Of a DNA stretch of 64,000 nucleotides, positions 1 to 64,000 are shown in pieces. Positions within the stretch are counted from its first letter, which is position 1. Every line of letters starts with the position of its first letter. Position numbers and translations under genes: made by a program. Origin of the DNA: an uncultured Solirubrobacterales bacterium (GTDB lineage: Bacteria > Actinomycetota > Thermoleophilia > Solirubrobacterales > 70-9). The notes below the pieces were generated by a model. The model had not been told where the DNA came from and did not search any database. It saw only the letters and a program-made list of their open reading frames with translations. Location: NCBI GenBank assembly GCA_963766115.1, contig CAVXYR010000006.1, positions 177,514 to 241,513 on the forward strand. Direction: 5' to 3'.

Positions 1-890
1 CACCACGCCGATCATGATCTGGCCGTTTATCGCCTGGTAGCCCCCGTACAGGAGGATCGCAGAGGTGCCGAGCGCGGTGAGCAACTCGGTGGCCGGGAAG
101 TAGCTGGCGTTCAGGTAGACGGTCCGCATGTTCGCTTCACGGTTGGCCTGGTTGAGCTCCTCCATGCGGGCCATGTGGCGTTCCTCCTGGCCGAAGCTGC
201 GGACCACCCGGACCCCGCTGATCGTTTCCTGGAGGTGTGAAGTGATCGCCGAAATGCGCTCCCTGGTCTCGCGAAACGCGCCAGCCGAGAAGGCCCGGAA
301 GACCATTCCGGTGACGAACAGCAGCGGCAGCACCGCGAAGGTGATCAGGGCGAGACGCCAGTCGAGCAGCAGGAGGACGACCACCACCCCGACAAGGGTC
401 AGCAGGTTGGAGAAGAGGGTGACGATCCCCTGGCTGATCAGCTGGTTGAGCGCCTCTATGTCGTTGGTCATCCTCGAGATCAGGGCGCCCGGGCGATTCC
501 GGGTGAAGAAGCCGATCGACAGCTTCTGCAGGTGAATGAAGACCTGCTCGCGAAGGTCCTGGAGGATCCGGGTCCCGATCCATCCGACCAGATAGGACTG
601 GGCGTAGGAAGCGAGGGCGAAAGCAACGGTGACCACGGCGAACGCGATCACGATCCGGATCAGGGCGGTCTCGTCGTCGGCCAGGATGCCGGAATCGATC
701 GCCTTGCCGGCAAGGTAGGGCGGAGCGAGTGAAGTCAGGCTGGCCGCGACAACCGCGAAAAAGGTGGCGACGATCCGCAGCCGGTAGGGCCGGAGCAGGC
801 CGAGCACCCAGCGGACCTTGCGGGCCCGTCCGGGCTCTCCCCGGAACCTCCGCTCGCCCCGTGTGCCGCGCTCTGTCCGGTTCCTCAACT

Positions 891-894
<4 letters not shown>
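1..894 (-). CDS. ABC transporter, fused permease/ATPase (ABCB/MsbA-like), N-terminal membrane part; 3' end lies outside the window
   Basis: Absent from the ORF track because it is open at the window edge. My translation from the ATG at 894-892 gives MKLRNRTERG...VLGLLRPYRLRIVATFFAVVAASL...LISRMTNDIEALNQLISQG...SGVRVVRSFGQEERH, a typical ABC exporter TMD. The ATG overlaps the TGA of the upstream partner (ATGA at 891-894). Confidence 0.8.
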
Positions 895-2651
<1,757 letters not shown>

Positions 2652-2726
2652 CCCACTCACTATACAAAATGAAGTATTGGCCCGGCGGTCCCTGACCGGG
2701 GTTCGCTGTCCGCAGGCGGGCAGAGG

Positions 2727-3590
2727 ATGAACCCGTTGCTGACCGGGATCCTGGTCTGTCCTCACTGCGGCGGCGACCTCCGCGAAAACGGGGGTGCGCT
2801 GATCTGCAGCGCCGGACATACCGCGAACGTCGCCCGACAGGGTTACGTCAGCCTGCTCGGCCGCCACTCGGGCACCCACACCGCCGACTCGGCCGTGATG
2901 ATCGCCGCCCGGGAGCGCTTTCTCGCCCGGGGACATTTCCAGCCGATCGTCGACGCCGTGGTCGCCGAGGTCGGAGGTGCAGTGGATCGTGAAGTGTCTC
3001 CGCCCGGAGCTCCTGACCGGGAGCGTGTGCTGATCGATCTCGGCGCGGGAACCGGCTACTACCTGGCCGCGGCGCTCGCCTCCGACGAACATGCTCTGGG
3101 ACTGGGCATCGACAACTCGAAGTACGCCGCCCGCCGCGCGGCCAGATGCCATCCCCGGGCCGGTGCGGTGGTCGCCGACATCTGGGACGATCTGCCGGTC
3201 CGTACCGGCGCGGCGACGGTCGTGCTCAACGTCTTCGCCCCGCGCAACGGCGAGGAGATCCGCCGGATCCTCGCTCCGGGTGGAACCCTGATCGTGGTCA
3301 CCCCGGTCGAGGGGCACCTGAACGAGCTGAGCGGTCCGTTCGAGATGATCTCGATCGATCCTGAAAAAGAATCGCGGCTCGAGGAAACGCTCGGCCACCT
3401 GACCGGCCGGAGGGAGAGCCGTCTCATCGAGTGGAGCATGGATCTCGACCGCGGGTCGGTGACCGACCTGGTCGGGATGGGTCCGAATGCCGGCCGGCTC
3501 GAGCCGGCCGGCTTCCAGGCGGCCCTCGAACGGCTGCCTGACCCGGCCCCGGTCTCCGGCGCGGTCCGGATAACCTCCGCGGTCGGCTGA
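2727..3590 (+). CDS. SAM-dependent methyltransferase with N-terminal Cys4-type zinc ribbon (RlmA/RrmA-like rRNA methyltransferase family)
   Basis: 287 aa. Has CPHCGG...CSAGH zinc ribbon, the SAM motif LIDLGAGTGYY, and LAPGGTLIVVTP. Architecture matches 23S rRNA G745/G748 methyltransferase-like proteins. Confidence 0.7.
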   Translation: MNPLLTGILVCPHCGGDLRENGGALICSAGHTANVARQGYVSLLGRHSGTHTADSAVMIAARERFLARGHFQPIVDAVVAEVGGAVDREVSPPGAPDRERVLIDLGAGTGYYLAAALASDEHALGLGIDNSKYAARRAARCHPRAGAVVADIWDDLPVRTGAATVVLNVFAPRNGEEIRRILAPGGTLIVVTPVEGHLNELSGPFEMISIDPEKESRLEETLGHLTGRRESRLIEWSMDLDRGSVTDLVGMGPNAGRLEPAGFQAALERLPDPAPVSGAVRITSAVG

Positions 3591-3635
3591 CCCGCCGCCG
3601 GCGGGCACGGCGGGCAAACGGGAAGGAGGAACGGC

Positions 3636-5540
3636 GTGACTGATCGCAAAGACGCATCCGAGTTCACCAAGGCGGCCAACCGGGCTGTCCTGGAGCAGCT
3701 TCCGTTCGAGGACCTCCAGGACTTCGAGGACGCCTCCCGTGGCTTCGTCGCTCCACTGCCGGAAGGTCACGTGGTCAAGGAGGACGGTGACTTCGTCTAC
3801 GACACCGCCCGGCTGGCGTTCACCGAGGGTCACGAGGAATCGCCGGATTCCGTGAACCCGAGCCTCTGGCGGCAGGCCCGCCTGGTCGCCAAAGGCGGGC
3901 TGTTCGAGGTCTGCGACCGGATCTACCAGGTTCGTAACCTCGATATCTCGAACCTGACCGTGATCGAGGGTGATACCGGGGTGATCGTGGTCGATCCCCT
4001 GATCTCGGCCGAAACCGCCCGGGCCGCGCTCGACCTCTACTTCGAGCACCGTCCGGAGAAGCCGGTCGTGGCGGTGATCCACTCGCACAGCCACGTTGAC
4101 CACTACGGCGGCGTCCGCGGCGTCGTCGACGAGCAGGACGTGCGCGACGGCAGGGTGAAGATCATCGCCCCGGAGGGCTTCCTCGAGGCCGCCGTCTCGG
4201 AGAACGTGATGGCCGGCAACGCGATGTCGCGGCGGGCGATGTTCCAGTTCGGGCCGCTGCTCGCCCCGGACGAGAAAGGCACGGTCGGGGTCGGGCTCGG
4301 GTCGGGCATCTCGCTGGGCACGATCACTCTGATCCCACCGACCGACCACGTCACCGAGGACGGGCAGCGCATGGTGATCGACGGGCTGACCTTCGAATTC
4401 ATGCCGACCCCCGACACAGAAGCGCCGGCCGAGATGCACTGGTTCATCAAGGAGCTGAACGCGGTGACCGCGGCCGAGAACTGCGTGCACACGCTGCACA
4501 ACACGTACCCGATCAGGGGGGCGCAGGTCCGCGACCCGCAGGCCTGGTCGCACTACCTGAACGAGACGATAGAGCGCTGGGGCAGCCGGGCCGAAGTCAT
4601 GTACGGGATGCACCACTGGCCGGTCTGGGGCAGCGAGCGGGTGGTCGAGATGCTGAGCAAGGGCCGCGACGCCTACCGCTACATAAATGACCAGACCCTG
4701 CGCCTGGCCAACCATGGCCTGACACCGGACGAGATCGCCGAGGTGCTCGAGCTGCCCGACTCGATCGCGGGACACTGGGCGACCCGTGGCTATTACGGCA
4801 CGGTCAGCCACAACGTCAAGGCCACCTACACCCGCTACCTGGGCTGGTATGACGGCAACCCGGCCAACCTCCACCGCCTGCCGCCGGTAGAGGCGGCCGA
4901 ACGCTACGTCGAGTTCATGGGTGGCGCCAGCCAGATCCTGTCGCGGGCCAGGGAGTACTTCGAAAAGGGCGAGTACCGCTGGGTGGCCGAAGTGGTGAAC
5001 CTGGTCGTATTCAGCGACCCGACCAACCAGGAGGCTCGCGATCTCGAAGCCGACGCGATGGAGCAACTGGCCTACCAGACCGAGTCGGCAACCTGGCGGA
5101 ACGCTTACCTGACCGCCGCCCAGGAGCTTCGTCTGGGTACTCCGTCACTGCCGATCTCCGCCGATTCGGCAAGCCCCGATTCGATCGCCGCGCTCACCCT
5201 GGAAATGGTCTTCAACTACCTCGGCATGAGGCTGAACGGTCCCGACGCCGGGGCCAGGGAGATCACCCTCAACCTGACCTTCCCCGACACCAACCAGAAC
5301 GCCTGGCTGAAGCTCTCCAACGGGGCGCTCAGCCATTCGGTCGAGCGGTCGGTGCCGTCGCCCGACGCCACCGTAACGCTCGACCGGAGCACCCTGAACT
5401 CGATCGTCACCGGCAAGCTGGAGCTCGAGCAGGCGATCTCGTCCGGCGAGGTCAGGGCCGAGCCCGACCCCGCCCCGCTGATCGAGTTGATCGGGCTGCT
5501 CGATGAGTTCGACCTCTGGTTCCCGGTCATCGAGCCCTGA
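3636..5540 (+). CDS. Alkyl/aryl-sulfatase, metallo-beta-lactamase fold with C-terminal SCP2-like domain (SdsA1/BDS1 type)
   Basis: 634 aa, GTG start. MBL motif HSHSHVDHYGG, the dimerisation region typical of alkyl sulfatases, and a C-terminal sterol-carrier-like tail. Confidence 0.8.
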   Translation: MTDRKDASEFTKAANRAVLEQLPFEDLQDFEDASRGFVAPLPEGHVVKEDGDFVYDTARLAFTEGHEESPDSVNPSLWRQARLVAKGGLFEVCDRIYQVRNLDISNLTVIEGDTGVIVVDPLISAETARAALDLYFEHRPEKPVVAVIHSHSHVDHYGGVRGVVDEQDVRDGRVKIIAPEGFLEAAVSENVMAGNAMSRRAMFQFGPLLAPDEKGTVGVGLGSGISLGTITLIPPTDHVTEDGQRMVIDGLTFEFMPTPDTEAPAEMHWFIKELNAVTAAENCVHTLHNTYPIRGAQVRDPQAWSHYLNETIERWGSRAEVMYGMHHWPVWGSERVVEMLSKGRDAYRYINDQTLRLANHGLTPDEIAEVLELPDSIAGHWATRGYYGTVSHNVKATYTRYLGWYDGNPANLHRLPPVEAAERYVEFMGGASQILSRAREYFEKGEYRWVAEVVNLVVFSDPTNQEARDLEADAMEQLAYQTESATWRNAYLTAAQELRLGTPSLPISADSASPDSIAALTLEMVFNYLGMRLNGPDAGAREITLNLTFPDTNQNAWLKLSNGALSHSVERSVPSPDATVTLDRSTLNSIVTGKLELEQAISSGEVRAEPDPAPLIELIGLLDEFDLWFPVIEP

Positions 5541-5612
5541 GCGGGCCGGAAAACCAGGCCCGCTCCGACCGGCTGAACACCGACCCGGTAGAGGTTGGGT
5601 TATGGTGGAAAC

Positions 5613-6473
5613 ATGGAAGATGGGCCTGAAAAAAGCCCGGGAAGCGTCGCAGGGACCGGTGCCGCCCACCGCGTCCTCCTGGTCGCCGACGAGCGGTTCA
5701 GGGGAGCCGAGTTCGCTGACGAACTGAGGGGCCACCTCGAGGAGCGTCCGACCGAGGTCGAGGTCTTCGTGATCACACCGGCGCTGGCTCACTCCGGCCT
5801 GGAACACGAAATGGCCGGCATCGACGGCCCGATAGAGGAAGCGAAGGAGCGGCTCGCTTCGATCATCTCCGAGCTCGATTCGGTCGGCATCGCCGCCACC
5901 GGAGAAGTCGGTGACAGCGATCCGATAGTCGCGGTCGGCGACGGGGTCAGGGAATTCGGGGCGGACGAGATCGTTGTCGTCGGGCACGCCGAGGGAGAGC
6001 GTGAATACGCCGAGAAGGACCTCTGGAGCAAGCTCAAGGCCGAGGTGCACGAACCGATGGTCGCCCTGATGGTCGGCCACGGCGACGGCGATACCACGCC
6101 CGGAGTGGTCGAGATCGACCGCGAGCCGGCAAAGGAGTTCACCGAAGACGAGGTGATCCAACGGACCAGGAACGTTCCGCCGGTCCGAACCCGGGACGCG
6201 GTCGCGATCTTGTTCGGCTTCGTCGGCACCTTCGCGATCGCGTTGATGGCGGTCGATTCCGGGATCTCCGACAACGGGGACATTTCGGGTGGATCGGCGG
6301 CGATCCTTCTGCTGGCGATGGGGGCGTTCATCATCAATGTCGCCCACACCGTCGGCGTGCTCGTCTTCGAGAGCGTCCACTACGAGGGCATCTGGGAAAA
6401 GTTCATCGCCTGGTCGGCGATCATCTTCACCGCATTCGCCCTGGTCGCCTCGGTCGTCTTCTGGCAGGCCTGA
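5613..6473 (+). CDS. Hypothetical protein: N-terminal USP-like/alpha-beta domain plus C-terminal 3-4 TM segment
   Basis: Track ORF 5595-6473; I prefer the ATG at 5613. HRVLLVADE...VFVITPAL...GADEIVVVGH resembles universal-stress/adenine-nucleotide-hydrolase-like folds. Hydrophobic C-terminus (AILFGFVGTFAIALMAV..., LLLAMGAFIINVAH...). Confidence 0.5.
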   Translation: MEDGPEKSPGSVAGTGAAHRVLLVADERFRGAEFADELRGHLEERPTEVEVFVITPALAHSGLEHEMAGIDGPIEEAKERLASIISELDSVGIAATGEVGDSDPIVAVGDGVREFGADEIVVVGHAEGEREYAEKDLWSKLKAEVHEPMVALMVGHGDGDTTPGVVEIDREPAKEFTEDEVIQRTRNVPPVRTRDAVAILFGFVGTFAIALMAVDSGISDNGDISGGSAAILLLAMGAFIINVAHTVGVLVFESVHYEGIWEKFIAWSAIIFTAFALVASVVFWQA

Positions 6474-6552
6474 CCGGGCGCCTCGCAGGCCTGACCGGGC
6501 GCCGGCTGTTGCAGGTTTTTGCCCGATCCGGGGCCGGGGCGGGCCGGGCTTG

Positions 6553-6558
6553 TAGAAT
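6553..6558 (+). promoter_or_regulatory. Possible -10 element (TAGAAT) upstream of wecB
   Basis: TAGAAT lies about 90 nt upstream of the wecB ATG in an otherwise GC-rich spacer. No clear -35. Confidence 0.25.
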
Positions 6559-6646
6559 CGGTCTCCGCATCGATCGCTGTCCGGGAGCAGAGACGGCGAT
6601 TCATTGAATAGGGAGCAGCACGATTTGACGGGAGAACGAAGGGTCA

Positions 6647-8026
6647 ATGGCTGAACAACGCGCGAGCGTGCTCGTGGTGGTCGGCACGCGTCCGGAGGCG
6701 ATCAAACTCGTACCAATGATCCTCGCACTCGAGGAGAGCGAGGTTCTGCGACCTCTGGTCGTATCGACCGGTCAGCACCACCGCATGGTCAACGAGGTAT
6801 TCGCCCTGGCCGGAATAGAGCCCGATTTCGAGCTGTGGGTCGGCGGGGCCCGCAACCAGCTCAACGACCGCGTCCGCGAGGTTATGGGCCGGCTGGATGA
6901 CTTCTGCAGGGAGCAGTTCGGGGCCGACGGCACCCAGGCCGACCGCGAGCGCATAGCCACCGGCGACTACCCGATGGCTGTGCTCGTACACGGAGACACC
7001 ACCTCCGCCATGTCGGCGGCCCTGGCTTCGTTTCACCTGCGGATTCCGGTGGTCCACGTCGAGGCCGGGCTGCGGACCGGATCAACCCTCACGCCATTTC
7101 CCGAGGAGCTCAACCGGCAGTTGATTTCGTCGATCTCGTGCTTTCACCTGGCTCCGACCTCACACAATCTCCAGAACCTGATCCGCGAAAACGTGCCGGT
7201 CGAGCAGATATTCATCACCGGCAACACCGGAATCGACGCCCTTCACTGGGCGGCCGGGCTCGAAGTCGAAATCGCCGATCCCGAAGTGAAGGAGCTCTAC
7301 CACTCCGACCGCCGTCTGGTGATCGTCACGGCCCACCGGCGCGAGAACTGGGGGGCCGGACTGGACGGGATCGCCACCGGGGTCAGGGCCCTGGCGATCG
7401 AGCATCCCGAGGTGTCTTTCATCGTCCCGATGCATCCCAATCCCGAGGTCAGGGCCCAGTGGGAGGTATTGGCCGATGTACCGAACGTCTGCCTGACCGA
7501 GCCGGCGCCCTATGCGGAGTTCGCGAAACTGCTGACCCGTTCGTTTCTGGTGATCACCGATTCCGGAGGGATCCAGGAAGAGGCTCCCTCACTGAACAAG
7601 CCGGTCCTGGTCGCCCGCGAATCGACCGAACGGGAAGAGGGAGTCGAAGCCGGGACCCTCCGGCTGGTGGGTACCGACCCGGACCTGATTTTCCGGGAGA
7701 CCTCCAGGCTGATCGAAGATGAGGAGGCCTACCGGGTGATGGCCGAGGCAGAGAACCCTTACGGGGACGGCATGGCGGCCGAGCGCATCGTCGCTTCGCT
7801 CTGCCATCTCTACCTGGGCGGCCCCAATCCGGCGCAGTTCCGGTCAAACTACTCCCGCCGGGCCGTGGTCAAGGCGGCCGGATACGAGATATCGGACATT
7901 CTCGGCGGCGGGCTCGACCCGCGCATGGTGGCTGCTTCGGAGCGGGGCGAGAGGGGAGACGAAGAGCCGGTCGACGAGATCTGGCCGGATGCCGGCGCCG
8001 TGGCCGAGCCGGAGGCGGGCGCCTGA
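6647..8026 (+). CDS. wecB: UDP-N-acetylglucosamine 2-epimerase (non-hydrolysing) with an approx 80-aa acidic C-terminal extension
   Basis: 459 aa. Has VVVGTRPEAIKLVPM, HGDTTSA, VVHVEAGLRTG, FPEELNR, ITDSGGIQEEAP. The tail after approx residue 375 is not typical of the family. Confidence 0.9.
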   Translation: MAEQRASVLVVVGTRPEAIKLVPMILALEESEVLRPLVVSTGQHHRMVNEVFALAGIEPDFELWVGGARNQLNDRVREVMGRLDDFCREQFGADGTQADRERIATGDYPMAVLVHGDTTSAMSAALASFHLRIPVVHVEAGLRTGSTLTPFPEELNRQLISSISCFHLAPTSHNLQNLIRENVPVEQIFITGNTGIDALHWAAGLEVEIADPEVKELYHSDRRLVIVTAHRRENWGAGLDGIATGVRALAIEHPEVSFIVPMHPNPEVRAQWEVLADVPNVCLTEPAPYAEFAKLLTRSFLVITDSGGIQEEAPSLNKPVLVARESTEREEGVEAGTLRLVGTDPDLIFRETSRLIEDEEAYRVMAEAENPYGDGMAAERIVASLCHLYLGGPNPAQFRSNYSRRAVVKAAGYEISDILGGGLDPRMVAASERGERGDEEPVDEIWPDAGAVAEPEAGA

Positions 8027-8057
8027 CTCCGCCGGTAACCGAGTTCCGGTCCGGGAG

Positions 8058-9428
8058 ATGAACGGGCCGTCGGCCACCTGGTGGCTTCCGTTCCACAGTC
8101 TGCCGCTGTTTCCAGAGATCCTCTTCTCGGTCGCTTTTCTGATCATCCTGGCAATGCTGATCTGGACCGGGATCCTGTTTGTTCGGGGGCTGCGGGCCGA
8201 CCACGAGGCGGCTGAGACCGGGAGCGATGAGCAGTTCGAGTGGGTGTTCTTGGTCCCGGCCCTGAACGAAGAAGTGACGATCGCCGACAGCATCGAGCGT
8301 CTCAGCCAGATTGATGTCGAGCGAAAACGGATCGTGGTCATAAACGACGGCTCTGAGGACCGCACCGGTGAGATCCTCGCATCCCTCGAAGACCCCGACC
8401 TGACCGTGATCGAGCGCCGCCCGCCGAACGCCCGCCAGGGTAAGGCGGCGGCCCTCAATCACGCCTACGCCGAAATCAACCGCAACCTTCCCCTCGACCC
8501 CGACTCGACCATCATCTGCATCGTCGACGCAGACGGACGGATCACCCCCGACAGCCCGGGTTTCGTCGCCCATCACTTCCTCGACCCGCAGGTCGGCGGA
8601 GTCCAGTCACTGGTCCGGATCTACAACCGTCACCGCGGTCTGACCTGGTTCCAGGACCTCGAGTTCTCGATCTACGGCCACCTCTTCCAGGCCGGGCGCA
8701 ACCGCTGGGGGACGGCCGGCATGGGCGGCAACGGCCAGTACAACCGGCTCTCGGCACTGGCATCGATCGACACGTCGAAGGAGGAGACCGACAGCTCCGG
8801 AAGGGAAGCTGATTCGGGCGGCCAGCCGCCGCCCGGCGGCGAAGAACTGAAAGTCCGGAGCCTCGGTCCCTGGCGCGATCGCCTGACCGAGGACCAGGAC
8901 CTCGGGCTCCGTCTGATCCTGGCCGGATGGCGATCGCACCAGGAAAACCGGGCGCAGGTCGACCAGCAGGGCCTGCCCGGCCTCAGGCCGCTCTTCCGCC
9001 AGCGCACACGCTGGTCCCAGGGCAACCTCCAGGCGATGGGCCTGGTCGGGCCGATCTCCCGGTCCGATCTCCACCTGCCGGCCCGGTTCGAACTGGTGGT
9101 CTACCTGCTGATGCCGATCCTCCAGGGGATCGTCGGACTTTCCCTGCTGGTCGCCGTAGTGCTCGCCCTGGGCGGGACGAGCATTGTTTCCGGCAGCTTC
9201 TGGTGGCTGCTGTTCATCTACGTGCTCGGATTCGGCGGCACGGTCATGGGCTGCCTGTCGGCCCGGTTCAGCACCGAGCCCGATCTGGCCGGGCTCGGCA
9301 AGGGGCTGCTTTCGGCCCAGGTCTACGCGTTTTACTCCTGGCTGCTCTGGCCGGTGCTGCTCCGCTCGACCGCGCGGCAGACGATCGGCCGGGACGGTTG
9401 GGTGAAGACCGCCCGCGAAAAGATCTGA
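8058..9428 (+). CDS. Membrane-embedded family-2 glycosyltransferase (processive synthase-like, PgaC/IcaA/cellulose-synthase-like topology)
   Basis: The track ORF starts at 7989, overlapping wecB. I prefer the ATG at 8058, preceded by GGGAG. Has an N-terminal TM, VPALNEE, INDGSEDRT, VDADG (DxD), TEDQDLGLRL, QRTRWSQG (QxxRW-like), and 3-4 C-terminal TMs. Confidence 0.8.
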   Translation: MNGPSATWWLPFHSLPLFPEILFSVAFLIILAMLIWTGILFVRGLRADHEAAETGSDEQFEWVFLVPALNEEVTIADSIERLSQIDVERKRIVVINDGSEDRTGEILASLEDPDLTVIERRPPNARQGKAAALNHAYAEINRNLPLDPDSTIICIVDADGRITPDSPGFVAHHFLDPQVGGVQSLVRIYNRHRGLTWFQDLEFSIYGHLFQAGRNRWGTAGMGGNGQYNRLSALASIDTSKEETDSSGREADSGGQPPPGGEELKVRSLGPWRDRLTEDQDLGLRLILAGWRSHQENRAQVDQQGLPGLRPLFRQRTRWSQGNLQAMGLVGPISRSDLHLPARFELVVYLLMPILQGIVGLSLLVAVVLALGGTSIVSGSFWWLLFIYVLGFGGTVMGCLSARFSTEPDLAGLGKGLLSAQVYAFYSWLLWPVLLRSTARQTIGRDGWVKTAREKI

Positions 9429-9439
9429 CCGCCCGTCGG

Positions 9440-9799
9440 TCAGGCCTGCGGGGCGTAGCGGTGGTGCAGCATCAGATCGTTGCCGTCGGGGTCGGTAAAA
9501 AGGGCCATGTGGCAGACCCCGGTGTCGAAGATCTCCCCCTGGAACTCGACGCCTTTGCCCTCGAGCTCGGACCGGGCGGCCGCGACGTCATCGACGTGCA
9601 GGGCGATGTGGGCCAGCTTCTGGGGCTGGAACTCGAAACCCATGTTGCCCGGCTCCCAGATCGCGAAACAGGTCTCGCCGACCCAGAATTCGCTTTCGGC
9701 CTTCGGATCAGGCTTCAGGCCGAGGGTTTCGACGTAGAACTTGCGCGAGCGACCGGCGTCGGTTGACGGTATGCCGATGAAATCCAATTTCTCTGTCAT
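9440..9799 (-). CDS. VOC/glyoxalase-bleomycin-resistance family protein
   Basis: 119 aa. Has SRKFYVETLGL...HIALHVDD...FTDPDGNDLML, typical of the vicinal oxygen chelate fold. Confidence 0.8.
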   Translation of the reverse strand: MTEKLDFIGIPSTDAGRSRKFYVETLGLKPDPKAESEFWVGETCFAIWEPGNMGFEFQPQKLAHIALHVDDVAAARSELEGKGVEFQGEIFDTGVCHMALFTDPDGNDLMLHHRYAPQA

Positions 9800-9847
9800 G
9801 TCCCGAGCCTAATCGGTAATCGAGCATCGTCCCACTACTCTTGTCCC

Positions 9848-10525
9848 ATGGCTGACTCATTCGGTCAGATCCTTCCTTTCGCGATCGGCGTGGCGATAAG
9901 CCCGGTGCCGATAGTCGGCGTGATCCTGATGCTTGCGACGCCACGTGCCCGCAGCAACGGGCCGGGGTTTCTGCTCGGCTGGGTCGTCGGCCTTGCCGTA
10001 CTCGGCACGGTGGTGCTGCTGGTTTCGAGTGGGGCCGGAGCCGACGCCGGTGATCAGCCGGCCGAGTGGACCTATGTGCTCAAACTGGTCTTGGGCCTGC
10101 TGCTCCTGGCGGTGGCGTTTCGTCAGTGGCGGGGGCGAATGGGGGAAGGAGAGGGGGCCGACATGCCCAAGTGGATGCAGACGGTCGACCGGTTCACCAC
10201 CGGCCGCTCGGTCGCGCTCGGGGTGGCACTGTCGGCGATCAATCCAAAGAACTTCGTGCTTACCGTCGGGGCCGCCGCGGTGATCGCCCAGACCGGCTAT
10301 TCGGCAACGTCCCAGGCGGTCGCCCTGGCGGCGTTCGTGGTAATCGCCTCGCTCGGTGTTGGAATTCCGGTCGCGATCTACTTCTTCGCCGGAGACCGCT
10401 CCGAACGGATCCTCGCCGGGCTCAAGTCCTGGATGAGCCTCCACAACGCGGCGATCATGGCCGTGCTCTGCCTGGTCATCGGCGCCAAGCTGATCGGCGA
10501 CGCGATAAGCGGCTTCGCCGTCTGA
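9848..10525 (+). CDS. GAP-family (DUF2910-like) integral membrane protein
   Basis: 225 aa with about 6 TMs. The start ILPFAIGVAISPVPIVGVILML resembles LysE/GAP-type membrane proteins. Confidence 0.55.
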   Translation: MADSFGQILPFAIGVAISPVPIVGVILMLATPRARSNGPGFLLGWVVGLAVLGTVVLLVSSGAGADAGDQPAEWTYVLKLVLGLLLLAVAFRQWRGRMGEGEGADMPKWMQTVDRFTTGRSVALGVALSAINPKNFVLTVGAAAVIAQTGYSATSQAVALAAFVVIASLGVGIPVAIYFFAGDRSERILAGLKSWMSLHNAAIMAVLCLVIGAKLIGDAISGFAV

Positions 10526-10550
10526 CCGGAGCTCTGGTCCGCCGCCGCTC

Positions 10551-10721
10551 TCAGACTACGTAGTCGAGCCCCTCGTCCAGAGTTTTCTGGATCGAGTCCA
10601 GCCGGCGCTCGATCTCGGCAAGCCTGATCTCGACCCGACCGGGATCAGTCGCCTCCAGGCTCAAGTCGTCCAGCAGCGATTCAATTCGGGCCAGTCGCTC
10701 GATGATCTCTTGTTCGCTCAT
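10551..10721 (-). CDS. Small hypothetical coiled-coil protein (56 aa)
   Basis: Internal ATG at 10721 gives MSEQEIIERLARIESLLDDLS...IERRLDSIQKTLDEGLDYVV, a heptad-like, acidic sequence. The longer track ORF N-terminus looks like non-coding read-through. Confidence 0.35.
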   Translation of the reverse strand: MSEQEIIERLARIESLLDDLSLEATDPGRVEIRLAEIERRLDSIQKTLDEGLDYVV

Positions 10722-10777
10722 CTCCGCTCCGATCGGATGCGCCTCTCGTTCCGGCAGCCATTCTAGTATCGGCGAAG

Positions 10778-12259
10778 GTGAACGACGGATTCTCAAGGAG
10801 GGAACTGCTGCGACGCGGAGCGTTCGCGGGCGCAGCCGCACTCGCGTTTCCGGGTGCCCTCGCCTGCGCCGGGAACGACCCCGGGCGTGACGGCCCCAGG
10901 GTTGTCATCGTCGGCGCCGGCCTGGCCGGTCTCAGTTGCGCTCACCGGCTGTCGCAGCAGGGCATGCCCTGCGCGCTGTACGAGGCCAATTCATCCCGGC
11001 TCGGGGGACGGTGCTGGACAGCAAGGGGCTTCGCCGAGGGGCAGACGGCCGAGCACGGGGGTGAGTTCATCGATTCGCGCCACCTGAGAATCCGGGTGCT
11101 TGCGCGCGAATTCGGTCTGGAGTTCATCGACACCTTTGCCGTCGCCAACCCGGGTACATCCCGCTGGTGGCTGAAAGGCGAGCGCCGGCGCGCGATCCGC
11201 AGTCAGCCGGGTTGGGGGGAGTTCGAGCGGAAGCTGACGGCGGCCGCCCGGCGGGCGGCGCCGTTCCGATTCGACCGGGCAACGCCGGCGGCCCGGGCCA
11301 TGGACGAGATGACCGCGGCGCAATGGATGGATGCGAACATCGCCGGCGGCAGCGACAGCGTGGTCGGTCACCTGGTCTGGGCCGAGATGGCCAGCGAGTT
11401 CGGCCTGGACGCGGATCGTCTGAGCGCGCTCAACCTGGTTCTGCAGTACATCGTGCCGGCGCCCGGCGCCGACGAGCGATACACGATCCGCGGCGGAAAC
11501 GATCAGCTGGTAGAAGGGCTTGCCGCGGGCCTTCCGGACGGAACGGTTCGCCCCGACGCGCCACTGGAGGCTCTCTACCGACACGGGGGAGGGAGCTACG
11601 GGTTGCGTTTCGCCGGGATCAGCGACGAGGTCGAGGCCGACCACGTGGTCCTGGCCCTCCCGTTCAGCACTCTGCGGGAGGTTGACCTCAGCCGCTCGGG
11701 GTTCAGCCGCAGGAGGCTCGCCTGTATCGATCAGCTCGGCATGGGCACGAACGCCAAGCTGCTGATGCAGTTCGACCGTCGCCCCAGGCGCTACGGCGAC
11801 TGGAGCGGTTACCTGACCAGCGACTCTCCGTACCTGCTGACCTGGGAGAGCACCCTCGGCCAGCCCGGCCGCTCGAGCATCGTGACGACCTTCTTCGGAG
11901 GCCGATCGGGAGCGGGAGGCCTCCCGGCCGCCGGCGCCCACGCTCCGACCTTGCCGGGCGCGGTCGGGCGCAACCTGAACAGCCTCACCGAAGGCGGAGG
12001 CACCGGCATCGTCGGGCTCGAAGGCGGGTTCAACGGGGAGGCCTGGACAGATCGCTGGGTCTCCGACCGGTGGGCACGGGGGTCGTACGCGGCCTACCTG
12101 CCCGGACAGTTCACCCGCTACTACGGCTACGCCGGTCGCCCGGAAGGCGGGGTACATTTCGCCGGCGAGCACACCGTCACGACAAACCAGGGCTACCTCG
12201 AAGGGGCTGTGCGCTCCGGAGAGCGGGCCGCCGCCGCGATCCTCGCGAGGACCCGTTAG
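10778..12259 (+). CDS. FAD-dependent amine oxidase (flavin monoamine oxidase family) with twin-arginine signal
   Basis: 493 aa, GTG start. Tat motif SRRELLRRGAFAGAAALA, dinucleotide fold VVIVGAGLAGLSCA...YEANSSRLGGRCWT, C-terminal HFAGEHT. Confidence 0.8.
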   Translation: MNDGFSRRELLRRGAFAGAAALAFPGALACAGNDPGRDGPRVVIVGAGLAGLSCAHRLSQQGMPCALYEANSSRLGGRCWTARGFAEGQTAEHGGEFIDSRHLRIRVLAREFGLEFIDTFAVANPGTSRWWLKGERRRAIRSQPGWGEFERKLTAAARRAAPFRFDRATPAARAMDEMTAAQWMDANIAGGSDSVVGHLVWAEMASEFGLDADRLSALNLVLQYIVPAPGADERYTIRGGNDQLVEGLAAGLPDGTVRPDAPLEALYRHGGGSYGLRFAGISDEVEADHVVLALPFSTLREVDLSRSGFSRRRLACIDQLGMGTNAKLLMQFDRRPRRYGDWSGYLTSDSPYLLTWESTLGQPGRSSIVTTFFGGRSGAGGLPAAGAHAPTLPGAVGRNLNSLTEGGGTGIVGLEGGFNGEAWTDRWVSDRWARGSYAAYLPGQFTRYYGYAGRPEGGVHFAGEHTVTTNQGYLEGAVRSGERAAAAILARTR

Positions 12260-12376
12260 GCCCGGATCCAGCCTTCAGGAAGTCCAGAGGGCTCTCTCAG
12301 AGTTCTTTCAAGCTCCCCCTTCACGATCGACTCAGTACCGGTGAAAGACCGGAGAAAAGTCAATCGGAAGGAAACC

Positions 12377-12982
12377 ATGAAGAAGCCAATCGCAATAGCA
12401 GCAGCGGTGATCGCCCTCGGGGTCGCCGGTACCGCGATCGCGGCGCCGGGTGGCGGAGTTCTCGGCGGCGATCCTGAGGAACGCCAGGCCGAGTTCGCAA
12501 GCGATCTCGCCCAGCGCCTCGACGGCGTCAACGCCAACCAGGTCGAGAAGGGCCTCGAGGAGATCCACGCCGAGCGGGAAGCAGAGATGCTGAACCAGCG
12601 GGCGAAGGGTCTCGCCTCCCAACTCGACGGTGTCAGTGTCGACCAGGCGAAGACCGCGCTCGAAAGCGTTCACAAGACGCTCGAGTCCGAAGGGACCAGG
12701 CCCGACCCTGAGCAGGTCGACCAGATGCTGGCCGACAAGCTCGGCGTCAGCGCCGAGGACATCCAGAAGGCCCACCAGGCCGAAGCGGAGAGCCGACTCG
12801 ACCAGGCCGTCAAGGACGGCATGCTGACCGAAGAGCAGGCAGGCCAGATCCGCGAGCGGATCGAGAGCGGTGAAGGACCGGCTCCCGGTGGCGGCCATCC
12901 CGGTGGTCCGCCCGGTGGTCCCGGCGCGGGCTTCGGGCCCGGAGTCCCGCCCGGAGACGTGTCTCCGGATGCGGGTGCCTGA
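12377..12982 (+). CDS. Secreted helical-repeat protein with LTXXQ-type motif and Gly/Pro-rich tail
   Basis: ATG at 12377 after GGAAGG. Signal-like MKKPIAIAAAVIALGVAGTAIA. Three units of the form L(D)GVsxxQ...L..vH. MLTEEQAGQIRERI contains LTEEQ. Tail is GPAPGGGHPGGPPGGPGAGFGPG. Confidence 0.6.
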   Translation: MKKPIAIAAAVIALGVAGTAIAAPGGGVLGGDPEERQAEFASDLAQRLDGVNANQVEKGLEEIHAEREAEMLNQRAKGLASQLDGVSVDQAKTALESVHKTLESEGTRPDPEQVDQMLADKLGVSAEDIQKAHQAEAESRLDQAVKDGMLTEEQAGQIRERIESGEGPAPGGGHPGGPPGGPGAGFGPGVPPGDVSPDAGA

Positions 12983-13050
12983 CCCCGCATGAAGCCTGCC
13001 GGGAAAAGCGCCGGGGCGGTCGCCGCCAGATCGGATGAAAGGATCCGGCT

Positions 13051-13731
13051 GTGATCTCATCACCGACCGTCCTGGTGGTCGACGACGACCCCGGTATCCG
13101 CGAAGCCCTCGACCGCGCCCTGCGGCTCGAGGGTTTCTCGGTTTCGGCATCGCCCGACGGCGAGTCGGCGCTGCTGGCCGCCGAGGCGGAGGGGCCGGAC
13201 CTGATGGTGCTCGACCTCGGTCTTCCCGGGATCTCCGGGATCGAGGTGATTCGGAAGCTGCGAGTGGAGGGTCACGACCTGCCGATCTGCGTGCTCTCGG
13301 CCCGCGACGAGGTCGCCGACCGGGTAGAGGGCCTCAGGGCCGGCGCCGACGACTACGTGGTCAAGCCGTTTGATCTCGAGGAACTGGTGGCCCGCCTCCA
13401 GGCCCTGCTCAGGCGTCGTCCCTCGGAGGTCAGCACCGCCGTGCAGGTTGGTGATCTGCGGGTCGATCCCGCACGCCGGCAGGTCCGGCTCGGTGAACGG
13501 GAGCTCGACCTGACCGCCCGGGAGTTCGAGCTGCTCGAGGTCCTGGCCCGCCACCCGGGAATCGTGCTCTCCAGGGCTCAACTCCTGGAGCAGGTCTGGG
13601 GTTACACCTTCGAAGTCGAGGGGAACGTGGTCGACCAGTTTGTCTCCTACCTTCGGAGGAAGACCGAGGACGGGGGCGAGCCGCGGATCATCCACACGGT
13701 CCGGGGGGTCGGGTTCGTGCTGCGACCGTGA
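13051..13731 (+). CDS. OmpR/PhoB-family response regulator
   Basis: 226 aa. Receiver VLVVDDDPGIREAL...MVLDLGLPGISG...ADDYVVKPF. Winged-helix LTAREFELLEVLARHPG...VRGVGFVL. Confidence 0.9.
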   Translation: MISSPTVLVVDDDPGIREALDRALRLEGFSVSASPDGESALLAAEAEGPDLMVLDLGLPGISGIEVIRKLRVEGHDLPICVLSARDEVADRVEGLRAGADDYVVKPFDLEELVARLQALLRRRPSEVSTAVQVGDLRVDPARRQVRLGERELDLTAREFELLEVLARHPGIVLSRAQLLEQVWGYTFEVEGNVVDQFVSYLRRKTEDGGEPRIIHTVRGVGFVLRP

Positions 13732-15161
13732 AGGTGAAACGGACCCTGAACAGCCTGCGCGGCCGGGTCGCGGTGGTCGCCACCGCCACGGTGGCGGTGG
13801 TTCTCCTGCTGGTCGGCATCGTGGCCGTGACTTCATTCGCCGACCGGGAGAGCGACCGGATCGACCAGCAGCTCACTTCACGTCCGGCGCCGGAGCTGGC
13901 CCGGGCCCTCGGCGCCGGCCCCGGGGGTCGGGGTCCGGTCCCTGAGCCACCGGCCGATGCTCCCGCATCACCGGGCTCCGGTCAGGACGGCGCCGGTGGC
14001 GGGTTCGGCCCGCAGGTACTCCGGCCGACCGGCGAGTACGTTCGATTGATCTCCGACGGTGAGGTGGTCCGCAGTGTCGACGCACCCGCGGACCTGCCGA
14101 TCCCCGACGGGCCCGGACTGCGCACCCTCGGCGCCGGCGGGACCAGCTACCGCTCGCTGGCCCGCGAGGCGGGCCCCGGGGCCCTGATCGAGATCGGGAT
14201 TGATCTGGACGAGTCAGACGCGCGGGTCGCCGAGCTCCGCGACCGGCTGCTCCTGATCGGCCTGGCCGGTGTGCTGCTGGTCGCAGCGCTCAGTTGGTGG
14301 CTGGCCGGACTTGCCCTGCGACCGCTCGGGACGCTGCGGGACGAGGCCGGCAGGGTGAGTGGCACCGATGACCTCTCGAAACGGGTGGATCCCGGAAAGA
14401 GCCCGGCCGAGATCGAAGCGCTGACCGACAGCATCAATGCGATGCTGGCCCGGCTGGAGGACTCGTCGGCAGAGACCGAGCAGGCGCTGCAGGCCACCCG
14501 TCGCTTCGCCGGGGATGCCGGTCACGAGCTGCGAACCCCGATGACCGCACTTCAGGCAAATCTGGGAGCGGTCCGGCGCAATCCGGACCTCGACCCGGCC
14601 GAACGGGATGCCGCGCTCGAGCAGATGGATGCCGACGCCGCCCGGATGATGCGGATGCTCGGAACCCTGCAGACTCTGGCCCGCGGCGATACCGCTGCCG
14701 CCCTTCCCCGGGAGCAGGTAGAGCTGACCGCCCTGGTCGGCGCCGCGGCCGACGCGGCCCGCGGTCGCCATCCCTCCACCCGGTGGACGCTCGAGGTCCC
14801 GGCAGGGGAAGTCACCGCCCAGGGCTGGCCTGACGGACTGCGCGCGATGATCGACAACCTGCTGGAAAACGCGGCCAGGCACGGCAGGCAGGGAGGCGAG
14901 GTCACGGTCTCCCTGTCGGGGGCTGGTGACCCGATTTGGCTGACCGTCGACGACGACGGAGAAGGGGTGCCGGTCGATCACCGGGAGCGGATCTTCGACC
15001 GGTTCGAACGCGGCGACTCCACCGGGGTCGACGGCTCGGGGCTCGGCCTGTCACTGGTGCGTCAGCAGGCGAGGCTTCACGGGGGAGATGTCACGGTTGG
15101 CGAAAGCCCGGCGGGTGGAGCCCGTTTCCGAGTTTCGCTGCTGAAGACCGGATCAGGCTGA
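13728..15161 (+). CDS. Sensor histidine kinase (2 TM, HAMP, HisKA, HATPase_c)
   Basis: 477 aa. GTGA start/stop overlap with the regulator. H-box AGHELRTPMTAL, N-box DNLLENAARH, G-boxes DDDGEGV and GSGLGLSLV. Confidence 0.9.
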   Translation: MKVKRTLNSLRGRVAVVATATVAVVLLLVGIVAVTSFADRESDRIDQQLTSRPAPELARALGAGPGGRGPVPEPPADAPASPGSGQDGAGGGFGPQVLRPTGEYVRLISDGEVVRSVDAPADLPIPDGPGLRTLGAGGTSYRSLAREAGPGALIEIGIDLDESDARVAELRDRLLLIGLAGVLLVAALSWWLAGLALRPLGTLRDEAGRVSGTDDLSKRVDPGKSPAEIEALTDSINAMLARLEDSSAETEQALQATRRFAGDAGHELRTPMTALQANLGAVRRNPDLDPAERDAALEQMDADAARMMRMLGTLQTLARGDTAAALPREQVELTALVGAAADAARGRHPSTRWTLEVPAGEVTAQGWPDGLRAMIDNLLENAARHGRQGGEVTVSLSGAGDPIWLTVDDDGEGVPVDHRERIFDRFERGDSTGVDGSGLGLSLVRQQARLHGGDVTVGESPAGGARFRVSLLKTGSG

Positions 15162-15194
15162 CCTCGGTGGAAGCGGCGGGCCGGTTGTAGTGTC

Positions 15195-15497
15195 ATGATC
15201 CCCTCCATGGACGAGGCTCGGGGCGCACCGGACGCCGACGACACGCTTCGCGAGAGAGCGGTCAAGCGGATCAAGCAAAAGCGCGACTTCCGGCAGCACC
15301 TGCTCACGTATTTCGCAGTGAACGCCTTTCTGGTGGCTATCTGGGCGGTTTCGGGTGCCGGCTTCTTCTGGCCGGTATTCCCGATCGTGGGCTGGGGCCT
15401 GTTCGGAATCGTCCCTCACGCCTGGCGCGTATACGGCAGCCGGGGAGAAATCACCGAAGACCAGATACAGGAAGAGATGAGACGGATCGACCACTGA
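15195..15497 (+). CDS. 2TM-domain small membrane protein
   Basis: 100 aa. AVKRIKQKRDFRQHLLTYFAVNAFLVAIWAV...FWPVFPIVGWGLFGIVPHAW is typical of the 2TM domain family. Confidence 0.55.
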   Translation: MIPSMDEARGAPDADDTLRERAVKRIKQKRDFRQHLLTYFAVNAFLVAIWAVSGAGFFWPVFPIVGWGLFGIVPHAWRVYGSRGEITEDQIQEEMRRIDH

Positions 15498-15521
15498 TCC
15501 GTCTTTCGAAAGGAACGACTG

Positions 15522-15887
15522 ATGATCACGAAGATGACCGACCTGCCCGAAGGCGTTCTCGGATTCGAGGCGGAAGGCCGGGTCACCAGCGACGACTACT
15601 CCGATGTGATGATTCCCGCGGTCGAGGCGGCGCTGGAGGAGCACGACAAGGTCAGGCTGATCTACCTGCTGGGGAAGGACTTCGTGGAGTACTCGGCCGG
15701 GGCTGCCTGGGACGACACCAAGATCGGGATGGAGCATCTCTTCTCGTACGAGCGGGTTGCGCTGGTCACCGACCACAAGGACTACCGGGCGGCGGTCAAG
15801 GGCTTCGGCTTCCTGATGCCGGGCAAGGTCAGGGTCTTCGGCACGGACGAGCTCGACGCCGCCAAGACCTGGGTCAGCGAAGACTGA
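15522..15887 (+). CDS. STAS/SpoIIAA-like protein (DUF3478-like)
   Basis: 121 aa. Has GVLGFEAEGRVTSDDY...KVRLIYLLGKDF...YERVALVTD...DELDAAKTWV. Confidence 0.6.
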   Translation: MITKMTDLPEGVLGFEAEGRVTSDDYSDVMIPAVEAALEEHDKVRLIYLLGKDFVEYSAGAAWDDTKIGMEHLFSYERVALVTDHKDYRAAVKGFGFLMPGKVRVFGTDELDAAKTWVSED

Positions 15888-15971
15888 CCGGCACATTCAG
15901 CGCCTGATCGCAGCCACCGCCTGATCACGGCCGCCCGAGCCGCCACCGCGACCGCCAGGCCAGCGGCTATC

Positions 15972-17594
15972 GTGCCTCCGGTGAAGAAGTGGGGGCCCCT
16001 CATATTCCTGTCTGCGGCCCAGTTCCTGATGGTGCTGGACCAGGCAGTGATGAACGTGGCGATTTCCCAGCTGGTCGAGGATTTCGATACGGACGTGACC
16101 ACGATCCAGGCGATCATCGCCTTCTACGCCCTGGTCATGGCCAGTCTGATGCTGATAGGCGGCAAGATCGGTGACATCATCGGGCGGCGGCGCGCATTCG
16201 GCGTCGGCCTGGTGATCTACGCGGCCGGATCGGCGACCACGGCCCTTTCGGGAAGCGTCGCGGTGCTCGCCTTCGGCTGGTCGGTCCTCGAGGGAATCGG
16301 TGCCGCCATGGTGCTGCCGGCGATGATCGCGCTGGTTGCCGGCTCGTACACGGGCAAGGAAAGGGCTCTGGCCTACGGCATCCTCGGAGGGGTGGCCGGC
16401 GCCGGTATCGCGGTCGGTCCGATCCTCGGTGGCTGGGCCACTACCGAGGCATCCTGGCGGCTCGTCTTCGTCGGCGAGGTCGTGGTCGCCCTGGGAATCC
16501 TGGCCGGGATCCGCACGATCAGGGAGCCGGAGAAGGTGACCGGGGTCAGGCTCGACTGGGTCGGCGGGGTGCTGTCGGCCGGCGGACTGGCACTGACCGT
16601 GTTCGGAGTGCTGAGGGCCGGCACCTGGGGCTGGCTCCAGCCGCTCGATTCGCCGGTCGAGCCGTTCGGCTTCTCGCTGACCCCGTTCGTGATCGCCGCG
16701 GGCCTGGTGGTCCTGGCTGGCTTCGTCGGCTGGGAGAGACGCCGGGAGAGACGGGGAGAGCAGCCCCTGGTCCACCTCGGCCTGTTCAGGATCCCCAGCC
16801 TGAGGGGGGGTGTTGCGATGCTGCTCGCCCAGAACATGCTGCTGATGGGCATCTTCTTCACCGTGCCGCTCTACCTCCAGGTGGTCCAGGGGCTCGACGC
16901 GCTCGAAACCGGAATCCACATGCTTCCCGCATCGTGCGGGCTGTTCGTGGCAGCACTGGGCGGTTCGGTGCTCTCGCGGCGCTTCACGGCGCGGCTGCTG
17001 GTCCGGATCGGTCTCGCGATCGCCTTCGTCGCGATCTTCATGATGCTCGGAACGATCGACTTCACCCTCGACAGCACCAGCTTCATGATCGCCATGGGTG
17101 TACTCGGCGTCGGTATGGGGTTGATCATCTCCCAGCTCGGCAACTCGGTCCAGTCGTCGGTCGGCGACCGGGACCGGAGCGAAGCCGGTGGGCTGCAGAA
17201 CACGTCGATGCAGATCGGCTCCTCGCTGGGCACGGCTCTGCTCGGAGCCGTGGTGATCACGGGCCTGATTGCCGCCTTTTCCTCGAACGTGGCCGAGAAC
17301 CCCGAAATTCCGGCCTCGGTCAAGGACCAGGTCCAGGTCGAGCTCAGCTCGGGCGGAAGCTTCGTCGCTTCCGACGAGGTACGCGCCGCCGCCGAGGGGG
17401 CCAACTTGAGCGAACCGACTTCCGACCTCCTCGTGGCCGACTACGAAGGCGCCCAGATACAGGCCCTGAAGACGGCGCTACTTTTCGCCGCGTTCCTCGC
17501 CCTGATTTCCTTTCCGGCAACGAGAAACCTCCCCGGGTACCCGCTCGGGAAGCCGGAGGCCGGGCCCGAAGGCGAGGCGACAGCGGTCACGTGA
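15972..17594 (+). CDS. MFS transporter, 14-TM DHA2 (EmrB/QacA-like) drug:H+ antiporter type
   Basis: 540 aa. Has LMVLDQAVMNVAI and GKIGDIIGRRRAF (motif A-like), with many hydrophobic segments. Confidence 0.85.
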   Translation: MPPVKKWGPLIFLSAAQFLMVLDQAVMNVAISQLVEDFDTDVTTIQAIIAFYALVMASLMLIGGKIGDIIGRRRAFGVGLVIYAAGSATTALSGSVAVLAFGWSVLEGIGAAMVLPAMIALVAGSYTGKERALAYGILGGVAGAGIAVGPILGGWATTEASWRLVFVGEVVVALGILAGIRTIREPEKVTGVRLDWVGGVLSAGGLALTVFGVLRAGTWGWLQPLDSPVEPFGFSLTPFVIAAGLVVLAGFVGWERRRERRGEQPLVHLGLFRIPSLRGGVAMLLAQNMLLMGIFFTVPLYLQVVQGLDALETGIHMLPASCGLFVAALGGSVLSRRFTARLLVRIGLAIAFVAIFMMLGTIDFTLDSTSFMIAMGVLGVGMGLIISQLGNSVQSSVGDRDRSEAGGLQNTSMQIGSSLGTALLGAVVITGLIAAFSSNVAENPEIPASVKDQVQVELSSGGSFVASDEVRAAAEGANLSEPTSDLLVADYEGAQIQALKTALLFAAFLALISFPATRNLPGYPLGKPEAGPEGEATAVT

Positions 17595-17741
17595 CCCGGG
17601 CGTCTGTCGTGCAGCCGCCCCGTTGACCTGCGCCCGCCGGATGTTGAGTCGCAAACGACGGCGCCCGGCCATATCGGTAAACTGACCCGTCAGTCAGTAA
17701 GCTCACGTATCGGCAAGTCCGCAACTTCCTGGAGGCTCCAC

Positions 17742-18980
17742 ATGTCAGCCGAATCCGACGCACCGCTAGACGAGACCAGGGTCTTCGAGGAGGAACTCTG
17801 GCAGGACGGCCCGCCGCACCAGCTCTTCTCACGCTTGCGCTCGGAATGCCCCGTCCACTGGTCCGACGGCATGTCGATGTTCCCCGAAGAAGGCGGCTAC
17901 TGGTCGGTCACCACGGCCGACGGCGTCTACGAAGTCAGCCGCGACTGGAAGACCTACTCGTCCGAGCGTGGCGGGATCACGGCCGTGACCGATTCGGTTC
18001 TGCCGCTGGAGTTGATGACCTCGATGTTCATCGGGATGGATCCGCCCAAACACGACCGGATCAAGGCGCTCTTTCAGAAGGGGTTCACACCCAAGCGGAT
18101 TGCCGAGCACGAAGACGAGATCCGGGAGATCACCCGTGACGTGATCAGCAAACTCGAGGGCAGGGAGACCTGTGACCTGGTCGATGACATCGCGCAGCCG
18201 GTGGTCGCCCGGGTAATCGGCAGCTTCATGGGTCTTCCCCCGAGCGACGATGTCGTCTGGGCCCGTCTGATGAATACGATTCTCGGCGCGAACGACCCGG
18301 ATGTGAATCCGGAAGGTGTCGAGACCGTGATGAGCCGGGACGTGCCCGAGGTCTTCGAGCGCTGCTCGAAGATGATCGCCGACCGCCGCGAGAACCCGAC
18401 TGAGGATCTGACCAGCGTGCTGGTCCACGCCGAGATCGATGGAGAAAAGCTGGAAGAGCACGAGATCGTGATGGGCTTCTTCCTCTTGATGGCAGCTGGC
18501 AACGACAGCACCAAAGCGACCTACTGCAGTGCGATGCGGGCGTTGCTGGAAGACGACGAGCAGCGCCAGATGCTGCTCGACGACCCGTCTCTGGTGCCCT
18601 CGACCGTCGAGGAGGCTCTGAGGATGTTCCCGGCGTTCGCCCACTTTCGCCGCACGGCCACCAGGGACACCGAGCTTCAGGGCCAGAAGATCGAGGAAGG
18701 CGACAAGGTGATCATGTGGTACGTCTCGTCCAATCGTGACGAGAGCCGCTACGAGAATCCCGACACCTTCGACGTCAAGCGCAATCCCGAGCACCAGGCT
18801 TTCGGCGCCGGCGGCCGCCACTTCTGTCTCGGCACGGCGCTCGCCCGGCTGGAGCTCAAGATCCTGATCGAGGAAACCCTCGCCCGCTACCCCGAGATGG
18901 AGATCGACGGCGACCCCAAGTACGTGGTCTCGGGCTTCGTCAACCAGCTCCGGACCCTGCCGGTCAAGCTCAACGGCTGA
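17742..18980 (+). CDS. Cytochrome P450
   Basis: 412 aa. I-helix LLMAAGNDST, EEALR (ExxR), heme loop FGAGGRHFCLGTALA. Confidence 0.9.
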   Translation: MSAESDAPLDETRVFEEELWQDGPPHQLFSRLRSECPVHWSDGMSMFPEEGGYWSVTTADGVYEVSRDWKTYSSERGGITAVTDSVLPLELMTSMFIGMDPPKHDRIKALFQKGFTPKRIAEHEDEIREITRDVISKLEGRETCDLVDDIAQPVVARVIGSFMGLPPSDDVVWARLMNTILGANDPDVNPEGVETVMSRDVPEVFERCSKMIADRRENPTEDLTSVLVHAEIDGEKLEEHEIVMGFFLLMAAGNDSTKATYCSAMRALLEDDEQRQMLLDDPSLVPSTVEEALRMFPAFAHFRRTATRDTELQGQKIEEGDKVIMWYVSSNRDESRYENPDTFDVKRNPEHQAFGAGGRHFCLGTALARLELKILIEETLARYPEMEIDGDPKYVVSGFVNQLRTLPVKLNG

Positions 18981-19015
18981 GCCGGACCGGCGTCAGCAGG
19001 CCGCGCCCTTGAGCG

Positions 19016-21496
19016 TCACTCCACCACCCGCAGGGTCGACGGTACGTCCATGCGGCGAAGACGGCGAACGGTCAGCACCGGGGCCAGCGCCATCGCGCCG
19101 ACCCCCGCCACTGCGGCGAGAATGATCGAACCGGACGACAGGGAGGTGACGGTGCCGAGTTCCGGCAGCACCTCTTTGAGGTTGACGTTGACCACCCAGC
19201 CCAGGATCGCGACCCCGAGGGCGATCCCGATCACGGTCGCCAGCACCCCCATGATCAGGCTTTCCACCACCGCCAGCCGGAGTACCGATCTGAGCGGAAC
19301 TCCGTAGGCGAACATCGTCGCGTGTTCGCGGGCCCGCTCGTCGGCGTTGATCGCGGTCGAGTTGAACGCGATCAACAGGACGAGCACCACCGCGATGGCT
19401 ACGACCACGCGGATTATCGCAGCGAAGTCTTCCAGGCCCTGCTCGAGTGACTCACCGAGCGCGGAAGCGGCCTCGACCGAGGCGATGCCGGGGAGGCCTG
19501 CCAGCGATCGCTTGGCGGCGTCCCCGGACAGGCCGGGGGGAGGCACCAGATCGACCGAGTTGACCATTCCGGGCACCCCGAAGAGCGACGACGAGGCGGA
19601 TGCCATGTACACCGGGAACCGGAACGGATCGGGGTGCGTACCGCTGACCGTGACGGCAGTCTCGGCCGACTCGAACCTCCCGGGCCCGGTGCTCCGCGGA
19701 TGGACCAGGGTCAGGCTCTGGCCGGGCTCCACGCCGAGATCCGACGCGGCGCTCTCAGCGAGCAGGACCTCGTCCGGCCGATCGGGAAGGCGCCCGGCCG
19801 AAACGGTCGGAGTCCAGACCGGCTTCCCGGTGGGCAGGGTGTTCAGCGAAACCTCGATCTCGTCGTCGCGGTTGCGCAACTTGGCCGGGATCACCAGCTT
19901 CTCATCGGCGGTCGCGCCGGCATCGCTACCGGTCACCCTTTCGACAGTCGGCGAGCGCTCGTCGTAGAAGCCGTCGAGCGTCACCGTGAGCCGCTCGGGC
20001 GCCGTCTTCAGCGTTTCCTCGGTGTTGCGGTCGATCGTGGCCTGGAACGAGTCGAGCATCCCCGACATCGAAACCGCGACCGCCACCACGGCGCCGCTGG
20101 CCAGCACCGTCAGCGCGGTCCGCCGTGGCGCTCTCAGGACGTTGCGTGCCGGCATCTGGGCCAGGCTGCCGCCGGGCAGTGGGACGTGGGCCAACAGCGG
20201 TGCCAGACCGCCGCCGCGGCTGGAGCGAAAACCCGACCGGATTGCCTCGATCGGGGTCACCCGTACCCCGCGCATCACCGGCCAGGCCGCGGCCAGCAGC
20301 GGTATCACGAAGCCGATCGCCGCCCGCTGGGCGAACGTGCCCGGCCGCAGATCGGTCTTCACGATCGGCAGCGGAAGCTGGTCGATCAGAAGGCCCCGCA
20401 ACCACTCGTTGACGGCAAGGCCGACGATCACCCCGAACAGGACCCCGACCACGGCGATCTGGAGGCCCATCAGCATCGGCCTGATCGCCAGCCGGCGCGG
20501 TTCCAGTCCCAGCGCCATGCCCACTCCGATCTCGCGCCGCTGTGCTTCGACCGTACGGCTGATCAGGTTGAATGCGCCAAAGGTCGCGCCGGCCAGGATC
20601 AGGAAGGCAAATACGTCGAAGAGCTGCTGGTCGTTTTCGGCGTCGTCGTAGAGGATCCGGTGGCCGTCGATGTCGCCGGTATCGCTCACCGTGACTCCCA
20701 GGCCGGGGAGTTGGCGGCCGATCTCGCGCTCGAGTTGCCGTGCGACCGAGGCCCGGTCGAATCCCGGTCGGACGACCAGGGCGAGGTCGTTGACCTGATC
20801 GGGCCGGCCGGTCAGCTGCTGGGCCGAGCGTAGCGGGACGAACACCGGGCTGAAGTCGGACTCGCCGCTGAACGCGCCGCCCGGACCCTGCACCACAAAG
20901 GTCTCCGGCGAGGTCCCCAGGCCGGTCACCTTCACCGCAGCACCCCCGGCCAGCTCGACGCGCGCCGGGGGGACGATTCCGTTGCCTTCCGCGTACTGCG
21001 GGTCGAGCACGGCTGTGGTGCGCGGCCGGTCGGTGGCCTGCCACTCGCCCGACTTGAGCCCGACCGCGTCGACCGGCGGACCGGTGACCTCGACACCGTC
21101 CACGGACCGGGTCGGTCCGGTCTCGACCCCGACGATCTGGCCCGGGGTCGTCACCGGTCGGCCGTCGCCCGAGATGGCCGATATCTGGGTCGGCAGGATC
21201 AACCGCTCGCTCGCCGCGGTGATCTCATCCGCGTCCGGTATCGCTTCCGCGGCCTCCAGCAGTGCCCCGGTCGGGACGAACGAGCCCTCCTCGGCCTGGA
21301 TCCTCAGGTCGTGGACGTTCAGGGCGCCGAAGCTGGCGTCGTTAGAGTCCACCCGCCAGTCGCGCATGCTGCCGAGCCCCGCTGCCAGGCCCACTCCTCC
21401 GGCCAGCAGCAGGCCGATCGCCACGATCAGCGGCCAGCGGCGGCGGAGGTCCCGCCACGACCAGAGAAACCAGAATCGGGGACCGCGCATGGTCAA
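19016..21496 (-). CDS. ABC transporter permease with two FtsX-like domains (MacB/YbbP-like)
   Basis: 826 aa. Two 4-TM FtsX-type modules are separated by large extracytoplasmic regions. Sits 3 nt downstream of the ATPase gene. Confidence 0.85.
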   Translation of the reverse strand: MTMRGPRFWFLWSWRDLRRRWPLIVAIGLLLAGGVGLAAGLGSMRDWRVDSNDASFGALNVHDLRIQAEEGSFVPTGALLEAAEAIPDADEITAASERLILPTQISAISGDGRPVTTPGQIVGVETGPTRSVDGVEVTGPPVDAVGLKSGEWQATDRPRTTAVLDPQYAEGNGIVPPARVELAGGAAVKVTGLGTSPETFVVQGPGGAFSGESDFSPVFVPLRSAQQLTGRPDQVNDLALVVRPGFDRASVARQLEREIGRQLPGLGVTVSDTGDIDGHRILYDDAENDQQLFDVFAFLILAGATFGAFNLISRTVEAQRREIGVGMALGLEPRRLAIRPMLMGLQIAVVGVLFGVIVGLAVNEWLRGLLIDQLPLPIVKTDLRPGTFAQRAAIGFVIPLLAAAWPVMRGVRVTPIEAIRSGFRSSRGGGLAPLLAHVPLPGGSLAQMPARNVLRAPRRTALTVLASGAVVAVAVSMSGMLDSFQATIDRNTEETLKTAPERLTVTLDGFYDERSPTVERVTGSDAGATADEKLVIPAKLRNRDDEIEVSLNTLPTGKPVWTPTVSAGRLPDRPDEVLLAESAASDLGVEPGQSLTLVHPRSTGPGRFESAETAVTVSGTHPDPFRFPVYMASASSSLFGVPGMVNSVDLVPPPGLSGDAAKRSLAGLPGIASVEAASALGESLEQGLEDFAAIIRVVVAIAVVLVLLIAFNSTAINADERAREHATMFAYGVPLRSVLRLAVVESLIMGVLATVIGIALGVAILGWVVNVNLKEVLPELGTVTSLSSGSIILAAVAGVGAMALAPVLTVRRLRRMDVPSTLRVVE

Positions 21497-21499
21497 TCG

Positions 21500-22234
21500 C
21501 TACCAGTGGAGATCCGCCATGTCGGCCGGCTCGTTCGGGCGGTCGGATTCGATCCGACCGCTCGAAAGCTCGACGATCCGGTCGGCGACCCGGGCGATCT
21601 CGCGGTTGTGGGTGACGATCAGGACCGCGGTGCCGGCGGTGTGGGTCACCTCGTGCAACAGCTCCAGGATCTGCACGCCGGTGTGGAAGTCGAGCTCTCC
21701 GGTCGGCTCGTCGGCCAGCACGACCGGATTGCCGGCGACCAGGGCGCGGGCGATCGCCACACGCTGCTGCTCGCCACCGGAAAGCTCATGCGGGAAATGG
21801 TCCGCGCGGTCACTCAGCCCGACCTGCCCGAGCACGCTCATCGCCGCCTCGGCGGCGTCGGCGCGCCCGGCGATGTCGCCGCCGAACCGGACGTTTTCCA
21901 GTGCAGTCAGGCCGGGGAACAGGTTGAAGGTCTGGAATATGAACCCGATCCGGTGGCGGCGAAGCGCGAACAGGTCGGCGCGGGAGGCCTTGGCCAGGTC
22001 CTCTCCGGCGATCACGACGGACCCCACGGTGGGGGTGTCGAGCGCTCCGATCAGGTTGAGCAGCGTCGTCTTGCCGCTTCCCGAGGGACCGAGGATCACT
22101 ACGAACTCACCTGCCGTCACGGTCAGGCTAACTTCGTCCAGGGCTTTCAGGGTGCGTCCACCGATGTCGTAGTGTCGCCCGGCACCCTGCAGGTCGATCA
22201 GCGGGTCATCGGCCTTGGCGGTCGTCTGCATCAT
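21500..22234 (-). CDS. ABC transporter ATP-binding protein (MacB/LolD type)
   Basis: 244 aa. Walker A GPSGSGKTT, signature LSGGEQQRVAIARAL, Walker B VVLADEPTGELD. Confidence 0.9.
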   Translation of the reverse strand: MMQTTAKADDPLIDLQGAGRHYDIGGRTLKALDEVSLTVTAGEFVVILGPSGSGKTTLLNLIGALDTPTVGSVVIAGEDLAKASRADLFALRRHRIGFIFQTFNLFPGLTALENVRFGGDIAGRADAAEAAMSVLGQVGLSDRADHFPHELSGGEQQRVAIARALVAGNPVVLADEPTGELDFHTGVQILELLHEVTHTAGTAVLIVTHNREIARVADRIVELSSGRIESDRPNEPADMADLHW

Positions 22235-22362
22235 GGATGCAGCCTAATACGGGAAATCGGGGGCCGGTTTGCCCGCACAGCGCGGACCGGATCCTGGGTG
22301 CTCGGTCTCGCGGCTCCTGATCGACCTGCTTCGGCTCGGCGAATTCGCCGGGATCGGTCGGG

Positions 22363-24033
22363 CTACTCGGCCGGGATCACTATCCGCGAGCAGGGTGGGG
22401 CACCGGGATCGGCGGCGACGTCACCGGTGTCAAGCACCGGATTGTCCTTGGCGTCGAGCAGGTCGATCTTCAGCTTCGCTTTGGTCACCTCGACCTCGGC
22501 GTAGCTGAACTGGTCGGTCGCGGCGCACTGCATGCCCAGCCCTGTCGGAGGTTGCGGTTTCAGGAAGAGGTTCTGGATCAGCGGGCCGGCAGCAGGATTG
22601 CCGGTCGCCGTGTCGATCTCCCCGGTGTAGTTCTCGGTCGCGACCGGGCCGCTGGTCACGTCGAGGATCCCCGAGTCCTGGACCCCGGCCGGGCCGAGCG
22701 TGTTGAACCGGGCGTCGTTGACCAGGTTGGCGTGGACGTCGGTGGTCAGGAAGACGGCGTTCCTGACCTTGTTCTGAATGAACTTCAGAAGGGCCTGCCG
22801 CTCGTTTTCGTAGCCTTCCCAGCGGTCGTAGGGCAGGGCGTAGTACTGCTGAATCGGCACCTCGTTGAAGATCACCTTGAAGGTCGCGTTCGAGTTCCTG
22901 ATCGCCTTCTTGAAGGTCTTCAGCTGTGAGGAGCCGAGCATCGTCCGGCTGGGGTCGTTGATCGCGTCGAGGCAGCCTTGCGATACCGGGTTGGCCAGGG
23001 TCGGGACCAGCGCGGCGAAAGCGTTGCGCGTGCTTTGAGGAGCGGTCGGCGCCAGGTCGGGATCGCCGCTGCCGGCCGGGTTGTCGCAGGCACCGTCGTA
23101 GTCGGCGCTGGAGGAGCGGAACGAGCGCTCGTCGAGGAAGAAGATCTCGAGGTTCTTTCCCCACCGCTGGGTCCGGTAGATGCCCGACTCCTTCTTGTAG
23201 GCGACCGGGTTGTAGTCGGTGAACGCCTCGACACCGTCCTTGTAGAGCTTCTTGCCACTGATGTTGGTGACGCCCTGCGGCACACCTTGGTTGCTGTAGG
23301 GAAAAGAGTTCTCCTGCTGGGAGAAGTCGTTGAGGAATTCGTGATCGTCCCAGTGGGCGTAGTAGGCGGCCGCGCCACGCGCCTTGACCCAGGGCTTCAT
23401 TCCGAGGTTGGTCTTGTAGGCAGCCCACTTCTGCTTGACCGAGACGGCGACATCGGACAGCGTGTACCCCGGCACCTCGGTGTCGGAATAGATCGTGTCG
23501 CCCATCAACACGTTGAAGTCGTTGTTCTGGGCCTTGATCCTTTTCCAGACCTCGAAGTTGTTCCAGTACGGCTTCGTGTCCCCGGGGAGCGGCCGGGCGT
23601 CCTGGTCGCCGGCGAGCGCGAAACGGATCTTCTTTCTCTGCTTCTGTTTGGGGGCGGTCTTGAAGTGACCCGTCTCGCTCTTGCGGCCGTTCTTCATGCA
23701 GAACCGGTACTTGTACTTCGTCCCGGGGCGAAGCTTCTTGATCCGCTTCTGAACGGTCAGGTCGTTGGACTTCTTCGCCTTGACCGTGTACTTGCCCGGT
23801 GCCTGCTTGAGCTTGCACTTGCCGAACCCCCCCTTTCGGGCGATCTGGATCAGCACTTTGCCCTGCTTGGCCGAACGCGCCCAGACGATTGCCGACTTGG
23901 CCCTGACGTCGCCGGTGGCGACGCCGTACTTGAACCCCTTTGACCCGGCCGATGCCCCGGACGGCAACACCAGGGCTCCAGTCAGAATGAGGAGGAGCAT
24001 GACCGGAGCAAGCAGCGAGCGCGATTTCGGCAT
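22363..24033 (-). CDS. phoD: PhoD-family alkaline phosphatase/phosphodiesterase, secreted, Lys-rich
   Basis: 556 aa. Signal-like MPKSRSLLAPVMLLLILTGALVLPSGASA. PhoD_N-like GVATGDV...SAIVWAR, and metallophosphatase motifs FALAGDQD, GDTIYSD, HWDDHEF. Confidence 0.85.
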   Translation of the reverse strand: MPKSRSLLAPVMLLLILTGALVLPSGASAGSKGFKYGVATGDVRAKSAIVWARSAKQGKVLIQIARKGGFGKCKLKQAPGKYTVKAKKSNDLTVQKRIKKLRPGTKYKYRFCMKNGRKSETGHFKTAPKQKQRKKIRFALAGDQDARPLPGDTKPYWNNFEVWKRIKAQNNDFNVLMGDTIYSDTEVPGYTLSDVAVSVKQKWAAYKTNLGMKPWVKARGAAAYYAHWDDHEFLNDFSQQENSFPYSNQGVPQGVTNISGKKLYKDGVEAFTDYNPVAYKKESGIYRTQRWGKNLEIFFLDERSFRSSSADYDGACDNPAGSGDPDLAPTAPQSTRNAFAALVPTLANPVSQGCLDAINDPSRTMLGSSQLKTFKKAIRNSNATFKVIFNEVPIQQYYALPYDRWEGYENERQALLKFIQNKVRNAVFLTTDVHANLVNDARFNTLGPAGVQDSGILDVTSGPVATENYTGEIDTATGNPAAGPLIQNLFLKPQPPTGLGMQCAATDQFSYAEVEVTKAKLKIDLLDAKDNPVLDTGDVAADPGAPPCSRIVIPAE

Positions 24034-24082
24034 GTGACCATCAAACAGCGTCGGCGCCGACAGCGCAAGTCCCCGTTCGGGA

Positions 24083-24478
24083 TCAGGCGAGCTCGAGCCG
24101 CGCCGGCTCGGCCGGGTCGTAGTAGACCCCCATGCGCTGACCGGTTTCGATGCGGGCCATATCGGCTACGAACTTGCGCTTCACCTGGAACGGGATTCCG
24201 TCCTTCGGCCGGACCTCGAGGGTCAGCTCGACCATGCGAAAACCGGTGGCCTCTCCGCCGGTCAGCCTGGCGTCAAGCACGTAGGCGTCGGCCTTGACCA
24301 TGCCGTCGCGGGGCGGTCTGCCGCGGCTCGGCCAGTCGAGGTAGGCCAGCACCAGGCCGGCGCCGAGTACGCCGATCGCGCCTCCGATCAACCCCGGCCG
24401 GGCGGTTGCGGGGGCGACGAGAGCGCCGACCACCATCGCGATTCCGAGAAGGATCATCAGAACTCCGATCACGAACAC
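24083..24478 (-). CDS. Hypothetical membrane protein (2 TM plus small beta-rich domain, DUF3592-like)
   Basis: 131 aa. Two N-terminal TMs, then ADAYVLDARLTGG...ELTLEVRP...GQRMGVYYDPAEPARLEL. Confidence 0.5.
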   Translation of the reverse strand: MFVIGVLMILLGIAMVVGALVAPATARPGLIGGAIGVLGAGLVLAYLDWPSRGRPPRDGMVKADAYVLDARLTGGEATGFRMVELTLEVRPKDGIPFQVKRKFVADMARIETGQRMGVYYDPAEPARLELA

Positions 24479-24599
24479 CAGTTGAACTTACATCGGACCG
24501 GGTGCCCCGTAAGAATTTTCCAAACCAGTTCGGTGGCGGGCTATGCTCGCAACAGACCACTATCGGCGGGCCGACGGCCCCCTGCGAGGAGCAGAGAAA

Positions 24600-24995
24600 A
24601 TGGGAATGTTCAAGGACATGCGTGACCTGAGCAAGGCCGGCAAAGCGGAGAAGAAAAAGCGCGGAGGCTCGTTCAAGATGATGAAAGACGGCCTGGCTCA
24701 GGCAAACGAGGCCGTGCAACAGGTTCAGGCCGACCAGGAGCTTGCCGAGGGACTGGCCAACGACGGCGTCGACGGGCAGGCGACGATCAACTCGATGGTT
24801 GCCACCGGTAAGCAGGTCAACATGCAGCCCGAGCTCCAGTTCGAGCTATCGGTGAATGTAAACGGGCAGACCAGCGACGTGACCCACGTTCAGGTCGTCT
24901 CGCCGGCGGTCATCGGACAGCTTCAGCCCGGCTCGACGGTTGCGTGCAAGGTTGATCCGAGCGATCACTCCAAACTGATGATCGGGGTTGGCTGA
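24600..24995 (+). CDS. Hypothetical soluble protein with a related small beta-rich domain
   Basis: ATG at 24600 after GAGGAG. MGMFKDMRDLSKAGKAEKKKRGG..., then GQATINSMVATG...FELSVNV...GSTVACKVDPSDHSKLMI. Confidence 0.45.
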   Translation: MGMFKDMRDLSKAGKAEKKKRGGSFKMMKDGLAQANEAVQQVQADQELAEGLANDGVDGQATINSMVATGKQVNMQPELQFELSVNVNGQTSDVTHVQVVSPAVIGQLQPGSTVACKVDPSDHSKLMIGVG

Positions 24996-25040
24996 GCGGG
25001 CACCCCGGTCGGCGAAGGGGTTCCCGGGGCCTGGTCCGGT

Positions 25041-25304
25041 TCAGGCCTCGACGAGCAGCACGATCGACTCCCTGACGACGCCGTCGTGCTCTTCGGCCTC
25101 GAGGGCCTCGGGAGTCTCCAGCGCGGCACCCAGCGCCTCCAGGTCGGGAACGTCCATCAGGACCCCAACCCGGGTCGGATTGGTCGGATCGACGAACTCC
25201 CTGATGTCGCTGACGCCGTGCGCGCCGAAGAACTCCGCACGTTTGGGTGAAGCAAGCCAGTGATCCTTGTCCTTCACATCGTGATAAGCGATTACCGTCG
25301 GCAT
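25041..25304 (-). CDS. Small hypothetical protein (87 aa)
   Basis: ATG at 25304 preceded by GGAGG. Sequence is MPTVIAYHDVKDKDHWLASPKRAEFFGAHGV...; composition is coding-like. Confidence 0.45.
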   Translation of the reverse strand: MPTVIAYHDVKDKDHWLASPKRAEFFGAHGVSDIREFVDPTNPTRVGVLMDVPDLEALGAALETPEALEAEEHDGVVRESIVLLVEA

Positions 25305-25454
25305 GGGAGCCTCCTTGTTTGAAGTTCGGGACCTTGCAGCGACCATCCTAGTTCGCCAGACGGCTTCCTTTCCCGGTTGACCCTGGAAACCGCGGATCGT
25401 CCCTCCGGCCGCAAAGGTTGATCGCCTGGACAGGAAGCATTAAGGTTGTGCGGG

Positions 25455-26342
25455 ATGGCCCATCTCCAGAAGACAGAAGCGGCGCCCGGGAACGAGGAGG
25501 CGGTACGCGCCTGGGACACGGTGCTTTACGAGCGCTGGAAGAAGAACCGCAAGGTCTTCGTCGGCGCGCTGGACGAAGTCACCAGCGAGGTGTTCCACCG
25601 CTCGCCTCCACCTGAAGGCGGGCGCTGCATCGATGTCGGCTGCGGATTCGGCGAGACGACCCAGCAGCTCGCGGAGATCGTCGGCGCCGATGGATTCGTC
25701 CTGGGCACCGATTCTTCGCCCAGGTTCATCGAGGATGCCCGTCGTGAAGCGGCGGACGCGGGGGTCGAGAACGTCGCCTTCGAGGTCTCCGATGCACAGT
25801 CGGCCGCGTGGGACCCCGACTTCGACTATGCCTTCTCACGGATGGGGACGCAGTTCTTCGCCGCACCGGTGCCCGCCATGCGGGCGATCCGCGGTGCGCT
25901 GAAGCCCGGCGGCAAGCTCGGCAAGGTCTGCTGGACCCGCAAGAGTGAAAGCCGTTTCTGGGCGGAGACCGAGGAGGTGGTGCAGCGTTTCCTCTCCCGC
26001 CCCGAGGAGTACGAGGCCGATACGTGTGGGCCGGGACCGTTCTCGCTTGGCAACCCTGATACCTGCCGGGGGATCCTCGAAGCGGCCGGGTTCGAAGAGA
26101 TTGACCTGCACAGGCGCGACTTCGACTACTACATGGGAAGGGACATGGACGAGGCGGTCGACGCACTGCTGGCGATCGGCCCCGGTGCCGAGCTGATCCG
26201 CCTCAACGGTGACTACGGCGAAAGTCGCCGACCCGAGATCGAGGAGGCCCTGATCGCCCACTACTCGGATTGGGAGCAATCCGACGGTTCGATTGTCGGC
26301 CACGGCTCGGTCTGGATCGTCACCGCGACCAACCCCGGCTAG
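25455..26342 (+). CDS. Class I SAM-dependent methyltransferase
   Basis: SAM motif CIDVGCGFGETT, then LGTDSSPRFIE and LKPGGKL. The start could be TTG 25446 or ATG 25455. Confidence 0.75.
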   Translation: MAHLQKTEAAPGNEEAVRAWDTVLYERWKKNRKVFVGALDEVTSEVFHRSPPPEGGRCIDVGCGFGETTQQLAEIVGADGFVLGTDSSPRFIEDARREAADAGVENVAFEVSDAQSAAWDPDFDYAFSRMGTQFFAAPVPAMRAIRGALKPGGKLGKVCWTRKSESRFWAETEEVVQRFLSRPEEYEADTCGPGPFSLGNPDTCRGILEAAGFEEIDLHRRDFDYYMGRDMDEAVDALLAIGPGAELIRLNGDYGESRRPEIEEALIAHYSDWEQSDGSIVGHGSVWIVTATNPG

Positions 26343-26400
26343 CGTCCGCTGCCAGGTTCCGGGGTCGAACGGTCCTCTGTTAAGCGAGACTTGTTCAACC

Positions 26401-26739
26401 GTGCTCGCGGCAGCGAATCTGGCCCTGAAGTTCGTTCTCGAGGTCGCCGCCATCGCGGCCTTCGCCTACTGGGGAGCAAATACGGGAGCGATGCCCCTGT
26501 CCCTGATTCTGGCGGTAGTGGTTCCGGCTACCGCGATTGCGGCATGGGCGGTTTTCGCGGCCCCCAGGTCGGCCAGGCGGCTTCCGCCTGAGTCCAGGAT
26601 TCCCTTCGAGCTGACGGTCTTCGTAGCGGCGGTGCTCGCTTTTCTGGTCGCCGGAGCCTCCGGGGCGGCCGCGATCATGGCCGTCCTGGTCGCGCTCAAC
26701 GCGATCGGGCTGACCGTCTTTGGGCAGTGGGCGAAATGA
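26401..26739 (+). CDS. Small 4-TM membrane protein (YrdB/DUF2568-like)
   Basis: In-frame GTG at 26401 gives VLAAANLALKFVLEVAAIAAFAYWG...; upstream of it the track ORF overlaps the methyltransferase. Confidence 0.5.
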   Translation: MLAAANLALKFVLEVAAIAAFAYWGANTGAMPLSLILAVVVPATAIAAWAVFAAPRSARRLPPESRIPFELTVFVAAVLAFLVAGASGAAAIMAVLVALNAIGLTVFGQWAK

Positions 26740-26751
26740 GGCCCTGATACC

Positions 26752-26780
26752 TTGACGAATGTCGGCCGCCGGGCTAGCCT
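26752..26780 (+). promoter_or_regulatory. Putative sigma-70-type promoter (TTGACG-17 nt-TAGCCT) for the secreted repeat-protein pair
   Basis: TTGACG at 26752-26757 and TAGCCT at 26775-26780, with a 17-nt spacer. AGGAGGG lies before the GTG at 26823. Confidence 0.4.
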
Positions 26781-26822
26781 GAGAACAGGCGACCATCCGG
26801 TCGCGTCAGTCAGGAGGGATCG

Positions 26823-28769
26823 GTGAGCGTGCTGGGTCTGCGCTGCGTTGCAAGGATTGCGGGACCGGCGTCGTCCGCTGCGGCAGTGGCCGTCCTGCTC
26901 GCGTTGGCGGTCTCACCCGCCGGAGCCGCCCCCCAGGGCCCCTGGGTACAGCCTGCAGTCGATCTCTCGGCATCGGCCGCCGACAAAGACGCTCAGGACC
27001 CTCAGATTGCCACCGCACCCGACGGTACCGCGACTGTGGTCTGGCACCGCTGGAATGGCAGCGGAGATGGCGACACGGCGGTAATCCAGGCCGCGACCCG
27101 CCCGCCCGGTGGGGCGTTCAGCGCCCCAGTGGAGGTGTCGGTAGCCGGCCGGACCGCTATCCATCCACAAATCTCGGGCGCTGCCGACGGCAGCGTCACA
27201 GTTGTCTGGCAGCGCGACAACGGCAGCAACACCATCATCCAGGCCGCGACCCGCCCGCCCGGCGGCAACTTCGGCCTTCCGGCGGATCTGTCGGCTCCCG
27301 GCCGGGACGCGGGTGATCCTCAGATCGAGGTAGCCCCCGACGGTGCGGCCACTGCAGTGTGGCGGCGATCCGACGGAAGCAAGCAGATCACTCAGGCCGC
27401 GTCCCGCCCGCCCGGCGGGGTGTTTGGTGCCCCGGTGAATCTGTCGGCCCCTGGCCAGAACGCCTTTGGCAGGCCTCAGGTCGCGTCCGACCCAGACGGC
27501 GCTTTCACCGCGGTCTGGTCCCGCGAGGACGGCAGCAACGACATCGTTCAGGCCGCGACCCGCCCGCCCGGCGGCAGCTTCGGTGCCCCGGTCGATCTGT
27601 CGGCAACTGGCCAGGACAACGACAGGTCCCAGATCGCGATAGCCCCGGACGGCACGGCCACGGTTGTCTGGCGACGCTCCGACGGCACCAACACGATAAT
27701 CCAGGCCGCGACCCGGCCGCCTGGCGGGATATTCGGCGCCCCGATCACTATCTCGACGATCGGCCAGGACGCCCAGGCGCCTCAGATCGCCGCCGCATCG
27801 GACGGCACGGCCACTGCAGTCTGGTTCGGAAACGTAGGAGGCAACTTCATCATCCAGGCCGCGACCCGCCCGCCCGGCGGTAGCTTCGGCGCCCCGGTCA
27901 ATCTCTCGGCCATCGGCCAGAACGCCTTCAACCCCCAGATCACGGTCGGTCCGGACGGCACTGCCACCGTGGTGTGGCAGCGCTCCAACGGCAGCAACAA
28001 CATCATCCAGGCAGCGACCCGGCCACCCGGTGCTCCGTTCGGTTCGCCGGTGAATCTTTCCGCAAACGGCCGCGACGCCGAGCAGGCTCAGATAGCCTCG
28101 TTCCTCGACGGCGCTGCCATCGCGGTCTGGAACCGATTCAACGGGACCAACGAGATCGTTCAATCGATTTCCACCGCCCAGCCCTCACTTCTGCTCGGCG
28201 TGGCCAAGAACGGCTCCGGCAAAGGCACGGTCACCTCCAGCCCCGCGGGAATCGACTGCGGCAACGACTGCGCCGCGAGCTACCTCTCGTTCACCAAGGT
28301 CACCCTGGCCGCCACGCCCGAGAACGGCAGCTCATTCGAGGGCTGGGGAGGGGCCTGCGAGGAGGCGGCCGGTAACACCTGCGAGCTGACCATGCTCGAC
28401 GACGAAAATGTCACCGCCACCTTCGGCAAGGCGGGGTTGAAGGTGACCAGGGTCAAGCCGAGAAAGCCGAAGGTCAAGCGAGGCAGGAAGGTCAAGCTCA
28501 AGGTAACGGCCAAGAACACAGGCGATGCGACGGCCAACAAGGCAAAGCTATGTGTAAAGCTGAAAAAGAGCGTGAAGAAGAAGCTCAAGCCAAAAGGCAA
28601 GAACTGCAAGAAGCTCGGCTCACTGGCTCCGGGCAAGGCCAAGACCAGGACCTTCAAGCTGAAGGCCACCGGCAGGGCCAAGCGAGGCAAGAAGTACAAG
28701 GCCCAGTTCAGGCTTTCGGCTGACGGGCCGAAGGCCGCCAAGGCGGCGGTCGGGGTGAAGGTGAGGTAG
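26823..28769 (+). CDS. Secreted protein: signal peptide, 8 x 51-aa repeats (propeller-like), InlB-B-repeat-like Cys domain, Lys-rich Ig/CARDB-like C-terminal module
   Basis: 648 aa, GTG start. Repeat consensus is PQIAxAPDGTATVVWxRxDGSNxIIQAATRPPGGxFGAPVxLSAxGQDA. Then GKGTVTSSPAGIDCGNDCAASY...GWGGAC...CELTM...VTATF. The tail has about 33 Lys in about 110 aa by hand count. Confidence 0.85.
   Translation: MSVLGLRCVARIAGPASSAAAVAVLLALAVSPAGAAPQGPWVQPAVDLSASAADKDAQDPQIATAPDGTATVVWHRWNGSGDGDTAVIQAATRPPGGAFSAPVEVSVAGRTAIHPQISGAADGSVTVVWQRDNGSNTIIQAATRPPGGNFGLPADLSAPGRDAGDPQIEVAPDGAATAVWRRSDGSKQITQAASRPPGGVFGAPVNLSAPGQNAFGRPQVASDPDGAFTAVWSREDGSNDIVQAATRPPGGSFGAPVDLSATGQDNDRSQIAIAPDGTATVVWRRSDGTNTIIQAATRPPGGIFGAPITISTIGQDAQAPQIAAASDGTATAVWFGNVGGNFIIQAATRPPGGSFGAPVNLSAIGQNAFNPQITVGPDGTATVVWQRSNGSNNIIQAATRPPGAPFGSPVNLSANGRDAEQAQIASFLDGAAIAVWNRFNGTNEIVQSISTAQPSLLLGVAKNGSGKGTVTSSPAGIDCGNDCAASYLSFTKVTLAATPENGSSFEGWGGACEEAAGNTCELTMLDDENVTATFGKAGLKVTRVKPRKPKVKRGRKVKLKVTAKNTGDATANKAKLCVKLKKSVKKKLKPKGKNCKKLGSLAPGKAKTRTFKLKATGRAKRGKKYKAQFRLSADGPKAAKAAVGVKVR
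26999..28163 (+). repeat. Coding tandem repeat array, approx 153-bp period (8 units)
   Basis: The CAGGCCGCGACCCGCCCGCCCGG-type core recurs at 27088, 27241, 27394, 27550, 27703, 27856, 28009 and approx 28162. Confidence 0.85.
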
Positions 28770-28770
28770 G
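28164..28770 (+). repeat. 607-bp segment identical to 30083-30689 (copy 1)
   Basis: Constant offset of 1919 bp. All lines I compared are identical, and the track proteins have an identical C-terminal approx 200 aa. Identity ends at 28771 versus 30690. Confidence 0.85.
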
Positions 28771-28771
28771 G

Positions 28772-30688
28772 GTGCCCGGGCCGCAAAGCGTTCCGAGGTT
28801 TGCGGTACCGGCCTGCGTCGCTGCGGCGTTGGCCGTCTGCCTCGCGCTCGTCGCTTCACCGGCAGGAGCCGCGCCCCAGGGACCCTGGGTGCAGCCGGCA
28901 ACCGATCTTTCGGCCACCGGGCAAAGCGCCTTCGGCCCTCAGGTCACCGCGGCCGCCGACGGCACCGTCACCGCGGTCTGGCATCGCAACGGCACCAACA
29001 AGATCGTCCAGGCCGCGACCCGCCCGCCTGGCGGAATATTCGGCGCCCCGGTCAATCTCTCGGCGGCCGGCCAGGATGCCTCGGGCCCAAGCATTGCCAC
29101 GGCGCCGGACGGGACCGCTACCGTCGTCTGGGTCCGCGACAACGGCACCAACCAGATCGCTCAGGCCGCGACCCGACCCCCTGGTGGGGTATTCGGCGCC
29201 CCGGTCGATCTCACGGCCCCGGGTCAGGATTCCGGTCCCTGGGACATCGCGGCTGCCCCCGACGGCACCGTTACGGTGCTCCTTGCCCGACTCATCGGCA
29301 CCAAATTTGTCATCCAGGCCGCGACCCGCCCGCCCGGCGGCAGCTTCGGCGCCCCGGTGAATCTGTCGACTCCCGGTCAGGACGCCTTCTGGTCGAGGAT
29401 CGCGATCTCCCCTGACGGCACCGCCACCGCGGTTTGGTATGCCTCCAACGGCAGCAACGACATCATCCAGACCGCGACCCGCCCGCCAGGAGGCAGCTTC
29501 GGGCCGCCGGTAAACCTGTCGGTGACCGGCGAGGACGCGAGATTTCCCGAGCTTGCCGCCGCTACGGACGGCACCGTCACCGTCGTCTGGGAGCGCGATG
29601 AAGGCAGCGACCGGATCATCCAGACAGCTACCCGCCCGCCGGGCGGGGTATTCGGCGCCCCGGTAAACCTTTCGGCTACCGGGCAGGAAGCCGAGGGCCC
29701 TCAGATCGCCATCGCGGCGGACGGCACCGCCACGGCGGTCTGGTCAGCCTGGGACGGAAGCATGTACGCCGTGCAGGCCTCGACCAGGCCGCCCGGCGGA
29801 GTATTCGGCTCCCCGGTAGACCTGTCGTTCTCGGACCAGAACGCTAAGTTCCCTCAGATTGCCACGGCGCCCGACGGCACTGCCACTGCGGTCTTTCAAA
29901 GCAACGACGGAAGCGATGACATCGCCCAGGCCGCGACCCGCCCGCCCGGCGGCAGCTTCGGAGCCCCGGTCGACCTGTCGGCGACCGGCGACGATGCCCG
30001 CGACGCCCAGATCGCGATCGCCCAGGACGGAACCGCCCATTCTGTCTGGGGCAGATGGAACGGCAGCAACTACATAATCCAGTCGATTTCCACCGCCCAG
30101 CCCTCACTTCTGCTCGGCGTGGCCAAGAACGGCTCCGGCAAAGGCACGGTCACCTCCAGCCCCGCGGGAATCGACTGCGGCAACGACTGCGCCGCGAGCT
30201 ACCTCTCGTTCACCAAGGTCACCCTGGCCGCCACGCCCGAGAACGGCAGCTCATTCGAGGGCTGGGGAGGGGCCTGCGAGGAGGCGGCCGGTAACACCTG
30301 CGAGCTGACCATGCTCGACGACGAAAATGTCACCGCCACCTTCGGCAAGGCGGGGTTGAAGGTGACCAGGGTCAAGCCGAGAAAGCCGAAGGTCAAGCGA
30401 GGCAGGAAGGTCAAGCTCAAGGTAACGGCCAAGAACACAGGCGATGCGACGGCCAACAAGGCAAAGCTATGTGTAAAGCTGAAAAAGAGCGTGAAGAAGA
30501 AGCTCAAGCCAAAAGGCAAGAACTGCAAGAAGCTCGGCTCACTGGCTCCGGGCAAGGCCAAGACCAGGACCTTCAAGCTGAAGGCCACCGGCAGGGCCAA
30601 GCGAGGCAAGAAGTACAAGGCCCAGTTCAGGCTTTCGGCTGACGGGCCGAAGGCCGCCAAGGCGGCGGTCGGGGTGAAGGTGAGGTAG
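28772..30688 (+). CDS. Paralogue of 26823-28769 with the same architecture
   Basis: 638 aa. The GTG lies 2 nt after the upstream TAG, with GAAGGTGAGG as RBS. Eight repeats with an exact 153-bp period and an identical C-terminal third. Confidence 0.85.
   Translation: MPGPQSVPRFAVPACVAAALAVCLALVASPAGAAPQGPWVQPATDLSATGQSAFGPQVTAAADGTVTAVWHRNGTNKIVQAATRPPGGIFGAPVNLSAAGQDASGPSIATAPDGTATVVWVRDNGTNQIAQAATRPPGGVFGAPVDLTAPGQDSGPWDIAAAPDGTVTVLLARLIGTKFVIQAATRPPGGSFGAPVNLSTPGQDAFWSRIAISPDGTATAVWYASNGSNDIIQTATRPPGGSFGPPVNLSVTGEDARFPELAAATDGTVTVVWERDEGSDRIIQTATRPPGGVFGAPVNLSATGQEAEGPQIAIAADGTATAVWSAWDGSMYAVQASTRPPGGVFGSPVDLSFSDQNAKFPQIATAPDGTATAVFQSNDGSDDIAQAATRPPGGSFGAPVDLSATGDDARDAQIAIAQDGTAHSVWGRWNGSNYIIQSISTAQPSLLLGVAKNGSGKGTVTSSPAGIDCGNDCAASYLSFTKVTLAATPENGSSFEGWGGACEEAAGNTCELTMLDDENVTATFGKAGLKVTRVKPRKPKVKRGRKVKLKVTAKNTGDATANKAKLCVKLKKSVKKKLKPKGKNCKKLGSLAPGKAKTRTFKLKATGRAKRGKKYKAQFRLSADGPKAAKAAVGVKVR
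28937..30082 (+). repeat. Coding tandem repeat array, exact 153-bp period (8 units)
   Basis: Core recurs at 29010, 29163, 29316, 29469, 29622, 29775, 29928 and 30081. Confidence 0.85.
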
Positions 30689-30689
30689 G
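30083..30689 (+). repeat. 607-bp segment identical to 28164-28770 (copy 2)
   Basis: See copy 1. Confidence 0.85.
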
Positions 30690-31184
30690 CGCCGATTCCG
30701 GATTTCGCCTGGCCTTCTCGACACACCGTTGACGATCCTTGAGGTAGGCGCGAATCGTCTCACGGATAGAGCACGCCGCGATGCCGGCGCTCGAACCAAG
30801 GGCCTTCACAAGAGCGGGCGCCTTGCCTGTTGAGGCTTCTCTCATTGCTTGTTGACAGTGTTCTCAACGTCACACCGCGACGTGACGATCGAGAAGCAAC
30901 GATTAACAGCGCATTCAACGATTCCAGAGAAGAGACCCGAACTCCCTACCCGCGGATCACGGCCGCCGGAAGGCAATGCGGGTGGGTTCGGGAATTGCCC
31001 CGAATAGTTCTGAGCGGGAATCGGAGGCCTGCTTGCTTCGGTAACGGAATCGCGAAGTGGGCCGGGCATCAGTTGCCCGCTGCGCGAATCCATCCGCGGA
31101 CGGTCGCGTGCGAGTGAAACCTTGAGGATGGCCCCCGGGCGAGGGTATGCTTACCCTGGTCTGTCCTGCAACCCGGAGGGTCTC

Positions 31185-31997
31185 ATGCGCTTCCTGCCTC
31201 GCCCCACCTACGCCAACGTAGTCGCCACGCTCGCGATCTTCATTGCCTTGGGCGGCATCAGCTACGCCGCCACCAATCTCAGCAAGAACAGCGTCGGCAC
31301 CAAGCAGATCAAGAAAAACGCGGTAACCAAGGCGAAGATCAAGAAGAAAGCGGTGACCAAGGCGAAGATTCAGAAAAGTGCGGTGACCAAGGCGAAGATT
31401 CAGAAAAGTGCGGTGACCGGCGCGAAGATCCAGGATAATGCGGTCGCCACTTCGAAGATCGCGAACGAAGCCGTCACCCAGGGGAAGGTCGACCCGAACC
31501 TGCTGGCTTCGATCGACGAGGACGCGAAGCTGAAGGTATTAAATGGCGACGGCAGCGTCTTGGGAACTTTGGTAGGGGTGCTGCCCTCCGGCATACCGAT
31601 CTTCCAGGTCCTCATCGAGGGTGGGATCTATACCTACTTTCCCTCGGGTCAGGTCTACCCGTTTACCGGCTTCTCTCCGTCGTACAAGAACAACGCCTGC
31701 ACCGGCACGCCGTACGTGGAAGCCGACGACCAGGCAGAAGCCGATCTCCTGTTCTCCAACCTGGCCGGGGGACCGTCGCGAATCACCTACCGGACTACGG
31801 CAGGCGGCAATCTCGGACCGGTCTCGGCATGGCAGTTCACGACGACAAATGAGAGCGTCGTGGGGCAGAACCTGTGGGAACGGGATGACACCGGAGCCTG
31901 TGGGCCGACCAGCAGCAGTCCGTTCACGGGCGTGCTGATCGCGCTGGATCCCGTCACCGCGCCGCCGGACGGCACCGGACCGCTGACTATCGGCTGA
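31185..31997 (+). CDS. N-terminally anchored protein with Lys-rich 10-aa (2 x pentapeptide-like) repeats and an uncharacterised C-terminal domain
   Basis: ATG at 31185 after GGAGGG. MRFLPRPTYANVVATLAIFIALGGISYA (TM/signal anchor). Then KKNAVTKAKI/KKKAVTKAKI/QKSAVTKAKI/QKSAVTGAKI/QDNAVATSKI/ANEAVTQGKV, followed by a globular C-terminal region with two Cys. Confidence 0.7.
   Translation: MRFLPRPTYANVVATLAIFIALGGISYAATNLSKNSVGTKQIKKNAVTKAKIKKKAVTKAKIQKSAVTKAKIQKSAVTGAKIQDNAVATSKIANEAVTQGKVDPNLLASIDEDAKLKVLNGDGSVLGTLVGVLPSGIPIFQVLIEGGIYTYFPSGQVYPFTGFSPSYKNNACTGTPYVEADDQAEADLLFSNLAGGPSRITYRTTAGGNLGPVSAWQFTTTNESVVGQNLWERDDTGACGPTSSSPFTGVLIALDPVTAPPDGTGPLTIG
31351..31410 (+). repeat. Exact 30-bp tandem duplication inside the repeat region
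   Basis: CGGTGACCAAGGCGAAGATTCAGAAAAGTG occurs twice back to back, at 31351-31380 and 31381-31410. Confidence 0.9.
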
Positions 31998-32219
31998 TGC
32001 TTGGCCTCCGCGCTCCCGGTGACCCTGCACGGCCACCGGGAGCGCGGAGGCCATGCCCCGGGGATCTTCAGGCTGAAGGCTGCGGGCTCAGTGGCCCGAG
32101 GAGTCCTCGAACCCTGGAGAACCTCGCATTAGAGTGACGCCGAGCAACCGCTTGGTTGTCTCGATTCGCGTCGATCGCTCCTGAGGACGCCCAGGCACGA
32201 CCGGCTTTCGACGAGCGGG

Positions 32220-33381
32220 TTGTTACGTTGGGCGGACGCATGGAATACCTCTCCACTAGGAATCTTCGCCGGCTCCCGCAAGCAGGACGAGCGACGGCTC
32301 CCGCTCCATCCGCGCCACATCGCCGACATCGATCAGGATCTGCGCGAGCGCATCTACCTCGAGCACGGCTACGGCAGCCGCTTCGGGTTTCGCGACGCCG
32401 ACCTCGCCCCGCTCGTCGGCGGCCATCGCACCCACGAGGAGCTCGTCACCGAGTGCGACGTGCTGTTGCAGCCAAAGCCGCTGGCGGCCGATGTCGCCGA
32501 GATGCGGGAGGGCCAGGTGCTCTGGGGCTGGCCCCACTGCGTCCAGGACGAGGCGCTGACCCAGGCGGCGATCGATCGCCGGGCGACGATCATCGCCTGG
32601 GAGGCGATGAACCACTGGAACTCCGACGGCACCTTCAACCTGCACGTCTTCCACATGAACAACGAGCTCGCCGGCTACTGCTCGGTCCTGCACGCGCTAC
32701 AGCTGACCGGGGTCACCGGCAAGTACGGGCGGCCGCTGCGGGCCTGCGTGGTCGGCTTCGGGGCGACCGGACGCGGCGCGGTGACGGCGCTGGCGGCGCT
32801 CGGTGTGCACGAGGTCTCGGTCCTGACCCAGCGCGAGGTCGCCGCCGTCGCCTCTCCGATCCACTCGGTTCAGATGATCACCTTCGAGCGGGATCCCGAC
32901 CACCCCGGCGATACGCTCGAGCTCGACGGCCGCCACGAGTCGGTCGAGGAGTTCCTCGCCGGGCCACGACGTGATCGTCAACTGCGTCTTCCAGGACACC
33001 GATGCGCCGCTGATGCTCGTCACGAACGAGGAGCTGCCCCGGTTTCGCTCCGGCAGTCTCTTCGTCGACGTCTCCTGCGACGAAGGCATGGGGTTCGAAT
33101 GGGCGCGGCCGACGTCGTTCGCGGATCCGACCTTCACCGTCGGCGACGGGCTCACCTACTACGCCGTCGACCACAGCCCGAGCTTCCTCTGGGATTCGGC
33201 GACCTGGGAGATCAGCCTCGCGCTGATGCCCCACCTGCGCACGGTGATGGAGGGGCCCGCGAGCTGGCTCACCGACGAGGTGATCGCCCGCGCGATCGAG
33301 ATCCGCGACGGCGAGATCCAGAACCCGAAGATCCTCTCCTTCCAGGGCCGGGCTTCCGAGTTCCCGCACACGCGGGCCTGA
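32220..33381 (+). pseudogene. N5-(carboxyethyl)ornithine synthase-like (alanine dehydrogenase/PNT family) gene, frameshifted near 32958-32968
   Basis: The N-terminal part is in the frame of track ORF 32220 (up to ...HESVEEFLAG). The C-terminal part is in the frame of ORF 32971 (HDVIVNCVFQDT...VDVSCDEGMGFE...YYAVDHSPS). Span is 1162 nt, i.e. 3n+1. The start codon is uncertain. Confidence 0.7.
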
Positions 33382-33435
33382 GCAAGCGGCTGAAGACGCT
33401 CCCGCTCGGTCGAGAGACCCGGCTCCGCAGCCTAG

Positions 33436-33509
33436 TGCCGGGAGCAGGACTCGAACCTGCGACACGCGGATTATGATTCCGCTGCTCTAACCAGCTGAGC
33501 TACCCCGGC
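33436..33509 (-). tRNA. tRNA with CAT anticodon (Met; an Ile2/lysidine identity cannot be excluded)
   Basis: The reverse complement is GCCGGGGTAGCTCAGCTGGTTAGAGCAGCGGAATCATAATCCGCGTGTCGCAGGTTCGAGTCCTGCTCCCGGCA. It forms a cloverleaf with a 7-bp acceptor, GCGGA/TCCGC anticodon stem, loop ATCATAA and T-arm GCAGG-TTCGAGT-CCTGC. CCA is not encoded. Confidence 0.85.
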
Positions 33510-33552
33510 GGGGACGGGGAGTCTAAATGAATCTGCCCGGCCGGATCGCCGT

Positions 33553-33951
33553 CTAATCCATGCCCTCGTTGATCGCAAAGGTGTTTCCGTCGGGGTCCTG
33601 GACCCAGCACACCCGCATGCCGCCTTCGCCCTCGAACACGCCGTTATCGTCCGTCCTGATCCCGTCGGCCTGGTCATAGCTGGCGAACTCGACCCCGTTT
33701 CCTCTCAAGAGCTCCATCTCCTGATCGAGGTCCTCGACCTCCCAACCGGCCAGCGTCGCGGTCGACTTGCCGGCGTGATCGGGCGAGAGATAGACCATCA
33801 AGGTTGAGCCCTCCCCACAGCCGTAGAGGACCGATTCACCGGACCCTTCATCCTGTACCCCGAGGTCGAGTCCGCTTTCGTAGAACTCTCTTGCACGGTG
33901 CATGTCGGTGACGGCGATCGCCGGGCCGACTTTGAAGTGTCTGAGGCTCAT
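33553..33951 (-). CDS. VOC/glyoxalase family protein
   Basis: 132 aa. Has AIAVTDMHRAREFYESGLDL...WVQDPDGNTFAI. Confidence 0.8.
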   Translation of the reverse strand: MSLRHFKVGPAIAVTDMHRAREFYESGLDLGVQDEGSGESVLYGCGEGSTLMVYLSPDHAGKSTATLAGWEVEDLDQEMELLRGNGVEFASYDQADGIRTDDNGVFEGEGGMRVCWVQDPDGNTFAINEGMD

Positions 33952-33954
33952 GTC

Positions 33955-34338
33955 TCACTCTCCTTCTATGGCAAAGGTGTTGCCGTCGGGGTCCTGGAAC
34001 CAGGCGATCCGATGGTCGCCGTCGCTGAAAATTCCCTTCTCATCGGTCTTCAGGCCCGGCTCGTCGTACCGAACCATCGGCACGCCACTCTGCTCCAGCT
34101 CGGAGATCATCTCGTCGAGGTCGGGCACGGTCCAGCCGGCCATGGTCGCGGTTGTCTTTCCGGCTCGCTCCGGGGACGGATAGATGTAGAGCCCGGTGCC
34201 TTCGCCACAACCGTAGAGGCACCCACCGTCCCCGTCATCCAACGGGGTGAGGCCGAGCCTTCCTTCATAAAACTCGCGCGAACGTTTCAGGTCGGTCACC
34301 GCTATCACCGGGTCGACATTGCAATCTCCAAGGCCCAT
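33955..34338 (-). CDS. VOC/glyoxalase family protein (tandem paralogue)
   Basis: 127 aa. Has VIAVTDLKRSREFYEGRLGL...WFQDPDGNTFAI. Lies 3 nt from the downstream paralogue. Confidence 0.8.
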   Translation of the reverse strand: MGLGDCNVDPVIAVTDLKRSREFYEGRLGLTPLDDGDGGCLYGCGEGTGLYIYPSPERAGKTTATMAGWTVPDLDEMISELEQSGVPMVRYDEPGLKTDEKGIFSDGDHRIAWFQDPDGNTFAIEGE

Positions 34339-34419
34339 ATTCAGCTCCTGCTTCGGGGGTGAATCGTTTTCGCTTGCGCCTCGATTGTTGCGCTTCGGAG
34401 CGCCGATCGCAAGGCCGGG

Positions 34420-35017
34420 CTAGGTCACGTGAAGATCGACGTGACGGAACCGCGGCCGGAGCCGGCGCCTCAGTCGATCCGCCACTTCCAGGTCGAGGTC
34501 GGGACTGCGGGTCGCGAGTATCACCTCGGTCGCCGGGTAAACCGCCAGTTCGTCTTCGACTGCCTGGACCAGATCTTCGTCGCCAACCCTGGCGCTGCAG
34601 GGACGCCGGCCAGGGTCAGCGACGCGACAGAGATGACGAGGTCCCGCTGGGCCCGTCGTTCGAGCCGCCCGGTAGTCGGTCGCCCATCGATCGAGGAAAG
34701 CGCTAGGGGCAGGAGTGAGGATCCGGATCTCGTCACCCGGCCGGTCGGCATCGGCTTCGATCACGCCCGCGAGCCGCTCGATCATCGCCGCGTCTTCGAT
34801 CGAAAAGCCGGTGACGAGGAGCAGGCGTCGTTTCGCTCCGGCCTCGGGGTACGCTCCCGATCGGGTCGTCGGGGATCGCGAGGAAAGCGACGATCACCCC
34901 GCCGACCAGGATCAGGCCGAGCATCGAGATGCCGAGTCCCGGTGCTCCGACGGCGAAGGTAAGCGCGACGACGCCGAGCAGTCCGGCCATCAGCACTGGA
35001 ACCTGCCAGGTCTTCAT
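34420..35017 (-). pseudogene. Hypothetical TM plus USP-like-domain protein, apparently frameshifted near 34830-34868
   Basis: Track ORF 34733-35017 gives two TMs (MKTWQVPVLMAGLLGVVALTF...LILVGGVIVAFLAIPDDPIG) and then nonsense. The frame of ORF 34420-34785 read upstream gives KRRLLLVTGFSIEDAAMIERL..., homologous to HRVLLVADERFRGAEFADEL of the 5613-6473 protein. That frame has no start codon. Span is 3n+1. Confidence 0.5.
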
Positions 35018-35112
35018 GGGATCACGGTATCGCCCGAGATCCGGGGTCCCCGACGCGGGCCTTCGTTTGCGGCGTTTCCGGTCGACGCCGGAGCGGGACT
35101 GTAGGTTCGGTC

Positions 35113-36025
35113 ATGAGCGAGAGACCTGAGCAAAGCCGTTTCCGCCGTCGTCCGCGACTGCCTCGGGGTGAGGCCGAACGAGGAGGTGCTGGTCGTTCTG
35201 CAATCCGGCGACACACGGCCTGGGCGAGGCGATGCGGGCCGAAGCCGAAGTCGGTCGGGGCCGAAGCCGTGCTGGCGGTGATGGGCGAACGTGCCTCCCA
35301 TGCCGGTGAACCTCCGGCGATGGTCGCCGAGGCGATGGTCGCGGCCGACGTCCTGCTGGCCCCGACCGTCCAGTCGCTCTCGCACACCGCCGCCCGCAAG
35401 CGGGCGAGTGAATCGGGAACCCGGACCGCGACCCTTCCTGGGGCGACCGTCGAGATGCTGGCCCGGGTGATGTCCGACGACATGGCCGAGCTCCGTCGGC
35501 GTGGCGGAAGAGTCGCCGAGATCCTCGACCGCGGCACCGAGGCGCGGATCACCTGCGACCACGGCAGCGACCTGCGCCTCGGCCTCGAGGGACGCACCGC
35601 GATCCCCGATGCGGGCGAGCTGACCGCACACCGGCGCGTTCGGCAACCTGCCCTGCGGCGAGGGCTTCATCGCCCCGGCGACGGCCGAGGGAGTGCTGGT
35701 CGTCGACGGTTCGATCGCCGGTGTCGGGCTGGTGACGAACCCGTTCAGGCTGACCGTGGCGGACGGCCATCTGGTCGAGGCGACCGGGCCCGAGGGCGAG
35801 CAGCTGATGGAACTGCTGACGGTGCACGGACCCGACGGGACCAACGTCGCCGAGCTCGGGATCGGCACCAACTCGAAGGCGATCCTCACCGGCAACATCC
35901 TCGAAGACGAGAAGATTTTCGGCACCGCCCACATCGCTTTCGGAGCGTCGGCGGCGATCGGCGGCAACGTCCAGGTGCCGGTTCACCTCGACGTGGTCTC
36001 GACTGCGGCCCGAAGTGACCGTTGA
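35113..36025 (+). pseudogene. Aminopeptidase (COG2309/AmpS-PepS-like) with at least three or four frameshifts
   Basis: Sensible peptide segments sit in different frames: DLSKAVSAVVRDCLGVRPNEEVLVV; NPATHGLGEAMRAEAEV; AEAVLAVMGERASHAGEPP...TCDHGSDLRLGLEGRTAIPDAGELT; then GAFGNLPCGEGFIAPATAEGVLVVDGSIAG...GTNSKAILTGNILEDEKIFGTAHIAFG. Confidence 0.65.
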
Positions 36026-36061
36026 CGACACGCCGATCGTGCTCGAAGGCAGACTGCTGGT

Positions 36062-36981
36062 TTGACTCTGCTGGCGGTCCCGAACGTGTCCGAGGGCCGC
36101 GACTTCGACCGGCTCGACCGGCTCCAGGAATCACTCGGCACGGAAGTGTTGCTCGATGTCCACACCGACATCGATCACAACCGGGCCGTCTTCACGGTCG
36201 CCGGCCGGGGGCTGGAGGATGCGCGATGGTCAGTCTGGCCGGGACTGCGGCCCGCGAGATCGAGATGTCCGAGTGGAGCGGACTTCATCCGGCGATCGGG
36301 GCGCTTGACGTCTGTCCTGTGGTCTGGACGACGCACGGGGACCGGAGCCGGCGGGCGAAGGCGCGCGGCGATCGCCGCGCGGGTCGGCGAGCTCGGGAAT
36401 ACCGGTCTTCCTCTACGGCGACCTCGCGACCGACCCCGAGAGGGGGGAACGGGCGTGGTTTCGCTCCGGCGGGCTCGACCGTCTCTGGGAGCGCATGGTG
36501 TCGGGAGAGCTGTGGCCCGATTTCGGCCCCGACCGACCCCACCCGAAGGCCGGAGCGGTGCTGGTCACGGCCCGGTCGCCGCTGGCGGCGTTCAACCTCG
36601 AACTCGGCAGAGATGATCTCGGGGCCGCGAAAAGGATTGCCGCCGGAATCCGTGAGGGCGGTCCGGGCGGCCTTCCCGGGGGTGAGGGCGATCGGACTGG
36701 AGCTGTCGACCGGGCGGGCTCAGGTCTCGCTGAACGTGCACGATCCGGTCTCATTGCCACTTTCCCGAGTGGTGGGAGCCGCCCGGGGGCTGGCCGCCGA
36801 GGAAGATGCCTCGATCGTCGAGGCCGAACTGGTCGGCCTGATCCCCGAGAAGGCGCTGGACGGTTATCCCGAGGACCTGCCGATCCGCGACTTCGACCCG
36901 GCCCTGCGGGTGATCGAACGCCGGCTCGACCGGAGTGACCGCCGGAGCAGCCCGGGGCGCGTGCTGCGGCGGTCCGGTTGA
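36062..36981 (+). pseudogene. Glutamate formiminotransferase-like gene with at least four frameshifts
   Basis: Segments sit in three frames: LTLLAVPNVSEGRDFDRL...HNRAVFTVAG; MVSLAGTAAREIEMSEWSGLHPAIGALDVCPVVW; AAIAARVGELG; IPVFLYGDLATDPERG...PHPKAGAVLVTARSPLAAFNLEL...AAGIREGGPGGLPG; VRAIGLELSTGRAQVSLNVHD...EAELVGLIPEKAL. One switch lies in a G5 run at 36678-36682. Confidence 0.65.
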
Positions 36982-37022
36982 TCGCCCGGCGGCCGGAAGG
37001 CGGCGACCGATACATTCCGTTC

Positions 37023-37389
37023 GTGGCACAGACCAAGAAAAAACGCAAGAAGAAGCAGCGCGGCACCCAGGCCGGCGACCTCGACACCCGCCAGAAATCA
37101 CGGCCCCGCAACCGCGCCGAGGCTCGGAGTCAGGCGAAGTCCGGGGGGTCGCAGCCGGACCACCAGGGCCGACGCCCCGCCGACCTGGAAGAGCGCGGTC
37201 GTCAGGGGCGTGATCGCGGCCGCGGTGTTCATGGTCCTGCTCATCCTGATCTTCGGCCGAAGCTTCAACGAAGCGGCTCCGATCGGCCTGTTCATGCTGG
37301 TCTTCTACATCCCGGCCGGCTACTACATGGACCACACGATGTGGCGCCGCCGTGAGCGGGCCAAGATCCGGGCCGGCGGGAAGAAGTAG
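37023..37389 (+). pseudogene. Small conserved basic/membrane protein, frameshifted at the G6 run 37143-37148
   Basis: The GTG at 37023 gives VAQTKKKRKKKQRGTQAGDLDTRQKSRPRNRAEARSQAKSGG. The +1 frame continues RSRTTRADAPPTWKSAVVRGVIAAAVFMVLLILIFGRSF...FMLVFYIPAGYYMDHTMWRRRERAK, with a stop at 37387-37389. Removing one G restores a single ORF. Confidence 0.6.
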
Positions 37390-37391
37390 CG

Positions 37392-38040
37392 ATGTCCGGG
37401 ATTCAGATCCTCGGCACCACGGTCGGCCCGGTCCAGGAGAACTCGTTTCTCGTCTGGAAAGAGGGCGCCGGCAAGGCGGTCATGATCGACCCCGGCGACG
37501 AGGCAGACCGGTTGATGGAGCCACTGGCCGAGCGCGGGCTCGAACTCGAGGCGATTCTGCTGACCCACTGCCACTTCGACCACATCGGTGCGGTCGCCCC
37601 GGTGGCCGCGGCAACCGGCGCTCCGGTCTGGTGTCCCGAGATCGAGGTCGGAGTGCTGGCCGACATCATGGCCTACGTGCCCTGGCCCGGGATCGGGCCG
37701 TATGAGAGCTACGACGCCGACCACACCGTCTCCGGCGGAGAGCACCTGTCTCTGGCCGGCCTCGAATTCGACGTGCTGTTCACCCCCGGACACAGCCCCG
37801 GCCACGTCAGCTACTCGCTGCCGGCCGCGGCCGCGCTCTTCTCCGGCGACGTGCGTCTTCCAGAACTCGGTCGGCCGGGTCGACCTGCCGGGCGGGGACT
37901 GGGACACCCTGCTCGAGTCGATCAAGCTGCTGGTCGACAGCCACCCTCCCGAGACCGCGGTCTATCCCGGGCACATGGGCGAGACCACGCTCTCGGCCGA
38001 GCTGGCGAGCAACCCGTTCCTGGCTGAGCTTCCCCGCTGA
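37392..38040 (+). pseudogene. MBL-fold hydrolase (hydroxyacylglutathione hydrolase/glyoxalase II-like), frameshifted near 37851-37858
   Basis: Motif THCHFDHIG and TPGHSPGHVSY...ALFSGDV. The other frame then gives LFQNSVGRVDLPGGDWDTLLESIKLL...VYPGHMGETTL. Span is 649 nt, i.e. 3n+1. Confidence 0.75.
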
Positions 38041-39280
38041 TGGCGGAGGAGTTCAGAGCTCCGCGCGGCACTTTCGACGTGCTGCCGGACCAGATGCCAG
38101 CCCGCAGGCGACTGCTCGAGACCGCGGCCGGATCTTCGCCCGGGCCGGCTACCGCGGCATCACCACGCCCGACTTCGAAGACACGGCACTGTTCGAGCGC
38201 GGGGTCGGCAGCTCGACCGACATCGTGCGCAAGGAGATGTTCACCTTCGAGGACAAGGGCGAGCGCAGCCTCACCCTGAGACCGGAGGGGACCGCCCCGA
38301 TCTGCCGGGCTTACATCGAGCACGGAATGCACAAGCTGCCCCAGCCGGTCAAGCTCTCCTATTCCGGGCCGTTCTTCCGGCACGAGCGGCCCCAGGCCGG
38401 CCGGTACCGCCAGTTTCACCAGATCGGAGCCGAGGCGATCGGAAGCGACTCCCCGCTGGCCGACGTCGACGTGATCACCCTGCTGAGCGACCTGATTGAC
38501 GAACTCGGCGTGCCGGGGGCCGAGCTCCGGATCGGCAGCCTCGGTTCGATCGAGGCGCGCAAGGCCTATCTGGAAGAGCTGAAGGCACACCTCCGGGCCC
38601 GCTCCGGCGAGTTGTCCGAGGACGTCGCGGAGCGGTTCGAGATCAACCCGTTGCGCGCCTTTGATTCCGACCACGAAGGCACGAAGGCCGTGATCGCCGA
38701 CGCGCCGCTGCTGTTGGATCACCTCGACGAGGCCGACAGCGAGCACTTCGCAGAGGTACAGCAGTTGCTTGGCGCCGCCTCGATCGGGTTCACGATCGAT
38801 CCGACCCTGGTCCGGGGTCTCGACTACTACACGCGGACTATCTTCTCGTTCGTCTGCGATCGGCTGGGGGCCCAGTCAGAGATCGGGGGCGGCGGCCGCT
38901 ACGACGGGCTGATCGGTCAACTGGGCGGGCCCGAGACGCCGGCGGTCGGCTGGGCCGCCGGGATAGAGCGCATACTGCTCGCCCTCGACGAACCGGTCGA
39001 GCCGCCCGGTCGCGACCTGTTCATCGCGGTGGCCGGGGAGGGCGAAAGGCTGCGGGCGGTCGCGCTGGCGACCGAACTGCGCCGCAACGGCCTCTCGGTC
39101 GAGATCGACCTGGCCGGTCGCAGCATGAAAGGTCAGCTTCGCCAGGCCGACCGGATCGGCGCGTCGCACACGCTCGTGTTCGAAGACGGCGGCGCGATCC
39201 TGCGTGACATGGAGACCCGTGAGCAGCGCCAGGTCGAGCCGTCCGAGGTGCTCGGCCTGCTGCGGCCCGACTCGGCCTGA
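38040..39280 (+). pseudogene. hisS: Histidyl-tRNA synthetase with a single apparent 1-nt deletion near 38127-38131
   Basis: MAEEFRAPRGTFDVLPDQMPARRRLLETAA is in the frame of the ATG at 38040. RIFARAGYRGITTPDFEDTALFERGVGSSTDIVRKEMFTFEDKGERSLTLRPEGTA... is in the frame of track ORF 38225, which also contains GGGRYDGL. Codons GCC (38127-29) and CGG (38129-31) share one base. Confidence 0.85.
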
Positions 39281-39370
39281 TCCGGGTTCGACCGTCGCGG
39301 GCCCCTTCTTTCCGCCGGAGCGATCGGCCGTCCGCCGTGTTGCATCTGGTGAAGTCATTTCGGGTCCGGC

Positions 39371-39399
39371 TTGACCCGGTCCCGGTTGCGGCGTATCTT
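39371..39399 (+). promoter_or_regulatory. Putative sigma-70-type promoter (TTGACC-17 nt-TATCTT)
   Basis: TTGACC at 39371-39376 and TATCTT at 39394-39399, about 50 nt upstream of the ATG at 39449. Confidence 0.45.
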
Positions 39400-39448
39400 G
39401 CCATTGGGCAAGCCGGTGTTCGGAGCCAATCGAGGGAGGTCAGAGGTT

Positions 39449-40939
39449 ATGAAGCGACGCAGGTTCAGTTGGATCGGGATCCCGGTAGGTCTGGGCGTCT
39501 GCCTTGCGATGCTGGGCGGGGCTTCGGGTGCGAGCGCGTTGACGATCACGGTCAGCACGACAAACGATGAACTGGGCGGCAACCCCGCCGGCTGCTCGCT
39601 TCGGGAAGCGATCAGCTCTGCGAACAGCAACTCGGCGATCGGCGGCTGCACTGCCGGTTCCGGGGCCGACGTGATCAAGCTGCCGGGGGGCGAGTACAGG
39701 ATTGTGCGGCCGGGCAGCGGCGAAGACCTGAACTCGACCGGCGACTTCGACATCACCGGCAGCGAATCGGTGACTGTCGAGCCTTCCGGGGGAGACGACA
39801 AGGTCACGGTCGACGGCAACGGCCTCGATCGCGTCTTCGACCAGCTCGGGACAGCGGCCCTCCAGGTGAACAACCTGACCGTCACCGGCGGGCAGACCCC
39901 GGTATTGGACGACGGCGGCGGTATCCGCAACGGCGGAGCCGGCACCCTCACCCTCAACGGCGCCACCGTCACCGACAACCAGGCGACGGTCAGCGGCGGC
40001 GGCGTAGTCGTGTATGCGAGCTCCACGATCGTCAACAGCACGATTTCCGACAACCGCTCCGGCGGCGGCGGCGGCGGAATCTACGCGGCCGGCAGCACGA
40101 CGCTGACCGTCCGGAGCTCGACGATCACCGACAACGAAGCCGACTACGACGCCAATGACACCGGGGACGGTGGCGGCTTCAATGAGGCGATGGCGACGTC
40201 GGTCAGCTTCTTCAACGTGATCAATGCCGAGAACCGCGACGGTTCATCGCTTCCGGCGAACCAGTGGCCGGACTGCTACAGCACGAGCGCGTTCTTCTTC
40301 CCTCGTTTCACCCTGAGCACCCAGGCGATGGGGGCCGGGAATTGCCTGGTCGGGTTCGCCCATCCGGGCAACCAGGTCGTCGCCGATCCGATGATCGGGC
40401 CACTGGCCGACAACGGCGGTCAGACCAGGACCCACGCGCTGCTCGAGGGCAGCCCGGCGATCGGCGCCGGCGGAACCACGGGCACCGACACCTGCCCCCC
40501 GGTCGACCAGAACGGCAACCCCCGTCCTGCCGACAGCTGCGATATCGGGGCGGTCCAGTTCATCGGCAACGACACTCCGATCCCCCCTCCGGGTGGCGGA
40601 GCGGCCGACATGAAGATCGTCAAGGTCAAGCCGAAGAAGCTGAAGCTGAAGCGTGGCAAGAAGGCGAAGAAGGCCAAGGTGGTGGTGCGGAACGACGGCG
40701 ATGCAGCCGGCGCCTCGGTGGAGGTCTGCCTGAAGCTTCCGAAGAAGACCAGGAAGGCGATCAAGCTGAAGGGCAAGAAGTGCCGCAACACGGCCAGCTT
40801 CGCGCCGGGCAAGAAGGTCTACAAGTTCAAGCTGAAAGCGAAGAAGAAGGCCGGGAAGAAGGCCTACAAAGGCAAGGTCACCATGAACGCCGAAGGAGCC
40901 GGCACGAAGAAGGCCAAGCTGAAGATCAAGGTCAAGTAG
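39449..40939 (+). CDS. Secreted beta-helix protein (choice-of-anchor-Q-like) with a Lys-rich Ig/CARDB-like C-terminal module
   Basis: ATG at 39449 after GGGAGG. Signal MKRRRFSWIGIPVGLGVCLAMLGGASGASA. CSLREAISSAN, repeated NxTVTGG/NSTISDN beta-helix-like turns, GPLADNGGQTRTHALLEGSPAIGAG and CDIGAVQF. Then MKIVKVKPKKLKLKRGKK...KIKVK. Confidence 0.8.
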   Translation: MKRRRFSWIGIPVGLGVCLAMLGGASGASALTITVSTTNDELGGNPAGCSLREAISSANSNSAIGGCTAGSGADVIKLPGGEYRIVRPGSGEDLNSTGDFDITGSESVTVEPSGGDDKVTVDGNGLDRVFDQLGTAALQVNNLTVTGGQTPVLDDGGGIRNGGAGTLTLNGATVTDNQATVSGGGVVVYASSTIVNSTISDNRSGGGGGGIYAAGSTTLTVRSSTITDNEADYDANDTGDGGGFNEAMATSVSFFNVINAENRDGSSLPANQWPDCYSTSAFFFPRFTLSTQAMGAGNCLVGFAHPGNQVVADPMIGPLADNGGQTRTHALLEGSPAIGAGGTTGTDTCPPVDQNGNPRPADSCDIGAVQFIGNDTPIPPPGGGAADMKIVKVKPKKLKLKRGKKAKKAKVVVRNDGDAAGASVEVCLKLPKKTRKAIKLKGKKCRNTASFAPGKKVYKFKLKAKKKAGKKAYKGKVTMNAEGAGTKKAKLKIKVK

Positions 40940-40972
40940 TTCGCCGCCGCTTTCCTGAAAGACTGGGCGCCG

Positions 40973-42769
40973 ATGTCCGACGCCCCTTCTCTCAGCCCGA
41001 ACCGCTTTCGTGACACCTGGTCCGGCCAGGTGCTGGGCGACCGGGTCGGTGACGAGGTCCGGCTCTCCGGTTGGGTGCATCGCCGCCGTGACCATGGCGG
41101 CCTGATCTTCATCGACCTGCGCGACCGGACCGGGATCGTGCAGCTCGTCTTCAACCCGGACGAGGCCGGTGGTTCGTTCGATCTGGGCCACAGGTTGCGT
41201 TCCGAGTACGTGCTCTCGGTGACCGGCAAGGTCGTCAACCGGGAGCCCGAGACGGTCAACCCCGAGCTCCCGACCGGCGAGTTCGAGGTCCACGTGAACA
41301 CCGCCGAGGTCCTGGCCGAATCGGACACCCCGCCGTTCGGGATCGAGGACTACCAGGGCGAGGCCGGGGAGGAGACCAGGCTCAAACACCGCTACCTCGA
41401 CCTCCGCCGCGAACCGATGCGGGAGGCGATCGAGCTGCGACACCGCCTGACCACAGCGATGCGGTCGTTCCTCGACAGCGAGGGCTTCCTCGAGATCGAG
41501 ACCCCGATCCTGACCCGCTCGACCCCGGAGGGAGCGCGCGACTTCCTGGTGCCGAGCCGGCTCCAGCGGGGCTCGTTCTACGCCCTGCCGCAGTCGCCGC
41601 AGCTGTTCAAGCAGCTGTTGATGGTTTCCGGCTTCGAGCGCTACTTCCAGATCGCCCGCTGCTTCAGGGACGAGGATCTGAGGGCCGACCGCCAGCCGGA
41701 CTTCACCCAGCTCGACATCGAGATGTCGTTTGTCGACGGCGAGGACGTGATCGGGCTGAACGAACGGCTGATCGCCCACCTGCTGTCGGGGATGGGGATC
41801 GAGATCGAGACCCCGTTCCCGCGCATGTGTTACGACGAAGCGGTCGGCAGATTCGGTAGCGACAAGCCCGACACCCGCTTTGGCTACGAGATCACCGACC
41901 TGACCGAGTGCCTGCGGGGGACCGGGTTCAAGGCTTTCGGCGGTGTGATCGAGTCCGGCGGGTCGGTGCGGGGGATCAACTTCGGCCAACGGGAACTCTC
42001 ACGGGCCCAGCTCGACGGCTTGATCGACGACGCCAAGGAGCTCGGTGCCAAAGGCCTGGTCTGGGCCTTTCGCGAAGGCGACGGCTGGCGCGCTCCGATC
42101 GCCAAGTTCCTCTCGGCCGGCGAGCTGCTCTCGCTGAACGAAGCGATGGACGCCGACGAGGGCGACCTGATGCTGGTCGCCGCCGACGCCCCGGCCAGGG
42201 TCGCGTCGATACTCGGCGGCCTGCGGACCCGGCTCGCCGAGCGGTGGGACCTGATCCCGGACGCCGTCAACCAGCTGACCTGGATAGTCGACTGGCCGCT
42301 TTTCGAATGGGATGAGGAAGAGGACCGCTGGGACGCGCTGCACCATCCGTTCACCGCCCCGGCCGGAGAGCTGGATCCGGAGAACCCCGGCGGCGCCCGG
42401 GCCCAGGCCTACGACCTGGTCTGGAACGGGGTCGAGCTGGGCGGCGGCTCGATCCGTATCAACCGGCCGGACGTCCAGTGGGACGTATTCAGGGTCCTGG
42501 GGATCAGCGACGAGGAGGCTCGGGCCGAGTTCGGGTTTCTGCTGGACGCGCTTCGCTATGGAGCCCCGCCACACGGCGGCATCGCCTACGGCGTCGACCG
42601 CTTCGCCGCGCTCCTGGCCGGGGCCGACTCGATCCGTGACGTGATCGCCTTTCCCAAGACGGCTTCGGGCGCCGACCCCCTGACCGGCGCGCCGGCACCG
42701 GTTGACGAGACCCAGTTGCGCGAAACCGGGATCGCACTGAGAAAGCCGCCCAAGCCCGGCTCTTCGTGA
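40973..42769 (+). CDS. aspS: Aspartyl-tRNA synthetase
   Basis: 598 aa. Has GWVHRRRDHGGLIFIDLRDRTG, QSPQLFKQLLM, FRDEDLRADRQPDFTQLD, GGGSIRI. Confidence 0.95.
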   Translation: MSDAPSLSPNRFRDTWSGQVLGDRVGDEVRLSGWVHRRRDHGGLIFIDLRDRTGIVQLVFNPDEAGGSFDLGHRLRSEYVLSVTGKVVNREPETVNPELPTGEFEVHVNTAEVLAESDTPPFGIEDYQGEAGEETRLKHRYLDLRREPMREAIELRHRLTTAMRSFLDSEGFLEIETPILTRSTPEGARDFLVPSRLQRGSFYALPQSPQLFKQLLMVSGFERYFQIARCFRDEDLRADRQPDFTQLDIEMSFVDGEDVIGLNERLIAHLLSGMGIEIETPFPRMCYDEAVGRFGSDKPDTRFGYEITDLTECLRGTGFKAFGGVIESGGSVRGINFGQRELSRAQLDGLIDDAKELGAKGLVWAFREGDGWRAPIAKFLSAGELLSLNEAMDADEGDLMLVAADAPARVASILGGLRTRLAERWDLIPDAVNQLTWIVDWPLFEWDEEEDRWDALHHPFTAPAGELDPENPGGARAQAYDLVWNGVELGGGSIRINRPDVQWDVFRVLGISDEEARAEFGFLLDALRYGAPPHGGIAYGVDRFAALLAGADSIRDVIAFPKTASGADPLTGAPAPVDETQLRETGIALRKPPKPGSS

Positions 42770-42791
42770 GCCCGTTCGACCGGGTCCGGGG

Positions 42792-43080
42792 ATGAGCCTT
42801 TTCGACCGCCTTCGCCAACGGGTCAGCAGGATCGGGGACGGATCCGACCGGATCTACGTAAACGATCCCCGCTTCGACGAATGGGTGGTGGTCCGCGAGT
42901 ACGAGGACCTGCAGACCGCGACCGCCTTTTCTGCAGGCCCTGCGTGACGCCGGCCAGGAAGCCGTGCTGACCTCGGACTGGGAACTCGACCGGTTCAAGC
43001 GCGGCGACATCAATCTCCAGGTCCCACCGGGCAACTGGTCCGAGGCCGAGGAGCTGCTCTCCGGTCTCGATCTCGACTGA
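42792..43080 (+). pseudogene. Small DUF2007-like protein, frameshifted at the T4 run 42927-42930
   Basis: MSLFDRLRQRVSRIGDGSDRIYVNDPRFDEWVVVREYEDLQTATAF is followed in the other frame by LQALRDAGQEAVLTSDWELDRFKRGDINLQVPPGNWSEAEELLSGLDLD. Span is 289 nt, i.e. 3n+1. Confidence 0.5.
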
Positions 43081-43391
43081 TCACGGTCAGGCCCAACCCG
43101 GCCGGTTCGAGTCCTGCCGGGGCCAACAGCCGGCGGCCGTACCAGAATCCCGTCGGCCCTGTTTCGCCACCGGGACCCCCCGGGAGTGGTAGGTTGTTTT
43201 CGAGGCTCGAACCTGTGCGTTAGCCGTCTCATAAATTGACCCAACATCAATGGCACGGGAGCCGATCTCTCCCTGTCCCCTGCGGGATGGGAGGTAGGCA
43301 CCCACCTGTATTTCAGGGATCAATGCCAGAGGCGGCGTCGGCAGGTTGGGGCCTCGTTTTCGTTCCCCGGTCCGGTTAGGATCGGGGACCT

Positions 43392-44333
43392 ATGGCCGGC
43401 TCGAACCCTCCAGCGGAAAACTCCCCAGCGGACAACTTGCGTGCTGAAGACTCAGCGGCGGACAACTCGCCGGTGGACGACTCCAGACACAGGTACCCGG
43501 ACCTGGTCGAACAGGGTCGCGGCCGTGAGGAGGAACTTGTCCGAGTCGAGGTCGAAGGAACCCGGGCGACCGTGACCCTGGATGATCCGAACCGGCTCAA
43601 CTCCCTGGGGACCGCGCTGATGGTTCAGCTCGTGGATGCGCTTCGGGATCTCGCGGCAGAACCAGCGATCAGGTGTGTCGTGCTGACCGGGACCGACCCC
43701 GCCTTCTCGGCCGGGGGCGATCTCGAGATGATCGCTGACGGATCGCGGGCGATCCGGGACGATGACAAGGATGCCGACACCAGCGACTCCTGGCGCTGGA
43801 TCCGGCATCAGTTCGGCGGCGTGGTTCGCGCGATCGTCGGCAGCGAGAAGTTCTTCATCGCGGCGATCAACGGCCCGGCGGCCGGCGTCGGGCTCGCCTT
43901 CGCCCTCGCCTGCGATGTCCTGATCATGTCCGAGCGGGGGGTCCTGGTGCCGGCCTTCGGCAAACTGGGGCTCGTGCCGGAGGTCGGGACGAGCTGGTTC
44001 TTGACCCGGAGGCTCGGGTACCAGGGCTCGATCGCCCTCTACGTCAAGGGCGAGCACATCGAGGCGGACGAGGCGCTTCGTCTCGGCCTGGTCCAGGAAG
44101 TTCACCCGCACGATGAGCTGGCCGGAGCGGCTGACCGCTGGTGCGAGAGGGTCGAGCGGTTGCCCGGCCACGCCTTTCCGATGACCAAGTCGGTCCTCCG
44201 GGAGTCAACCGACGCCTCCTGGCACCAGGCGCTCGGCATCGAAGAGTTCGCCGAGGCCAACTGCTTTTCGACCGAATCGCTGAGCCGCTCGGCTGAAGCG
44301 CTGCGGGGATCGGTGCGCCGGACCGGGCCTTGA
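43392..44333 (+). CDS. Enoyl-CoA hydratase/isomerase (crotonase) family protein
   Basis: Has VTLDDPNRLNSL, VVLTGTDPAFSAGGDL and AAINGPAAGVGLAFALACD. The N-terminal approx 27 aa are low-complexity, so the GTG at 43473 is an alternative start. Confidence 0.8.
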   Translation: MAGSNPPAENSPADNLRAEDSAADNSPVDDSRHRYPDLVEQGRGREEELVRVEVEGTRATVTLDDPNRLNSLGTALMVQLVDALRDLAAEPAIRCVVLTGTDPAFSAGGDLEMIADGSRAIRDDDKDADTSDSWRWIRHQFGGVVRAIVGSEKFFIAAINGPAAGVGLAFALACDVLIMSERGVLVPAFGKLGLVPEVGTSWFLTRRLGYQGSIALYVKGEHIEADEALRLGLVQEVHPHDELAGAADRWCERVERLPGHAFPMTKSVLRESTDASWHQALGIEEFAEANCFSTESLSRSAEALRGSVRRTGP

Positions 44334-44345
44334 CCGGCCCGATGG

Positions 44346-45316
44346 TCAGGTGGCAGCGCCCACCGGGCCGAAGTCGTACTCGACTCCGGTCAGGTCGGTT
44401 GAGATCTGCCAGAGGCGGTCGGCGATCTCGGGGTTCTCGGCCTTTGACCTGGGGGCGACGATCACCGGCGACCCGCGGTGCTCTCCGTGGCCGTCCGGAC
44501 CGATGTAGCTTCCGCCGGCCAGATCGGGAACGGTCGCCGCGTAGAGCGTCGGCAGGGCCCCTGCTTCGGCGTCCTGCGCGATGGTCCAGTTGCCGAGTTT
44601 GAGCAGCGGCTTGCTGATCAGCGCCATGATGTCGCTGCCCAGACCGGTGCCCGCCGCCTGTAGGTTGGTCGCCGAGTAGCCGGGATGTGCCGCCATGCTC
44701 TCGATGTCGAGACCGGCCTCGGCCAGTCGCTTCTGCAGGTCGAGCGCGAAGACCAGATTGGCCAGCTTCGACTGCCCGTAGGCCGACCAGCGCCGGTAGC
44801 TCTGTTCGCGTTGAAGGTCGTCGAAGTCGAGCTGGCCCATCTTGTGAGCGTTGCTGCTCACGGTGACTATCCGGACGCCGGGCACTTTCTTGAGGCTGTC
44901 GAGCAGTAGCCCGGTCAGCGCGAAGTGGCCGAGATGGTTGGTCCCGAACTGGAGCTCGAAACCGTCGGCCGTCTCCTTGCGCGGCGGGGCCATCACGCCG
45001 GCATTGTTGATCAGCAGGTCGATCCCGTCGGGGTAGTCCGCGATGATTCGGGCGGCGAAGGATCGCGGACCGAGTCCAGGCTGGCCAGGTCGAGTTCACG
45101 AACCTCGAATTGCGCGGCGTCACCGCCGGAGCCGATCTCGTCACGCATCTGCTCGACCGCGGCCTCGCCCTTGCCGACATCGCGGCAGGCGACGATCACC
45201 TTCGCGCCCTTACCGGCCAGCTCGCGAGCCGCGACCAGCCCGATGCCGCTGTTTGCACCGGTGACGATTGCCGTCCTGCCGGACTGGTCATCCATGTCAT
45301 CCGCATTCCAACCCAT
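44346..45316 (-). pseudogene. Short-chain dehydrogenase/reductase (classical SDR), frameshifted near 45058-45066
   Basis: The N-terminal part (track ORF 45011-45316) has TAIVTGANSGIGLVAARELA...[13 protein letters not shown]. The other frame continues [27 protein letters not shown]...VSSNAH...YGQSKLAN (track ORF 44346-44996). Span is 3n+2. Confidence 0.75.
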
Positions 45317-45353
45317 GATCTACGTATGAGGCTACCCCTTTACTCTTTGCGGG

Positions 45354-46796
45354 ATGGCTTCACTACTCCAGGAATACGCGGGCGACCGCTCCTACCTCGG
45401 TCCCCCGCCGGAAGGGTCGTGCAGCGGGGCGGCCGGTGGCGCCGCCTGCGGTGACCTTGCCCGAATCTCTCTGAGGGTCACCGACGGCAGTATCCCGGCG
45501 GTCAGCTTCGACGCGGAGGGCTGCGCCGCGACCCGGGCCGCCTGCGCCTGCCTCTGTGAGATGGTCGACGGGGCCGGCGTGCTCGAGGCCGCGCGAATCG
45601 GTCCAGAAGAGATCGAAGCCTGGCTCGGCGGCCTCAGTCCGGCCGGAAAGCATGCCGCCGTGCTGGCTGCGGATGCCCTCCACCGGGCGCTTTCGGAAGC
45701 CGCTTCCTCGGGCGCCCGGCTGGCCGAACCAAACCCCGATCGGGTGCTGGTCGCCGTTTCCGGGGGGGTCGACAGCGCGGTCGCAGCGCTCCGGGAACGT
45801 GAGCGCGGGGCCGAGGTCGTCGCGGTCACGGTCAAGCTCTGGGCCGACCCCGATACCGATGGGACCAAGGCCTGCTGCTCCCCCGAGGCCGTGCTCGGCG
45901 CACGGGCGGTCACCCACTCACTCGGAATCCCGCACTTCACGCTCGATCTCGAAAGTCGGTTCCGGGAGCGGGTGGTCGGCGAATTCGTCGACGGCTACCG
46001 CCGCGGCCAGACCCCCAACCCCTGCGTGCTCTGCAACGGCGAGGTCCGGATCGCGGCGATGGTCGCCCTGGCCGACCGCCTCGGTGCGAGCCATCTGGTC
46101 ACCGGCCATTACGCCCGGATCGTCGATGACGGCGAGGGGACACTGCTGGCGGAGGGCCAGGACGGAGACAAGGACCAGAGTTACATGCTGGCGGCCCTGC
46201 CGACCGAGGTGATCGCGCGGCTGCGTTTCCCCCTGGCCGAGATCACCAAGCGTGAGGTACGCCAGATCGCCGAGCGCCACTCCCTGGCGGTCGCGAAGAA
46301 GCCGGAAAGCCAGGACCTCTGTTTCCTGGCCGGTCAGGACAAGCGGGATTTTCTCCGTCGCCATGGTGGCCTCGAGGACCGGTCCGGCGCCGTACTCAAC
46401 AGCCGGGGAGAGCGACTGGCCGGCCATCAGGGACACCACAACTTCACGGTGGGCCAGCGCCGCGGCCTGGGCGTTGCCGCCGGCAGGCCGCTGTATGTCA
46501 CCGGAACCGACGCCGGTTCGAATACGGTCACGGTCGGGCCGCGTGAAGAACTGAGCGCGGACCGGGTGATCGTGCACGGAGCCGTCATGCACCGGGACGG
46601 CGCTACCGTCGACCGGGTCCGTCTGCGCTACCACTCTCCGGCGGTACGGGCCACGGTCGCGGCCGGCACCGGAAGTCACGACTCGCTGGAGCTCAGGCTG
46701 GAGGAGCCATTCGATGGTCCCGCTCCCGGTCAGGCGGCAGTGATGATGAACGGCGACACCGTGGTCGGCCACGCCACGATCGCCGGCAGGCGATGA
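45354..46796 (+). CDS. mnmA: Fusion protein: IscU/SufU-like N-terminal domain plus tRNA 2-thiouridine(34) synthase MnmA
   Basis: 480 aa. Residues 1 to approx 125 have GGAACGD...FDAEGCAATRAA...GKHAAVLAADAL (IscU-like, but HAA replaces the third-Cys HCS). The rest has the PP-loop VAVSGGVDSAV, then NPCVLCNGEVR, DQSYML and SQDLCF. Confidence 0.85.
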   Translation: MASLLQEYAGDRSYLGPPPEGSCSGAAGGAACGDLARISLRVTDGSIPAVSFDAEGCAATRAACACLCEMVDGAGVLEAARIGPEEIEAWLGGLSPAGKHAAVLAADALHRALSEAASSGARLAEPNPDRVLVAVSGGVDSAVAALRERERGAEVVAVTVKLWADPDTDGTKACCSPEAVLGARAVTHSLGIPHFTLDLESRFRERVVGEFVDGYRRGQTPNPCVLCNGEVRIAAMVALADRLGASHLVTGHYARIVDDGEGTLLAEGQDGDKDQSYMLAALPTEVIARLRFPLAEITKREVRQIAERHSLAVAKKPESQDLCFLAGQDKRDFLRRHGGLEDRSGAVLNSRGERLAGHQGHHNFTVGQRRGLGVAAGRPLYVTGTDAGSNTVTVGPREELSADRVIVHGAVMHRDGATVDRVRLRYHSPAVRATVAAGTGSHDSLELRLEEPFDGPAPGQAAVMMNGDTVVGHATIAGRR

Positions 46797-46812
46797 GTAG
46801 GGTCTGCAGGCG

Positions 46813-49443
46813 ATGAAATCGGACCAGATCAGGGAAACATTCCTGGAGTTCTTCGAGCAGCGCGACCACCGCCGGGTTGCCTCTGCTTCGCTGATTCCGC
46901 CGCCGGAGGACACTTCGACTCTGCTCACGGTTGCCGGCATGCAGCCGTTCAAGCCGTACTTCATGGGCCGCGAGAAGCCGCCGGCAAAGCGCCTGACCTC
47001 GAGCCAGACCTGTTTCCGCACCCCCGACATCGAAGAGGTCGGCAAGACCCTGCGGCATCTCACCTTCTTCGAGATGCTCGGCAACTTCAGTTTCGGTGAC
47101 TACTTCAAAGACGAGGCGGTCAGGTACGGCTGGGAGCTTTCGATCGAGGGCTTCGGATTCGATCCCGCAGAGATCTGGGTCACCGTTTTCGGAGGTGACG
47201 AAGAACTCGGTCTGGGCCCCGACGAGGAGGCGATCGCGATCTGGCGAGACCTCGGAGTTCCCGACGAACGGATCGTCAAGTTGCCCAGGTCGGAGAACTT
47301 CTGGCAGGCCGGCGGGGTCGGTCCCTGCGGCCCCTGCTCGGAGATGTACCTTGATCGCGGCACCGATTTCGGCGCACCCGGGGACCGGCCGGGAGATGAC
47401 ACCGACCGCTTCCTCGAATACTGGAACCACGTCTTCATGACCTATGAGCTGGGCGAAGACGGTGGTCTGACTCCGCTACCCAGCAGGAACATCGACACCG
47501 GTCTGGGCCTCGAGCGGATGGCGGCGATACTCCAGGACGTGCCGTCGGTCTACCAGACCGACCTGTTCGCACCGCTGATCGAGCTGGCCGAACAGAAAAG
47601 CGGCAGGACCTACGACTCCGACCCCGACACGACAAGGGCGATGCGGATCGTGGCTGACCATTCAAGGGGCATGACCTTCCTCCTGGCGGCCGGTGTGGTG
47701 CCGTCGAACGAGGATCGCGGCTACGTTTTGCGGAGGGTCATGCGACGGGCGATCCAGCAGGGTCGCACCCTCGGGCTTGAGGGGTCCTGGCTCGGTGAGT
47801 TCACCGACCGCACGATCGAGATCATGTCAGGGGCGTATCCGGCTATCGCTGCCGAGCGGGAACGGGTCGACCGCTGGGTCGGGACCGAGGAGGAGAGCTT
47901 CGGCCGTACGCTGGACCGTGGGACGGCCCTGCTCGAGCAGCTGGTCGAACGGGCGATCGCGGCAAAGAACTCCTGGATCTCGGCCGACGACGCATTCAAG
48001 CTGCACGACACCTTCGGTTTCCCCTACGACCTGACCCGCGAGATGATCGCGCGGCGCGGCCTCTCGGTTGACAGCGGGGGCTTCGAGGAGTTGATGGAGG
48101 CCCAGCGAAGGAGGGCGCGGAGCGGCGCCGCGGGGGGCGCCCGCGGCGAGCGCCACTCGAGGGTCCAGGACTTCGCGGTGAGTGGTCCGCCGAGCGAGTT
48201 CGTCGGCTACCGCTATCTGCGCTCGGAGACCGGGCTCGGCGCGCTTTCGGCCGAAGACGGGTCAGCCCTGGCCAAACTCGAAGAGAGCCCCTTCTACGCG
48301 GAGGGCGGTGGCCAGGTCGCCGACAGCGGACGGGTCGCCTGGGACGGCGGCGAGGCCCGGGTGACCGATGTGATCAGGGTCGGCGACGACCAGGTGCTGG
48401 AGATCGAGCAGGTATCGGGGGAGTGGCCGCCCGAGCCCGGTTCGACCGTCGAGGCCGAGGTTGACCGCAGCCGGCGCTTCCGGACCATGCGCAACCACAC
48501 CGCGACCCATCTGCTTCACGCCGCCCTGCGTGAGCGGCTCGGCGACCACGTGCATCAGGCCGGCTCGGCGGTGCGCCCGGACAAGCTTCGCTTCGACTTC
48601 AACCACGGAGAGGCGCTGAGTCCGGAAGACATCTCGGCGATCGAGGACCGGGTCAACAGCTGGATCAAGGCCGGAGAGCCGGTGCGCTGGATGAACATGG
48701 AAAAGGGCGAGGCAGAGCGGCTGGGCGCGATGGCGCTGTTCGGCGAGAAGTACGGCGACTGGGTCCGGATGGTCGAGGTCGAAAACGTCTCGCGTGAGCT
48801 CTGCGGCGGCACCCATGTGGTCAACACCGCCGAGATCGGGATCTTCAGGATCGTCTCGGAGAGCTCCAGCGCGGCCAACGTGCGCCGGATCGAGGCGATA
48901 ACCGGTCCCGAGGCGATCGACTGGTTTCGCGAGCGGGCCGGGGAACTGGCCGAGGTCGGCCGGCTGCTCGGCCGGGACCGGGACCCGGTCGGGGCCGCCC
49001 GCAGCGCGGCCGAGCAACTCGAGGAGGCGGCCCGCGGGGCCAGGAAGGCCGAACAGCAGCAGCTCGGCTCCCTCGCGGTCGAGCTCGCTTCCACGGCGGA
49101 GCAGGTCGGCCCGGTGGAGGCCGTGATCGGCACCGTGCCGGTGGCCAACCCGAAACAGATCCTGGCCCTTGCCAAGGCGGTCCAGTCTGAGAAGAAGGGC
49201 GTCGGCGTGGTCCTCGCCGGTGCCGATCCCGGCTCGGGCAAGGCCGGGATGGTGGCCCTGTTCGACCCGGCCGACGCCGGCGAGAAGGTTTCGGCCCGGG
49301 AGTTGATCGGCGAGGCCGCCGGCCGGATCGGCGGGGGAGGCGGTGGCAGCGATGAAATGGCCCAGGCGGGTGGCAAGAACCCGGATGGCCTCGAGGCGGC
49401 ACTCGAAGCGGCCCGCGCTTATCTCGAGTCGAGACCGAGTTGA
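46813..49443 (+). CDS. alaS: Alanyl-tRNA synthetase
   Basis: 876 aa. Has FEMLGNFSFGDYFK, the editing domain with HTATHLLHAALR, and the C-terminal DHHA1-like region. Confidence 0.95.
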   Translation: MKSDQIRETFLEFFEQRDHRRVASASLIPPPEDTSTLLTVAGMQPFKPYFMGREKPPAKRLTSSQTCFRTPDIEEVGKTLRHLTFFEMLGNFSFGDYFKDEAVRYGWELSIEGFGFDPAEIWVTVFGGDEELGLGPDEEAIAIWRDLGVPDERIVKLPRSENFWQAGGVGPCGPCSEMYLDRGTDFGAPGDRPGDDTDRFLEYWNHVFMTYELGEDGGLTPLPSRNIDTGLGLERMAAILQDVPSVYQTDLFAPLIELAEQKSGRTYDSDPDTTRAMRIVADHSRGMTFLLAAGVVPSNEDRGYVLRRVMRRAIQQGRTLGLEGSWLGEFTDRTIEIMSGAYPAIAAERERVDRWVGTEEESFGRTLDRGTALLEQLVERAIAAKNSWISADDAFKLHDTFGFPYDLTREMIARRGLSVDSGGFEELMEAQRRRARSGAAGGARGERHSRVQDFAVSGPPSEFVGYRYLRSETGLGALSAEDGSALAKLEESPFYAEGGGQVADSGRVAWDGGEARVTDVIRVGDDQVLEIEQVSGEWPPEPGSTVEAEVDRSRRFRTMRNHTATHLLHAALRERLGDHVHQAGSAVRPDKLRFDFNHGEALSPEDISAIEDRVNSWIKAGEPVRWMNMEKGEAERLGAMALFGEKYGDWVRMVEVENVSRELCGGTHVVNTAEIGIFRIVSESSSAANVRRIEAITGPEAIDWFRERAGELAEVGRLLGRDRDPVGAARSAAEQLEEAARGARKAEQQQLGSLAVELASTAEQVGPVEAVIGTVPVANPKQILALAKAVQSEKKGVGVVLAGADPGSGKAGMVALFDPADAGEKVSARELIGEAAGRIGGGGGGSDEMAQAGGKNPDGLEAALEAARAYLESRPS

Positions 49444-49841
49444 GGGTCCTGGCTCTCGACTACGGCACGGCGAGAATCGGCTGTGCGGTCTCGGATGCGA
49501 CCGGGACCCTGGCCACCCCGATCGCGGCGGTCGAGCCGCCCGATTGCGCGGCCGTCGCGGCGCTGGCCCGGGAACGTGAGGCCGAGCGGATCGTGGTCGG
49601 GCTGCCGGTTTCGCTTTCCGGCGAGGAGACCGGGCAGGCCGAGCTCACCCGGGCGTTTTGCGCCGATCTGACCGAGTTGGTCGATGTCCCGGTCGAGGTC
49701 TATGACGAGCGGTTCACCACCAGGATGGCCGCCCGGACCCGGCGCTCGGCCGGATCCGCGTCGGATGAGGATTCGATCGCTGCCGCCCACCTGCTCGAGA
49801 GCTACCTGACCGCCTCCTCGGGAAGGTCCCCCGGCGAATGA
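49440..49841 (+). CDS. ruvX: Holliday-junction-resolvase-like nuclease RuvX/YqgF
   Basis: 133 aa. The TTG overlaps the alaS stop. Has VLALDYGTARIGCAVSD...VVGLPVSLSGEE...DERFTT. Confidence 0.9.
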   Translation: MRVLALDYGTARIGCAVSDATGTLATPIAAVEPPDCAAVAALAREREAERIVVGLPVSLSGEETGQAELTRAFCADLTELVDVPVEVYDERFTTRMAARTRRSAGSASDEDSIAAAHLLESYLTASSGRSPGE

Positions 49842-51109
49842 CCGAACGCTGGTTCGGAGACCCGCCTGAGCACGATCCGGACGACCCGGAGGCGGTCGAA
49901 CGGGCCCTTCGACGCCAGGAGCGGGCCAACCGGCGACGCAGGGACGCCGAGGCGTCCGCCGGAGCCACATCCGAGCCGGAGTCGCCGGAGCCGGTCGAGC
50001 CGCCGGTGCAGGCCGAAAACGTCCCGCGACAGCGGCGCCCGGCCACCCGGCCCGGAGGCGGAGGCCGCAGACGGGGGGCGATAGCCGTCATCGCGGTGGT
50101 CGCGGTGGTCGCCCTGGCCGTCGTCGCATTCCTTTTCGCCCTGTTCCAGCCCTTTGCCGGTGACGGCGAAGGCGATCCGTTCAACCTGAAGGTCCCCCGC
50201 GGGGCCACGGTGGGCGAGGTCGGGGACCTGCTCGTCGAGAACGATGTGGTCTCGAACTCGGCCCTGTTCCGGCTGCGGGCCAAGCTCTCCGGCCAGGACT
50301 CGGAGATCCGGGAGGGCGACCACCAGTTCCGCAGGAACATGTCTTACGCCGCGGCTCTCGACCAGCTGGCCGTCGAGACGGTTTCGAAGAAGCTCACGGT
50401 CACGATACCCGAGGGTCTCAGTCGCTCTGAGGCGGCCGAGAGGGTGGCCGCCGACGGGATCCCCGGCGACTACATGGGCGACACGGTCAAGTCGAAGCTG
50501 CTCAATCCGCAGGACTACGGTGCTCAGGGCAGGGCCGAGGATCTCGAGGGCTTTCTCTTCCCGGCGACCTATGAATTGAAGCGGGGCTCCGATTCTCTCG
50601 ACCTGGTCGACCAGCAGCTCGAAGCGTTCAAACAGAACATCGGCTCGGTCAACATGAAGTACGCGCGGAAGAAGAACCTGACCACCTATGACGTTCTGAT
50701 CATCGCTTCGATGATCGAGCGGGAGGTGTCGGTGCCGAAGGAGCGCCGCAAGGTGGCGGCGGTGATCTACAACCGTCTGAAGACGGGTGAGCCGCTGGGG
50801 ATCGATGCGACCATACGCTTCGCCGTGGACGACTGGCAGAACCCGCTGACCGAATCGGATCTCGCCGTCGACTCCCCGTACAACACGAGGACCAACGCCG
50901 GGCTTCCTCCCGGTCCGATCGGCAGCCCGGGCCTCGCTTCGATCCAGGCGGCGGCGAACCCGGCCAGGATCGACGCCCTCTTTTACGTGGTCAAGCCGGG
51001 CGCCTGTGGCGAGCACGTATTTTCCGAGACGCTGGAGCAGTTCAACCGCGATGCCGAGGCCTATCGCCAGGCCCAGGAAGCGGCAGGCGGCTCGCCGGAC
51101 GGTTGCTGA
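49838..51109 (+). CDS. mltG: Endolytic murein transglycosylase MltG (YceG-like)
   Basis: 423 aa. ATGA overlap with ruvX. One TM, then EGFLFPATYE, ASMIEREV, YNTRTNAGLPPGPIGSPG. Confidence 0.9.
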   Translation: MTERWFGDPPEHDPDDPEAVERALRRQERANRRRRDAEASAGATSEPESPEPVEPPVQAENVPRQRRPATRPGGGGRRRGAIAVIAVVAVVALAVVAFLFALFQPFAGDGEGDPFNLKVPRGATVGEVGDLLVENDVVSNSALFRLRAKLSGQDSEIREGDHQFRRNMSYAAALDQLAVETVSKKLTVTIPEGLSRSEAAERVAADGIPGDYMGDTVKSKLLNPQDYGAQGRAEDLEGFLFPATYELKRGSDSLDLVDQQLEAFKQNIGSVNMKYARKKNLTTYDVLIIASMIEREVSVPKERRKVAAVIYNRLKTGEPLGIDATIRFAVDDWQNPLTESDLAVDSPYNTRTNAGLPPGPIGSPGLASIQAAANPARIDALFYVVKPGACGEHVFSETLEQFNRDAEAYRQAQEAAGGSPDGC

Positions 51110-51918
51110 TGGATGACCGCGCGGAAAAGCGTCTGGCGGTGCTCGGGCATCCGGTATCGCACTCACGCTCGCCGGCAATGCAGAATGCGGCCCTCGACGA
51201 CCTCGGCCTGGGAGGGACCTGGAACTACGAGGCGGTAGACGTGGCCCCGGAGGCGTTCGCCGGGGTCGTCCGGGGGATGGAAGCGGACGGGTTCGTCGGG
51301 GCCAATATCACCGTTCCTCACAAGCGCCCGGCTCTTGAGCTGGCCGACTCTGCCAGCCACGCTGCGGAGGCTATCGGGGCGGCGAATACGCTTACTTTCG
51401 AATCCGGTCGGGTAGTGGCCGACAACACCGACGCCCCGGGATTGATCGATGCCCTGCCGATCGATCCGGCTGGCAGCCGGACCCTGCTGCTGGGTGCAGG
51501 CGGGGCGGCAAGGGCGGCGCTCTGGGCACTCAACAGGGCCGGCGCGGATGTCGCGGTCTGGAACCGGACCGGGTCCAAAGCGGTTGAGCTGGCCGCCGAG
51601 CTCGGAGGAGCGGCGGCGGTCGATCCCGGGACCGGCGACTTCGACCTGATCGTCAACTCCAGCGCCGCCGGCCTGGGCGGCGGTGACCCGTTCTCCGATC
51701 TGCCCCTGGTACCGGATCATTTCCGCGGCGGACAGGTCGTCGTCGACCTGGTCTACGGTGCGGCTCCGAGCCGGCTGGTCGAAGCGGCGGCCGCGGCCGG
51801 TGCGCTGACCGTGGACGGCCTCGAGATCCTGGTCCGGCAGGGAGCCCGCTCGCTGGCGATCTGGACCGGCCTGCAGCCTTCGCTGGATGTGATGCGCGCC
51901 GCCGCCCGCGGTGGCTGA
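51109..51918 (+). CDS. aroE: Shikimate dehydrogenase
   Basis: Has GHPVSHSRSPAMQNAAL, GANITVPHK, NTDAPG, LGAGGAARA. The ATG at 51109 shares one base with the mltG TGA; the track start is TTG 51103. Confidence 0.9.
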   Translation: MDDRAEKRLAVLGHPVSHSRSPAMQNAALDDLGLGGTWNYEAVDVAPEAFAGVVRGMEADGFVGANITVPHKRPALELADSASHAAEAIGAANTLTFESGRVVADNTDAPGLIDALPIDPAGSRTLLLGAGGAARAALWALNRAGADVAVWNRTGSKAVELAAELGGAAAVDPGTGDFDLIVNSSAAGLGGGDPFSDLPLVPDHFRGGQVVVDLVYGAAPSRLVEAAAAAGALTVDGLEILVRQGARSLAIWTGLQPSLDVMRAAARGG

Positions 51919-51973
51919 AGGGCCTCCGGGATGGTGCCTGCACGCTGTCCGACATGAGGCCGGCGCGCCGTCC

Positions 51974-52554
51974 CTAGCCTGAGCTCAGAATGACCGCCCT
52001 CTCCGTGCCGGTGCTCGGCTCGGTGACAGCGAACCTGCCCGGAGATATGGGCAGCACCAGGTCGAACCTGGCCGGGGCATACGGGGTCGCGGTTTCCAGC
52101 CGACCGAGGTCCGCGATCTCGATATCGGATGTCACTTTCACCTTCACGATCACGACGATCCTCTTTCCGGGGGCAGCCACGATCATCTCCGGTGGTCCGG
52201 TTGCCGGGACGATCCGGGTCAGGCGCTCCGGTCCCGGTTCCCCGGAACCGGAGGCCGCTCCAGCCCCGGAATCGCCCTGGCCCCCGGCCACGCTCCGGTC
52301 GCGACCCGCTGTGGGCGTGTCGCGCCGGCGGAGCCGCCCGCACCGTCCGCGCCATCGGCACCGGAAGCGCCCGAGGCTCCGGTCGTGCCGGAAGTGCCAC
52401 CCGCGCCCGAGGCCCCGCTAGACCCCGAAGCACCGGTCGCCGAGCTGTCGGAGGTCGCCGGGTCCTCGCTCCCGGGCTGGGGGGTGATCATCGCGATCAC
52501 GGTCGAGATGACGAGCAGGACGAGCATCACCAGGATCAGCCTTCGGGCGGCCAT
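51974..52554 (-). CDS. Hypothetical membrane-anchored protein (TM, Gly/Ser/Ala-rich linker, approx 75-aa domain); possibly frameshifted near 52290
   Basis: Two overlapping track ORFs. 52219-52554 has MAARRLILVMLVLLVISTVIAMI plus a G/S/A/T linker. 51974-52291 has more G/S/A linker, then RLTRIVPATGPPEMIVAAPGKRIVVIVKVKVTSDIEIADLGR.... Total span is 3n+2. Confidence 0.4.
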
Positions 52555-52622
52555 CAGCGGGAGGCGTTTCGGCGTATGCAGGCGGCATCGTCCATGCGGT
52601 TGCCAATAGCCTAGGCATCACG

Positions 52623-53783
52623 ATGAGTTTCCGGTTCACGACAGCAGGCGAATCGCACGGCCCCGGGCTGGTCACGATCGTCGAGGGCCTTCCGGCCGGA
52701 CTCGAACTGAACCGTGAGACGCTCGACCGGGACATGGCCCGGCGGCAGCTTGGCCACGGGCGGGGCGGCAGGATGAAGATCGAGACCGACTCGGTCGAGA
52801 TCCGCACCGGCGTCCGGCACGGTTACACGCTTGGCAGCCCGATCGCCGCTCTGGTTGCCAATCGAGACTACGAAAACTGGGACGAGCGCATGAACCCGTG
52901 GCCGATCGAGGGGGAGATCCCGCCGATCACCCTGCCGCGCCCGGGCCACGCCGACCTGGTCGGCATGTGGAAATACAAGCACGGCGACCTGCGCAACATC
53001 CTCGAGCGTGCGAGCGCCCGGGAGACCGCGGCCAGGGTCGCTGCGGGAGCGATCGCCCGGGCGTTTCTCAGCGCGGTCGGGGTGACCGTCCTCAGTCACG
53101 TCACCCGGATCGCCTCGGTCGAGGCGCCCGACCCGGAGGGTCTGACAATCGATGACTTCGAGGGAGTCGACGACGATCCGGTGCGCTGTCTCGATCCCGT
53201 GACTTCGGCCCTGATGGTCGAGGAGATCAATGTCTTGCGCAAAAGGAACGAAAGCCTGGGCGGCACCTTCGAGGTCCGGGTCTTCGGCCTGCTGCCGGGA
53301 CTGGGCAGCCACGTCTCCTGGGAAGACCGCCTCGACGGGCGTCTGGCCCAGGCGGTCTGCTCGATCCAGGCGGTCAAAGGGGCCGCGATCGGCGAAGCCT
53401 GGGACGTGGCCTCGCGGCCGGGCTCCGAGGCGCACGACGAGATCTTCTTCTCCGAGGAGCGCGGGTACTACCGCGAGACCAATCACGCCGGCGGTCTCGA
53501 GGGAGGCATGACAAATGGCGAGCCGCTTTCCGTAAGGGCGGCGATCAAGCCGATCTCTACCCTGACCAAGCCACTCCGCTCGGTGGACACGGCCACTCAC
53601 GAGCCGTCGCAGGCTCACAAGGAGCGCACCGATTCGACCGTGGTCCCGGCCGCCGCCGTAGTCGCCGAGGCGATGGTCTGCCTGGTCATGGCGAAGTGCT
53701 ACCGCGAGAAGTTCGGCGGCGACCACATCGACGACGTGATCGCGGCGATCGACGCCTACAGGGATCGCATCGGCTGGCAATGA
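52623..53783 (+). CDS. aroC: Chorismate synthase
   Basis: 386 aa. Has FTTAGESHGPGL, RRQLGHGRGGRM, RPGHADL, ERASARETAARVAAG. Confidence 0.95.
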   Translation: MSFRFTTAGESHGPGLVTIVEGLPAGLELNRETLDRDMARRQLGHGRGGRMKIETDSVEIRTGVRHGYTLGSPIAALVANRDYENWDERMNPWPIEGEIPPITLPRPGHADLVGMWKYKHGDLRNILERASARETAARVAAGAIARAFLSAVGVTVLSHVTRIASVEAPDPEGLTIDDFEGVDDDPVRCLDPVTSALMVEEINVLRKRNESLGGTFEVRVFGLLPGLGSHVSWEDRLDGRLAQAVCSIQAVKGAAIGEAWDVASRPGSEAHDEIFFSEERGYYRETNHAGGLEGGMTNGEPLSVRAAIKPISTLTKPLRSVDTATHEPSQAHKERTDSTVVPAAAVVAEAMVCLVMAKCYREKFGGDHIDDVIAAIDAYRDRIGWQ

Positions 53784-55327
53784 TCTGCCTGGTCGGGTTC
53801 ATGGGGGCCGGCAAGTCCTCGGCCCTGGTCGAGTTCGAGGCCCGGGGACTCCGCACCGCCGACGCCGATGAGCTGATCGAAAGCGAGATCGACTGCTCGA
53901 TAGCCGACTACTTCGACCGGCATGGGGAAGCGTCGTTTCGCGAAATCGAACAGGAGGTCGTGCTCAGGGCGATGGCCGACCCGGCAATCGAGGCGATTGC
54001 CCTCGGAGGCGGCGCGGTTGAGAGTCCGGCGATCCGCGAGGCGCTCAAGAGCGATGACCATTCGGTCGTTCTGCTGGAGATCCCGCTGGAGGTCGCCTGG
54101 CGGAGGGCGCAGAACAACCGGCGCCCGCTCGCCCGCGACCGGACGGGTTTTGCCGAACTGCTCGCCCGGCGTCAGCCGCTCTACATGGAGGTTGCCGACG
54201 CCATCCTTCCGGCGACCGGCCGCCGGATCTGGCAGAGGGCCCTGGATCCGGTCCGCGTTCTGGCAGAACTGCCGGCCGGAACCAGGATGCTCTGGGCGGC
54301 GAGCGCCAACGGCGACTACCCGGTATACGTCGGCCGCGGCCTGCTCGGATCGCCGCTGTTCGGAGAAGCCGGCACCGCTCTCCCGGGTGCGGGGCGCTCG
54401 TTCTGCGTGACCGACGAGGCGGTGGGGCCTCTCTACCGCGACCGTCTCGGCCCGGTGGCGGGGGAGATCCTGGTGCCGCCCGGCGAGAGTGCCAAGACCC
54501 TGTCACGGGCAGAGGAGGTGCTGCGTGAACTGGCGACCCTGGGCATGACCCGGGCCGACCGGGTGATCGCGCTCGGTGGGGGCGTGATCGGGGACCTGGC
54601 CGGGTTCTGTGCCGCGACCTACCAGCGGGGGGTGCCGGTCGTTCAGGTACCGACCACGCTGGTCGCGCAGGTCGATTCGGCCTACGGGGGCAAGACCGGG
54701 GTCGACCTTCCCGAGGGAAAGAACTACGTCGGCTCCTTTCACCTTCCTTCGGTCGTGGTGGCCGACATCGACACGCTTGCGACCCTGCCGGACAGCGAGC
54801 TCAGCGCGGGAATGGCCGAAGTGGTCAAGACCGCCCTGCTGGCCGGTGGCAGGCTCTGGGAGCAGGTACGCGATCTCGAGCCCGGCGAGATGCCCGACCG
54901 GGCCGACCTGATCTACGCCTGCGCCAGGTACAAGTGCGGGGTGGTGGCCGAGGACGAGCGGGACACGGGAATCAGGGCGGCACTGAACCTGGGACACACG
55001 GTCGGCCACGCGATCGAGGCCGCGACCTCGTACAGCCGCTACCGGCACGGCGAGGCCGTGGCCCTGGGGCTGCTGGCCGCGCTCAGGCTTTCCGAGCTGC
55101 CCAAGCTGCGAACCGAGGTCGAGGGCTTGTGCCGGCGACACGGCCTGCCGGTCGAACTCGATCGTTCGGTCGGGGTCGATGCGGTCCTCGACGCAATCGA
55201 TAAGGACAAGAAGCGAACCTCGAAAGGGGTCGGCTTCGTGTTGCTGAAGGCGCCGGGCGAGCCGATGGTCGACCGCCTGGTCGCTCCCGATAGGGTGCGT
55301 GGGGCAGTGGAGGAGCTGATCAGTTGA
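53780..55327 (+). CDS. aroK-aroB: Bifunctional shikimate kinase / 3-dehydroquinate synthase fusion
   Basis: The ATG at 53780 overlaps the aroC TGA (ATGA). The N-terminus has LVGFMGAGKSS (P-loop kinase). From approx residue 170 there are LGGGVIGDLAGF, VQVPTTLVAQVDSAYGGKTGV and NLGHTVGHAIE. Confidence 0.9.
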   Translation: MICLVGFMGAGKSSALVEFEARGLRTADADELIESEIDCSIADYFDRHGEASFREIEQEVVLRAMADPAIEAIALGGGAVESPAIREALKSDDHSVVLLEIPLEVAWRRAQNNRRPLARDRTGFAELLARRQPLYMEVADAILPATGRRIWQRALDPVRVLAELPAGTRMLWAASANGDYPVYVGRGLLGSPLFGEAGTALPGAGRSFCVTDEAVGPLYRDRLGPVAGEILVPPGESAKTLSRAEEVLRELATLGMTRADRVIALGGGVIGDLAGFCAATYQRGVPVVQVPTTLVAQVDSAYGGKTGVDLPEGKNYVGSFHLPSVVVADIDTLATLPDSELSAGMAEVVKTALLAGGRLWEQVRDLEPGEMPDRADLIYACARYKCGVVAEDERDTGIRAALNLGHTVGHAIEAATSYSRYRHGEAVALGLLAALRLSELPKLRTEVEGLCRRHGLPVELDRSVGVDAVLDAIDKDKKRTSKGVGFVLLKAPGEPMVDRLVAPDRVRGAVEELIS

Positions 55328-55782
55328 GCCGGGCAGCGAACCGCGTCGCCATCCTGCATGGGGTCAACTTCGACGTGCTCGAGCGCCGTGATCCTGAACT
55401 CTACGGCGGCATCAGCCTGAACAAGCTCGAGTACCGGATAGGCCGCTGGGCGGGCGAGCTGGGGCTCGAACCCAGCTTCTTCCAGACCAACTCCGAAGCC
55501 GAGTTCTGCGGATACCTGCACCGGCTCGGGCAGGTGGCCGATTCGGCGATCATCAACGCCGGTGCGTGGACCCATTACAGCCGGGCGATCGGCGACGCGT
55601 TTGCGGTCGACCCCGTGCCGGCGGTAGAGGTTCACCTCTCCGACGTCGAAGCCCGCGAGGAGTGGCGCAAGGTGTCGGTCTTCGAGGGCTTGATCGAGGA
55701 CAGGGTGTCCGGCAAAGGAGTCGAGGGCTACCGCGAAGGCCTGGCCATCCTCGCCGGCCGGCTCGGCACGAGCGGTGGGTGA
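55324..55782 (+). CDS. aroQ: Type II 3-dehydroquinate dehydratase
   Basis: 152 aa. Has ILHGVNFDVLERRDPELYG, IINAGAWTHYS, VEVHLSDVEAREEWR. Confidence 0.9.
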   Translation: MSRAANRVAILHGVNFDVLERRDPELYGGISLNKLEYRIGRWAGELGLEPSFFQTNSEAEFCGYLHRLGQVADSAIINAGAWTHYSRAIGDAFAVDPVPAVEVHLSDVEAREEWRKVSVFEGLIEDRVSGKGVEGYREGLAILAGRLGTSGG

Positions 55783-56870
55783 CAGCGGGCGCTCCGCGGA
55801 CCGGATCGGCTCGGTGCGGGCCGGCCGCCTGTGCGAGGCGGTGGCCGGGGCCGGGCTCGACTCGCTGCTGGTCACAGACCTGACCAATGTCCGTTACCTG
55901 ACCGGATTCGGCGGCACCAACGGCGCCTGTCTCGCCGGGCCGGACCGGATGACCTTCCTCACCGACTTCCGATATACCGACCGCGCTGCCGAAGAGGTCG
56001 GGGGCTGGGAGATCGAGATCGTCAGCGGTGAATGGCTGGCCGGAGTGGCCGAACGGCTGGAGGGACGGGTCGGATTCGAGGATGACCGCCTGACGGTCCG
56101 CAACGCTGCCAGGCTGGCGACAGCCTCGGCGGATGATGTCGAGTTGATCGAGGCCGGCGGGAAGGTCGAGGCCCTGAGGAGGGTCAAGGACTCCTCCGAG
56201 ATCGAGGCGATCGCCGCGGCTTCGGATCTGACCGACCGGATCTACCTCGAAGTCGTTGAACGCGGATTGACCGGCCGGACCGAAGCCGACGTCGCCCGCT
56301 TCGTGGTGGGCCGGATGCGCGACCAGGGCGCCGAGCCCTCGTTCCCGCCGATCGTCGCCTCCGGGCCGAACGGCTCCTCGCCCCACGCCGAGCCGGGGCC
56401 GCGCGAGATCGCCCCGGACGAACTGGTGACGATCGACATGGGGGCCGAACTCGATGGCTACTGCTCGGACTGCACCCGGGCCTTCGCGACCGGGGAACTC
56501 GATGACTTCGCCGCCGGGATCTACGAGGTGACGCTGGCCGCCCAGGAGGCCGGCCTGGCAGCCGTCTCGGCCGGTCGCGAGGCGGTCGAGGTCGACCGGG
56601 CCGCCCGCGAGGTGATCGAAGCCGCGGGCCACGGAGAACACTTCGGACACGGGCTCGGCCATGGAGTCGGGATGGAGGTCCATGAAAGCCCGCGCCTCGG
56701 ACCCAGGTCGGAAGACGTCCTCCTGGCCGGTGACGTGGTCACGATTGAACCGGGGATCTACGTATCGGGCCGGACCGGTGTCCGGATCGAGGACCTGGTC
56801 GTGGTCGGCGAAACCGGGATCGACCGCAACCTCAGTTCGGTCGACGAAGGAACTGACCCGGGTCGATTGA
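55775..56870 (+). pseudogene. M24B Xaa-Pro dipeptidase/aminopeptidase P-like, frameshifted about 8 codons before the stop (near 56841-56848)
   Basis: Has NVRYLTGFGG, DMGAELDGYCSDCTR, HGLGHGVGMEVHE, TIEPGIY and GVRIEDLVVV. The track frame runs on to 57019 as RLRRAGASRSDD..., whereas the alternative frame gives KELTRVD-stop at 56868-56870, the usual family ending. Span is 3n+1. Confidence 0.75.
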
Positions 56871-57075
56871 GGCGAGCGGGGGCCTCGCGGTCGGACGACG
56901 GACTGCCGTCGCGGCGGAACCCGGTCCGCCGGCTTCGCCGCAGTCCGGAGAATCCGCTACTGTGTGACAGCCGTCACAGAGAGATTGACGGCAGAGGCCT
57001 TGCTCCCAGCTCCGGGTAGGGCCTGAATTCCCCGAATGGCGAGGGAGTCTTGAGGAAGAGGGTGAGCTACGAAAG

Positions 57076-57101
57076 AACCGGTCTGAGGGGGCCGGTTTTT
57101 T
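57076..57101 (+). terminator. Intrinsic terminator-like hairpin followed by a T6 run
   Basis: AACCGG-tctgaggggg-CCGGTTTTTT. Confidence 0.55.
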
Positions 57102-57134
57102 CATGCCCGCCGGGTGCCACCTGGAGCCCTGCCA

Positions 57135-57164
57135 CGAAATAGGGCCCCGCCGGGCCCTATTTCG
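57135..57164. terminator. Perfect 13-bp inverted repeat with 4-nt loop between convergent genes (possible bidirectional terminator)
   Basis: CGAAATAGGGCCC-cgcc-GGGCCCTATTTCG. The A/T-rich stem bases give U-rich flanks on both strands. Confidence 0.5.
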
Positions 57165-57207
57165 TTCGAGGTTCAGCGGTGGTTGCCGGTAGCCGGAATC
57201 CCGGGAG

Positions 57208-59974
57208 TCAGGGGGTTCCGTCCCATCCGTTTGAGTAGCAGTAGTCTGTGCTGGCGCAGGCGGTGACACCCTGTCCCAGCAGGAACTCCGAAGCATGAGA
57301 GATACCGTCCGGAGACCTTCTGGGGTAGCTGTGTGGGTCGTCGCCGTAACCCCACTCGGGCCGCGGTGGTACGTTCTCGACCGGCGGGACGCCGCTGCCC
57401 TCCCCCGTGGTTCCGGTGAACGTTGTTGGGCCGCCATCGTAGTAGACGATCGCATTCTGGCCATCGGGGATCGGCGGGCCGAGGGGATCGATGCCAAACG
57501 ACTGACCGGTCCAGCTTCGCCCGGCGTTCAGGGCGGGCGTATACAACTGCGCGTCGATCGTCCTGGCCTCGACTTCGGCCGCTACGTTGGCCACCTGATG
57601 GTCGCCCGTGGCGACCCGCAGGAGCACCCTGTGCTCGTTTGTGTTCGGCAGCGGCGAGTTGGCCGGGTTGAGGGTCTGAACGTATCCGTTGCCTTCGCCT
57701 CGGTCCCAGGGGAGCTGCATGATTGAAAGGATCAGAGGGCGTTCAATCAGGTTCGGGTAGTTGTCCCATAGACCGACGCCGGGCAGGTAGATCGGGCCTC
57801 CTCCCAGATCGAGAACCCCGGTTGCGTACTCATCGAAGTCAACGCTGCGACGGAGCAAGGACGAGTAGTTGATTCCGGGCACACCCAGCACGCCGTAGTC
57901 GACGTCCGGGCTGAGCGGAGTCAGCGCGCCACCCATGATTCCGCCCTGGCTGATACCCATGTAATAGCCGCGGGTATCTTCTCCGGCGCTGGTGTCGATC
58001 GCCGAACCGGGGGTTATCGGGGTGATGCCGTCGTGGGTCATCTGGAACGCCGGCTCATCGGCGAATCCGTCGGGGTGGGCCAGGGCGCGGCTGAGCATCA
58101 TGAAGTTCACGAAGCCCTGCTGCATCCGATCGACCAACTTGTGGAAGTTGGACAGATCCTTGAGCGACGCTGCGACGGTGGAGAAATCGAGTTCCGAGAA
58201 TCCGTCCCAGTTGGTGGCACACCAGCTCGAGTTGGTTTCGTTACCGACTTCGCGGGTCGAACCGGTCGAATAGACCTGTGAAAGGAGGCCGAGCAGTCCG
58301 TGCCCGTAGACGCCGGTACCGCCGGGGTGTACTGATCCGCCGTCAACCACCGAGAGCGGGATCCCGCACTGGAACGGAACGTCCACGGTGTAGGCGTCAT
58401 TCCATTCGAGGTCGCCGTTGCCGTTGAACGAGAACTCGGCGCCGGTTGGGCAGCCGTCCTGGTTCAGGTAGCAGGGAACGTCGCGAATAAAGCCGACGAC
58501 AGTCCGCTGGTACCAGGATGCGTTCGGGACCGGCGAGTCGGTTGTTGCATTGGGGTCGTAACCGGACTCGCCCGGATTGTTGTCCCCTCCGCAGGCTGTA
58601 GTGCTCGTATCGGAGAGGTCGCAGTAGGCCAAGACGTCAATGTTCGGTGAGTTACCGGCAATCTTGCTATCAGCCAGATTGGTGTCGCCTCCACCCCCGA
58701 GCCGGGAGAACGCGTCGTCGCGGATTTCGGTAGCCCGTCCGGTTGTGCTCTCCTGACTTGCGACCGTGAAGTCCCAGGCGAGGTAGAGGTTCTCTTTCGA
58801 GATTCCGTTTTCCGACAGAACCGGAAAAACGTTCTTGTTGAGTTCGTTGCAGCGATAGAGCAGGGCCGGGTCGGTGATCTCGTCACCGTCGCGGCAGCTC
58901 TTGAACGGAGCGGCGGGCTCGACCGGCGCATCGGATTCGGACTTCAGGTTTCGGAGTGCCACGATGTAGCGATGCCCCGGTGTGTAGTTCTTGGCCGCCC
59001 GGATGATCAGGTTGACCGGCCCCGTGTTTGAGGGATCGTCGTTGGGGGATCCGCCGTTGATGATCACTGGCGGCTGGCCCGGCGTGAGCTCCTGAACAGG
59101 CTTCGTGGTCGGATTTGCGTCCAGTTCGGCGTAGATCATCGCTCGCTCGCCGGTTTTCGCGTCGATTACGACGACGGCCTGATCGGGATCGTCGTACTTG
59201 TCGATATCGGTCAGCGGGACGATTCCGGAATTGTCAAAGGCCGCAGGGGTCGAGACCTCGGGGATCTTGGTCACGATCAGGTTGCCGGGGCTGAATCCGT
59301 CGGCACGGTTGATGTCGGTCGGGTCGATTGGAGTGTCCTCGGTGTTCTTCGGCATCGCCTCGGCCGGAATGTCCAACTGAACTCCTGTATTGGTGCCCGC
59401 TTCCTTCGTGTAGAAATTGCTCGGCCAGGGCTGCAGTGCATACCGCCGGGTCGAGCGGATCGCAGGTCGACTTCTCGGGGGTAGGGGGATTTGGCGGAGT
59501 TGGTGGATTGTCGCACTGCTTGGAGCTCTTGGCCAGCTTCTTCTTCTTCTTGGCGGTCTTGCTCTTCTTGCCCCGCTTGTACTTGCCCAGGACCTGGACG
59601 GTCTTGGCGCCGCAGGTCGAAAGCTTCTTCTTGCCGGTCGAAGTCAGGCCTAGCTTGACCGTCTTGGTCTGCTTCTTGTTCTTCTTGAACTTGACCGTCT
59701 TTTTCTTGAAGCGGTTGGTCTTGCCACCCTGCTTTACCTTCAGCTTGACCTTGGTCTTGCCGGTCGACTTGACCTTGACCGCCAACTTCTTGGTGTTCAG
59801 CAGGGCCGCCTGGTTCTTGGTCTTGACCTTCTTGATCGTGACCTTCGCCTTCTTGTTCTTCTTGGCGCCGGCATGATCGGTGGCGACGGCCGTGGTCAGC
59901 GCGAGCGCCATAAGGAGTGAGAACGCCAGTACGGCAATGCGACGGACGTTCAGCAGGCCTGCGGGGTGATTCAT
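57208..59974 (-). pseudogene. Secreted alpha/beta-hydrolase-like protein with a Lys-rich N-terminal module and Pro/Thr linker, frameshifted near 59431-59442
   Basis: ATG at 59974 after GGGAG. Signal MNHPAGLLNVRRIAVLAFSLLMALALTTAVA. Then AKKNKKAKVTIKKVKTKN...KKKKKLAKSSKQC, NPPTPPNPPTPEKSTCDPLDPAVC, then a frame switch to LQPWPSNFYTKEAGTNTGVQLDIPAEAMP.... Downstream are GISQGG (GxSxG) and ATGDHQV. Span is 2767 nt, i.e. 3n+1. Confidence 0.7.
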
Positions 59975-60148
59975 TCGGTTACAACTCCCTCTGTTGTCGC
60001 CGACCGCTCGGACAAGACCGGCCAGGCTGGTCAAGTGTGATCAGGTTCACGGATAGTAGACCCATCCGGGCAAAAAGGTTGCGCCGCCGTTCGGGCTGGG
60101 GAACCGCGCCGCCCCGAGTCCAGCCGATTCGACCGGCTGAACCCGGGT

Positions 60149-61201
60149 TCAGCGGCTGAGATCGACGCCGGCTTCGATGCTTTCGACGAAAGCGACGACC
60201 AGCTCGACGGTCGCCTCGACGTCAGCCAGGTCGACCATCTCGACCGGGGAGTGCATGTATCGCAGCGGAATCGAGACCAGGCCGGTCGGTATCCCTGTGC
60301 GCGAGATCTGCAGCGAGTCGGCATCGGTGTGAGTCGCGTTGCCGCTCGCCCCGACGGAGTACGAGATGCCGGCGTCCTCCGCAGCGTCGCAAAGTAGCTC
60401 GTAGAGCCTGGGCGAAAGGGTCGAGCCCCGTCCGATCACCGGGCCGGAGCCGAACGGGTGGGTGCCGACCTCCTTTTCGTCGATCCCCGGGGCGTCGGTG
60501 GCGTGGGTGACGTCGATGGCGACCGCCAGGTCGGGCCGCACGGTGAACGAAGCGGTTCGCGAGCCGAACAGCCCGATCTCCTCCTGGACCGCCGCGACCG
60601 CCGCGAAGCGGGCCTTCAGCCTGGCGTTCTCATGACACCTCCGCAGGGCTTCCAGGGCGATGTAGGAACCGAGCCGGTTGTCCATGGAACGCGAGACCAG
60701 GCGGCCCCCGGCCACCGGCAGCGGCTCGGAATCGATCACGACGGGATCACCGACCGAGACCAGTTCCTGGGCCCCTTCACGGTCACCGGCCCCGATGTCA
60801 ATGTGCATCTCCTTCAGCTTGACCACCTTCTTGCGCTGGTCGGGGTCGAGCAGGTGGATCGGCTTGCGTCCGGCGACGCCGGGCACCTGGCCCTCGTTTC
60901 CGGTGATGGTCACACGGTGTCCGACCAGGATCTGGGGGTCCCAGCCACCGATCGGGGCGAAGTAGAGGAAGCCCTTCTCGTCGATGTGGGTGACGACCAG
61001 GCCGATTTCGTCGATATGCCCGACCACCGCAACCAGGGGCGCCTCGGCGTCGTCGCCGATCGTCGCCACGCTGGACCCGAGCCCGTCGGTGGTGATCTCG
61101 GCAAATCCGGCGGCATCGCGCCAGACCTTTGCGGCCGGCCCCTCGTAACCGGAGGGTCCTGGGGTTCTGAGCAGTTCGTCGAGCAGCGCGGGAGTCGTCA
61201 T
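60149..61201 (-). CDS. M42-family metallopeptidase (FrvX/YsdC-like aminopeptidase)
   Basis: 350 aa. Has PGPSGYE, AVVGHIDEIGLVVTHI, MDNRLGSY, AVQEEIGLFG. Confidence 0.85.
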   Translation of the reverse strand: MTTPALLDELLRTPGPSGYEGPAAKVWRDAAGFAEITTDGLGSSVATIGDDAEAPLVAVVGHIDEIGLVVTHIDEKGFLYFAPIGGWDPQILVGHRVTITGNEGQVPGVAGRKPIHLLDPDQRKKVVKLKEMHIDIGAGDREGAQELVSVGDPVVIDSEPLPVAGGRLVSRSMDNRLGSYIALEALRRCHENARLKARFAAVAAVQEEIGLFGSRTASFTVRPDLAVAIDVTHATDAPGIDEKEVGTHPFGSGPVIGRGSTLSPRLYELLCDAAEDAGISYSVGASGNATHTDADSLQISRTGIPTGLVSIPLRYMHSPVEMVDLADVEATVELVVAFVESIEAGVDLSR

Positions 61202-61264
61202 GCCCGGATTATGGCGGGTGACGCCGGGCCGGTCGCCTGGCGCCGTCCGGCTAGACTGCGCGGC

Positions 61265-61825
61265 GTGATTTCAACCAACCAGTTCAAGAACGGCATGCAC
61301 GTCGAGGTCGACGGTTCGATCTTCCGGATCATCGAGTTTCAGCACGTAAAGCCCGGCAAGGGCGGTGCCTTCGTCCGGACCAAGCTGCGCAAGATCGAGG
61401 ACGGCTCCGTGCAGGACAAGACCTTCCGGGCCGGCGAGAAGTTCCGCCCGGTCCGGACCGAGTCCCGCAAGATGCAGTTCCTCTATGAATCGGGTGACGC
61501 GGTCGTTTTCATGGACAACCGGACCTACGACCAGATCGAGCTTCCGGCCGACCTGGCCGCGGACGCGCTGCGCTGGATTCAGCCCAACGACGAGGTCGAG
61601 GTCCTGTTCGTCGACGAGCGGGCCTCCGAGGTCCAGGTGGCGAGCGCGATCGATGCCAAGGTCAAGAAGACCGAGCCCGGGCTGAAGGGCGACACCGCTT
61701 CCGGCGGCGGCAGCAAGTCTGCGACGCTCGAGTCCGGGGTAGAGGTCCAGGTCCCGCTGTTCATCGAAGAGGGTGAGTTGATCAGGGTGGACACCCGGAG
61801 CGGTGAGTACGTCTCGCGGGCCTGA
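61265..61825 (+). CDS. efp: Translation elongation factor P
   Basis: In-frame GTG at 61265 within the long track ORF. Sequence is VISTNQFKNGMHVEVDGSIFRIIEFQHVKPGKGGAFVRTKLR...; 186 aa. Confidence 0.95.
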   Translation: MISTNQFKNGMHVEVDGSIFRIIEFQHVKPGKGGAFVRTKLRKIEDGSVQDKTFRAGEKFRPVRTESRKMQFLYESGDAVVFMDNRTYDQIELPADLAADALRWIQPNDEVEVLFVDERASEVQVASAIDAKVKKTEPGLKGDTASGGGSKSATLESGVEVQVPLFIEEGELIRVDTRSGEYVSRA

Positions 61826-61861
61826 GCCCGAAGGAATGGACCCCGCTCGCGGAAAGCGGTC

Positions 61862-62290
61862 GTGATCCAGACCGACGTCACCCTGGCGCCGCGGCCCCGC
61901 GGTTTCCATCTGGTCACCGACGAAGTCGTCGCCGCCCTGCCGGGACTGCGGGATTTCAGGGTCGGCCTGCTCCACCTGATGATCCGCCACACCTCGGCCT
62001 CGCTCACGCTGAATGAGAACGCTTCGTCGGACGTGCGGCGGGACTTCCGCTCGTGGGCCGATGAGGTCGCCCCCGACAGGCCGGCCGGCTTCGACTGGAC
62101 CCACACGATCGAGGGCCCTGACGACATGCCGGCCCACATCAAGGGCACCCTCACCGGATTCGATCTGACCCTGCCGGTCCAGGCCGGTCGGCTCCACCTC
62201 GGTACCTGGCAGGGTATTTACCTGTGCGAGCATCGTGATCACGGCGGGCCGCGCTCCCTGACCGCGACCATCTGGGGCGAACCGGCCTGA
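61862..62290 (+). CDS. YjbQ/UPF0047 family protein (secondary thiamine-phosphate synthase-like)
   Basis: 142 aa. Has HTSASLTLNENASSDVRRD...MPAHIKGTL...LGTWQGIYLCEHR. Confidence 0.8.
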   Translation: MIQTDVTLAPRPRGFHLVTDEVVAALPGLRDFRVGLLHLMIRHTSASLTLNENASSDVRRDFRSWADEVAPDRPAGFDWTHTIEGPDDMPAHIKGTLTGFDLTLPVQAGRLHLGTWQGIYLCEHRDHGGPRSLTATIWGEPA

Positions 62291-62408
62291 CCCGCCAGGC
62301 CGGGTGAAACAACCGGCACGACGAGTCACACTTATTCGTGGCCCGGGTGGGCCGGATCGAAGCCGACACCGGGCCGGGGTCCGGGGGCGGGATCAATATC
62401 CTTTAGCG

Positions 62409-62789
62409 ATGCGCCGATCCGACCAGCGCCGCGATGCGGTCTTTGCCTGCTACCAGCAGGATGTGACCGATCGGCCGCTATCTGTCCTGCTGGCAGACGC
62501 CAAGCCGTTCACGATCGAGCTGGCCGAGGGGGTCGAAGAACGCCGCGAGGAGCTCGATGAAGTGATCGCCGAGTACTCAGAGGGCTGGGAGCTGAGCCGG
62601 ATCGCACCGCTGGAAAAGAACATCATGCGGGTGGCGATCTTCGAGATGAACTACAGCGACGACGTCCCGGCCGAAGTGGCGATCGACGAGGCGGTCGAGA
62701 TGGCCAAGAAATTCAGCGGCGCCGAAGCGCCGGGGTTCGTCAACGGGATCCTGGGAGCGGTAGCCGAAGAGATGCAGGCGGAAGCATGA
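62409..62789 (+). CDS. nusB: Transcription antitermination factor NusB
   Basis: The ATG at 62409 gives MRRSDQRRDAVFACYQQD...; has RIAPLEKNIMRVAIFEM and VAIDEAVEMAKKF...FVNGILG. Confidence 0.9.
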   Translation: MRRSDQRRDAVFACYQQDVTDRPLSVLLADAKPFTIELAEGVEERREELDEVIAEYSEGWELSRIAPLEKNIMRVAIFEMNYSDDVPAEVAIDEAVEMAKKFSGAEAPGFVNGILGAVAEEMQAEA

Positions 62790-62826
62790 CGATCCGGGAG
62801 AGCATCACGGCCCGGGAGCAGAAGAC

Positions 62827-63000
62827 GTGAGCAGGCTGGAAGAGATTCGCGACCGCCTCAAGCAGATCACCGCGGGGCTTGAGGACGAAGGGGTCAGCGA
62901 CACCGACGCCGCCAGGCTGGCCGGAGAGGCGGCCGAGCTGACAGGTGAGGCCGCTACCGAGGCGGCCGCGGCGATCGAGAAGCTGGATCGCGACCAGTGA
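62827..63000 (+). CDS. Small acidic helical protein (57 aa) in the position occupied by xseB in other bacteria
   Basis: Below the ORF-track size cut-off. GTG at 62827 after GGGAG. Sequence is VSRLEEIRDRLKQITAGLEDEGVSDTDAARLAGEAAELTGEAATEAAAAIEKLDRDQ. Lies directly upstream of the polyprenyl synthase and dxs. Confidence 0.35.
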   Translation: MSRLEEIRDRLKQITAGLEDEGVSDTDAARLAGEAAELTGEAATEAAAAIEKLDRDQ

Positions 63001-63079
63001 GCCGGACCGGGGCGGGCGCCCGGGCCGCGTGGCAGCTCCGGGAGGCGGGCTGCCACCGATCGCACCGGGAGCCTCGGAC

Positions 63080-63943
63080 ATGAGCTACCCCGACGACCTG
63101 CGCGAGGCGGTGGACCGGCATCTGGAGACGCTCGACTTTTCTGCCGAGCCCGGAACGGCCGGGTTGAGCGAGGCGATGCGGTATTCGTTGCTGGCCGGCG
63201 GCAAGCGGATCCGCCCTGTCCTCTGCCTGGCCACCGCGCGCTCGCTGGACCAGCCGATCGAGGACTACCTGGGGATCGCGGCGGCCCTGGAGATGGTCCA
63301 TACCTATTCGCTGGTCCACGACGATCTGCCGGCCATGGACGACGACGACCTGCGGAGGGGCAAGCCGACCGCCCACATCGAATTCGGCGAGGCGGTGGCG
63401 ATCCTGGCCGGGGACGGCCTGTTTGCGGAAGCGGTCCGTGTGATGGCCTCGGTCCCGGCCGACTCCGGCCGGGTCCTGGAAGCGGTCCGCCTTCTGGCGG
63501 CCGCGACAGGGGTCGAGGGCATGGTCGGGGGCCAGTATGTCGATGTCTCCGGGCAGGACCTGGACGCAGAGGGCCTGAGGCAGCTTCACTCGCTCAAGAC
63601 CGGACGACTCATCCAGGTGAGCGTCGAGTCGGCGCTGGCGCTCGGCGGGGTACCGGAGGAGCGCCGCGACCCGTACCACCGTTTCGCCACCGAGCTCGGG
63701 ATCCTGTTCCAGATCGTCGATGACATCCTCGATGTGACCGGCAGCGACGAGGAGCTGGGCAAGCCCCAGGGCAGTGACGAGCGACACGGCAAGGTCACCT
63801 ATGTAAGCCTTTACGGACTCGCCCGGGCCCGGGAGCTCTCCGCCGAGTCCCACCAGCAGGCGCTGGGCGCCCTGGACGGGATCGAGGGCGAAAGCGAAGA
63901 CCTCAGGCGGATAGCAGACTACATTTACCAGAGAGAACAGTGA
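63080..63943 (+). CDS. Polyprenyl (farnesyl/geranylgeranyl) diphosphate synthase
   Basis: ATG at 63080 (MSYPDDLREAV...). First Asp-rich motif LVHDDLPAMDDDDLRRG, second motif FQIVDDILD. Confidence 0.9.
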   Translation: MSYPDDLREAVDRHLETLDFSAEPGTAGLSEAMRYSLLAGGKRIRPVLCLATARSLDQPIEDYLGIAAALEMVHTYSLVHDDLPAMDDDDLRRGKPTAHIEFGEAVAILAGDGLFAEAVRVMASVPADSGRVLEAVRLLAAATGVEGMVGGQYVDVSGQDLDAEGLRQLHSLKTGRLIQVSVESALALGGVPEERRDPYHRFATELGILFQIVDDILDVTGSDEELGKPQGSDERHGKVTYVSLYGLARARELSAESHQQALGALDGIEGESEDLRRIADYIYQREQ

Positions 63944-64000
63944 GCAAGCAACCGGAAAAGAAGATTCCGATCCTGCCGGGGATCGATTCGCCCGCGGACA
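63940..64000 (+). CDS. dxs: 1-deoxy-D-xylulose-5-phosphate synthase, extreme N-terminus (5' partial in window)
   Basis: The GTG at 63940 overlaps the upstream TGA. VSKQPEKKIPILPGIDSPAD resembles the usual Dxs start (L..I.sPaDl) and follows the ispA-like gene, as in many bacteria. Only 20 codons are visible. Confidence 0.5.
   Translation, partial: MSKQPEKKIPILPGIDSPAD

Follow-up and report, generated by a model that had tools for sequence, protein, structure and literature searches.

Tandem units of about 50 aa and high internal symmetry are features of the PLL/PHL (PropLec7A) and BP39L/CV39L (PropLec7C) lectins, multivalent seven-bladed propellers matched here as chains of 336–363 residues; the propeller lectin classification ends at PropLec7 (PMC11186620). 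Among curated sequence families, the nearest to the proteins described here is NF053835 ('PDIAV motif-containing lipoprotein'), a family without known function, so that the link gives no mechanism. GH43 (PF04616) is a five-bladed catalytic domain. CARDB and related Ig-like domains (DUF11, NPCBM_assoc, HYDIN/VesB-like) are beta-sandwiches, and we know of no function for Flg_new_2 (PF18998).

The locus described here lies in a window of 64,000 nucleotides from a soil actinobacterium of the order Solirubrobacterales (Table 1). A preliminary description, made from the sequence alone, reported two co-directional genes 2 nt apart encoding 648 and 638 aa, and the open reading frame listing agrees with all of its coordinates. 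The gene 1 product is identical to P0001 of a public protein collection, encoded on a 243,560-bp contig, and the gene 2 product to P0005. A GAGG within the 3' end of gene 1 precedes the gene 2 start; a search for promoter or terminator consensus sequences found none. The pair is probably transcribed together and coupled in translation.

Both proteins are predicted to be exported. As noted earlier, their N-termini are signal-like: judged by eye, both have an n-h-c pattern with a basic n-region, a hydrophobic core (12-aa Kyte-Doolittle maximum 2.9) and SPAGA followed by APQGPWVQP. In gene 1 the basic residues are R7 and R11, the core is AAAVAVLLALAV, and an A-x-A site follows; the AlphaFold2 model has a low-confidence helix at residues 17–28.

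Table 1 Features of the locus, in window positions
Feature	Position	Strand	Description and basis
Shine-Dalgarno AGGAGG	26812..26817	+	5 nt before gene 1 GTG; read from sequence
Gene 1	26823..28769	+	GTG start, 648 aa, predicted secreted propeller protein; ORF listing
Gene 1 signal peptide	26823..26927	+	Sec-type, aa 1-35; predicted cleavage between AGA and APQGPW; by inspection
Gene 1 eight-bladed beta-propeller	26928..28184	+	aa 36-454; unit HMM, AlphaFold2 DSSP, pLDDT >90, Foldseek
Gene 1 Flg_new_2 domain	28185..28433	+	aa 455-537; PF18998, all-beta in models
Gene 1 polycationic CARDB-like Ig domain	28434..28766	+	aa 538-648, 2 Cys, C-terminal end; charge, beta-sandwich model pLDDT >90
606-nt tract, copy 1	28164..28769	+	End of blade 8, Flg_new_2, CARDB-like domain, stop
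Gene 2	28772..30688	+	GTG start, 638-aa paralogue, same architecture; ORF listing
Gene 2 signal peptide	28772..28870	+	aa 1-33; by inspection
Gene 2 eight-bladed propeller	28871..30103	+	aa 34-444; unit HMM matches 51-100 through 407-444
Gene 2 Flg_new_2 domain	30104..30352	+	aa 445-527; PF18998 31.7 bits
Gene 2 polycationic CARDB-like domain	30353..30685	+	aa 528-638; sequence identical to gene 1 module
606-nt tract, copy 2	30083..30688	+	100% identical to copy 1
Beta-helix gene carrying module	39371-40939	+	Passenger matches Beta_helix and NosD; unrelated to propeller proteins
Polycationic C-terminal module on predicted secreted beta-helix protein	40607..40936	+	tblastn, ORF; module HMM E=4e-15, net +37

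The preliminary description counted eight strictly periodic 51-aa units in each protein. The periodicity stands (TRF period 153, scores 641 and 518, far above chance), but the count does not: each gene encodes seven complete units, scoring 84–94 bits each with the unit HMM, and one split blade. In gene 1 an N-terminal velcro strand is followed by seven full units of 51–55 aa and a terminal three-strand unit (matches at 55–109, 110–160, 161–211, 212–263, 264–314, 315–365, 366–416 and 417–454), the first being 55 aa long owing to an insertion. Gene 2 has seven full units and one partial unit, every spacing being 51 aa. Each gene has seven copies of the RPPG motif, at intervals of 153, 153, 156, 153, 153 and 153 nt in gene 1 and of 153 nt throughout gene 2, matching the reported recurrence of QAATRPPG every 153 bp with one 156-bp exception in gene 1. 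The truncated eighth unit, after the seventh, comprises unit positions 1–32 and ends SISTAQPS in place of AATRPPG. In the structural model blade 8 is split, with strands A–C following unit 7 and strand D supplied by the N-terminal PWVQPAxDLSA in a velcro closure. All 57 relatives follow this layout of seven full units and one split unit.

The suggestion of an eight-bladed propeller is borne out by AlphaFold2 (pLDDT 90.8, pTM 0.83), which models eight blades of four strands each and a pair of beta-sandwich domains; DSSP assigns eight sets of A, B, C and short D strands, with the N-terminal strand closing the ring. The propellers are acidic (pI about 4.5) and share about 60% amino acid identity between the two genes.

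The propeller is of a repeat type that no curated family covers; its sequence is remotely like, at sub-threshold scores, that of the PDIAV-motif lipoproteins and of propeller lectins of the BP39L type. In agreement with the earlier view that no described family covers it, searches of Pfam, NCBIfam (June 2026 release) and PDB sequences returned nothing above a curated cut-off except a nominal blade-level GH43 match. The repeat is indeed non-canonical: neither window protein matched WD40, Kelch, YVTN or NHL at E≤1, and BNR_2 matched one of 57 family members at E≤0.01. A canonical Asp-box was rejected, the APDGTATAVW motif being incompatible with SxDxGxTW. Overall, the preliminary observation is partly confirmed and its interpretation supported: no confident match of the unit to a characterised family was found, a propeller fold is predicted and a signal pattern is present, the points on which that interpretation had been staked.

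The best curated sequence match, NF053835, scores 43.8 and 46.7 bits on the window proteins and is matched by 55 of the 57 relatives at up to 78 bits, below its 90-bit cut-off in all members tested. Its PDIAV motif is the counterpart of the PQIAx that starts strand A in the window units, and a model of length 458 would have room for about eight 51-aa units. However, NF053835 describes lipoproteins, whereas the window proteins have a plain Sec signal without a lipobox Cys. The NCBIfam lectin models, BP39L and beta_propeller_lectin (accessions NF052349, NF052348), match a window protein at E=2e-7 and 3e-6, and relatives at down to E=2e-18, although the window scores of 30 and 27 bits compare with cut-offs of 400 and 200. 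By fold, the best Foldseek match is the lectin PLL4 (8q82, E=2e-11, TM 0.70), accompanied by PLL2, PHL and CV39L; these lectin structures (8q82, 6rg2, 6gxs, 5mxe) span E 2e-11 to 1e-9 with TM to target about 0.70, and integrin alpha, sialidases and CylK score nearly equally. The likeness to lectins is remote, at 8–15% identity and with eight blades against their seven, and the window propellers belong to longer, predicted secreted proteins with Flg_new_2 and CARDB-like domains. A family profile run against PDB found no lectin by sequence and no PDB sequence relative.

The family is very large (12,493 clusters at 50% identity, mostly from Solirubrobacterales MAGs) and unnamed; the relatives are all 'hypothetical' proteins from MAGs. 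They carry 8 units, or 15–17 in double-propeller proteins, and their propellers are fused to adhesin-type modules (PKD, cadherin-like, He_PIG, TIG, RTX, IPTL-CTERM). No neighbouring gene is conserved across other loci, giving no hint of a pathway. Near-invariant propeller columns in the 57 relatives (D13, G14, W20, R35, G38/39, F41, S48) are all repeat-consensus positions, and no blade-specific near-invariant column, whether Asp, Glu, His or any other residue, was found among them. Unit positions 4, 5, 21 and 28 are the four most variable (3.4–3.7 bits) and are located at the points at which the A, B and C strands meet the DA/BC-loop face, as assigned from canonical propeller topology. For this variable set dN/dS is 0.72, the positions having been chosen after seeing the data. 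Comparison of gene 1 with its orthologues of 82% identity shows no excess of substitutions on the presumed ligand face (16.8% versus 15.4%, p=0.66).

Two domains follow the propeller. The resemblance to divergent InlB B-repeats noted earlier holds above the Pfam threshold in both genes: PF18998 reaches 31.7 bits (cut-off 23.6) at residues 460–536 (gene 1) and 450–526 (gene 2), and is matched in 55 of 57 relatives. Here it is a single copy linking propeller and tail, with four conserved Cys that occupy conserved alignment columns (479, 483, 512 and 520 in gene 1).

The preliminary description was right about the Lys-rich C-terminal module, which has 111 aa with 33 K and 9 R (net +40, pI 11.8) and is a divergent CARDB-type Ig domain, a beta-sandwich in the models. 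CARDB (PF07705) scores 16.3 and 16.2 bits on the window copies, below its cut-off of 22.7, and NPCBM_assoc is also sub-threshold. Homologous modules on other proteins of related loci reach 30.9–34.8 bits with CARDB, which 27 of 57 relatives match. The median net charge of the module is +34 (n=44), and in 39 of the 44 cases it stops no more than one residue from the C-terminus; the Pfam descriptions returned mention neither the extreme polycationic composition nor the strict terminal position, and we found no paper on them. Its passengers elsewhere include FG-GAP propellers, lactonase-type propellers, Big_13 arrays and the beta-helix protein of this window. A third paralogue from the same genome, P0112, lacks Flg_new_2 yet has a K/R-rich terminal domain. 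Several unrelated secreted proteins end in this module, which is thus probably portable and used for surface retention.

We propose ligand binding at the cell surface as the most likely role of the family. After Sec export and cleavage between AGA and APQGPW, the new N-terminus would provide the outer strand of the last blade and latch a rigid, highly symmetric, acidic propeller. A disulfide-containing Flg_new_2 spacer and the terminal CARDB-type domain, with its net charge of about +40, would follow. The polycationic tail may hold the protein non-covalently to the anionic cell envelope or another polyanionic surface, the propeller would offer multivalent binding in the manner of a lectin or adhesin, and the numerous paralogues in each genome, frequently arranged in tandem, could supply different specificities. 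Binding rather than catalysis is suggested because the near-invariant columns are repeat consensus and none is blade-specific, because the best fold matches are multivalent lectins and lectin models also match below cut-off, and because the variable unit positions reach the DA/BC-loop face and the propellers are fused to adhesin-type modules. To the whole of this reading, envelope-retained surface propeller proteins with multivalent lectin- or adhesin-like binding, we give an even chance.

Two other non-enzymatic readings must be weighed, both of them unlikely. The proteins might form a structural, S-layer-like or matrix coat in which the propeller is a self-assembly block and not a ligand binder. 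Predicted secretion, a tail that may bind the envelope, and paralogues that are both many and abundant are consistent with a coat, and a strong charge dipole between acidic propeller and basic tail could drive head-to-tail packing; the unit profile also matches the propeller S-layer protein 1l0q, very weakly (E=2.9). However, there is no sign of lattice formation, the tail module is common to unrelated passengers, and the many divergent paralogues and adhesin-module fusions fit a binding repertoire better. Equally improbable is that the proteins are released to the medium, where the polycationic domain would itself bind environmental polyanions (eDNA, polyphosphate, humic or mineral surfaces, other cells) instead of anchoring its own protein. 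The charge of +40 on about 110 aa accords with release, as does inspection of the window proteins, which revealed no sortase motif, transmembrane anchor or lipobox. A gene for a PhoD-type secreted phosphatase 2.8 kb upstream of the pair points the same way, but it is not conserved at other loci, and strict C-terminal placement on many different passengers is what sorting or retention modules typically show. From sequence alone, such a released binder cannot be told from an envelope-retained one.

We consider it very unlikely that the propeller is a glycoside hydrolase akin to GH43 or sialidase-type propellers, with the C-terminal domains only targeting it to substrate. GH43 nominally exceeds its cut-off on gene 1 (32.7 against 32.2 bits) and matches 14 of 57 relatives; a precomputed annotation, marked faint, gives PF22847 Glyco_hydro_43_rel; some relatives match BNR_2 or BNR_4, and one has a GH26 fragment; and sialidases are among the Foldseek matches. 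Nevertheless, gene 2 stays under the cut-off at 23.4 bits, and the match spans only profile positions of about 90–173 of 288. Strand C and the CD loop (IIQAATRPPGGxFGxP) align to positions of about 90–170, and an idealised eightfold consensus matches positions 90–166 seven times. Each blade thus repeats the match to one GH43 segment, indicating blade-level similarity and not the five-bladed catalytic domain. Moreover, no Asp, Glu or His is invariant in a blade-specific manner, and propeller enzymes have asymmetric active sites, unlike the near-perfect eight-fold symmetry seen here.

Counting from the gene 3' ends, the first mismatch between the genes falls at position 606, while the flanking propeller DNA is 61–76% identical with a propeller dS of about 0.9. 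This contrast suggests that the tail underwent gene conversion recently, and the tract is likely a conversion tract: the tail-encoding 3' ends would have been homogenised recently and the propellers would have long diverged. The preliminary description had not remarked on the identical tract. That the tandem pair, or at least the 606-nt identity, is a MAG assembly artefact is suggested by exact copies only 1.3 kb apart on a MAG-type contig, but is highly improbable given clearly distinct propellers, an identity that begins near a domain boundary and ends just past the stop codon, and co-directional tandem paralogues in independent MAGs (L003, L008, L017, L024, L029, L047), where the 3' modules are again the most similar part. 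The 3' parts of five further tandem arrays are 77–89% identical, against 55–75% for their propellers.

The two genes form a tight pair. Gene 1 (protein P0001, 648 aa) and gene 2 (protein P0005, 638 aa) are co-directional, GTG-start open reading frames separated by 2 nt, and our ORF listing returned the same coordinates and lengths as the preliminary description. The sequence AGGAGG lies 5 nt upstream of the gene 1 start, and GAGG, inside the 3' end of gene 1, precedes the start of gene 2. With the 2-nt gap, these two sites are compatible with a single transcript and translational coupling. No promoter consensus was found for the pair, and co-transcription is neither backed nor contradicted by this search; terminator-like sites around the genes do not exceed chance expectation, and no Rfam element lies near either gene.

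Both proteins are predicted to be exported. Their N-termini had been called signal-like, and inspection and hydropathy bear this out: each starts with a basic n-region, continues with a core of high hydrophobicity (Kyte-Doolittle 2.9 over 12 aa) and ends in SPAGA, followed by APQGPWVQP. Both thus have predicted Sec-type n-, h- and c-regions with an A-x-A cleavage site, and the family consensus at the cleavage region is AxAAPQGPW. Neither N-terminus carries a twin-arginine motif, and neither protein has a lipobox Cys at the cleavage site (...SPAGA/APQGPW). Sortase anchoring is not indicated either: the C-terminus reads ...AAKAAVGVKVR and has neither an LPXTG motif nor a hydrophobic segment.

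Between signal peptide and C-terminal domains lies a very regular repeat. The RPPG motif recurs every 51 aa, apart from one 52-aa interval in gene 1; Tandem Repeats Finder reports a period of 153 (scores 641 and 518); and a profile of the 14 full units of both genes (the unit HMM) scores 84–94 bits on each full unit. This 153-nt/51-aa periodicity is far beyond chance. Eight such units per protein had been described; the periodicity holds, but the count does not, as RPPG occurs seven times per gene. The seventh full unit is followed by a truncated one, covering unit positions 1–32 and ending in SISTAQPS in place of AATRPPG. A complementary partial unit, positions 32–51, was detected by the unit HMM at the N-terminus of 13 of the 57 aligned relatives. 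In the window proteins the N-terminal fragment is PWVQPAxDLSA, immediately after the signal peptide, and W41, P44 and S51 are conserved at 90% or more across the family.

The predicted fold is an eight-bladed propeller. AlphaFold2, run on the alignment of 57 relatives, gave a model with mean pLDDT 90.8 and pTM 0.83, in which DSSP finds eight sets of strands A, B, C and a short D, together with an N-terminal strand (residues 46–47) and C-terminal strands A–C (419–451). In this model the last blade is built from strands A–C of the C-terminal end and strand D of the N-terminus, the classic velcro arrangement; the four-stranded blades and velcro-completed last blade place the model in the propeller fold class. 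That the ring closes, and which residues lie on which of the two faces, is judged from the strand pattern and canonical propeller topology rather than from coordinates. The proposal of an eight-bladed propeller in the preliminary description is thus supported by the modelled strand pattern and by the velcro units that the HMM detects. Two all-beta domains follow the propeller, and a separate model of residues 453–648 agrees (pLDDT 92.4).

Conservation within the unit is uneven. From 254 ungapped units of the 57 relatives we derived the consensus QDAxxPQIAxAPDGTATAVWxRxNGSNxIIQAATRPPGGSFGxPVDLSAxG, in which G14, W20, F41 and S48 are ∼98% conserved and R35, G39, Q31 and G51 95–96%, and positions 4, 5, 21 and 28 are the most variable (3.4–3.7 bits). 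The propellers are acidic (pI 4.3–4.6). Family members have either 8 units or, in double-propeller proteins, 15–17; three of the latter (P0124, 842 aa; P0125, 914 aa; P0042, 831 aa) contain two consecutive eight-bladed propellers. In P0124 the unit scores of one half equal those of the other, as if an internal duplication had taken place very recently.

The repeat matches none of the classical propeller signatures. WD40 is rejected because there is no Pfam WD40 match and the unit has 51 aa, compared with ∼40 aa. An Asp-box (BNR) is rejected because in A-P-D-G-T-A-T-A-V-W the D and G are adjacent and the W lies 6 residues past the G, a spacing that is not S-x-D-x-G-x-T-W; BNR gave no match to the window proteins at E≤1, and BNR_2 appears in one of the 57 relatives. 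Kelch, YVTN, NHL and PQQ gave nothing at E≤1 or E≤10 with the window proteins, the propeller alone or an idealized eight-fold consensus, and are not among the 25 families listed for the 57 relatives (E≤0.01). These scans are in keeping with the earlier failure to see an Asp-box, WD40, Kelch, YVTN or NHL signature. FG-GAP is also excluded: FG-GAP_3 scores 15.3–19.1 bits against a cut-off of 26.9 and occurs in one of 57 relatives, and integrin alpha turns up solely as a generic match of fold.

The only propeller match in Pfam is to GH43 (32.7 bits for gene 1, cut-off 32.2; 23.4 bits for gene 2). It is limited to profile positions ∼90–173 of 288 and recurs once per blade, and the idealized consensus matches the same segment seven times. 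A full-length, five-bladed GH43 catalytic domain is ruled out, since the match is a single profile segment at the level of the blade. The catalytic Asp/Asp/Glu set was likewise rejected: the near-invariant propeller columns are all repeat consensus, and no acidic residue is conserved in a blade-specific manner. We also discarded PF22847 as a dedicated family: the precomputed annotations give it under the name 'Glyco_hydro_43_rel' with the mark 'faint', and a scan of the local Pfam copy is silent on it even at E≤10.

NCBIfam (June 2026 release) offers more distant connections. Its best match is the PDIAV motif-containing lipoprotein (NF053835), at 43.8 and 46.7 bits; the window proteins differ from that family in falling below its 90-bit cut-off and in lacking the lipobox Cys. 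The same model picks up 55 of the 57 relatives, with a best E of 3e-19, and more distant relatives reach up to 78.1 bits. The BP39L-family lectin and beta_propeller_lectin models (NF052349 and NF052348; PropLec7C) give 30.4 and 26.6 bits for gene 1 and 20.2 for gene 2, but their cut-offs are 400 and 200 bits, missed by both proteins, and PropLec7C lectins are seven-bladed whereas the window propellers are eight-bladed. The lectin domain is matched in 11 of 57 relatives, and the best of the more distant relatives reaches 66.6 bits. Both the PDIAV and the lectin matches are stronger in distant relatives, and always below the cut-offs.

Structure comparison puts lectins at the top. Foldseek against the PDB places the lectin PLL4 first (8q82, E=2e-11, TM to target 0.70), followed by PLL2, PHL, PLL3/5 and CV39L; integrin alpha chains, sialidases and CylK come close behind these seven-bladed bacterial lectins, and all propeller matches are at 8–15% identity. 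Sequence searches of the PDB with a single protein or the family profile found no credible relative (best E 0.05–0.08, spurious), and the 51-aa unit profile retrieved only the generic 'SPDG' turn of designed WD40 proteins, a 13-residue 'vaFSPDGqtias' stretch worth ∼4 bits per blade. Because curated matches are sub-threshold or blade-level, the PDB holds no relative and the classical signatures are absent, we class the repeat as an uncurated type that is remotely linked to the PDIAV lipoproteins, to lectins of the BP39L type and to GH43-like blades. For the propeller, the Pfam, NCBIfam and PDB searches accordingly bear out the earlier failure to assign the architecture to a described family.

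The family is very large, cleanly defined and confidently modelled, and comes from a poorly known soil lineage. A word-indexed search returned at least 1,838 relatives, nearly all nameless or 'hypothetical' and from Solirubrobacterales metagenome-assembled genomes (MAGs). When 1.84 billion cluster representatives were searched exhaustively, 12,493 matched at E≤1e-3 and 1,722 at E≤1e-30, a family of ∼12,500 clusters at 50% identity with several paralogues per genome. Exact look-ups of P0001, P0005 and P0008 gave no record, and the cluster look-up no names. Scanning species-representative genomes, we located 58 loci, often several per genome and nearly all in Solirubrobacterales, Thermoleophilia or unclassified Actinomycetes; every related locus found is from a MAG. 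Solirubrobacterales are generally regarded as common soil bacteria, and they are known almost solely from such assemblies.

Genomic context offers no partner. Co-directional tandem arrays of two or three family genes occur in six of the 58 loci, in independent MAGs. Leaving aside the propeller genes and the spurious ORFs on the strand opposite them, each gene family of the neighbourhood is common to seven of the 58 at most, and with no conserved neighbour an operon-partner explanation was set aside. The PhoD phosphatase, methyltransferase, DUF2568 protein and Lys-rich repeat membrane protein near the pair do not recur elsewhere. There are two small syntenic subgroups of five loci each: in one (L003, L008, L009, L013 and L026) a ∼947-aa gene and further genes downstream of the family gene are shared, and the other (L036, L040, L043, L044 and L047) has a different common neighbourhood. 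The fusion partners of distant relatives are of the extracellular adhesin type (PKD, cadherin-like, He_PIG, TIG, RTX and IPTL-CTERM), and one relative carries a GH26 fragment.

Two further domains complete each protein. The suspected resemblance to divergent InlB B-repeats proved to be a threshold match: Flg_new_2 (PF18998) scores 31.7 bits in both proteins (cut-off 23.6) and matches 55 of the 57 relatives, at best with E=2.5e-12. The Lys-rich module noted after it (residues 538–648 in gene 1) indeed has 2 acidic residues but 33 Lys and 9 Arg, for a net charge of +40 and pI 11.8. It is modelled by AlphaFold2 as an Ig-like sandwich and approaches Pfam CARDB (PF07705; 16.3 and 16.2 bits, cut-off 22.7), with NPCBM_assoc also sub-threshold. 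For the C-terminal two-domain model, every Foldseek match was of a generic Ig-like kind (pilins, complement MG domains, transglutaminase barrels), and none gave a functional lead.

The module is portable. A word-indexed search with the Lys-rich module alone matched 2 of 34 candidates and missed the parent proteins, and a module HMM was used instead on all ORFs of the window and the 58 related loci. It found 44 modules (median net charge +34), 39 of which stop no more than one residue from the protein C-terminus, and it ties the window tails to terminal modules of other proteins. The unrelated passengers are FG-GAP propellers, lactonase-type propellers with Big_13 arrays and the beta-helix protein of the window, whose own module has ∼110 aa, 2 Cys and net charge +37; five modules on unrelated passengers exceed the CARDB threshold (30.9–34.8 bits). 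The contig carries a third paralogue outside the window, P0112 (567 aa), which has a signal peptide and eight blades, lacks Flg_new_2 and ends in a different K/R-rich domain that adjoins the propeller directly. A role in sorting or retention best accounts for a module that is portable, strictly terminal, polycationic and Ig-like. We infer that the tail binds anionic envelope polymers electrostatically.

What might such a protein do? We put at about even the chances that it is exported through Sec, that the polycationic terminal domain retains it or directs it to a target, and that its eight-bladed propeller serves as a multivalent binding platform. We favour binding over catalysis because the propeller has no blade-specific conserved residues and high internal symmetry, both its closest structural matches and its distant sequence ties lead to lectins, its partner domains are adhesin-like, and the four most variable positions of the unit map to the strand ends (A, B and C) on the side of the DA and BC loops. 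Substitutions between close orthologues are not significantly enriched on the DA/BC-loop face (p=0.66), and face-specific diversification among them was dropped as an argument. The similarity to lectins is sub-threshold throughout. The protein could also form a structural coat or be a released binder of polyanions; we hold each to be unlikely, and to the same degree. An enzyme, for which the GH43 segment might speak, is less likely again in view of the symmetry and the lack of blade-specific residues.

The history of the pair differs along its length. The final 606 nt are identical in both genes, from the end of blade 8 through Flg_new_2, tail and stop codon, and identity ceases just past the stop. 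The propeller-coding parts are 61–76% identical (dS ∼0.9, dN/dS ∼0.38). All-against-all, blades of gene 1 and gene 2 are 64–77% identical with no diagonal signal, which rules out positional orthology of the blades. In five other arrays (L008, L017, L003, L024 and L047; the L029 array was left out of this comparison) the 3', tail-coding parts are 77–89% similar and the propellers 55–75%. The simplest explanation is recent gene conversion of the tail. That the exact identity is an assembly artefact is highly improbable, and such an artefact leaves the tandem arrangement itself unexplained.

Taking binding and conversion together, a bolder reading is conceivable, though we think it rather doubtful. 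The propellers would be an eight-bladed multivalent lectin class ('PropLec8'), massively expanded in soil Solirubrobacterales and of remote common stock with BP39L-type lectins and PDIAV lipoproteins, and the polycationic CARDB-like domain an undescribed, portable, non-covalent wall anchor of these monoderms. Gene conversion would keep the tails of tandem paralogues alike even as their binding propellers diverge, and the outcome would be a variable surface-lectin repertoire upon a constant anchor.

As a kind, secreted bacterial propellers with Ig-like domains are familiar; here an uncurated eight-bladed repeat family is coupled to a polycationic terminal module. We found no curated model or name that covers the propeller family, no description of the terminal module in the literature, and nothing relevant in literature on PDIAV, PF22847, Solirubrobacterales propellers, or CARDB with lysine-rich domains. 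If the proteins act as surface lectins or adhesins and have a polycationic anchor in common, they would account for a major part of the contact of these bacteria with polysaccharides, mineral or organic surfaces, or other cells. A symmetric eight-bladed scaffold would widen the range of propeller lectins, whose classes at present end at seven blades (PMC11186620). Family models for the unit and the terminal module would annotate domains in thousands of 'hypothetical proteins'. Should the function be otherwise, a well-defined domain family of unknown function would remain, useful and not surprising in kind.

Coordinates of the gene pair, of other features in the window and of tandem arrays in related loci
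Feature	Position	Strand	Remarks
PhoD-like phosphatase	22363-24033	-	own signal peptide; 2.8 kb upstream of the pair, opposite strand; not conserved in related loci
Gene 1	26823-28769	+	
Gene 2	28772-30688	+	
Identical 606-nt tract	28164-28769 = 30083-30688	+	
291-aa ORF	31122-31997	+	430 nt downstream of gene 2; one N-terminal hydrophobic helix
AlaDH/PNT-type ORF	32220-33476	+	Pfam match confined to first 132 aa
Protein-like continuation in another frame	32971-33381	+	
tRNA gene	33436-33509	-	Rfam 65.7 bits
522-aa secreted protein	39371-40939	+	'CSLREA' motif; right-handed beta-helix (Beta_helix, NosD matches)
6S RNA	43202-43356	+	Rfam 56.3 bits
Tandem array, locus L008	3693-9860		
Tandem arrays, locus L017	2844-6133 and 9354-11150		
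Tandem arrays, loci L003, L024, L029 and L047			

The surroundings of the pair are varied. Within the window, only the tRNA gene and the 6S RNA reach the Rfam gathering threshold. The 291-aa ORF has no significant Pfam family; after its hydrophobic helix come tandem repeats rich in Lys, each ∼10 aa long (AVTKAKIQK and variants). Beyond its Pfam match the AlaDH/PNT-type ORF is rich in Arg, Ala and Pro, typical of GC-rich DNA read out of frame, and protein-like sequence continues in another frame, a pattern suggestive of a frameshift, through sequencing error or in a pseudogene.

Follow-up and report, generated by a model that had tools for sequence, protein, structure and literature searches.

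An IscU-type domain fused to a C-type tRNA thiolase MnmA in Solirubrobacterales: a candidate docking or sulfur hand-off module

Results and Discussion

The fusion gene and its neighbourhood

The window, that is, the whole stretch of 64,000 nucleotides that was analysed, encodes an MnmA with an additional N-terminal domain at positions 45354-46796 of the forward (+) strand. The reading frame starts with ATG, contains no internal stop and codes in a single frame for 480 amino acids plus the stop codon. It is the only mnmA of the host genome (2.55 Mb, 91.6% complete). Pfam assigned NifU_N (cut-off 22) to residues 23-114; the match scored 59.3 bits in the full-length sequence and 63 bits when residues 1-130 were searched by themselves. 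The MnmA domains of Pfam follow: tRNA_Me_trans (PF03054) on residues 130-326 with 217 bits, tRNA_Me_trans_M (PF20259) on residues 332-395 and tRNA_Me_trans_C (PF20258) on residues 421-476. The MnmA equivalog NF001138 (NCBIfam) scored 342.8 bits against a cut-off of 284 and was covered in full (model positions 1-345 of 345); TIGR00420 scored 281.6 against 236.95. The SGGVDS PP-loop is present at residues 136-141 (45759-45776), within a three-domain MnmA fold. These matches confirm that a NifU_N/IscU-type domain and a full MnmA are genuinely joined in frame, as the initial annotation had read by eye.

The IscU-type domain covers residues 20-118 (45411-45707) and is supported by the Pfam match, matches to IscU structures in the PDB, Foldseek and a family identity of 0.69. 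A short and variable linker, residues 119-129 (45708-45740), leads to the PP-loop/HUP catalytic domain of MnmA, residues 130-326 (45741-46331). The PRC-barrel (residues 332-395) and the C-terminal beta-barrel (residues 421-476) form the tRNA-binding part (46347-46781).

The neighbouring genes are, in this order, aspS, an enoyl-CoA hydratase (ECH) gene, a divergently oriented SDR gene, the fusion, alaS, ruvX, mltG and aroE. A cysteine desulfurase gene is not adjacent, in agreement with the initial annotation. The alaS gene (46813-49443, +) follows after a gap of 16 nt past the fusion stop codon. No terminator-like site was found between the two genes, and a scan for promoters and terminators around the fusion gene detected nothing. 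The fusion gene, alaS, ruvX, mltG and aroE are probably co-transcribed.

The MnmA body

MnmA enzymes with a CC...CxxC...C motif have been defined as C-type (Shigi et al. 2020, PMC7025502). The fusion protein carries this CC-CxxC-C motif in place of C-DxxC-C: C174-C175 (45873-45878), C224-V-L-C227 (46023-46034) and C323 (46320-46322). All five cysteines are invariant in an alignment of 117 relatives. The MnmA of Thermus depends for its activity on a [4Fe-4S] cluster bound by C105, C108 and C200 (PMC7025502). These three cysteines correspond to C224, C227 and C323 of the fusion protein. By its motif, the MnmA half is of the C-type, and C224, C227 and C323 are predicted [4Fe-4S] ligands and not persulfide-carrying catalytic residues, because the cysteines of the same motif bind the cluster in the Thermus enzyme. 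The earlier description of the NPCVLCN and SQDLCF cysteines as catalytic has to be revised in this sense. The proteins checked from outside the class also all have a C-type MnmA half. The model of the MnmA body superposes on the E. coli MnmA-tRNA complexes 2det and 2deu with a TM score of 0.86-0.87 (Foldseek). The predicted activity of the fusion protein is the formation of s2U34 on the tRNAs for Glu, Gln and Lys.

In vitro, IscS or SufS together with cysteine supplies the sulfur to Thermus MnmA (PMC7025502). The sulfur source of MnmA-type thiolases and the role of the cluster as sulfur carrier are still debated (PMC7025502, PMC8053098, PMC11784392).

The IscU-type domain and its metal site

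Gapless phmmer alignments were obtained with the IscU/NifU structures 7c8m (E value 2.9e-14) and 4eb5_C (E value 1.8e-13). In both, C32-G33-D34 (45447-45455) is aligned with the CGD motif, C57 (45522-45524) with the GC motif and H100-A101 (45651-45656) with the H-C motif. Ala101 thus stands opposite the third scaffold cysteine, and the loss of this cysteine, first proposed from an alignment by eye, was borne out. The best U-type profile was the Clostridial NifU with 57-61 bits, far below the equivalog cut-offs for IscU and NifU of 188-273 (NCBIfam).

An AlphaFold2 model built from 108 sequences was of high confidence (pLDDT 91.8, pTM 0.90) and predicted a single rigid body with a well-ordered linker (pLDDT 96-97). 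In Foldseek comparisons, the model of the N-terminal domain fits 4eb5_C with an rmsd of 1.6 Å and a TM score of 0.78. The fit is better to the IscU subunits of IscS-IscU complexes (rmsd 1.4-2.0 Å) than to SufU (2.7-4 Å). The predicted fold and the NifU_N match of 59-63 bits thus place the domain among the U-type scaffolds. SufU was considered as its identity and rejected: the SufU model TIGR01994 scored 25.8-29 bits against a cut-off of 92.5, the metal site reads C/D/C/H, the predicted fold is IscU-like and the genome encodes a separate, complete SufU. The earlier wording "SufU-like" therefore fits the domain poorly.

The function of the aligned residues is known from ISCU and SufU. In ISCU, Fe2+ or Zn2+ is bound by Cys35, Asp37, Cys61 and His103; Cys104 is the persulfide receptor and left unbound by the metal (PMC8924461). 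The catalytic cysteine of NFS1 gets access to the metal of ISCU by exchange with Cys35 (PMC8924461). SufU has a zinc site of Cys/Asp/Cys/Cys, and the first cysteine, the one in the CGD motif, accepts the persulfide from SufS after a SufS histidine has displaced it from the zinc (PMC10216065). The fused domain retains exactly the four metal ligands of ISCU as C32, D34, C57 and H100, and only the receptor cysteine is gone. In a functional IscU, three cysteines, together with Asp and His, hold the nascent [2Fe-2S] cluster, and the third cysteine is the persulfide receptor; here, this position is alanine in 117/117 relatives. We infer that the domain provides a complete mononuclear metal site, yet would be incapable of the canonical ISC assembly reaction: with the receptor cysteine missing, it could no longer build a [2Fe-2S] cluster by that route.

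Conservation among relatives

A search for relatives was scored on residues 1-128 alone and returned 4448 proteins. The best 120 of these 4448 were inspected. All had NifU_N and MnmA domains, a length of about 480 amino acids and came from independent assemblies; the named proteins among these best 120 belonged to Solirubrobacterales or Thermoleophilia. Relatives are encoded at 77 genome loci, and most align from residues 1-25 onwards. In the alignment, all 117 relatives have C32, G33, D34, C57 and H100, and all have alanine at position 101. The mean pairwise identity was 0.69 for the N-terminal domain, 0.39 for the linker, 0.80 for the catalytic domain, 0.69 for the PRC-barrel and 0.64 for the C-terminal barrel. 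Invariant positions make up 23% of the N-terminal domain, and the conservation reaches well past the ligands. In the lineage of the window, the domain is, judged by this conservation, not decaying. The term "partly degenerate" used before is misleading for this lineage, as the four residues that form the mononuclear Fe/Zn site in ISCU are invariant in 117/117 relatives. As a stand-in for the third ligand, C23, C64, C66 and C68 were considered; they vary among the 117 relatives and were dismissed.

A missed stop codon or a frameshift near position 45720 would falsely join two genes. The chance of such an artefact is negligible: the frame is open in the window and in more than 100 independent assemblies, complete chromosomes included, and the N-terminal domain is conserved at the protein level. 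Where the genes are truly separate, in one Thermoleophilia family (f6) and in Clostridia, plain stops or frame changes are visible.

Distribution, origin and ligand states

The distribution was studied in a sample of 151 genomes from the class of the window and in one of 301 genomes from its phylum, each with fetched representatives. Such fusions are frequent among deep-branching actinobacteria; they occur across Thermoleophilia and in Rubrobacteraceae, and also in MAGs classified under the cultured taxa Conexibacter woesei and Rubrobacter. Among the sampled lineages, true fusions were found only in Actinomycetota. The tblastn coverage had hinted at fusions in Clostridia and Desulfuromonadota; there, nifU and mnmA are parted by stops or frame changes.

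The ligand state of the domain was cross-tabulated with the desulfurase content, family by family. Family f6 has separate nifS, nifU and mnmA genes, an NifU with all five IscU residues (Cys-Asp-Cys-His-Cys) and an adjacent IscS/NifS-type desulfurase gene in 25/25 genomes. The three genes are also separate, with all five residues, in Lachnospiraceae (e.g., Roseburia lenta and Sellimonas intestinalis) and in Desulfuromonas/Geopsychrobacteraceae. The fused proteins of families f10 and f11, part of f8, and f61 kept the third cysteine and lost the histidine (C-D-C-x-C); an IscS/NifS-type enzyme is present, and in f10 and f11 nifS lies immediately 5′ of the fused gene. Families f1 to f5, which include the window, have the fusion with C-D-C-H-(A/G). 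An IscS/NifS-type enzyme was found in 0/25 genomes of f1 to f4, and weaker matches of 143-195 bits occurred in 22/26 genomes of f5. The fusion of Rubrobacteraceae (f22) has C-D-C-H-A, with nifS directly upstream. Further fusions have fewer ligands. Only two cysteines are present in f24, a group of Actinomycetota MAGs, with no desulfurase within the upstream stretch of about 1.9 kb that was inspected. Family f9 has the first cysteine only and IscS/NifS-type enzymes in 22/24 genomes. In f7, only about 75 amino acids of the N-terminal domain are left; this remnant has no ligands, and an IscS/NifS-type enzyme was found in 0/23 genomes. Across the sampled families, the ligand state showed no simple relation to the set of desulfurases present.

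These gene arrangements show that the fused gene had its origin in an operon of nifS, nifU and mnmA. The operon with separate genes is found in f6, Clostridia and Desulfuromonadota, and in f10, f11 and Rubrobacteraceae the gene next upstream of the fusion is still nifS. Ligands were lost in a lineage-specific manner, with counts of 5, 4, 2, 1 and 0.

Sulfur machinery of the host

SufS (570 bits) was the only cysteine desulfurase found in the 91.6% complete host genome. It is encoded in a suf cluster together with an Rrf2 regulator, SufC, SufU and SufB. The SufU is complete, with CGD...GC...K-C and thus a C/D/C/C site. SufS is a type II desulfurase. The cognate type I desulfurase of an IscU, an IscS/NifS-type enzyme, was found neither in the host genome nor in 25 other genomes of the order (0/25). 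A second class-V aminotransferase (Aminotran_5, contig C2) was considered as a hidden IscS; it is a BhcA/PhnW-like transaminase instead.

TusA was not found in the host genome, and the sole match to the DsrE family is a DsrE2-like gene. Contig C3 encodes, in this order, a type III sulfide:quinone reductase (SQR, 565 bits), a TusE/DsrC-family protein and the DsrE2-like protein. The TusE/DsrC-family protein has a C-terminal cysteine and scored 101.7 bits against a subfamily cut-off of 53.5, and 86.9 against 191 for the TusE equivalog. The gene was absent from the 25 other genomes of the order (0/25), all of which have the same fused MnmA, and is thus strain-specific. In these searches for TusA and for the TusE/DsrC and DsrE families, a complete Tus relay as in E. 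coli was not recovered.

It had been suggested that the fused domain stands in for the Tus relay or for a desulfurase dedicated to MnmA. The absence of TusA agrees with the first part; the TusE/DsrC-family gene beside the SQR gene, strain-specific as it is, does not. The second part fails for Rubrobacteraceae, f10 and f11. There, the fused gene adjoins its own nifS; a dedicated desulfurase thus operates together with the fusion and has not been replaced by it.

Function of the fused domain

The analysis supports, in general terms, a module for sulfur or Fe-S delivery that is covalently joined to MnmA. Our preferred reading, tentative and at somewhat below an even chance, is that the N-terminal domain may be stabilised by a metal and serve for docking or sulfur hand-off, linking a desulfurase (SufS in this genome) to the cluster of MnmA. 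A cysteine desulfurase would dock on the IscU-derived domain. Sulfane sulfur would move toward MnmA, directly from the loop cysteine of the desulfurase or via C32. The latter is a candidate relay residue because the aligned position accepts sulfur in SufU. The receiver would be the open iron site of the [4Fe-4S] cluster of MnmA, and the loaded cluster would thiolate the adenylated U34. In Rubrobacteraceae and some Thermoleophilia, the neighbouring nifS gene would supply the partner. In the order of the window, where no IscS/NifS-type enzyme was found, SufS is left as the only candidate. Any relay must take a non-canonical route, since the canonical ISC persulfide receptor is missing.

A hand-off is favoured by the four ligands and A101, which are invariant among the 117 relatives, and by a constraint on the N-terminal domain that equals that on the tRNA-binding domains of MnmA. 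The host has SufS as its only desulfurase, a complete SufU, no TusA and one MnmA, and the structural model is a confident single body. Other observations speak against it. Type I desulfurases are the usual partners of IscU-type folds. The genome, however, offers only SufS, a type II enzyme that is already served by a SufU of its own. The ligand state does not follow the desulfurase content. Families f9, with nearly all ligands lost, f24, with two cysteines, and f7, with the remnant, keep an intact C-type MnmA. The chemistry of the domain is thus dispensable over evolutionary time, as sister lineages lost the ligands with MnmA intact. This natural decay series is the strongest point against an essential chemistry. 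The strongest point for a function is that two separate classes keep the four ligands, and much else in the domain, strictly invariant.

The same decay series is what a structural relic would leave behind. The transfer chemistry would then be lost, and the domain would be kept for folding, stability or oligomerisation of MnmA, with the ligands holding a structural zinc. We rate such a relic as somewhat less likely than the hand-off. The step-wise loss of ligands and the truncation in sister lineages, with MnmA unchanged, agree with it, as do the rigid body in the AlphaFold2 model and the cognate type I desulfurase that was not found in the order of the window. IscU is also often isolated in a zinc-bound form, and zinc stabilises its structured state. 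Conservation beyond the ligands speaks against a relic: 23% of the positions in the domain are invariant, and its identity equals that of the tRNA-binding domains. The C-D-C-H-A set is also kept in the separate class Rubrobacteria with an adjacent nifS, which points to a function. Family f7 lost most of the domain, which suggests that retention elsewhere is selected for more than folding. The metal site itself may have another use. As C32, D34, C57 and H100 match the Fe2+ entry site of ISCU residue by residue, the domain could bind Fe2+ or a His/Asp-ligated cluster and re-metallate or rebuild the labile [4Fe-4S] cluster in situ. Such a repair would be useful to aerobic soil bacteria. A C-type MnmA needs an oxygen-sensitive cluster held by three cysteines with one open iron site, and the four residues are invariant in the order of the window and in Rubrobacteraceae. 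We consider this supply or repair of iron or clusters unlikely: a domain that lacks the receptor cysteine cannot make sulfide by the ISC route, the full SUF system of the genome already serves cluster supply, and f7, f9 and f24 retain a C-type MnmA with few or zero such residues.

In a sulfur relay resembling that of E. coli, where TusE feeds MnmA, the TusE/DsrC-family protein of contig C3 would bring sulfane sulfur to MnmA, and the fused domain would take no part in the transfer. Its subfamily score, the C-terminal cysteine and the DsrE2-like neighbour are in line with such a relay. It is nevertheless very unlikely, with a score under the equivalog cut-off, no TusA, a DsrE2-like protein as the sole DsrE-family match and a gene located in a context of sulfide oxidation. 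As a general route it is ruled out at the level of the order by the absence of the gene from the 25 other genomes.

The conservation of an IscU-type domain in an order in which IscS/NifS was not found implies that the domain either interacts with SufS or acts through its metal alone. A bolder extension of the hand-off reading is that the fused domain might be a new dedicated module for the delivery of sulfur, or iron, whose partner changed from NifS to SufS and which delivers directly to the open iron site of the cluster in MnmA; the ligand series would then lead from scaffold to relay to relic. This is speculative and less likely than not. If true, the fusion would be a one-polypeptide model for sulfur acquisition by Fe-S-dependent tRNA thiolases.

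A description of MnmA fused to NifU or IscU was not found in the literature. The text of Shigi et al. 2020 (PMC7025502) mentions neither IscU, NifU nor a fusion, and public databases label the protein simply as MnmA. The natural fusion offers a fixed 1:1 complex of an IscU-derived module and a C-type MnmA for structural and kinetic work. The variants found across lineages can serve as natural mutants: Solirubrobacterales and Rubrobacter have C-D-C-H-A, other families have C-D-C-x-C, and there are two-Cys, one-Cys and truncated forms. The fusion may show how MnmA-type enzymes acquire sulfur.

Comparison with known systems

We know of no characterised MnmA with an N-terminal IscU-like domain. 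The MnmA of Thermus thermophilus shares the CC-CxxC-C motif, the SGGVDS PP-loop and the three-domain body with the fusion protein (PMC7025502). It lacks the IscU-like domain, which is formed by about 128 extra residues in the fusion.

The IscU/NifU scaffolds of Archaeoglobus fulgidus (4eb5) and Methanothrix (7c8m) and human ISCU resemble the fused domain in sequence, predicted fold and the Cys-Asp-Cys-His site. In contrast to these scaffolds, the fused domain has no third cysteine, the persulfide receptor and cluster ligand, is covalently joined to its client enzyme and scores far under the equivalog cut-offs. A cognate IscS/NifS was not found in the genome or order of the window. The SufU of B. 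subtilis and M. tuberculosis likewise has a U-type fold and a mononuclear metal site with four ligands (PMC10216065). SufU itself is a relay and no longer a scaffold, and its acceptor cysteine aligns with the CGD cysteine of the fused domain. Its site is Cys/Asp/Cys/Cys with a lysine before the last cysteine, whereas the fused domain has Cys/Asp/Cys/His and a fold nearer to IscU.

Linkage of the same functions is known from dedicated desulfurase-MnmA pairs such as YrvO-MnmA of B. subtilis and from the iscS-iscU-mnmA genes of Clostridia and Desulfuromonadota. In comparison with the nifS-nifU-mnmA operons, the lineage of the window has nifU and mnmA as one polypeptide, and nifS was not found. 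Rubrobacteraceae, f10 and f11 still have nifS in front of the fused gene.

Gene neighbourhood of the fusion

The fusion gene is divergent from a short-chain dehydrogenase (SDR) gene on the reverse strand of the window (44346-45316). The SDR gene is split by one frameshift at about 45040-45070, after which reading resumes in a different frame. Two separate ORFs match the Pfam family adh_short, one covering positions 2-59 and the other positions 99-188. The split gene is either a pseudogene or the product of an assembly error. The start codons of the two divergent genes are separated by only 37 nt (45317-45353). Neither a sigma-70-like promoter nor an obvious Shine-Dalgarno sequence was seen in this gap, so the transcripts are possibly leaderless.

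Sulfur metabolism gene clusters of the genome

The suf cluster of the window's own genome (contig C7, 330170-336052; loci L001 and L003) has an unusual gene order: an Rrf2 regulator, sufC, sufS, a glyoxalase/FosA-like ORF, sufU and sufB. SufU is short (128 aa) and narrowly passes the cut-off of the SufU equivalog model (93.2 versus 92.5 bits). A second cluster on contig C3 (188941-191066; 4942-7066 of locus L196) comprises genes for a sulfide:quinone reductase of type III (565 bits against NF049943), for a TusE/DsrC-family protein that carries a single C-terminal cysteine and for a DsrE2-like carrier. This TusE-like gene is absent from all 25 other genomes sampled from the order. The cluster is therefore probably an acquired module for sulfide oxidation or sulfur trafficking.

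Fusions in other Thermoleophilia families

In the class sample, MnmA ORFs of family f7 have about 420 aa, including an N-terminal IscU-like remnant of about 75 aa (loci L091-L094 and L105; also L073 and L076). The remnant has no cysteine ligands, is not matched by Pfam NifU_N and is recognisable solely by alignment with the fused relatives. Among full-length fused IscU domains, those of family f9 are the poorest in ligands. TusE/DsrC-family genes are present in all 24 f9 genomes, mostly in two copies each. Several f9 genomes of the class sample encode an IscS-type desulfurase domain within open frames of about 1150-1300 aa (for example G018 contig C9, 8486-9640; G054 contig C20, 139007-140125; G072 contig C10, 6784-7902). 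The length of these frames points to a desulfurase fused into a large multidomain protein.
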